NCBI RefSeq assembly: GCF_035285525.1 | Contig: NZ_JAYKGW010000186.1 | Location: 23,963 to 47,962 of the forward strand | Length of the DNA: 24,000 nucleotides | Source: Okeania sp. | GTDB taxonomy: Bacteria; Cyanobacteriota; Cyanobacteriia; Cyanobacteriales; Microcoleaceae | Direction of reading: 5' to 3' | Part shown: one piece after another, positions 1-24,000 of the stretch | Layout of the letters: each line of letters begins with the position of its first letter | How positions within the stretch are numbered: position 1 is the stretch's first letter | The notes under the pieces: model-generated | Database searches by the model: none | Told to the model about the DNA's origin: nothing | Seen by the model: only the letters and a program-made list of their open reading frames with translations | Program-made: the position numbers and the translations under genes

Positions 1-186
1 CTATATAATTAATCAGGTTACTGTACGATTAATTATGCAGAAAAATCGGAATAGACTATAAACTATTATTTCTAATACCTAGAGAACTGAGGGAAAAAAT
101 AAAATTGTGCTCAATGTTTAGGGATGAATGGGCAGCTATAATCTATATATAGAGCCTTGGTGCGTTACGAACTGGGCTAACAAACC

Positions 187-359
187 CTAGTGGCGCGTCA
201 AGACTAAAATTCTGGTTTAGAAGCAAGCAACAAGCGAAGACCTCTCCCCCAACCCCTCTCCTGCGAGGAGAGGGGGGTTCTCTCCCCCTTCCCTTGCAGG
301 GAAGGGGGTTGGGGGGTTAGGTTTTTTAACCTACATTTTCAAGCTTGATGCGCCACTAG
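187..359. repeat. GC-rich nested palindromic element, MITE/REP-like
   Basis: Terminal inverted repeat CTAGTGGCGCGTCAAG (187-202) versus CTTGATGCGCCACTAG (344-359), 15/16 complementary. Inside are two perfect 10-bp-stem, 3-nt-loop hairpins: CCCCTCTCCT-GCG-AGGAGAGGGG (253-275) and CCCCTTCCCT-TGC-AGGGAAGGGG (285-307). An outer pairing joins CTCCCCCAACCCC to GGGGTTGGGGGG. Confidence 0.7.
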
Positions 360-496
360 CAATAGTAAGTCTTGTTTGTGTGACGAAATTTTCAGCAAAG
401 AATAGTACCACAAGAATAAAGTAATTCTAGTTGTCAACTAAAGGTAATAAAACTGATAGCTAATAGCTCACTGCTAAATAGCTAAATGTTTACCTA

Positions 497-824
497 TTAA
501 TAAACAGCAAAATCAGTAATCTTACGTCCCTCAGGTGTTTTGAAAGCAAGTACAATTTGGTGATGAGGTACACCTAAATTAACAAGTTCATTATCAACAC
601 CATCTTGTTGTATCTAAAATTTTTTGGTTGATCATCTCAAGATGAATTAAAGTTCTATAAAATCGTCTACTTTTTTGCCAACCTATTTATATTAGTAAGT
701 AATGATTTCGAGTTTCATCTATAACTAATTGACATTGCATTTCTGGGTCATTTCCAATATATTCAATATAGTCTTCTAAGACTTTAATAATTACTTCCTT
801 AAGTTCAATATTTAACATATCCAT
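497..824 (-). pseudogene. xisI: XisI-family (fdxN-element excision controlling factor-like) gene with one in-frame TAA and one frameshift
   Basis: Manual translation from ATG (complement of 822-824) gives MDMLNIELKEVIIKVLEDYIEYIGNDPEMQCQLVIDETRNHYLLI*IGWQKSRRFYRTLIHLEMINQKIL. After a frame change near 611-617 it continues IQQDGVDNELVNLGVPHHQIVLAFKTPEGRKITDFAVY*. The in-frame stop is at 687-689. The match to XisI (IGW..RR.Y..IHL, LV.LGVP...IVL) is from memory of the family. Not in the ORF track because it is broken. Confidence 0.7.
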
Positions 825-888
825 CTAACGGGATTAAAGCTAAAAAGATGTAATATTTGATTGAGGTACTGATAACTGATAACTGAAT

Positions 889-1731
889 TTAACGTATCCA
901 TTTAACAATTACCTCTTCAGTAGGATTAAAACTAAAAAGACGTAATATTCGATCTTCTATTAACATTATTCCAGCTTCTTCTTCAAAAACTGATTGACGT
1001 ACTTTTTCAGAAACAGCTAAATATAATTTTCCCTCAGATTATTCAGCAATTAATAATTAGGGTTTGCTGATTAAATATGACAACATTAACAGATAAAGGT
1101 AAGTGCCTTTTTTAGTCCGGAAAAAGTACCAGCTTTTAGGTCTTGAAAGCTAAAAAGTCTAGTATTTTTGGCTAATTGTGACAGAAAATCCAGGGATAAG
1201 TCTTCCTCCTACCTCTTCTGTAATTCCCATTCCTCCTGGATTGCTGGATTGCTGGATTCTGACTCCTCCCCCTACCACTCATACTTTTTCAGCAAACCTT
1301 AATTAATAATTATATTACCCCTTCTTCAAAGAAGAGGATTGACTAATCAGGAAAATTTTTATCCCCTTAAAAGGGGAGGCTTCCAGGCGTGAATTGTTGA
1401 ATGAATAATTATTGACTATCAACTTTGAATTATTAATTATTAACTATTAATTATTAATTATTCGGTAACGATTTAAAATATGTTCATACAACACAAAATG
1501 ACCAATAGCTTGTTCTAAATCCTTCATTTCCGAAGCACTCCGAAAACTTTTGACTTCAATAGCAATTTTTTCTAGTCCTTTTGCTGCTCCAATGAGACGT
1601 TCTGCACCTAAATCGACAAATAAATTTTTGCCCCTTGTAAGTTTAGGACGATATGGATCGTGAGTAATTGTCTATCCATCTTTTAAAAGAGCAGATTTAA
1701 CAGTATTATGATAATAATCGCGGGCTGGCAT
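889..1731 (-). pseudogene. xisH: XisH-family gene split by a ~430-bp insertion, with a TGG>TAG nonsense codon
   Basis: N-terminal piece (about 1470-1731): MPARDYYHNTVKSALLKDG*TITHDPYRPKLTRGKNLFVDLGAERLIGAAKGLEKIAIEVKSFRSASEMKDLEQAIGHFVLYEHIL. The stop at 1672-1674 sits where XisH proteins have the W of KDGW. C-terminal piece (889-1035): EGKLYLAVSEKVRQSVFEEEAGIMLIEDRILRLFSFNPTEEVIVKWIR*. The two pieces are nearly contiguous in the XisH consensus; 1036-1469 is repeat/MITE DNA. It lies immediately upstream of xisI, as in canonical xisH-xisI pairs. Confidence 0.75.
1057..1302. mobile_element. MITE-like non-autonomous element inserted in xisH
   Basis: 14-bp terminal inverted repeats TTAGGGTTTGCTGA (1057-1070) and TCAGCAAACCTTAA (1289-1302), 13/14 complementary. 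Flanked by a direct repeat TTAATAA (1050-1056 and 1303-1309), a candidate target-site duplication. No ORF inside. Contains the tandem GGATTGCT repeat (about 1238-1260). A related left end occurs at 12314-12384. Confidence 0.5.
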
Positions 1732-1799
1732 TATGGCTATTTTCCTTAACAGTAATTAGCTATGATTAATTATAGCTTTTTGTTACTGCTTTGATATAA

Positions 1800-3563
1800 A
1801 TGCAATCTAAAATTCAAACCTTACCAAAAGAAGTTGTCAATTTAATTGCTGCTGGAGAAGTGATAGATTCTTTAGCAGCGGTAGTCCGAGAATTAGTAGA
1901 AAATTCTCTGGATGCTGGTGCAACTCGGATCATAATTTCTATCTTTTCTGAACAGTGGCGAATCCAAATTTCTGATAATGGAATGGGTATGAATTTAGTT
2001 AATTTAAAACAAGCAGCAAATCCTCACAGTACGAGCAAAATTACTAATCTTAAAGACCTGACAAAAATTACCAGTTTAGGATTTCGGGGAGAAGCACTTC
2101 ATAGTTTAGCAAATCTCTCCAATTTAGAAATATTAAGTCGTCCTAAATTACCTATTTCGGAAAAGGAAAATGAAGGTTGGCGAGTTCTTTATAATCAACA
2201 AGGAAAAGCTATTAAAACTGAAAGAGTTGCTATTGCCCCTGGTACTATTGTCAAAGTTTCTAATCTCTTTGGGAAATGGCCTGTACGTCGTCATGCAATG
2301 CCTTCTCCAGGACAACAAATGCGCGGCATACAATTAATTATTCAGCAAATATCTCTTTGTTATCCTGATGTGACTTGGCAAGTTTGGCAGGGTAGTAAAT
2401 TATGGATACAAATTAGTCCTGGCGCTACGGCAAAACAAATTTTACCTCAATTTTTATCGACAGTAAGATTGAATGATTTACAATATATTCAACAAGAAAT
2501 TGATGAGGAAGAACCAAAAGAATTAAATGCCGAAATATCAAATTTTTCCGAATATAAAGATTCTCAAATTTTGGATAGACAATCATTAGAATTAGTCTTA
2601 GGTTTACCTGATAGATGTCATCGCCGAAGACCAGATTGGGTAAAAGTTGCTATTAATAATAGGGTAGTAAAAGTTCCAGAATTAGAACAAACAATTATTA
2701 GTTCTTTAGCGCGGACTTGTCCTCGCGATCGCTATCCTGTCTGTTTTATTCATTTACAAATTTTTCCCTATCAAATTAACTGGAACCGTCATCCGGCAAA
2801 AACAGAAATTTATCTAGATAATTTGAAATTTTGGCAACAACAAATCAATCTAACAATTGGGAAAGCATTACAATTTAGTTCACAGATTATGCCAGAATTT
2901 CCTTTATCAGAAAGAGTGGAAAAAATCTTAAAAGTCTCAGAAAATACAGGCAATTATCAAAGTCGTCGAGTTCTAGAAAATTCACCAGATAATTCTGAAC
3001 AAGAAAATCAAGAATTAGGATTAATAGAATTAAAAGCGATCGCTCAATTACACAAAACTTATATATTAGCTGAACATCCCAATGGAATTTGGTTGATAGA
3101 ACAACATATTGCCCATGAAAGAATTTTATATGAAAAATTATGCGATGCTTGGCAAATAATTTATTTAGAAACTCCGATTATTTTACATCATTTATCTTCT
3201 GTTCAAATAGAACAACTTCAACGGTTAAATATAGAAGTAGAAATCTTTGGAGATTTTCTTTGGGCTGCTCGTACTGCTCCGGCAATGTTAGCTAAAAGAA
3301 ATGACTGTGCCGATGCTTTAATTGAACTTAGTAAAGGTGGCGATTTAGAATCAGCTAAAGTAGCTACAGCTTGTCGTAGTGCTATTAGAAATGGAACTGC
3401 TTTAAGCCTACCACAAATGCAAAGTTTATTAAATAAATGGCAACTTACTCGAAACCCTCGTACTTGTCCTCATGGTAGACCAATTTATTTATCTTTAGAA
3501 GAATCAGCTTTAGCTCGTTTCTTTAGAAGAAATTGGGTAATTGGAAAAAGTCATGGCATTTAA
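1800..3563 (+). CDS. mutL: DNA mismatch repair protein MutL (endonuclease-type)
   Basis: 587-aa ORF. GHKL ATPase motifs are present: AAGEVIDSLAAVVRELVENSLDAGATRI, DNGMGM, LGFRGEAL. C-terminal motifs are EQHIAHERILYE (at the DQHAxxExxxxE position), ACRSAIR and CPHGRP. Confidence 0.95.
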   Translation: MQSKIQTLPKEVVNLIAAGEVIDSLAAVVRELVENSLDAGATRIIISIFSEQWRIQISDNGMGMNLVNLKQAANPHSTSKITNLKDLTKITSLGFRGEALHSLANLSNLEILSRPKLPISEKENEGWRVLYNQQGKAIKTERVAIAPGTIVKVSNLFGKWPVRRHAMPSPGQQMRGIQLIIQQISLCYPDVTWQVWQGSKLWIQISPGATAKQILPQFLSTVRLNDLQYIQQEIDEEEPKELNAEISNFSEYKDSQILDRQSLELVLGLPDRCHRRRPDWVKVAINNRVVKVPELEQTIISSLARTCPRDRYPVCFIHLQIFPYQINWNRHPAKTEIYLDNLKFWQQQINLTIGKALQFSSQIMPEFPLSERVEKILKVSENTGNYQSRRVLENSPDNSEQENQELGLIELKAIAQLHKTYILAEHPNGIWLIEQHIAHERILYEKLCDAWQIIYLETPIILHHLSSVQIEQLQRLNIEVEIFGDFLWAARTAPAMLAKRNDCADALIELSKGGDLESAKVATACRSAIRNGTALSLPQMQSLLNKWQLTRNPRTCPHGRPIYLSLEESALARFFRRNWVIGKSHGI

Positions 3564-3590
3564 ACAGTTATCAGTTATCAGTAATTTTAA

Positions 3591-3744
3591 GGTTACTCTC
3601 AGATTTATATAAACCTGCCCTCATGCACATTTTTAACTGTGTCAGTAATAGTGCAATAGTAGGGGCAGGTTTTTGCTAGAACTTTAATGGTTAATCTCAG
3701 ATTTATATAAACCCGCCCTCATGCACATTTTTAACTGTGTCAGT
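3591..3744. repeat. Two 56-bp direct repeat copies (98-bp period) with a central complementary segment
   Basis: Copy 1 (3591-3646) is GGTTACTCTCAGATTTATATAAACCTGCCCTCATGCACATTTTTAACTGTGTCAGT. Copy 2 (3689-3744) differs at 2 positions. The central GGGCAGGTTT (3663-3672) is complementary to AAACCTGCCC in copy 1 and, with one mismatch, to AAACCCGCCC in copy 2. Confidence 0.8.
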
Positions 3745-3885
3745 CTAGTAGAATAAATTAAAAAACTTTCAAATTTTTTTATATATTTTTGATTTCCAAA
3801 TCCACAGAAATAATGGAGAATAAGTCAGAAATTTGTCAGATTTTTTCTTAGGGCTTTCCTTACCAAACTCAAAGTAAGAAGGTAA

Positions 3886-4049
3886 GCATTCAGCTATTAG
3901 CGGTCAGCAATAATATTCTGTCTTAAAGCTATCGATTATAAAGTTCTATGTCAATAGAGATGTTTATTAAAGTATAGTTTTAAAACAGGGGTTGAAATCT
4001 CAAACAAAAATAATGGTTGATAGCTAATAGCTGACGGCTGAATGCTGAC
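3886..4049. repeat. Inverted pair of STRR-like AGCTGAT/AGCTAAT-type repeat blocks
   Basis: GCATTCAGCTATTAGCGGTCAGC (3886-3908) is partly complementary to TTGATAGCTAATAGCTGACGGCTGAATGCTGAC (4017-4049). The 22-mer TAATAGCTGACGGCTGAATGCT recurs exactly at about 5244-5265. Confidence 0.7.
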
Positions 4050-4237
4050 AATAAGGTTTAATAGTATTAGCGATCGCTTCATGGTACAATTATAATTCTG
4101 ACGATTTCATAATTAGGTAGTTTGATAAATGATGTAATTATAAAATTATAGTAAGACAATTAGCTGACTGTAAATTTACGCTAAAGCTTGATTATAACCT
4201 AGTCAAAAATAATTTTAATTATAATTGGGTACTAAAT

Positions 4238-5062
4238 ATGAATGATTCTCCATATCGACAGTTATTTTATTCAGAAATTAATCAATCTGATGAACAAATA
4301 GATTTAGCTAAAGCTGCTCTTTATTTAGCATTAGAAGATGATAGAGAATTTGACCCCGATGAATATCTAAACGCTCTTGATACAATGGCAAATGAAGTGC
4401 AAGAAACATTGCCAGAATCTCTCTATCCTTTACGAATTATTAAAAGTATAAATAAGTATCTTTATAATGATTTAGGCTTGACTGGAAATACAACTAATTA
4501 TTACGACCCTAAAAATAGTTTCCTCAATCAAGTAATAGAAAGACGTACTGGCATCCCAATTACTTTATCCCTAGTTTATCTGGAAATTGCTAAAAGAATT
4601 AATTTTCCTATGGTTGGTATTGGAATGCCAGGACATTTCTTAATTCAACCTGATTTTGAAGAAGCTGGTATATTTGTAGATGCTTTTAACCAAGGAGAAA
4701 TTCTTTTTCCTCAAGATTGTCAAGAAAGATTGGCCCAAATTTATGGTCAACCAGTGGAACTGCAACCTCAGTTTTTCGCAACTATAAGTAATAAGCAGTT
4801 TCTAGCACGAATTTTGACAAATCTTAAGGTAATATATTTAAACAGAAATGAAGGGTTAAAAGCTATTGCAGCCATTGACCGAATTTTACTATTATTTCCA
4901 AATGCAGTTGTCGAAAAGCGAGACCGAGGCGTATTATATTGTCAGCTAAATTTTTGGGCAGAAGCTCGTCAAGATTTAGAAAGTTATGTAGTTAATATTC
5001 CTCAAGCTGAGGATGCAGAGATAATTAGGCAATTATTGGCTAAAATGATAACTGATAGCTGA
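4238..5062 (+). CDS. SirB1-like transglutaminase-core plus TPR protein (UPF0162 family)
   Basis: 274-aa ORF. Family-typical stretches include DLAKAALYLA, YYDPKNSFLNQVIERRTGIPITLSLVYLEIAKRINFPMVGIGMPGHFL and a C-terminal TPR-like region. Family assignment is from memory of the consensus. Confidence 0.8.
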   Translation: MNDSPYRQLFYSEINQSDEQIDLAKAALYLALEDDREFDPDEYLNALDTMANEVQETLPESLYPLRIIKSINKYLYNDLGLTGNTTNYYDPKNSFLNQVIERRTGIPITLSLVYLEIAKRINFPMVGIGMPGHFLIQPDFEEAGIFVDAFNQGEILFPQDCQERLAQIYGQPVELQPQFFATISNKQFLARILTNLKVIYLNRNEGLKAIAAIDRILLLFPNAVVEKRDRGVLYCQLNFWAEARQDLESYVVNIPQAEDAEIIRQLLAKMITDS

Positions 5063-5232
5063 TTTTAACCTCTTTTATTATCAGCATTTTCTGCGGAATA
5101 CTTTCCTACGGGATGCTACGCTTTCCGCAAACATAACTTTTAATTTTCGAAGGTTAGCTGACAGAAATGTTTCATTATTATTCACACCTTGACTACTAAT
5201 TCCTTCTACCAGGATAATGAGTTAATAACTTA

Positions 5233-5265
5233 TAGCTGATAGTTAATAGCTGACGGCTGAATGCT
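5233..5265. repeat. STRR-like repeat block
   Basis: TAGCTGATAGTTAATAGCTGACGGCTGAATGCT shares a 22-bp identical core with 4024-4046. Confidence 0.7.
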
Positions 5266-5322
5266 TACCAAAAAAAACTATTGAACAGTAATGTAATCAT
5301 TAAAATTGTGAGGAATAACACC

Positions 5323-5970
5323 ATGAAAAGTCTTTTAAATTTAGGAGCATCTATCAAAAAATTATTTCAATTTGCTGGTTTCAGTAAACAATCATCCAAA
5401 TTGTTATACATTTCTTTAGCAGGATTTTTAACAATTATTTCTAGTATTTTAATTTTTACTTCTCAACCAGCAAATGCGATAGATGAAATTAAAATTACCT
5501 ATGGCTCTATTAATATACCTTTAGCTATTGCTGATTTAGAGAAATTTGCCGATACAGGAGAACAGTCCGAGCAATTAAAATCACTATTTTTAACAGCGGA
5601 TGCTACCCAGGAAAATATTAAAACAGTCCGGCAAATTTTAACTTATAAGTTAAAGGTTGAACCTGATTTTATAACGAATTTATTAGAATCACGTTATGGA
5701 GGACTTGCTGTTGTAGAATTTAGTCGCTATTTTGCTCCAGATAGTGATGTCTCTCAAATAACCGATGATATTTTGGCTACAATTGACGAAATTATTGATG
5801 ATGGAGAAGTATCGTTTTTAGAACTGGTACAAAAGTTTAAGTGGACTGATAAAGTGGTCATTAATGCTAAAGGTATTGAAACATTCTTTGTAGAAGCTAT
5901 AGAATTGGCCAAAAGAGGAGTAGAATTTTTGAAAGAACAACCACAAGTACAAGAAGTTATCTGTGAATAA
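5323..5970 (+). CDS. DUF1400 domain protein with N-terminal signal/TM segment
   Basis: The ORF track starts at TTG 5281. ATG 5323 is preferred because GAGGA lies about 8 nt upstream. Hydrophobic segment LLYISLAGFLTIISSILIFT. The downstream IKITYGSINIPLAIADLEKFADTGE...LKSLF...IKTVRQILTYKLKV resembles the cyanobacterial DUF1400 N-terminal domain. Confidence 0.7.
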   Translation: MKSLLNLGASIKKLFQFAGFSKQSSKLLYISLAGFLTIISSILIFTSQPANAIDEIKITYGSINIPLAIADLEKFADTGEQSEQLKSLFLTADATQENIKTVRQILTYKLKVEPDFITNLLESRYGGLAVVEFSRYFAPDSDVSQITDDILATIDEIIDDGEVSFLELVQKFKWTDKVVINAKGIETFFVEAIELAKRGVEFLKEQPQVQEVICE

Positions 5971-6102
5971 CTTATTTTAAGTAGTGTGGGAAGTATAATG
6001 ACTGTGGGAAGTGCTGGTAGAAACTATTTTATCTTGACTATCTAGGAATTTTGTATATAACTTTCCTACCCACTCCCTACTCCCTCACTCCTCGACTACT
6101 CC

Positions 6103-6558
6103 CTAATTATAAAAATACTGCTCTTCTGCTACTCTCTTCAAACGTCGTAGTTGAGCTTCCATATCTGCTTTAGTCCATGAAGCAGCAAACTGATTAAAAC
6201 CAAATCTGATTATAGAATTAGGTATCTCAAATTCAAAACGATTGAATAAACGAGTACCTTCAAGTTCAGGTTGACATTCCCAGCGATCACGACCTTGGAA
6301 AAAACCCTGAAATTCCCAAACAATTAAACCAGGTTCTCGTTCCACCACGATACTATATAAAGATGGTTCCAAAAAAGGAATATTAATAATAAATCTACTA
6401 CGACTCCCGACAAAAGTATTCCAACTACCTATAGCTTCACAACGTAGCATGGGATTTAACCACTTGTGCATGAGAATGTTATCTGTAATACAACGCTCTA
6501 CAGTCGTGGCACTAGCATGGATAAAAATATTTTGCTCGAAAACTTGACTAAATGGCAT
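6103..6558 (-). CDS. SRPBCC (polyketide cyclase/START-like) family protein
   Basis: 151-aa ORF. Size and pattern (I.ASA..V..CITD...  W.P, WEF.GFF.G.D.WEC.P...GT.L) are typical of small SRPBCC proteins. Confidence 0.7.
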   Translation of the reverse strand: MPFSQVFEQNIFIHASATTVERCITDNILMHKWLNPMLRCEAIGSWNTFVGSRSRFIINIPFLEPSLYSIVVEREPGLIVWEFQGFFQGRDRWECQPELEGTRLFNRFEFEIPNSIIRFGFNQFAASWTKADMEAQLRRLKRVAEEQYFYN

Positions 6559-6647
6559 AGTTACCGAAAAATTGGGTGTAAAGTCTCGCCTTTCTAGGTG
6601 GACTTTAAATAATTGCTAATTAAAACTTACATTAACTCAAAAAAACC

Positions 6648-8285
6648 ATGAATGGCACTTGGCAAATTATTGCAAAATCAATCAATATTATGGAGCCAAT
6701 CCAAGCTAATTCGATCTTAGTTTCAGATTTTTTGGCACAAACTAATCTAAATCCACTAGAACTGTCCCAAAGTATTAATCAAGCTAGAATTTGGGACACA
6801 GTTGCAGCTATTGTAATTTTAGTTATAGGTTGGATAGTTGCTGGGATTATTGCCAGCATAATTGGTGGACTATTCAAGAAGACCAATATTGACAATAAAA
6901 TTGCTGGTTGGGTTTCAGGTAATCAGGAACAAGCTCAAAGTCTAGCTGTAGAGAAATGGATATCCTCTTTGGTGTTCTGGATCGTAATGATCTTTGTTCT
7001 GATTGCTTTCTTTGACAAACTGAACCTGACAGCAGTTTCTGAACCTCTAAATGCTTTCCTTACAGAAATTACTAGCTTCTTACCTAGTATAGCTGCTGCC
7101 CTAATTTGGCTAGGTATTGCCTGGTTAATAGCAACTATAGCTAAATTAGCAGTAAACAAAGGACTTAAAACATTTGGTCTAAATGACCGTTTGAGTCAAC
7201 AAGTTAGTGATGGACAATTAGACAGTCAAGTAGATATTAGCAATACCATTGCTAATGCTATTTACTGGCTGATTTTCTTGCTATTTTTACCAGCAATCTT
7301 AGAAGCTTTACAACTACAAGTTGCTCTGCAACCTGTGCAAAACATTGTAGACCAAATCTTACAAGCTCTACCTAAGATTCTCAAGGCTGTTATCCTAGTT
7401 ACAGTTGGTTGGTTAATTGCTACTGTAGTCAAGAAAGTTGTTACTAATTTACTTGCTGCTACTGGTTTAGACCAAATGGGTAATAAGTTCGGTATGAGTC
7501 AAGAGAGTGGTAGTCAAAATCTTTCTGGGATTATTGGTACTTTTGTTTATGTATTGATATTAATTCCTATAGCGATCGCTGCTCTGAGTGCTTTGGATAT
7601 TGAGGCTATTACTACTCCAGCAGTGGCAATGCTTAACAATATTCTGACATTTGTTCCTAAAATCTTTGCGGCTGCTGTAGTTCTGGTTATTGCTTATTTT
7701 GTTGGTCAATTTCTGCAAGATTTAATTACCAATCTTCTTACCAGTGTTGGTTTTAATAATCTTTTCAATTGGCTTGGTTTAAATTCAACCCCATCTAGCG
7801 ATCCAAGTGCAACTGTACTTCAGAAAGAAGGTACTACTCAACGGACTCCCTCAGAAATTGCTGGTCTAGTAGCTTTTGTAGGTATTATTCTTTTTGCTAC
7901 AGTTTCAGCTACTCAAATTATGCAGCTTGAAGCTTTGACTTTAATAGTCAATGTAGTAATTGGAATTGGTGGTCGGGTTTTCTATGGTTTGGTAGTTTTG
8001 GCTATAGGTCTATATTTGGCTAACCTTGCTTATAATTTAATTACCAGTTCTGGTAATTCTCAGGCTAAACTTTTAGGCCAACTTGCTCGGATTGGAATTA
8101 TTGTTTTAGTCTCAGCTATGGCTCTGCAACAAATGGGTATTGCTCCTAGTATTGTTAATTTAGCTTTTGGATTGTTTATGGGAGCTATGGCAGTAGCTAT
8201 TGCTTTGGCATTTGGTTTGGGAGGACGAGATATTGCTTCTTCTCAAATTCAAGATTGGTTAGAACAGTTTAAGACGAAGAAATAA
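6648..8285 (+). CDS. Multi-pass membrane protein with conserved TM-helix repeats (mechanosensitive-channel-like annotation class)
   Basis: 545-aa ORF with about 10 hydrophobic helices in repeating units (e.g. VAAIVILVIGWIVAGIIASIIGG, KAVILVTVGWLIATVVKKVV, AAAVVLVIAYFVGQFLQDLI). The start could instead be the internal ATG at 6690. Confidence 0.75.
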   Translation: MNGTWQIIAKSINIMEPIQANSILVSDFLAQTNLNPLELSQSINQARIWDTVAAIVILVIGWIVAGIIASIIGGLFKKTNIDNKIAGWVSGNQEQAQSLAVEKWISSLVFWIVMIFVLIAFFDKLNLTAVSEPLNAFLTEITSFLPSIAAALIWLGIAWLIATIAKLAVNKGLKTFGLNDRLSQQVSDGQLDSQVDISNTIANAIYWLIFLLFLPAILEALQLQVALQPVQNIVDQILQALPKILKAVILVTVGWLIATVVKKVVTNLLAATGLDQMGNKFGMSQESGSQNLSGIIGTFVYVLILIPIAIAALSALDIEAITTPAVAMLNNILTFVPKIFAAAVVLVIAYFVGQFLQDLITNLLTSVGFNNLFNWLGLNSTPSSDPSATVLQKEGTTQRTPSEIAGLVAFVGIILFATVSATQIMQLEALTLIVNVVIGIGGRVFYGLVVLAIGLYLANLAYNLITSSGNSQAKLLGQLARIGIIVLVSAMALQQMGIAPSIVNLAFGLFMGAMAVAIALAFGLGGRDIASSQIQDWLEQFKTKK

Positions 8286-8288
8286 GGA

Positions 8289-8392
8289 GTCAGCAGTTAG
8301 CGTTCAGCAGTCAGCATAATTTTTTTGGCAGAAGCCCTTGGAGGAAATTTCCACTAAAAGTTGATAGCTGATAGCTAAAAGCTAATAGCTAG
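8289..8392. repeat. STRR-like repeat blocks downstream of the membrane-protein gene
   Basis: GTCAGCAGTTAGCGTTCAGCAGTCAGC (8289-8315) and TTGATAGCTGATAGCTAAAAGCTAATAGCTAG (8361-8392) are partly complementary heptamer-type repeats. Confidence 0.7.
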
Positions 8393-8420
8393 TTCAAAGT
8401 TCTGTCAAAATTTTAACTCT

Positions 8421-8467
8421 GGGAGAATAGGGAAATTTTAAAATGTAACCTATTCTCCCTATTTTTA
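8421..8467 (+). terminator. Candidate rho-independent terminator hairpin
   Basis: 11-bp perfect stem GGGAGAATAGG (8421-8431) with CCTATTCTCCC (8449-8459) and a 17-nt loop, followed by TATTTTTA. It could terminate the 6648-8285 gene, or lie at or near the right end of the tnpB element. Confidence 0.4.
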
Positions 8468-8617
8468 TATCAATAGGAATGATACCACTAAATATAGCGC
8501 TTAAAACTGTAACGATCTAGTTTTTTGACTCTATATATAGTACCTACCGTGTAAGTCAGGATTTATCGCTACCTCTATAGTTACTAAATCTATAGAAAAA
8601 TATTCTTTGACTTAGTT

Positions 8618-9839
8618 TTAATTAAGTGTTACCTTAATGGGGTGAACTACAACACCCTCTATCCCATTGCTAAAAGCGTTTGGGACTGCTTTTCGTAATA
8701 TATTTAAACTGCCATTGACATCAGCATTATATTTGACACCATTTGAAGCTTGATAAAGTCCTCTTTTCACTCGTTTACCACTAAATCTCTGTTTGACACC
8801 TTTTTGATAAACTGGTAAATCGTCCCAATCTAAAAAACTAGCTTTTGACGTATAACTTTCTTCATTGATTATTACTTTGATTCCTACTAATTTAGCTTTG
8901 TATTTTAGTTGTTCAATTAACTTGAAAAAAGGAATTTGAACAAAATTTTGATTGTTTTTTCTTCCCAGATTTATACCTTGTTTCCAGTTAGGGTTATTTC
9001 CTATTACTAAAATTCCTATCTGGTTCTCTATGAGACGATTAATAATATATCTGCTAGTCTTATGCAAATAATCATCAATCTTTAAATTTCTTTTTGTCGA
9101 TAATCTTTTGATTCGGTTACTACTTTTAGCTTCTTTTAATTCTGATTGTAGTTTACCCTTTTTCTTATTATAGAATTGATTAATTGATTTGACTGGTCTG
9201 CCGTTAATAATAAAGGGTTGAAAACCTTTTTTATTTGATGTTACAGTCGCCAAATTATTCACTCCCAAATCTACAGAAGCTACATGATATTCTGATAAAT
9301 CTAATTTGACTTCAAGGCATTCGTAAACCACTTCTATCACATAGTAATTCAGCTTAGGAATAATCCTTACTTGTTGCAGAGAATCATAATTTATTTTACT
9401 GTCAAAAAATAGCTCACTTTTTGATAGTAATATCTTTTTATTTTTAACTAATTGAGGTTTACTAATCGCCTGTTTTGTATAGACTAGAATATTCCTTCCT
9501 TTCTTTTTATCTTTATATTTTGGCAGTTTGGGACGGCTTTTAAACTTACTTGGGCATTCATTATAAGCTCTTATCGCTTGAAAAAAACTTTGCCAATTTT
9601 TATCTAAAAGAATCAAAACCTGCGCTCGTAACTTTGGCTGGTATTGCTTGATAATCTACTCCCGATTGTAATAATTTTTGAACTTTTTTATAATCTAGAT
9701 AATTTCCTTTATTAATAAACTCTTGTCTAACTATGTAGTTAGCCATGTTATAGAGATTTTTCGACAAGAAAGCTAGAGCATCAAGTGATTTATAATTGGG
9801 ATGATTTTTTTTAATAATAGTACGTTCTACTAACTGCAT
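8618..9839 (-). pseudogene. tnpB: IS200/IS605-family (IS1341-like, no tnpA) TnpB RNA-guided nuclease homologue with one frameshift
   Basis: The two track ORFs (9600-9857 and 8618-9616) overlap in different frames. Frame A reads ...YQAIPAKVTSAGFDSFR*, and frame B reads ...AQVLILLDKNWQSFF.... Removing 1 nt near 9622-9630 joins them into the family-typical AKV..Q.L.LLDKNW.SFF. Likely start is ATG 9839 (MQLVERTIIKK), preceded by GGAGGG. RuvC-like residues are present: VDLGVNN (D), NEESYTSK (E), NADVNGSLNILRK (D). Confidence 0.85.
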
Positions 9840-9961
9840 TATCCCTCCTTTAAACATTTAACGAGCTATTCTGTTTTCCTTGTTCTTCTTCTGATTCCAT
9901 AAAAAGGTAAAAACTCGTATCTTTAGGGTAATATTGTGAATAGTGTTTTGTCAAAAATCAA

Positions 9962-10699
9962 ATGGGAAATAACAATGACGAAAATCATCCATCCCGTGAT
10001 GGAGAAGCTCAAAAAACAATAACTTGGACGCAGAAAAGAGAAGGACCACGCATCAATCCAAATAGCCCTCAAGAGCGGGCATACAATATAAATCCAGTTG
10101 AAAGACAGCAAAATAGTAAAGTCGTTTCAGGAAAACACGCAGGAGAACATAAGTGGTACGATCCAAGAACTGCAAGAGAGGGTTGGACTCCACCGAAAGC
10201 TGTAGGACGAGGCCAACGTTATGTTCCTACATCTCCGTCTCAATCTGGGATTAAAAATTCTCAATCACCAAAAGGTATAAACGCTAATCTAAGTCAAGGT
10301 CAAGACCAACCCAAAATAACAGCCTTTCGTTCGGCTAAAGCTGGTAAGAGTGAGATGGGTATTTTTAACGATTTAAGAAGATATCATCCAGAACAAAATC
10401 CAACAACCATGCGAGAACTTGCCAAGAATACCCATCAAAGTTATCAGCAAAGGCAAAAGAGTGAAGGACAATTACAACAAAAAAATGGCTCTAAAGGCAA
10501 AGAAGAGCCAAAACAAGGTCAGAACCTCAAAAAAGGAGTTGATCAAAGTCAACAAGGTACTAGCAAATCTTCTCAACCTTCTCAACCCCCCTCTAAATCC
10601 GCTAAACCTTCAGTTAGTCAGGGAGATACAAAGAAATCAACACAGACAAAGCAACCTAGTCAAGTCTTTTTTTCTAGCCAAAGCTCAAATTGTTCGTAG
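9962..10699 (+). CDS. Hypothetical Q/S/K/P-rich, predicted disordered protein (T-depleted coding strand)
   Basis: 245-aa ORF with no recognisable domain and no obvious SD. The + strand is strongly A-rich and T-poor, so a second + frame (10419-10706) is also open. The long ORF could therefore be partly a compositional artefact. Confidence 0.4.
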   Translation: MGNNNDENHPSRDGEAQKTITWTQKREGPRINPNSPQERAYNINPVERQQNSKVVSGKHAGEHKWYDPRTAREGWTPPKAVGRGQRYVPTSPSQSGIKNSQSPKGINANLSQGQDQPKITAFRSAKAGKSEMGIFNDLRRYHPEQNPTTMRELAKNTHQSYQQRQKSEGQLQQKNGSKGKEEPKQGQNLKKGVDQSQQGTSKSSQPSQPPSKSAKPSVSQGDTKKSTQTKQPSQVFFSSQSSNCS

Positions 10700-10845
10700 T
10701 TCATAAAAATAAAAAATGTCAGTAAATAAAAAATGTTGTAATTCTCAAGAAATACTCAAAGTTTCTGGAGATAATAATACTTCTAGATATTCAAATTGTA
10801 CAGAACTTACACCAAAGATATAGAAAGATTTCTTATCCTCCTTAC

Positions 10846-12291
10846 TTATTCTTGCCTATTGCCTTTTTCAAAACTAGAATCTTTAATTTTCAACTTATTA
10901 ATTAACTCATCTTTAATCCGACTCATAATCGAATTTTCATCCAAAGATTCCAAGATATTATTCACCACAGCTTTCGGACCTTCCTCTCCCCAAGATGCAC
11001 CATTAGCAAGATATGTTTTAGTTATTTGCCCTATTCCATAAGATGATAAACCTCCCACTGCTGCTTGAGTCACTGCTACAGACAAATAGGGTGCTAAAGA
11101 TAACCCACCAGTCACAGGTGCAGCTAAACCCAATAATCCTTTCACAGAACTTAATCCCAAATTTGCTAATAATTCACCAGCAGTTATACCACCCATACTA
11201 ATAGCTATCTTTTGTAATAAATCTACTGCTCCAGTTTGGCTCATCTTGATACCATATAACTTAGATAAAGTCAATATCATAGCCACATCAATTATCGCCC
11301 CAGTGAGAATATCTACCACAGTTACAGGATTAAGAGCGATCGCCATTGCCTTAGTCATTACTCCCCTCCAAATAACCCCATCTGCACTTTGGGAGCGAAT
11401 TTCCATTTTCCGGCGTACCAACTGGTCATTCACATCATCAGCATAGAGCATACTATTGAGTGCCACTAAAGACTTACCTTCTCGTTCTAAAATTTCTAAT
11501 ATTTTCAGTTTTAAATCCTCTATTTGAGGTTCGCCTCTTACCATCTCTACCTTAAGACTACCATCGGGACGTTGCACCGCTTTAGCGACGAGAGGAGAAG
11601 CAGCAGCCATAACTATTTCATTTGGTGAAAGTAACTCACGGACTCGTTCATCACGAATTTTATTATATATGGCTAACCTATCTGCTTCTGGATATTGGTC
11701 TATTTTGTTAAACACCAGTAAAATTGGTTTACCAGCATCTCGCAGGAAAGAAAGAGCTTCATATTCTACTTGAGTAATATCTCCTGCTACAGCAAATAAA
11801 AGTAAATCTGCCTGTTTTGCAACTTGGCGAGCCATTAATTCTCTAGTTTTTCCATCTACCTCATCTATACCAGGAGTATCAATTAATTCAACTTGAGATA
11901 TTCTATAGGAAGTTAGAGAATTTGTAGAAGGTGATTCTATTTCAGTTAAATTATTTTTTCCTAATTCCCATTGTTTAATTGTAGTGGTTTTAGTCACACC
12001 ATGAATCGGACCTGTGGCAAATACTTTTTCTCCTAATAAAGCATTAAGAAGAGAAGATTTACCTCTACCAACCATGCCAAATACAGCAATATAAACAGAA
12101 GCTTTTTCTAACTTTTCTAACATTGATTCTAACCCAGAAATTTCTGAGTCTAAACCTACTTTTTCTTCTGGAGTTAAATCGAGATTAGTTACTATTTCTT
12201 TCAGAGCATCTTTAGCGTCACAGATATTAAGTTCGGCTTGAATATCAGTAAAACTTGAGATTGTTTTTTCTAGTTCTTTATCTAAATTCAT
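10846..12291 (-). CDS. GTP-binding protein with C-terminal DUF697-like membrane-associated domain
   Basis: 481-aa ORF. G1 is GMVGRGKSSLLNALLG, G3 is DTPG, G4 is NKID. The C-terminal half is hydrophobic (AIALNPVTVVDILTGAIIDVAMILTLSKLYG...), as in DUF697/YcjF-like domains. Confidence 0.85.
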   Translation of the reverse strand: MNLDKELEKTISSFTDIQAELNICDAKDALKEIVTNLDLTPEEKVGLDSEISGLESMLEKLEKASVYIAVFGMVGRGKSSLLNALLGEKVFATGPIHGVTKTTTIKQWELGKNNLTEIESPSTNSLTSYRISQVELIDTPGIDEVDGKTRELMARQVAKQADLLLFAVAGDITQVEYEALSFLRDAGKPILLVFNKIDQYPEADRLAIYNKIRDERVRELLSPNEIVMAAASPLVAKAVQRPDGSLKVEMVRGEPQIEDLKLKILEILEREGKSLVALNSMLYADDVNDQLVRRKMEIRSQSADGVIWRGVMTKAMAIALNPVTVVDILTGAIIDVAMILTLSKLYGIKMSQTGAVDLLQKIAISMGGITAGELLANLGLSSVKGLLGLAAPVTGGLSLAPYLSVAVTQAAVGGLSSYGIGQITKTYLANGASWGEEGPKAVVNNILESLDENSIMSRIKDELINKLKIKDSSFEKGNRQE

Positions 12292-12313
12292 TTTAATAGT
12301 TAATAATGGATAA

Positions 12314-12518
12314 TTAGGGCTTGCTGATTAAATTTAACAGTCTTAAAAGATAAAGGTTTTAGACTTTTTTTAGTCCTGAAAAAGGGCGGATTTCAGCATC
12401 CCTGTAGGGGCGGGTCTGGTCAGTAAGTTAACGAGTCTTCATGTTAAGGTAGCTAGACCCGCCCCCACTACAGCAGAGTGTAGAGGGTTTGGAGACTAAA
12501 CCCCTACTCCCTACTCCC
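12314..12518. repeat. Composite intergenic repeat: MITE-like end related to 1057-1135, two GGGGCGGG-type hairpins and a CTACTCC repeat
   Basis: TTAGGGCTTGCTGATTAAAT...ATAAAGGT...TTTTTAGTCCTGAAAAAG (12314-12384) parallels 1057-1125. Hairpin GGGGCGGGTCT (12407-12417) pairs with AGACCCGCCCC (12455-12465). An imperfect second hairpin joins GTAGAGGGTTT to AAACCCCTAC (12480-12507). CCCCTACTCCCTACTCCC lies at 12501-12518. Confidence 0.65.
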
Positions 12519-12521
12519 TTT

Positions 12522-13817
12522 TTAATGAAGAAAAGATAAATCAATCTTGCCAAAATTTGTACTTAAAGCAACTTGTGTATTTTCTAATGCTTTCACCAGC
12601 CAAATTACTCCATCTCTGGTAGAGCTTTCATAATGATTAAATAGTATTGCAAATCTCTTTTCCAAGTATGGCTTAACTTTATGACAAACCAAAACTATTT
12701 TTAGAAGGAGACAAGTAGTTGCGATGGGACCTATATTCGACATTAGATTAAGAAATAAAAAATGCTGTGGTTTTTGAACGCTTTCGACAACTAAAAACCC
12801 TAATATTTGGTCACAGGTTCTCATCAGTAAAAAATCGTTAAATGGTTTATCATTATTATGAGGCATAGTATTTTTTAATTGTTTATATAATTTGTTTTTA
12901 AACTGATAACTAAAGCTCCTAGAATCTGCATTAAATGATGTACTCAAGTATTGATAAAAACTATCTTTAAAGCAACTATAGGACTGAATTTGTTTTGTAT
13001 AAGTTATGAAACTTTTAGCATAATCTTGGTAGTTATAACCATTTTCAACTTTGCCGACAAATTGTTTAATAGCTGATAAGAGTTCTCGATCGTTTAAAAG
13101 AGTAGGATTTTGAATTTTGTTGAGATTTTGACAACTAGATTGTGTCAACTCTGAAGTAGTTATTATCCCATGTCTAATTTGATAAGTCACATAGTGGGAT
13201 AAGTCTATTTCAAATTTTTTCTGCTCTTGTCGTTGGATTTTTCTAATAGCTTTTTGATGTTCATAGCTATTGTCTGAAGTAATTAAACAATGTTGGTATA
13301 GGTAAGGATAACGTGGAATTAGAGTTCTTAAAGGTTGAGCTAAAGCACTATGACTATTTCTATAACTTCTTCCTTCTTGGTTAATTACTTCTGCTAAACG
13401 TTTTAAAGCTAAATATTGCTGACTTGTTGTGAATGTTTGAACTAGGTCAAATAGTTTTTTACTATTCCGCGAACCGTAGTAAGGTGGCATTGATTTATTA
13501 CTGATTTTATCAAATAATTTAATTAAGTCTAGCAATACATCTTTTTTATAGATATAGCGCTCTCTATTAATAACAATATAACAACAGCGATTTAGAATGA
13601 AATTAAATTCTTCTTGATTTTGTAATAATGGGATAATTTTTATTAGTGCTTTAGCTACTTTTTGATCGGGATATCCAGAACTATTAAGAAATAAAATCCT
13701 AAATCTTTCAATTATTTCTTCTGATGATTCTATATCTATTAACTGAAGAAAATGGTTATAGATATATTGCTCATAATGAGATTTATTTTGTTTATATTCA
13801 TCTAGAGAGTTTTTCAT
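12522..13817 (-). CDS. Conserved hypothetical protein of unknown function
   Basis: 431-aa ORF, co-directional with and upstream of the GTPase gene. No domain recognised. Contains LIPRYPYLYQHCL and a hydrophobic C-terminal third. Confidence 0.65.
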   Translation of the reverse strand: MKNSLDEYKQNKSHYEQYIYNHFLQLIDIESSEEIIERFRILFLNSSGYPDQKVAKALIKIIPLLQNQEEFNFILNRCCYIVINRERYIYKKDVLLDLIKLFDKISNKSMPPYYGSRNSKKLFDLVQTFTTSQQYLALKRLAEVINQEGRSYRNSHSALAQPLRTLIPRYPYLYQHCLITSDNSYEHQKAIRKIQRQEQKKFEIDLSHYVTYQIRHGIITTSELTQSSCQNLNKIQNPTLLNDRELLSAIKQFVGKVENGYNYQDYAKSFITYTKQIQSYSCFKDSFYQYLSTSFNADSRSFSYQFKNKLYKQLKNTMPHNNDKPFNDFLLMRTCDQILGFLVVESVQKPQHFLFLNLMSNIGPIATTCLLLKIVLVCHKVKPYLEKRFAILFNHYESSTRDGVIWLVKALENTQVALSTNFGKIDLSFLH

Positions 13818-14610
13818 TTTATAGATGTTGGAATTTAGTTTTTTATCAGCATTTAGCTATAGCAATCCCATTTAAGTCGTTTACAAAATTTCGTTGCTTT
13901 TAGGATAGGCAAAAGGAAATGGTGAAAAATGAATAGGCGGGAATTTTAGTTTTTTTTATTTACTTTTTAATTGGTTACATAAGTATTTCCTGCTGAATCC
14001 TTACGTTACAACTTATTTAGGATTGCTATATTAACCGTCAGTTCTCAAAAATAAAACTTTGCTTTTGTAGTAAGATTTAAGTTAATCTTAATAGCAGCTC
14101 AAGTAATAGTTGATTACTTAGGTTTTGTTGTATTCCATTACCCTGATATATAGGAAAAATAACTAATATTGAGTTTTGAGATAGCTGTCTGTAGGATTTC
14201 TTACAAACAGGGCTATTTTACTTACTAAAGATAGTTTCTTCCTCAAAAGAAATTATATCGCAATTTTATTTCAAGTGGTTAATCAAAGTTTTCTAAGTTT
14301 TCCTGACTTATGGAAACTAGCACCTGTTCCCTACTTGCCACCAGCACCAAAAATATTCTCTAGAACTTTTGATTTCGGTGTATGTCATAGCGTGCCAAAA
14401 TACTTTTTTTCTTATCCCCTATTCCCTCCATACCTATTCCCTGTCTTGGTCGATTAGATATGGTCAGGAAACTTGACCATCTTTCGACCGCTTTTCCCTA
14501 AAAGCGATAAATTTTTGGCTTTCTGTAAAATTGAGATTTACCCTTTAATTTTGCCTTTAAACCCCAAAAAATAATTTGAGTTCAACAATAACAAATATTC
14601 TTATATAATT

Positions 14611-16053
14611 ATGACAAATATTTCAGGAGAACTACCAATAACTATGGTTTGTCATATTACTTTACTCCAACTGACTAAAATATTAACTTCTACAACACTT
14701 ACAGGTTTTGATGTTCCAGAAAAAACATTAATTACAGGTATAAATACAGATACTCGTAGTTTAAAATCTGGTGAAGGATTTTTAGCATTACAGGGTGAAA
14801 ACTTTGATGGTCATAATTTTGTTAAGCAAGCAATCGAAAAGGAAGCTGGTTGTATAATTGTTGAACAAGAATATATCTTAAATAATGAAGTTAAAGAACT
14901 ATCAAAGAATATACCTATATTACAAGTAGAAAATACTTTAAAAGCTTATCAAAAAATTGCTCGTTGGTGGCGAGATAGATTTGATATTCCTGTAATTTCT
15001 ATCACAGGTTCTGTAGGTAAAACTACTACTAAGGAATTAATCGCTGCAGTTTTGGGAACTCAAGGTCAAGTTATCAAAACTGAAGCTAATTATAATAATG
15101 AAATAGGTGTACCTAAAACTCTATTACGACTTTCTGATAATGATAATTATGCGGTGATAGAAATGGCAATGCGAGGACCTGAAGAAATTGCAGAATTAAC
15201 AAATATTGCTAATCCAACTATTGGTTTAATTACAAATGTTGGTACTGCTCATATTGGTCGTTTAGGTTCTGTGGAAGCGATCGCTAAAGCTAAGTGTGAG
15301 TTATTAAGAGAAATGTCTCAGGATAGTATTGCGATTCTAAATTATGATAATAAAAGGTTGATAGAAACTGCTGCTAAATTTTGGTCTGGAGAAACTTTTA
15401 CTTATGGTTTAGAAGGTGGAGATTTACAAGGAAAATTAATTGATTCTCAAACTATAAATGTTGATGGTTTAGATTTACCTTTACCTTTATCTGGCAGTCA
15501 TAATGCTTCTAATTATTTAGCAGCATTAGCAGTGTTGAAAGTTTTGCATGGAAAAAATATTTCGACAAAAAATTTATTTGAACCTTTGACTAATAATTTC
15601 TCAGTTCAGTTACCAGGAAGTAGGGCAAAAAAATATGATTTAGACAATGATATTGTGATTTTAGATGAAAGTTATAATGCTGGATTAGAATCAATGATAG
15701 CTGCTTTAAATTTATTAGCTGAAACTCCAGGTAAACGTCATATTGCTGTTTTGGGAACTATGAAAGAATTAGGAGATCAATCAGTTTTATTCCATGAACA
15801 AGTTGGCAATGTTGTGAGAAATTTAAAGATAGATGGTTTATTTATTTTAGCTGATTTTGAAGAAGGAAAAGCAATCGTTAAAGGTGCTGCTGGTTTAAAA
15901 TTTATAGAAGTAGAAAATATTGCTGCTGATGATGCTCACCAGAATTTAGCTAGACATTTACAAGAGTTTTTAAGAGCAGGCGATCGAGTTCTTTTTAAAG
16001 CTTCTAATGCTGTAGGGTTAAATAAAGTAGTCGAACTTTTAATTAATAAGTAA
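14611..16053 (+). CDS. murF: UDP-N-acetylmuramoyl-tripeptide--D-alanyl-D-alanine ligase
   Basis: 480-aa ORF with the Mur-ligase P-loop ITGSVGKTTTKE, plus NYNNEIGVP, EMAMRG, DESYNA and GTMKELG. An alternative in-frame start is ATG 14644. Confidence 0.9.
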   Translation: MTNISGELPITMVCHITLLQLTKILTSTTLTGFDVPEKTLITGINTDTRSLKSGEGFLALQGENFDGHNFVKQAIEKEAGCIIVEQEYILNNEVKELSKNIPILQVENTLKAYQKIARWWRDRFDIPVISITGSVGKTTTKELIAAVLGTQGQVIKTEANYNNEIGVPKTLLRLSDNDNYAVIEMAMRGPEEIAELTNIANPTIGLITNVGTAHIGRLGSVEAIAKAKCELLREMSQDSIAILNYDNKRLIETAAKFWSGETFTYGLEGGDLQGKLIDSQTINVDGLDLPLPLSGSHNASNYLAALAVLKVLHGKNISTKNLFEPLTNNFSVQLPGSRAKKYDLDNDIVILDESYNAGLESMIAALNLLAETPGKRHIAVLGTMKELGDQSVLFHEQVGNVVRNLKIDGLFILADFEEGKAIVKGAAGLKFIEVENIAADDAHQNLARHLQEFLRAGDRVLFKASNAVGLNKVVELLINK

Positions 16054-16068
16054 TATATTTTCTGTAGC

Positions 16069-16085
16069 ACAGGCATCTTGCCTGT
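16069..16085. terminator. Short hairpin between convergent murF and the 16134-17323 pseudogene
   Basis: ACAGGCA-TCT-TGCCTGT, a 7-bp stem. It belongs to the ACAGGCAAGATGCCTGT-type repeat class also seen at 20870-20914. Terminator function is inferred from position only. Confidence 0.35.
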
Positions 16086-16133
16086 CATGGGTGTATCTTA
16101 TCTGAAACACCCTGCAACATTAAATCCATTAAA

Positions 16134-17323
16134 TCATATAAGAAAAAACATCATCAAAAATAACACTTGTATCACCAAAATTATTGTGTAAGTTCGCTTA
16201 AATGCACCGTCATATTTTTTATAATTTATATATGACATTGCAAGTCCAGTACCATAAGAACCTCCAATTATCGTATAAAAACGTAAAATATATTCTGGAA
16301 TATCAAAAATAGAATAGTTATCGAAATAACACATAACAAAAGTTACCGTATTAATATAAAAATAATAGATAAATATTGCCATGTGAAGCATAAAAAAACA
16401 TCAGCAGTTTTTTCTTGGTAAAAAGAACTGTAAATACCTGTAAAACAACACATCATCAAAATTAGAGGTATATGTGTAACTATAGCCCAAAAAAATCTGC
16501 TATTTCTTGTGTTTTTATTTTGCCCTAGAATATAAAAAAATCTGATTATGCTAACAAAAATTATTCCAATTATAATCCTTTGAGAAAATATTTGAGGGCT
16601 ATCCCCCAACAAATCAAGAATTGAAGGATTTCTTGAATTTAGTGGTGTTAATAATAGAAATGGCACAAAATAAGATATTACACATAAAAGTACTGTTCCG
16701 ATAACTGCTTTTATTAGATTTATTGCTGAGTAGAAGAAAAAATAAACCAGGTATAATGAGAAAATAATTAATGAAATAAAGAACAAATTTTCTGAAAGAC
16801 TTATAATGCTACTGGGAAATGTAGCTACGATGTCAGGAGATTGCATAAATACATAAATAAACCCTGTTAGAATATAAACAAATAAAATGATGAAAAAAAG
16901 CTTTTACTTGCCAAGTTATCGTTAACGTTATTCTTTCCCAAATTTCCCCTATCGTCAGGTTTCTTGAAGATATTTTTCTATCTTCTGCTATTTTATTTAA
17001 TCTATTTATTCTTTCTTGTTCTCGCCTTTTTTTCTTGTTCTCGCTTTTGCTCTTGCCTTTTTTGTTCTCGCTTTTCTTCTTGCTTTTCTTCATCTTTTTT
17101 AATTTCAGCTTCTTTTCTGTGAATTTTTAAATCAACCTGATGAAGTCGTCCTTTCCAATGGTTTATTTCTTGCTCTATTTCATAATTTTTTTCAGGAGAA
17201 TTTTCATTAATAGCAAATGGTGGATTTCTTTTACATTCTAAATGCCATATATCATTTTCTATTTGTTTTTTTTTCAGAAATAAGTGAAGAAAACTCAGAT
17301 TCTAATTTTTGCAAGTTATTCAT
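16134..17323 (-). pseudogene. Single ~397-codon gene (K/E-rich coiled-coil N-terminus, multi-TM core, DUF1294-like C-terminus) broken by four homopolymer frameshifts
   Basis: Manual translation links ATG 17323 (MNNLQKLESEFSSLISEKK) to KQIENDIWHLECKRNPPF...EQKREQEKK, then the three track ORFs (16833-17093, 16343-16846, 16134-16391). Each join needs a 1-nt change inside a run: T9 at 17266-17274, T7 at 17027-17033, A7 at 16893-16899 and A7 at 16392-16398. The C-terminus FDIPEYILRFYTIIGGSYGTGLAMSYINYKKYDGAFK resembles the DUF1294 core (RIPE..L..L...GG..G...GM....HKT.K..F). Confidence 0.7.
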
Positions 17324-17547
17324 TTTGGTTTTCGTATTTTGCGTGCGACAAATATATAATATTTACGAGCTATTATTTTAATGTTTAAATATTTATGGTT
17401 GAATGGAATTTAACAAATACTTTACTATTTTAGTACCAGTTTAATAGCAAATTGCTAAGGCGATCGCTCATACCTTACTAAAAACTATGGAACTTTATTG
17501 ATAACTTATAAATAATAATTAATTTTATTTTTGATTTTGGGAAAAGT

Positions 17548-17971
17548 CTAATCTAAAGCAGGATGCCAAACAACATATACCCAAGGTTTTCTAGCAGCAA
17601 CTATAACTAGATTATTAGTTCTTAAAGCTGTAACTCTAGCTCTGGAAACAGCAGTTATACCTTCATTTTTTTCCATCAGAACTCCATTTAAAATGATGCG
17701 ACCATTCTTGTTGACGTGGATTAAATAAAGATACTTTTTCCCCAGTCAAAGGATCGATACATTCAATCGTATTACCTTTAAATTCATTGCAGCTTTGACA
17801 AGCTAAACAAACATTTTCAAAGTTGGTTTCTCCACCTTTTGAAAGAGGATAAATATGGTCGTATGTCATACGAATACCACTATTTATTTCACTGGTTAAA
17901 CAATAACAGCAAGAGTGGCGATCGCTTTCTGCTATCTGAAGTCGTAGAGTTTGAGAAATGTAAGAAGACAT
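17548..17971 (-). pseudogene. HNH endonuclease, frameshifted in an A7 run
   Basis: The track ORF 17663-17971 carries the HNH core (CCYC...YDHIYPLSKGGETNFENVCLACQSCNEFKG) and ends ...WSSDGKK*. Removing one A from the run at 17666-17672 continues it as DGKNEGITAVSRARVTALRTNNLVIVAARKPWVYVVWHPALD* (stop 17548-17550). That matches the usual C-terminal extension of this cyanobacterial HNH family (DGT.I.G.T..GRAT...L..N......R..W...GWHP). Confidence 0.75.
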
Positions 17972-18003
17972 AATTCTTGATTTTTCGTTAATTAATTAAG
18001 ACG

Positions 18004-18399
18004 CTAAACTTTATATCTCCGCCAGTGAAGTAAAGCTACTGCCTGGGCTTTTTTTTAAAATAAATAAATCTGCTTCCTGTCTCATTTTCTTAATTCTAAT
18101 TGTTCATTTTATGTTAATCATCTACTATAATTAGCCTCAAGTAAACTATTATATTTTTTTCATTTATACGTCTGTTTTTGAATGTAAATAATCCGCCATA
18201 AACTATCATCATCTAGTCTATATAATCCAGCAATATCTACTAAAAATTACTCTGCAATATCCTCATTAATAGTAGTATTTTCTACTTTAAAAGTAGGAAT
18301 TACTATATCTTCCACAGAAGATTTCATTCCTATGGCAGTGTTAACTAAACGTTGATAAATTGCTTCTGGAATTTCTAAAGTAACTGTTTGTGTTTGCAT
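18004..18399 (-). pseudogene. Antitoxin-like small protein gene with six in-frame stop codons and no frameshift
   Basis: A single frame from ATG 18399 reads MQTQTVTLEIPEAIYQRLVNTAIGMKSSVEDIVIPTFKVENTTINEDIAE*FLVDIAGLYRLDDDSLWRIIYIQKQTYK*KKYNSLLEANYSR*LT*NEQLELRK*DRKQIYLF*KKAQAVALLHWRRYKV*. Internal stops: 18247-18249 TAA, 18160-18162 TGA, 18118-18120 TGA, 18109-18111 TAA, 18082-18084 TGA, 18055-18057 TAA. It resembles a widespread cyanobacterial family (MQT.TVTLE.PE..Y.RL...A.....S.E..., L..LDDD.LW.IA, E...EL..L, KA.AAALLRWRG); this is from memory. Confidence 0.65.
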
Positions 18400-18512
18400 A
18401 TTTTTTAGTCAGAAATTATCTTTTTTATTAACTAATGGTACAATATTAAATCTGATAATATTAATCCAGTAAAATTTGTAGTAGACTGTTTCATCTAAAA
18501 CTGTGCATTAGA

Positions 18513-18617
18513 TTGTCTCCCTTGTCTCCCTTGTCTTGCTTCTTGCTTCTTGCTTCTTCCTTCTATCATCGGCAATTTTATTCTCCTTGTTCCCTGTTCC
18601 CTGTTCCCTGTTCCCTG
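18513..18617. repeat. Short tandem repeats (STRR-like): TTGTCTCCC x2, TTGCTTC x3, CCCTGTT x4
   Basis: Read directly: TTGTCTCCCTTGTCTCCCTTGTCTTGCTTCTTGCTTCTTGCTTCTTCC (18513-18563) and CCTTGTTCCCTGTTCCCTGTTCCCTGTTCCCTG (18585-18617). These make up the 5' part of track ORF 18550-19338. Confidence 0.85.
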
Positions 18618-18651
18618 CGCGCAGCGCTATAATACAAAAAAAACTAATTTA

Positions 18652-19338
18652 ATGATGAGAGAAACTTCACTTAATATTATTGCCATTGGTATTTTTGTTC
18701 TGACCATGTTTAGTCTACTTGGACCAATGTTTAATGTATCTCCAGTAATACCAGCGATCGCTACTTTTTCTATCCTGGTATTAGCAACTATAGATGTTTT
18801 GGGATGGCAAGGACAGGGAGGTACAATTATTGTAGATTTAGTAGAAGGAACATCTTCAGAAAGACGGGAGCGGATCGTTCGTCACGAAGCAGGACATTTT
18901 TTAGTAGCTTATTTGTTAGAAATTCCTATTAGTGGTTATGCTTTGAGTGCATGGGAAGCATTTCGCCAAGGACAGTCAGCTCAAGGGGGAGTTAGGTTCG
19001 AGGACGAAAAGTTAGCTGCTCAATTAAATAAAGGTATGATTTCCGAGGAACTCTTGAACAAATATTTTACTGTCTGGATGGCAGGTATGGCAGCAGAAGA
19101 TTTTGTTTATGGTAACTCTCAAGGTGGAGCAGAAGATAGAACTAAAATTACAGCAGTTTTGACACAATTAAAACGTCCTGGACAATCTAAAATTAAGCAA
19201 AGTTGGGCATCTGCCCAAGCTCGTACTTTACTAGAAAATAATCATTCTGCTTATGAAGCTTTAGTGAAAGCAATGACAGAAAGAGCGTCTGTTTCTGATT
19301 GCTATCAAGTTATTCAGAATACAGGGAGTGAAGAGTAG
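18652..19338 (+). CDS. Membrane protein with FtsH-like peptidase M41 domain, lacking the AAA module (HExxH present)
   Basis: The preferred start is ATG 18652 (MMRETSLNIIAIG...) because 18550-18650 is tandem-repeat DNA. There are two N-terminal hydrophobic helices, then RHEAGHFLVAYLL (HExxH), WMAGMAAEDFVYG and GGAEDR. Confidence 0.7.
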   Translation: MMRETSLNIIAIGIFVLTMFSLLGPMFNVSPVIPAIATFSILVLATIDVLGWQGQGGTIIVDLVEGTSSERRERIVRHEAGHFLVAYLLEIPISGYALSAWEAFRQGQSAQGGVRFEDEKLAAQLNKGMISEELLNKYFTVWMAGMAAEDFVYGNSQGGAEDRTKITAVLTQLKRPGQSKIKQSWASAQARTLLENNHSAYEALVKAMTERASVSDCYQVIQNTGSEE

Positions 19339-19476
19339 AGAATAGGGGGGCAGAGAGAGGTGTGCTGCACATCTAACTAAAAATGTAGGTTCGGTTGTAG
19401 CTTACTTCTGTCTGACAGTACGACACTGAAATAAAAAAACTTTTGTTGAGGCGATCGCTTCTTCAACTTCATCAAA

Positions 19477-19885
19477 TTAATCTTTTTCAGATGCTATTAT
19501 TTCTAATAAACAACTATAGAAAATTTGAAAACTTTTTGAGGTATTTTCCGTAGAGTTCATATATGGTGAAATATCTCTAGCAGCTCTCAATTTTTCTAAT
19601 CCTTCTTGATGATAACCTTTTCTTTGAAGCACCTCTTGTAAAGCTTCCCAAGTACCACCTTTAATGTTATCTGGGTCAAGATATTTAGATTTTTTATCGA
19701 GACTTTTAGGTACTTTAGGATAAGCTTTAGTCAAAGCTAGAATATCTCCAAAAAACCAAGCTTCTAATTCTTAAATCATAATTTTATTGATTAATTGATA
19801 TTTCTTTTTAGCTTTACTTTTTGCCAGAGTTTTTGTCATAAATCCAGCTTCTATAGCAATTTCTTCTAAGTCTTTCTTTAATTTT
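19477..19885 (-). pseudogene. C-terminal remnant of a DUF4276-like (OLD/Toprim-associated) gene with an in-frame TAA (tentative family)
   Basis: The frame of track ORF 19477-19734 stays open upstream: ...KKLKKDLEEIAIEAGFMTKTLAKSKAKKKYQLINKIMI*ELEAWFFGDILALTKAYPKVP.... The TAA is at 19771-19773. ELEAWFFGD and the C-terminal SKSFQIFYSCLLEI resemble the DUF4276 C-terminal pattern, recalled from memory. No N-terminus: the 5' side is replaced by a Uma2 5' fragment. Confidence 0.4.
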
Positions 19886-20064
19886 TTACACCTACTTCCA
19901 GCATTTTATAACACTCATCTACAGTAAATAATCGTCGCGATAATTGTACAGACACTATTAACTCCTTGAGAATAATTACATGAATTTGTTGAGTGTGAAA
20001 AATTATATTTATTCTAAATATTCTAATTAAAAATTTCTGTTAATCTCCCAATATTTCATCAACA
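19885..20064 (-). repeat. Duplicated fragments of the Uma2 gene: 5' end plus upstream region, and 3' end
   Basis: 19885-20017 parallels 20735-20867 at an exact 850-bp offset. The non-coding part (19957-20017 versus 20807-20867) differs at about one position, and the coding part is more diverged (VSVQLSRRLFTVDECYKMLEVGVKN* versus MVVQLSRKLFTVDQYNKILDAGVF...). 20030-20064 is identical over 35 bp to 20232-20266, the last 8 codons plus stop of Uma2. Confidence 0.85.
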
Positions 20065-20241
20065 AGCGTAGGCCATTGTTGTTCCCGTTAGGGTTGCGCA
20101 GCATGGAACCGAAACCCAACACAACACCAACAATAGTAAGCTTTTGTTGGGTTGAACGATATACAGGATTTTATTTGAAATTATGGTTACAAAATAGAAT
20201 AAATTTATATAGTATTTAGTAATTCATGTCGAAAATTTCTG

Positions 20242-20805
20242 TTAATCTCCCAATATTTCATCAACAGTAAAAGTCACATTAGGGAAAACTTGAATAGTCA
20301 TAGTTTCACCCTTTTTAAAAGTCTGCATATTCTCATAACCATTTCCTTTAGGTTGTCGATAAACTTCCAGACATTTTTCATTCAGATTTACCAACCAAAC
20401 TTCCACAATATTATTCTCAGCATATAAAGGAACTTTTACTTCTCTGTCATATTTAATTGTTGTATCTGACACCTCTATAAGGAGAAATACATTTTCTGGT
20501 TGAGGTTGTTGAGTCCGATAAAAATCTGGTCGTCGTTGCAGCAAACTTATATCTGGTTGTGGTTCAGAAGTATTATTCAATCTTACAGAATCTTGAATTC
20601 CCACAGTAACAGTCTGTGCTAAACGCAAAATGAAAAGTTCGGCAAGACATTTCACACAAGCTGAGTGATGAATACCCATAGGGGACATTTTGACAATTTC
20701 TCCTCTAATTAGTTCTACTCGTTCGTTTTCAGTAAATACTCCTGCATCCAGAATTTTATTATACTGATCTACAGTGAATAGTTTTCGTGATAATTGTACA
20801 ACCAT
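20242..20805 (-). CDS. Uma2-family (DUF820) putative restriction-endonuclease-like protein
   Basis: 187-aa ORF. Family-typical features: FTVDQY..I.DAG.F.....VELI.GEIV.MSP, EPQPDISL, LLIEVSD...KYDREVKVPLYAENNIVEVWLVNL. An AAGGAG SD lies 6 nt upstream of the ATG. Confidence 0.85.
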   Translation of the reverse strand: MVVQLSRKLFTVDQYNKILDAGVFTENERVELIRGEIVKMSPMGIHHSACVKCLAELFILRLAQTVTVGIQDSVRLNNTSEPQPDISLLQRRPDFYRTQQPQPENVFLLIEVSDTTIKYDREVKVPLYAENNIVEVWLVNLNEKCLEVYRQPKGNGYENMQTFKKGETMTIQVFPNVTFTVDEILGD

Positions 20806-20869
20806 TATTAACTCCTTGAGAATAATTACATGAATTTGTTGAGTGTGAAAATTTATATTTATTCTAATC

Positions 20870-20914
20870 GTAACACAGCCTAGAAGGCTGTAACAAGCAA
20901 GATGCTTGTGTTAC
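20870..20914. repeat. Compound hairpin element
   Basis: GTAACAC (20870-20876) pairs with GTGTTAC (20908-20914), enclosing CAGCCT-AGA-AGGCTG and ACAAGCA-AGA-TGCTTGT. Confidence 0.6.
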
Positions 20915-21020
20915 TATTAATAATGTAAAACTTAGTTTTTTTTTAAGTTGATAAAATTATTGTAAGTAGTTAGCTCTCATCTTTCTTCTAGGTGAATGCT
21001 GACAGCTAAATGCTTACAAA

Positions 21021-22574
21021 TTATTCAACATAATCTCCTCCTGAACCATATTTCCATTGTTCCATTAAACGACGATAAAAATATCTCTGTTCTTCTGACA
21101 TTTTTGCTATCAAATTTTCCATTTTTCCCCCTACAGGATATAACAAACTATAAACTCCTAAATTAACATAATGTTTCATCCAGTCTAATAAATTTCCTAC
21201 TCCAACTTGAGGGATAATTTTTATTACTAAACCTGGTTGTTTTAAGGAAGTAACAAATAAAGTTTTTGCCAAAGCAGGAAACTTTACGACATCTTGTAAA
21301 AAAGGTTTCAAAACAGGTTCACCTAACTGTTCCATTACCTGAAAAACACCTGCTAATAATTGATTAATTTGCTCTGATGCAACTTTTTGATTTACCCCTA
21401 TACTCATAGAACGTTGAAATAACCAAGTAACTGATACATTAGGTTGATAAGGTTGTAAAAGTGTCAAAGATTTTAATGATAAATTATCAGTTTGCAAAGC
21501 TTCATCAATACCCAAAGTTAGACGTGGCAAATGACGTACCATAGCTCCAAAACCGCCAAAACTCAGAGGTGACTGACTGCCACTACTATCGCCCACTGGC
21601 AAAATACGATTCCAAGGAGTTTGCAGAGGACTTTGACGATAACAAGGAAAGAATCCAAATAAAGCACGTTGGAATGTAAGTTGACTAAGTTCGACTTTTT
21701 GATATTCTGGTAATAAACGTAGATATTCTTCAAAGAAAAATTCTAAGGAAAATCTATCTGGATGAGCATCTAAATAAGTAAATAAATAAGTAGTGCGCCC
21801 GTCTCTGGCAGGAAATGCTTCCCAAAAATATTGACATTGATTTTCTATCGGAGTAAAGGAAGCAAAAATATCTCCCGTATCATTTTTCGGATATCCAGTC
21901 GCACAAGTACCAACTACTAAACAGACAGCATCAGGTTTTTTGCCTTTCCTTGCTTGTTGCACAATAGGAGAAGAATGCCCCATGGCATCCAGGAGTAGTC
22001 GAGTTTTGAACGATCGCCCATTGCTAGTCTGGATATTGACTCCATCTGGATGAATGGTTGCTGTTTGATAAGCTGTATTTTCAAATAGTTGACCTCCTAC
22101 TTCTAAAAATCGTTGTTTCAGAGTTTCCAATAAATAAACAGGATCGACTCCAATATTGAGAACGTCTTTTACCCAGATGTCAGGAGTATTGGGAAAACTG
22201 ATGCGAGCGGGGTTATATTCAGTAGCGATCGCTTTTTTTAGTTCTTCTGAAGAGAGGAGATTTAATTCTACAAATGTTTCTATTTCTTTGCGGGAAATAT
22301 TCCATTCTTGGATTCTACCTTTGAGAATGCCTCTTTCTAAAAGGGCAACGCGCCAACCTTTTTTTGCCAAAGTAGCACCAATTAAAATACCTAAAGTTCC
22401 TCCGCAAATTATTACATCCCAGTCAGAAGTTTCTAATAATTTAGATTCAGTTTTAACAGTAGTAGGAATAGGTATATTTTCGGCTCGAAGTTTTTGCCAA
22501 ATTTTATCGACTCGTCGTAGAGTTTCTAAAGGGTTTCCGGGAATTTGAGAAAGAATTTGTTCTGTTAAAGACAT
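21021..22574 (-). CDS. FAD-dependent oxidoreductase (lycopene-cyclase / geranylgeranyl-reductase-like superfamily; possibly CruA/CruP-like)
   Basis: 517-aa ORF with an N-terminal dinucleotide-binding fold, DVIICGGTLGILIGATLAKKGWRVALLERG. The length and a later GDSSG motif are consistent with flavoprotein cyclase or monooxygenase-like enzymes. The specific subfamily was not verified. Confidence 0.65.
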   Translation of the reverse strand: MSLTEQILSQIPGNPLETLRRVDKIWQKLRAENIPIPTTVKTESKLLETSDWDVIICGGTLGILIGATLAKKGWRVALLERGILKGRIQEWNISRKEIETFVELNLLSSEELKKAIATEYNPARISFPNTPDIWVKDVLNIGVDPVYLLETLKQRFLEVGGQLFENTAYQTATIHPDGVNIQTSNGRSFKTRLLLDAMGHSSPIVQQARKGKKPDAVCLVVGTCATGYPKNDTGDIFASFTPIENQCQYFWEAFPARDGRTTYLFTYLDAHPDRFSLEFFFEEYLRLLPEYQKVELSQLTFQRALFGFFPCYRQSPLQTPWNRILPVGDSSGSQSPLSFGGFGAMVRHLPRLTLGIDEALQTDNLSLKSLTLLQPYQPNVSVTWLFQRSMSIGVNQKVASEQINQLLAGVFQVMEQLGEPVLKPFLQDVVKFPALAKTLFVTSLKQPGLVIKIIPQVGVGNLLDWMKHYVNLGVYSLLYPVGGKMENLIAKMSEEQRYFYRRLMEQWKYGSGGDYVE

Positions 22575-22770
22575 AATTTTTTTTATTATTAATAATATTA
22601 GTTATTAAACTTGGTTGTATTTATGTACTTAGCATTTTATCATTTATATCAAGTCTTGTTAATAGAACTTACCGACAATAAATTTCGTGGATCAACCTAT
22701 TTTATGTGTAAGTCCTAATTAATCAACTATAATAAAAATAATATTCTATTTATGGAGAATATTTTTTTGA

Positions 22771-22792
22771 GATACTGATAACTGATAACTGA
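22771..22792. repeat. Heptamer tandem repeat (ACTGATA-type)
   Basis: GATACTGATAACTGATAACTGA. The same heptamer repeat occurs at 868-886, and as its complement at 3565-3582. Confidence 0.8.
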
Positions 22793-22824
22793 AATAACCT
22801 TGGTTCTCTACTAGCTAGTTTTTT

Positions 22825-24000
22825 ATGATAAATCAACTCGAACAAAAGCAAAATTTATATTTACATATAGACGGAGATATACCTCAAGGTTTAAAGAAAG
22901 GTACTTTAATTTCATTACAGAGAAGTACCCCAATGAAAATTTATAACTTAGGGTTTCAACCAGCAAAATCAATACCAGAAATACCTCGTTGGTTTCTGCA
23001 AAAATATGCCTCTTTTCCATTTAAAGTTTTAGAACCTTTTGCCGGATCTGGAACCACAATCATAGAATCAATTAAATCTGGAATATCAATTGATTGGCTA
23101 GATTATCATCCACTGAGTCGTTTAATTTGCCAAGTTAAAACAACTATATTTTCAGTAACCGAAGTTAAAGAGGAAATAAATAAAATCCTTCAGAGTGCTT
23201 ATAACCATCAAAAAGCACCAGAAACTATAGACTTTGCCAATAAAGATTTTTGGTTTCAACAGGGAGTACAAGAAGGTTTAGAAATCCTCAGATATTATAT
23301 TTTAAATTCTCCCAAAACTATAGAACCTATTCTGTGGTTAGCATTCGCTTCTACTGTCAGAAAAACATCAAATATGAACGATGGAATGTTACTAGCAGCT
23401 AGGCGATCGCATATTAAAGAAATACCAAATTTATCTAGTTCAGATGTGTTTAAATATTTTGAATTTTATGGCAATAAAGCAATAGATGCAGTTATTGAAT
23501 GGCATCCTTTTATTAAGAGAAATATTTCTCTAGTAAAACAATTAGCTATAGCAGATGCTAGAAAAATTACAGGAGATAAATATGATGCAATAATTACCTC
23601 TCCACCTTATATAAATGCCATAGATTATGTGTGGGCTTCAAAATTTGAACTGCACTGGTTAGGTATGGTAAAAAGTAATCAAGAGAGACTTAATTTATAT
23701 TCTCAAGAAATAGGTACAGAAAGAATACCCAAACAAGAATGTAAAGAGCTTGGTAAAACTGGTTATGAATATCTCGATAAGTTAATAGAAGATATTTTCT
23801 TTGGTAAAAAGTATCAAGCTTCTCAAGGACAAAATCAACTTAGAGCAAGAGTTGTATACAAATATTTTATGGATATGCAGCAACATTTTAAAAGCTGTTT
23901 TTCCTGTTTGAAACCGGGAGGATATTATTGTTTTTCCATCGGCGATTTGAGTAAAATTTGTGGAGTTGATATTCCAGTTGCCAGTATTTTAACAGAAATT
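22825..24000 (+). CDS. DNA methyltransferase (N4-cytosine or N6-adenine type), 3'-truncated by the window edge
   Basis: Open frame of 392 codons from ATG 22825 to the window end with no stop, so it is absent from the ORF track. An in-frame TAG lies upstream at 22816-22818. AdoMet motif I region is KVLEPFAGSGTTIIESIKSG. Catalytic motif IV is DAIITSPPYINAIDY, about 195 aa downstream. Confidence 0.85.
   Translation, partial: MINQLEQKQNLYLHIDGDIPQGLKKGTLISLQRSTPMKIYNLGFQPAKSIPEIPRWFLQKYASFPFKVLEPFAGSGTTIIESIKSGISIDWLDYHPLSRLICQVKTTIFSVTEVKEEINKILQSAYNHQKAPETIDFANKDFWFQQGVQEGLEILRYYILNSPKTIEPILWLAFASTVRKTSNMNDGMLLAARRSHIKEIPNLSSSDVFKYFEFYGNKAIDAVIEWHPFIKRNISLVKQLAIADARKITGDKYDAIITSPPYINAIDYVWASKFELHWLGMVKSNQERLNLYSQEIGTERIPKQECKELGKTGYEYLDKLIEDIFFGKKYQASQGQNQLRARVVYKYFMDMQQHFKSCFSCLKPGGYYCFSIGDLSKICGVDIPVASILTEI

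Follow-up and report, generated by a model that had tools for sequence, protein, structure and literature searches.

The segment 16134..17323 on the minus strand of the window (the whole 24,000-nucleotide stretch of Okeania sp. DNA analysed here) is most probably a genuine and fairly recent slippage pseudogene, a case of ordinary gene decay; we put the probability of this reading at about 80%. A sequence-only reading of the same DNA had left three explanations of the broken frame open, namely homopolymer assembly errors, very recent pseudogenisation driven by slippage, and partial function kept by transcriptional or translational slippage. The second is now clearly favoured, whereas the first is unlikely and the third very unlikely.

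Frame structure of the broken gene

The gene lies in five frame pieces, and each overlap between neighbouring pieces contains one A/T run (T9, T7, A7 and A7 on the plus strand). The pieces, the runs at the four junctions, and two further runs that are in frame in the window are as follows.

16134..17323, minus strand: whole pseudogene, giving a 395-aa ORF on repair; relic of an Okeania-specific membrane protein of ~390-395 aa
17252..17323, minus strand: piece 1, with ATG, 23 aa: ancestral codons 1-19, four out-of-frame codons and a stop
17002..17265 (frame open 17301..17002), minus strand: piece 2, coiled-coil region, ancestral codons ~20-98, stop at 17004..17002
16833..17026 (frame open 17126..16833), minus strand: piece 3, end of the coiled coil to the start of the first membrane helix, ancestral codons ~99-142
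16343..16892 (frame open 16903..16343), minus strand: piece 4, membrane-helix core, ancestral codons ~143-309
16134..16391 (frame open 16400..16134), minus strand: piece 5, 85-aa ORF with the divergent DUF1294 domain and the last membrane helix
17266..17274, minus strand: junction 1, T9 on the plus strand (A9 in the sense strand), one base too long
17027..17033, minus strand: junction 2, T7 on the plus strand (A7 sense), one base too long
16893..16899, minus strand: junction 3, A7 on the plus strand (T7 sense), one base too long
16392..16398, minus strand: junction 4, A7 on the plus strand (T7 sense), one base too short
16489..16495, minus strand: in-frame run, T7 sense in the window; T6, hence frameshifting, in Okeania SIO2C9 and KiyG1
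17186..17192, minus strand: in-frame run, A7 sense in the window; A6, hence frameshifting, in KiyG1

Removal of one base at each of 17266-74, 17027-33 and 16893-99, and addition of one base at 16392-98, produces a 395-aa ORF without an internal stop. The sequence-only reading had described five pieces, four runs of 7-9 nt, no other lesion and a protein of ~397 aa, and all of these were recovered in place, with the small difference in length. Junction 2 sits within an imperfect tandem repeat of 19-27 nt coding for EEKREQKRQEQ. The K/E-rich helical N-terminus proposed earlier is also seen, with 55 K/E/R within residues 1-130 of the repaired protein. About six membrane helices had been predicted; a Kyte-Doolittle scan gives about seven hydrophobic segments, so that the outline stands and the count was slightly off. 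Rfam and tRNA scans of the window gave no match, and a promoter and terminator scan around the gene was uninformative, with fewer promoter-like sites than in shuffled sequence.

Orthologues and the protein family

An intact orthologue is found as a single ORF of 390 aa in the MAG P01_H01_bin.35 (protein P0010, locus L006 3893..5065). It aligns in a single tblastn HSP with residues 1-395 of the repaired protein at 80% identity, and it adjoins murF, as the gene does in the window; thus, the reassembly is correct. Adjacency to murF holds at every Okeania locus whose flanks were seen, and the window's own copy served as the syntenic anchor and as the baseline for substitution rates:

14611..16053, plus strand: murF, intact, convergent with the pseudogene

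Five further orthologous DNA sequences are colinear across all four junctions. In DNA alignments against the orthologues, the window shows changes of +1, +1, +1 and -1 at the four runs and no other disruption of the frame. In the search for orthologues, a contig scan with the 20-mer GACATCGTAGCTACATTTCC led to five Okeania-type loci, the window's own genome not included, and a contig scan with peptide patterns from the family alignment gave no relative.

Comparison with these sequences specifies the change at each junction. At junction 1, the closest allele, that of CHAS20-1, reads GAAAAAGAACAA, and the window differs from it by G>A and one extra A. At junction 2, the window has simply gained one base over the in-frame A6 of CHAS20-1. 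Junction 3 is an in-frame T6 in four orthologues and TTTGTT in CHAS20-1; the T7 of the window is also present in Okeania sp. KiyG1, in a copy with other lesions. At junction 4, where the orthologues read TTCTTTCT, the window has lost a base and undergone at least one C>T change. The runs at junctions 1, 2 and 4 are interrupted or absent in most or all orthologues, the exceptions being an in-frame A9 in P01_H01 and the in-frame A6 of CHAS20-1. Run length also varies at 16489-95, which is T7 in the window, P01_H01, SIO2B3 and SIO1H6, T8 in MAG08 and CHAS20-1, and T6 in SIO2C9 and KiyG1.

Seven of the eight Okeania lineages carry inactivating lesions in this gene, and the lesions differ between them. 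Those of the sister lineages are the following.

SIO2B3: nonsense codon at codon 24
CHAS20-1: nonsense codon at codon 51
SIO2C9: T7>T6 frameshift
KiyG1: three frameshifts and two insertions
MAG08: insertions and a 2-nt deletion
SIO1H6: frameshift and insertions

The broken copies include one isolate genome, which is among the Okeania assemblies bearing nonsense codons or insertions.

The C-terminus had been called DUF1294-like, and comparison of the two alignments by hhalign bears this out (probability 98.9%, E 1.1e-17). A direct Pfam scan of the repaired protein against DUF1294 (PF06961) gave 12.7 bits and E 0.16, short of the gathering cutoff of 25, and the Pfam scan of the intact orthologue P0010 gave no DUF1294 match. 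An exhaustive phmmer search with P0010 found four proteins (P0142, P0143, P0145 and P0146; E 6e-5 to 5e-4), all of which pass the Pfam DUF1294 model with E 1e-9 to 4e-24. On these alignments, we assign the C-terminus to a divergent DUF1294 domain. Its 80 residues align with the DUF1294 proteins, and P0143 also matches part of the upstream membrane region. The Okeania proteins differ in that the conserved DK...RIPE...HK is changed into DN...(D/G)IPE...YK, with a shortened loop, and in that a coiled coil of ~130 residues and five or six membrane helices are added upstream of what is otherwise a small membrane protein. Among the sequences compared, the family is confined to the genus Okeania; it is small, and a divergent DUF1294 domain is one of its defining features. 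AlphaFold2 models of the intact orthologue had a mean pLDDT of 66.8 when an alignment of 11 sequences was supplied and of 63.0 otherwise, with the membrane core at ~50; at such values, a fold search would not be meaningful. The literature searched contained nothing on Okeania pseudogenes or on this membrane-protein family.

Constraint on the gene and its genomic context

The dN/dS ratio is 0.55-1.08 for the gene family, against ~0.2 for murF, but it is not uniform along the gene. The first 130 codons have dN/dS ~1 and fall into two allele types whose distribution disagrees with the murF tree, whereas the membrane part has dN/dS 0.4-0.7 with low dS. In amino-acid conservation, the membrane part is comparable to MurF (dN 0.061 vs 0.070). 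Synonymous divergence of the gene is lower than in the adjacent murF, and this remains the oddity of the data set. Codon composition was considered as its cause and rejected: the deficit persists at four-fold sites (7/88 vs 40/162, p = 0.001), and GC3 is 0.215 in the gene, above the 0.12 of murF. Since the membrane part is as conserved as MurF and synonymous divergence is unexpectedly low, the family was, or partly still is, under some constraint.

On the window's branch, the 45 window-specific substitutions are evenly spread over codon positions (17/13/15). The repaired frame has no stop, though 5.6% of the possible substitutions would make one; ~2.5 stops are expected if all 45 changes were neutral, and the probability of finding none is 0.08. 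This absence fits a late onset of decay on that branch.

Other genes of the window are also decaying. The nearest is an endonuclease gene:

17548..17971, minus strand: HNH endonuclease pseudogene, with an N-terminal ORF of 102 aa and, behind it, the C-terminal part in a shifted frame

The HNH domain itself is present (Pfam E 4e-9). The gene was said to be broken in the same way as its neighbour. It is indeed broken at a run (17666-17672), but the net change is a loss of 2 nt relative to the 141-aa family and not a simple one-base change. Proteins of this family have 141 aa in the best matches and 139-150 aa across 120 listed of the 188 clusters (E <= 1e-10). Compared with the closest relative among the listed clusters, 6 of 100 residues differ before the shift and 8 of 39 after it (p = 0.023), and several of the latter are conserved residues (G, P, R, G). 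The C-terminal segment GRAT...NNP...GWHPP has left the frame of the HNH domain and has changes at conserved positions, unlike in a family member read in one frame. The frame of TnpB, too, is shifted, at a site that is no homopolymer (GTTACGAGCGCAGG), and a stop codon interrupts the frame of a DUF4276 remnant. Only ~61% of the window is covered by ORFs of 70 aa or longer, and the window also has repeated elements.

The AT-richness noticed earlier is real, since the segment has a GC content of 0.274 against 0.329 for the window and is its lowest stretch of 1190 bp. The foreign origin suggested on that ground is rejected, because the gene adjoins murF in all Okeania genomes with flanks seen and a GC of 0.27-0.29 is common to the family. 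Weak mismatch repair, to which slippage had been linked, also finds no favour, as an apparently intact MutL is encoded in the window.

Competing explanations and known systems

From these observations, we infer the following course of events. The ancestor would have been an Okeania-only inner-membrane protein of ~390 aa, encoded convergently with murF and composed of a cytoplasmic K/E-rich coiled coil, ~7 hydrophobic helices and a divergent DUF1294 C-terminus. Selection on this gene is weak throughout the genus. In the window's lineage, replication slippage would then have made four A/T runs longer or shorter. In two cases, an in-frame run (A6 and T6) grew by a single base, and the other two runs were probably first lengthened by substitutions toward A/T before they slipped. 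Once the first shift had occurred, later shifts would be neutral and could accumulate. No full-length protein would be made, and at most fragments, such as the 85-aa DUF1294 ORF, might be translated.

The run lengths could instead be an artefact of sequencing or assembly, with A/T homopolymers miscalled and an intact gene in the true genome. All shifts of the main gene fall in 7-9-nt runs, which are typical of homopolymer miscalls, no further lesion is left after the four length changes, and the sequence comes from a MAG contig. However, over 14495..18507 (4013 bp) the window shows 100% identity to a contig that Logan built separately from SRR19514071, with the same lengths at all five runs; Logan is k-mer-based and probably draws on the same reads, so that this agreement excludes an assembler or polishing artefact and not a systematic read error. 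Runs of at least 7 nt within the intact ORFs of the window (14.7 kb) offer a direct comparison. All eight of them are in frame, A8 and T8 included, whereas 3/7 are in frame within the pseudogene; out-of-frame runs number 0/8 in intact ORFs and 5/8 in the two broken genes (Fisher p = 0.026). Moreover, junctions 1 and 4 involve substitutions besides length changes, real pseudogenes lie nearby (HNH with its -2 nt and later decay, TnpB shifted outside a run, DUF4276 with a nonsense codon), and the nonsense codons and insertions of other Okeania assemblies are not possible as homopolymer errors. An artefact is thus unlikely, and minor read-length variants may exist within the population.

If the run lengths are real, the gene may still be something other than dead. 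One possibility is that slippage during transcription or translation at the A/T runs keeps it partly functional, as in Buchnera and Blochmannia. The AT-rich genome, the position of the shifts within A/T runs (one of them A9), the repaired frame free of nonsense codons and the well-conserved membrane part would agree with this, and long poly(A) runs of endosymbionts do yield 12-50% corrected transcripts (PMC5009743). However, each molecule would need four corrections, three of -1 and one of +1, and three of the tracts have only 7 nt, a long tract (at least 9 A/T) being found only at junction 1. In E. coli, slippage by RNA polymerase becomes detectable only on tracts of 7 T or longer, and on still longer ones in the case of A (PMC6260861), so the combined yield of the four corrections would be negligible. 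Nor is there a preserved slippery site in the family, since the runs at junctions 1, 2 and 4 are mostly interrupted, with two in-frame exceptions, and the frameshifted state recurs solely as the T7 of the otherwise damaged KiyG1 copy. With irreversible loss in sister lineages besides, rescue is hardly credible. A second possibility is a contingency or conflict locus, in which homopolymer tracts switch a surface or membrane protein on and off, for example for escape from phages or other antagonists. The window would then carry the 'off' form of a locus polymorphic among marine filamentous cyanobacteria, turned off, and perhaps on, by recurrent tract slippage. Tract lengths do vary between lineages at identical sites (T6/T7 at junction 3, T7/T6 at 16489-95), seven of eight lineages are 'off', the first 130 codons show dN/dS ~1 with two allele types at odds with the murF tree, and low synonymous divergence is expected under allele exchange. 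If this were true, the membrane protein would have a fast-evolving, recombining N-terminal domain, and allele exchange among Okeania lineages would account for the disagreement with the murF tree as well as for the synonymous divergence being so low. Against it, one switch cannot reverse four simultaneous shifts, most lesions of the sister lineages are of irreversible kinds, such as nonsense codons, insertions and a deletion of 2 nt, and three of the four tracts arose recently by substitution instead of being conserved as switches. We therefore regard such a locus as very improbable and retain the slippage pseudogene as the best explanation.

For a slippage pseudogene, the consequences beyond annotation are small. 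Neither the five ORF fragments nor the HNH fragment of 102 aa, an annotated protein in the source, should be taken for small proteins in their own right; they are to be read as pseudogenes. The case would also illustrate how an AT-rich, gene-sparse cyanobacterial genome loses an accessory gene, with A/T substitutions lengthening homopolymers that then slip, and it presents a parallel loss of one gene across a genus.

A close parallel is found in AT-rich bacterial genomes in which genes are inactivated by single-base indels in A/T homopolymers, as in the ongoing erosion of Buchnera aphidicola. Here, too, the first inactivating lesions are A/T runs that have gained or lost one base, such runs arise or grow through substitutions toward A/T, and several run lesions accumulate ahead of any nonsense codon. 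The difference is that Okeania is a large-genome, free-living or mat-forming filamentous cyanobacterium and not a reduced endosymbiont, and that mutL is apparently intact in its window. Phase-variable contingency loci with simple-sequence repeats are known in Haemophilus, Neisseria and Campylobacter. The Okeania gene resembles them in homopolymer lengths that differ among strains at identical positions, but it lacks a single conserved switch tract and carries several off-lesions at once, and its relatives have irreversible lesions. Frameshifted genes of Buchnera and Blochmannia are rescued by transcriptional slippage at poly(A) tracts (PMC5009743). The shifts within A/T runs of an AT-rich genome and the otherwise clean frame are common to both cases, whereas the Okeania gene has four shifts of both signs, three of them in 7-nt tracts, three of its four tracts are not conserved, and sister lineages lose the gene by other routes. 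Trichodesmium, the sister genus, is gene-sparse and rich in repeats and pseudogenes, and the genome of T. erythraeum IMS101 is only ~60% coding (PMC4143802). Although that work covers Trichodesmium and not Okeania, the Okeania window is much alike in its ORF coverage, its repeated elements and its decaying HNH, TnpB and DUF4276 genes.

Frame structure and identity of the gene

On the minus strand, positions 17323..16134 hold five consecutive open stretches in alternating frames. Each overlap between pieces contains one run, namely (in plus-strand letters) T9 at 17266-17274, T7 at 17027-17033, A7 at 16893-16899 and A7 at 16392-16398, called junctions 1 to 4 below.

Open pieces of the gene
17323..17252, minus: piece 1 (ATG plus 23 codons)
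17301..17002, minus: piece 2
17126..16833, minus: piece 3
16903..16343, minus: piece 4
16400..16134, minus: piece 5

Removal of one base at each of the first three runs and addition of one at the fourth give a 1188-nt ORF, 395 codons long and free of internal stops. Translation and repair thus bore out the five pieces, the four runs and the stop-free repair of the sequence-only reading; the length, put there at about 397 aa, is 395 aa. The repaired protein matched two proteins in a collection of 5.8 billion, from Okeania sp. SIO2C9 and a tar-biofilm MAG. Both keep a single frame through junctions 1-3, and their genes are convergent with murF (14611..16053, plus strand), the same arrangement as in the window. 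A scan of species-representative genomes for a conserved 20-mer found five loci, and MAG P01_H01_bin.35 has an intact 390-aa ORF that matches the repaired protein over residues 1-395 in one HSP at 80% identity. Because of this intact orthologue and the read-through homologues, the five pieces are to be taken as one gene, as had been proposed; in no homologue found in the protein collection or the species-representative genomes are the pieces separate genes. On the contig, murF and a 102-aa fragment of the neighbouring HNH gene have NCBI protein accessions; three gene pieces, looked up by exact match, occur in a Logan assembly alone.

The N-terminal ~130 residues are rich in K, E and R with predicted long helices, and about 7 hydrophobic segments follow (about 6 membrane helices in the sequence-only reading). 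DUF1294 is insignificant in the repaired protein by Pfam (E 0.16). With the intact orthologue as query, an exhaustive HMMER search confined the family to Okeania fragments and returned four weak matches (E 6e-5 to 5e-4), all of them genuine DUF1294 proteins by Pfam (E 1e-9 to 4e-24); in one of them, P0143, the similarity extends to part of the upstream membrane region. Profile-profile comparison with DUF1294 gave a probability of 98.9% (E 1e-17). Since the weak matches were verified and the profiles agree, the C-terminus is a divergent DUF1294 domain, and the earlier assignment stands despite the Pfam score. The motif DK...RIPE...HK of DUF1294 has become DN...(D/G)IPE...YK in the Okeania family. 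Structure models (pLDDT 63-67) were too poor for use.

Changes at the junctions were read against the closest allele, from the CHAS20-1 metagenome (91.8% nucleotide identity), and the remaining orthologues.

Changes at the four junctions
Junction 1: GAAAAAGAACAA to G-A9-CAA (G>A and one additional A)
Junction 2: A6, in frame, to A7
Junction 3: T6, in frame, to T7
Junction 4: TTCTTTCT to T7 (one base lost, at least one C>T change)

Junctions 2 and 3 are thus plain +1 expansions of pre-existing runs, and the shifts at junctions 1 and 4 would have arisen in runs first made or extended by substitutions toward A/T. Long runs are a normal feature of the family; the intact P01_H01 gene has an in-frame A9 at the place of junction 1 and four runs of 7.

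Loss and divergence across Okeania

State of the gene in Okeania
P01_H01_bin.35: intact
SIO2B3: CAG>TAG at codon 24
CHAS20-1: stop at codon 51
SIO2C9: T7>T6 at the run equivalent to window 16489-16495
KiyG1 (isolate): A7>A6; T6>T7 at the junction 3 site; T7>T6; two insertions, each after TTAC; truncated second copy
MAG08: 190-bp insertion, second insertion and 2-nt deletion
SIO1H6: frameshift after residue 84 and insertions
Window: four frameshifts

By these alleles, the gene is in the course of loss throughout the genus. Pairwise dN/dS in the family (Nei-Gojobori) is 0.55-1.08; codons 1-130 come out near 1 and the membrane part at 0.4-0.7, against ~0.2 in murF of these genomes. Substitutions specific to one lineage show no preference for a codon position, with counts of 17/13/15 in the window and 11/8/8 even in the intact P01_H01 gene. 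Stop-creating changes make up 5.6% of possible substitutions, and ~2.5 stops would be expected were all 45 window-specific changes neutral; the repaired frame has none (P = 0.08), which suggests that decay on this branch began late. In KiyG1 a 478-aa ORF stands between the first copy and the truncated second one (locus L007, 6050-7000), after which comes the DAO gene, so the locus has undergone duplication or rearrangement in this isolate.

Divergence was compared pairwise with P01_H01_bin.35, MAG08, KiyG1 and two other Okeania loci (L001, L003). In deeper genome pairs the synonymous divergence of the family (window 16134-17126) is 2-3 times below that of murF (14611-16053), and it coexists with the lack of codon-position bias. 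At four-fold sites 7/88 differ in the gene and 40/162 in murF (p = 0.001); codon composition as the cause is ruled out, as the deficit holds at these sites. The first ~300 nt (window 17127-17426 and orthologous 5' ends) diverge by 0.20-0.27 and fall into two allele types, one of the window, MAG08 and CHAS20-1 and the other of P01_H01, the SIO genomes and KiyG1, in conflict with the murF tree. The allele types suggest inter-lineage recombination; recombination between Okeania lineages and then parallel loss would fit both them and the low synonymous divergence.

Neighbouring genes and mobile elements

Other features of the window
1800..3563, plus: MutL, 587 aa, apparently intact (HATPase_c_3, DNA_mis_repair and MutL_C domains)
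9857..8618, minus: TnpB (IS605 OrfB; OrfB_IS605 and Cas12f1-like TNB domains), split into 85-aa and 332-aa pieces
about 19477-19900, minus: DUF4276 remnant, with the Pfam match confined to the C-terminal ~75 residues

Nearly all of the best HNH family matches have a length of 141 aa (139-150 aa among the best 120 of 188 clusters at E <= 1e-10), and the window copy has a net change of -2 nt at a run. Compared with the closest relative of this copy, 8/39 positions differ after the break versus 6/100 before (p = 0.023), and the later changes hit several otherwise conserved residues. TnpB is shifted near GTTACGAGCGCAGG (about 9616-9640), a sequence without a homopolymer, and the DUF4276 remnant lacks its N-terminus and has an in-frame stop upstream (KIMI*ELEAWFF). 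The 3.7 kb between the gene and the DAO gene (HNH, M41-like ORF, DUF4276 remnant, Uma2) are mostly absent from other loci; it is this HNH-to-DAO stretch, not the membrane-protein gene, that appears to be the variable accessory region. Two adjacent tandem arrays of heptamers, TCTTGCT x4.4 and TCCCTGT x4.9 (18534-18617), lie where the M41-like ORF (18550..19338) begins; they resemble the short heptameric tandem repeats of filamentous cyanobacteria. A 245-aa ORF at 9962-10699 (plus) is rich in Q, S, K and P, has an unusually high GC of 0.41, lies in a region of strong AT skew (0.37) and gave no Pfam match.

No other 1190-bp stretch of the window is as AT-rich as the gene (GC 0.274 vs 0.329 for the window). 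A recent foreign origin is unsupported, because orthologues share both this composition (GC 0.28-0.29) and the position beside murF, and the suggestion of weak mismatch repair gains no support here, where mutL is apparently complete. A dispersed repeat of ~250 bp (70-83% identity) occurs at 1054-1308 and 12311-12397, and elsewhere at L001 1264-1520 and 5201-5454, L003 7374-7613 and MAG08 (L002) 1653-1813. Its two window sites do not correspond to its places in other Okeania loci, which makes a MITE-like element probable. The orthologous genes also contain small insertions, in KiyG1 at about 2880-3200 and in MAG08 at about 5030-5225, with a fragment in the window at 14441-14495; they have a common core CGAAAAATT..GGTATAAAGCCTC..CCTTT. 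Those of KiyG1 and MAG08 lie directly 3' of TTAC (GCTATAGTTAC| and GGTATTTAC|), the sequence targeted by IS200/IS605-type elements, and this position suggests that they are non-autonomous derivatives of such elements.

Artefact, rescue or loss

That the run lengths are a sequencing or assembly artefact is improbable. The separate Logan assembly of SRA run SRR19514071 has a contig that agrees at every base with window 14495..18507, all five runs included, which tells against the assembly-error option of the sequence-only reading. The match excludes an assembler or polishing artefact, not systematic read error, because the Logan reads are probably the same reads; we infer accurate reads, as a perfect 4-kb k-mer contig implies. 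All eight runs of 7-8 nt in the window's intact ORFs (14.7 kb) are in frame, and 3/7 inside the pseudogene are, relative to orthologues; out-of-frame runs number 0/8 in intact ORFs versus 5/8 in the two broken genes (p = 0.026). A miscall could not produce the HNH decay downstream of its break, the TnpB frameshift lies outside any run, the DUF4276 remnant carries its stop, and orthologues in other assemblies have lesions that no homopolymer error could cause. Phase variation or a conflict locus would agree with the recurrent length differences between lineages at two tracts; it is contradicted by several simultaneous shifts in the window and irreversible lesions in relatives, and we consider it very improbable.

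Hardest to credit is slippage rescue keeping the gene functional, the third option raised earlier. It needs three -1 corrections and one +1 in one molecule, and three tracts are only 7 nt. E. coli RNA polymerase slips detectably on T runs only from 7 nt upward, and on A runs only when they are longer (PMC6260861). The combined yield, as a product of four small probabilities, would be negligible. Most orthologues either lack three of the four tracts or have them interrupted, and the family as a whole does not conserve the frameshifts. Slippage-driven pseudogenisation is accordingly favoured: we put at roughly 0.8 that this is a real pseudogene, and our verdict is an ordinary one, broken by slippage, of a DUF1294-type membrane protein restricted to Okeania. 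The endosymbiont genes rescued by slippage have long poly(A) runs, with 12-50% corrected transcripts (PMC5009743), unlike the three 7-nt tracts here. The setting of the pseudogene is a gene-sparse, decaying accessory neighbourhood. No more than ~61% of the 24-kb window is covered by ORFs of 70 aa or longer, similar to the coding fraction of ~60% reported for the sister genus Trichodesmium (PMC4143802).

Follow-up and report, generated by a model that had tools for sequence, protein, structure and literature searches.

We have studied a small disrupted gene of 396 nt on the minus strand (18399..18004) of a 24 kb window, the window being the whole stretch of DNA that was analyzed. The source genome (G000) is a 6.5 Mb assembly in 260 contigs, with a completeness of 97% and a GC content of 35.1%; its genus is AT-rich as a whole. 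In this it resembles other members of the Trichodesmium/Okeania clade, whose genomes have low GC content, coding DNA of only ~60-64% and many gene remnants (PMC4143802, PMC9950141). Those reports treat non-coding DNA and the remnants of transposases only in general terms, and describe neither the gene family nor the pattern of decay that are the subject here. Open reading frames of at least 90 aa occupy about two-thirds of the window, and several pseudogenes lie within its 24 kb.

The small gene is situated in an island of 4.9 kb (~16.1-21.0 kb) that separates murF from a gene encoding a 517-aa FAD-oxidoreductase-like protein. These two flanking genes are adjacent or nearly so in relatives (nearly adjacent in genome G005), where the island is either missing or different. 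The segment 17426-20241 that carries the small gene is absent even from the closest relative (G008), which shares only 16100-17426. The neighboring murF and other genes are intact. Within the island (~16100-21020) there are at least four gene remnants, one of them a fragment of a DUF4276 gene, together with an intact Uma2-family gene and an ORF of 262 aa with weak similarity to peptidase M41.

The minus-strand reading frame starts with an ATG at 18399, has 132 codons and ends with TAG at 18006..18004. As read in this single frame it is interrupted by TAA at codons 51, 97 and 115 and by TGA at codons 80, 94 and 106, so that the coordinates, the number of stops and the codon types given in the initial annotation are correct. 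The plus strand of the same interval is meaningless as coding sequence. The initial annotation further claimed that the translation still reads like that of a protein family, and this is borne out. When 41 related genomes were searched in six frames, seven intact homologues were recovered, all equal in length to the disrupted gene. The closest is a 135-aa ORF (L002) in a genome of the same genus, with 65% identity and E = 1.9e-44, followed by a second with 64% identity and E = 1.2e-43, and the motifs that had been quoted are conserved blocks of the family. Against a profile HMM of 25 intact members, the single-frame conceptual translation scores 139.6 bits.

Searching a large protein collection with an intact homologue yielded 51 relatives of ~134-137 aa, from Okeania, other filamentous cyanobacteria and Chloroflexota. 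All 51 are annotated as 'hypothetical' and none of them carries a Pfam domain; for the small protein itself, searches of Pfam, NCBIfam and PADLOC returned nothing significant. By its significant similarity over the full length, the locus belongs to a conserved, unnamed family of ~134 aa whose genes lie upstream of those for small HNH nucleases. It does not qualify as a functional member, given the four nonsense codons and four frameshifts described below. The invariant residues G40, P43, P49 and M114 are all replaced.

The initial annotation held that the 132 codons contain no indel. Gapped global alignment with the two closest intact homologues leads to a different conclusion, revealing four one-nucleotide indels in poly-A runs, in the order −1, +1, −1, +1 (all on the minus strand). 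The first is a one-base deletion at 18175..18179, where the homologues have A6 and the pseudogene A5, which shifts the frame. The frame is restored 19 nt later by a one-base insertion at 18154..18160, where AAACAA or A6 in the homologues corresponds to A7. The second pair begins with a one-base deletion at 18085..18088, the homologues having AGC-AAA-ATG or AGA-AAA-ATG and the pseudogene AGAAAATG, and ends 33 nt further on with a one-base insertion at 18049..18056 (A7 in L002, A8 here) that again restores the frame. Between the third and fourth indels the true frame reads KMRQEADLFILKK, where the family sequence is KMRREADLFMLKK.

Allowing gaps raises the alignment score from 372 to 478, and the identity to L002 from 312/396 to 336/394. 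With the frame restored, the translation reaches 162.2 bits with the family HMM, compared with 139.6 bits for the single frame, and the alternative frame matches profile positions 92-119 by itself. Indels occur in the small pseudogene at a frequency of ~1 per 8-10 substitutions. The gene has kept its length of 396 nt, masking the indels, because the four changes sum to zero. For four one-base indels of random sign the probability of a net change of zero is 6/16, and thus no special explanation is required for the kept length. Evidently the gene has not decayed purely by substitution, as had been proposed. The supposed contrast with an 'indel-only' pseudogene 1 kb away is lost as well, because slips in A/T runs are present in both.

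What, then, were the ancestral codons at the stops? If the codons are tabulated without gaps beside those of the two nearest intact homologues, three of the six stops would require absurd changes. At codons 80 and 106 an ATG would have become TGA with all three positions changed, where a shift of one base gives a perfect match of the surrounding sequence. Codons 80, 106 and 115 of the single frame are therefore out-of-frame artefacts, readings of ATG-A and TTA-A. The TGA at codon 80 (18160-18162, minus strand) is the ATG-A of Met80, that at codon 106 (18082-18084, minus strand) corresponds to Met106, and the TAA at codon 115 (18055-18057, minus strand) is likewise out of frame.

The ancestral frame contains four nonsense codons, at positions 51, 79, 94 and 97, all on the minus strand, all originating from the Glu codons GAA or GAG, and all involving a G>T transversion. 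Codon 51 (TAA, 18247..18249) is Glu in all intact homologues, and GAA in the five that were aligned as DNA. Codon 79 (TAA, 18164..18166), derived from GAA or GAG, was concealed by the single reading frame. Codon 94 (TGA, 18118..18120) required two changes from GAA, G>T and A>G, and codon 97 (TAA, 18109..18111) arose from GAG or GAA. Glu is present at all four positions in both of the closest intact homologues; across the wider set, position 97 is Glu in most homologues and position 94 varies among those more distant. The terminal TAG occupies the place of TAT, CAT or CGT, three or four codons ahead of the homologues' own stops. None of the stops arose by transition from CAA, CGA or TGG, the origin initially suggested for them.

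That all four should come from Glu codons is to be expected, because of the share of one-step routes to stop that pass through G>T and the abundance of GAA. In the intact homologue, 18 of the 32 single GC>AT steps that lead to a stop are G>T (56%), and given this share the occurrence of four out of four has p ~0.1. Across 1,760 long ORFs from this genome, transversions make up 58% of such steps, and the usage of GAA is 55 per 1000 codons, compared with 36 for CAA, 13 for TGG and 7 for CGA.

The substitutions were polarized using only those columns in which all five intact homologues agree. Thirty strictly polarized changes are private to the pseudogene, comprising eight G>T, four C>A, four C>T, five G>A and nine others. 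GC>AT changes exceed AT>GC by 21:3, and 22.5% of G/C sites are changed compared with 3.9% of A/T sites. The pseudogene has fallen to a GC content of 28.5%, its two nearest homologues (L002 and L003) having 35-38%. Transversions outnumber transitions 20:10, with 12/30 changes being G:C>T:A and 9/30 G:C>A:T. Per base of the coding strand the rates are 8/64 for G>T, 4/38 for C>A, 4/38 for C>T and 5/64 for G>A. Strand asymmetry, whether G>T is compared with C>A or C>T with G>A, is absent once base counts are considered. Of the GC>AT or deamination-type pressure that had been suggested, the AT-directed excess is clearly present; the deamination signature is not, in view of the preponderance of transversions and the lack of strand bias.

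The changes fall at 10/95, 16/120 and 4/68 sites in codon positions 1, 2 and 3 respectively. They are spread over the codon positions, and there is therefore no sign of purifying selection. With its disruptions and no codon-position bias in the density of substitution, the small gene has the sequence characteristics that would be expected of a bacterial pseudogene under neutral decay.

The remnant of an HNH endonuclease gene (17548..17971; Pfam HNH, E = 2.7e-9) lies 32 nt downstream of the small pseudogene, also on the minus strand. Intact homologues of the HNH protein are 141 aa in length; here the deletion of 2 nt around 17660-17680 has split the gene into ORFs of 102 and 42 aa. An HNH gene is found directly downstream of the small gene in eight of nine informative loci (L002, L003, L006, L007, L008, L024, L025 and L026), in very different genomic contexts. 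Because this order is shared across such differing contexts, the pair is taken to be a mobile two-gene module. Both genes of the module are dead in this genome.

The two genes have not decayed evenly. At columns conserved in four homologues, 34/299 (11.4%) have changed in the small gene and 14/315 (4.4%) in the HNH gene (p = 0.0015). Within the HNH gene, 4/222 columns upstream of the frameshift show lineage-specific changes, compared with 10/93 downstream of it (p = 0.001), the downstream count including one cluster of three bases. It seems that the small gene and the HNH tail have been without selection for a similar time, and that the HNH core was conserved for longer; the 102-aa ORF containing this core may have retained selection after the tail and the partner were lost. 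Longer conservation of the core fits poorly with a strict toxin-antitoxin interpretation, except if the truncated nuclease does no harm. Gene conversion of the 5′ part of the HNH gene from a close paralogue was considered and rejected, the other HNH copies in this genome being at most 42% identical. At one of the eight loci, L025 on a JGI metagenome contig (1945-2563), the small gene is intact, but the HNH sequence is wholly divergent beyond codon ~50. The divergence has the look of an insertion or rearrangement, and the locus would represent an independent loss of the HNH gene.

The conclusion that emerges, and which we hold with high confidence, is that the locus is an ordinary and fairly old pseudogene, belonging to an accessory module of two genes (encoding a ~134-aa protein and a 141-aa HNH protein) and located in a variable island of this AT-rich genome. 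The alignments show the indels, the ancestral codons, the polarized spectrum, the absence of codon-position bias and the broken partner, and the following mechanism would account for them. Upon loss of selection the small gene would have gathered neutral mutations of the two usual kinds; we infer that the indels arose by slippage, and that everything else follows from the loss of selection. Replication slippage in homopolymers would have generated the four one-base A-run indels, their alternation of −1, +1, −1, +1 arising by chance. AT-biased point mutation would have converted four of the abundant Glu codons into TAA or TGA via G>T, and replaced many of the invariant residues.

One feature of the gene pair is not fully predicted by the genome-wide mutation bias alone. 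Taking the small gene and its HNH partner together, 17/44 lineage-specific changes are G:C>T:A, a figure to be read with the caveat that there are only 44 events, in a region selected for its stops, and that every comparator falls short of a clean neutral reference. The corresponding proportions are 32/366 in five intact neighboring genes and 92/813 in non-coding repeat families (i.e., 9-11%; Fisher p = 1e-6 to 7e-6); the unpolarized share of C<>A in the neighboring pseudogene, 31/138, is lower as well. On removal of the four stop-making changes the excess persists, at 13/40 (p = 5e-4).

These proportions raise the possibility of a locally elevated or lineage-elevated mutagenesis of G:C to T:A, of the type caused by oxidative damage (unrepaired 8-oxoG), possibly tied to the absence of a recognizable MutY in the genus. 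In a profile search with TIGR01084 none of the 12 genomes of the genus gave a match above the curated cut-off, the best scoring ~90 bits and being Nth-like in appearance, whereas a clear MutY was found in 13 of 29 genomes outside the genus. The fpg gene is present and intact in this genome (contig C201).

Comparators from the same lineage point the other way, being dominated by transitions. In the neighboring pseudogene (16134-17323), compared with its counterpart in G008, there are 79 C<>T differences and 31 C<>A among 138; this pseudogene was found at the DNA level in that one relative, and the comparison is therefore without polarity. Four-fold sites of the five intact genes show nine C>T and two C>A among only 13 changes at G/C sites. 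Patchy occurrence of mutY is moreover known among cyanobacteria of normal GC content (PMC5101192). With mutY so distributed, with the same-lineage comparators dominated by transitions, and with a sample that is small and selected for its stops, we treat the surplus of G:C>T:A as an unexplained minor excess rather than as evidence of special mutagenesis. Oxidative mutagenesis thus appears improbable as the explanation of the decay. It is equally doubtful that the transversion-rich decay of the pair is a real signature of unrepaired oxidized guanine in a clade in which no MutY was detected by the profile search; if it were, it would help to drive the low GC content of the clade, and conversion of Glu codons to stops would be the main route of gene death.

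The repeat families used as a comparator are a weak neutral reference, because they are compositionally balanced (GC>AT approximately equal to AT>GC) and families with four members polarize poorly. They are dispersed and non-coding, each ~270-300 nt long and present in 18, 13 and 10 copies, with no open frame in any of the six frames. The balance of their private variants, unlike the pseudogene, suggests that they are constrained or mobile elements.

Could a protein still be made? Such expression might involve recoding, by read-through, a different genetic code or slippage on the A7 and A8 runs, and in some AT-rich bacteria frameshifts can be rescued by slippage on A-runs. It might alternatively take the form of a stand-alone N-terminal peptide of 50 aa, resembling a ribbon-helix-helix (RHH) domain (18250..18399), and the 50-codon ORF before the first stop does span the predicted strand-helix-helix part. 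However, TAA, TGA and TAG each terminate intact genes of this window, and stops occur in the frame as first read and in the restored frame alike. The first 50 codons show 12/36 lineage-specific changes, a density equal to that of the remainder; among them are H35P within helix 2 and four at positions that are invariant or nearly so (G40E, P42T, P43T and P49A). Continued production of a protein is therefore very unlikely.

The suggestion that the indels are errors of sequencing or assembly, the gene being less broken than it appears, is slightly less likely still. All four indels do fall in A-runs of 4-8 nt, which are classic sites of error, and the genome is a draft in 260 contigs. Yet an independent assembly, the Logan contig from run SRR19514071, agrees with the sequence at every position of 14663-18507 in the window (3,845 nt), murF and other neighbors are intact, and restoring the frame removes neither the four nonsense codons nor the replacement of many invariant residues.

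Least credible of all is that a deaminase-like hypermutation, offered as a more speculative option in the initial annotation, created stops by C>T or G>A from CAA, CGA and TGG, since apart from the 21:3 excess of GC>AT the data are the opposite of the expected signature, with no stop of that origin, all four real stops needing G>T, transversions in a 20:10 majority and per-base rates that lack strand coordination; as far as these data reach, the test named in the initial annotation refutes this option.

Ordinary decay of the two-gene module can be compared with what is seen elsewhere. In the AT-rich genomes of insect endosymbionts, Rickettsia and Mycobacterium leprae, pseudogenes decay by slippage in homopolymers together with the universal bias from GC to AT. 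The small pseudogene resembles neutral decay in AT-rich bacteria in its one-base indels in A/T runs, its excess of GC>AT, the absence of codon-position bias, the origin of its nonsense codons from the commonest one-step source codons and the breakage of the partner gene. It differs from the usual case in that the four indels cancel, with no larger deletion and the exact ancestral length retained, and in having G:C>T:A above the local comparators. The pattern is ordinary decay in a clade already known for its abundance of gene remnants.

A false lead is thereby removed, in that neither substitution-only decay nor deaminase-like hypermutation is found at 18004-18399. The locus illustrates a trap in reading sequence by itself: paired homopolymer slips cancel, a dead gene seems to have preserved its frame, and out-of-frame stops are miscounted as nonsense codons. 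It also provides a small but properly polarized sample of the neutral mutation pattern for a genome of the Trichodesmium/Okeania group.

What might the intact small protein do? AlphaFold2 applied to the family alignment gave a model with pLDDT 91 and pTM 0.80, comprising an extended N-terminal segment and six helices. In the predicted monomer residues 1-11 are extended, and are followed by helices at 12-25 and 29-39. These first three elements are compatible with an RHH layout, and the protein may consist of a putative RHH-like N-terminus and a helical C-terminal part. Two intact homologues give sub-threshold matches to FitA-like_RHH (PF22513), with 14.1-14.7 bits and E = 0.03-0.05 where the Pfam cut-off is 27; neither L002 nor the pseudogene gave a hit to this model. 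Against the PDB, a sequence profile search gave a best E of 0.15, and a Foldseek search with the whole model found nothing below E = 0.6.

The family shares with the type II RHH antitoxins (FitA-like, PF22513) the position of a small protein gene directly upstream of, or sometimes overlapping, a small nuclease gene, as well as the predicted N-terminal extended segment and two helices, albeit sub-threshold in Pfam. It differs from them in its scores of 14-15 bits against a cut-off of 27, and in a C-terminal part of four helices that has no known counterpart. The description 'antitoxin-like' given initially is thus a reasonable guess, membership of the RHH antitoxins lying below the Pfam gathering threshold. 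The HNH partner resembles the PtuB nucleases of Septu, matching the PADLOC models for PtuB over most of its length with E = 4e-10. In Septu, unlike here, the nuclease is accompanied by the PtuA ATPase; the neighbor of this HNH gene is the upstream gene for the 134-aa protein and no PtuA is adjacent, which excludes a Septu system. The 134-aa protein and its HNH nuclease form a conserved pair, an unnamed module in which the fold of the partner protein is confidently predicted but lacks a solved relative.

Some further observations concern the surroundings of the pseudogene. Short tandem repeats of heptamer type, with units CCCTTGT, TGCTTCT and GTTCCCT, occupy 18500-18620, just upstream of and within the 5′ end of the 262-aa ORF (18550-19338). 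Two DUF4276 fragments that are 89% identical, one at 19449-19893 in the window and the other on contig C186 about 1 kb past the end of the window, carry reciprocal lesions, each having TAA where GAA stands in the other (at codons 10 and 40 in the alignment), the same Glu-to-stop change as in the small pseudogene. Beyond the island, the gene at 21021-22574 of the window has a homologue in genome G009 (locus L020, contig C223); adjoining the full gene there, at 13266-13991, are three extra tandem partial copies of its 3′ end, each ~230 nt long and 80-83% identical.
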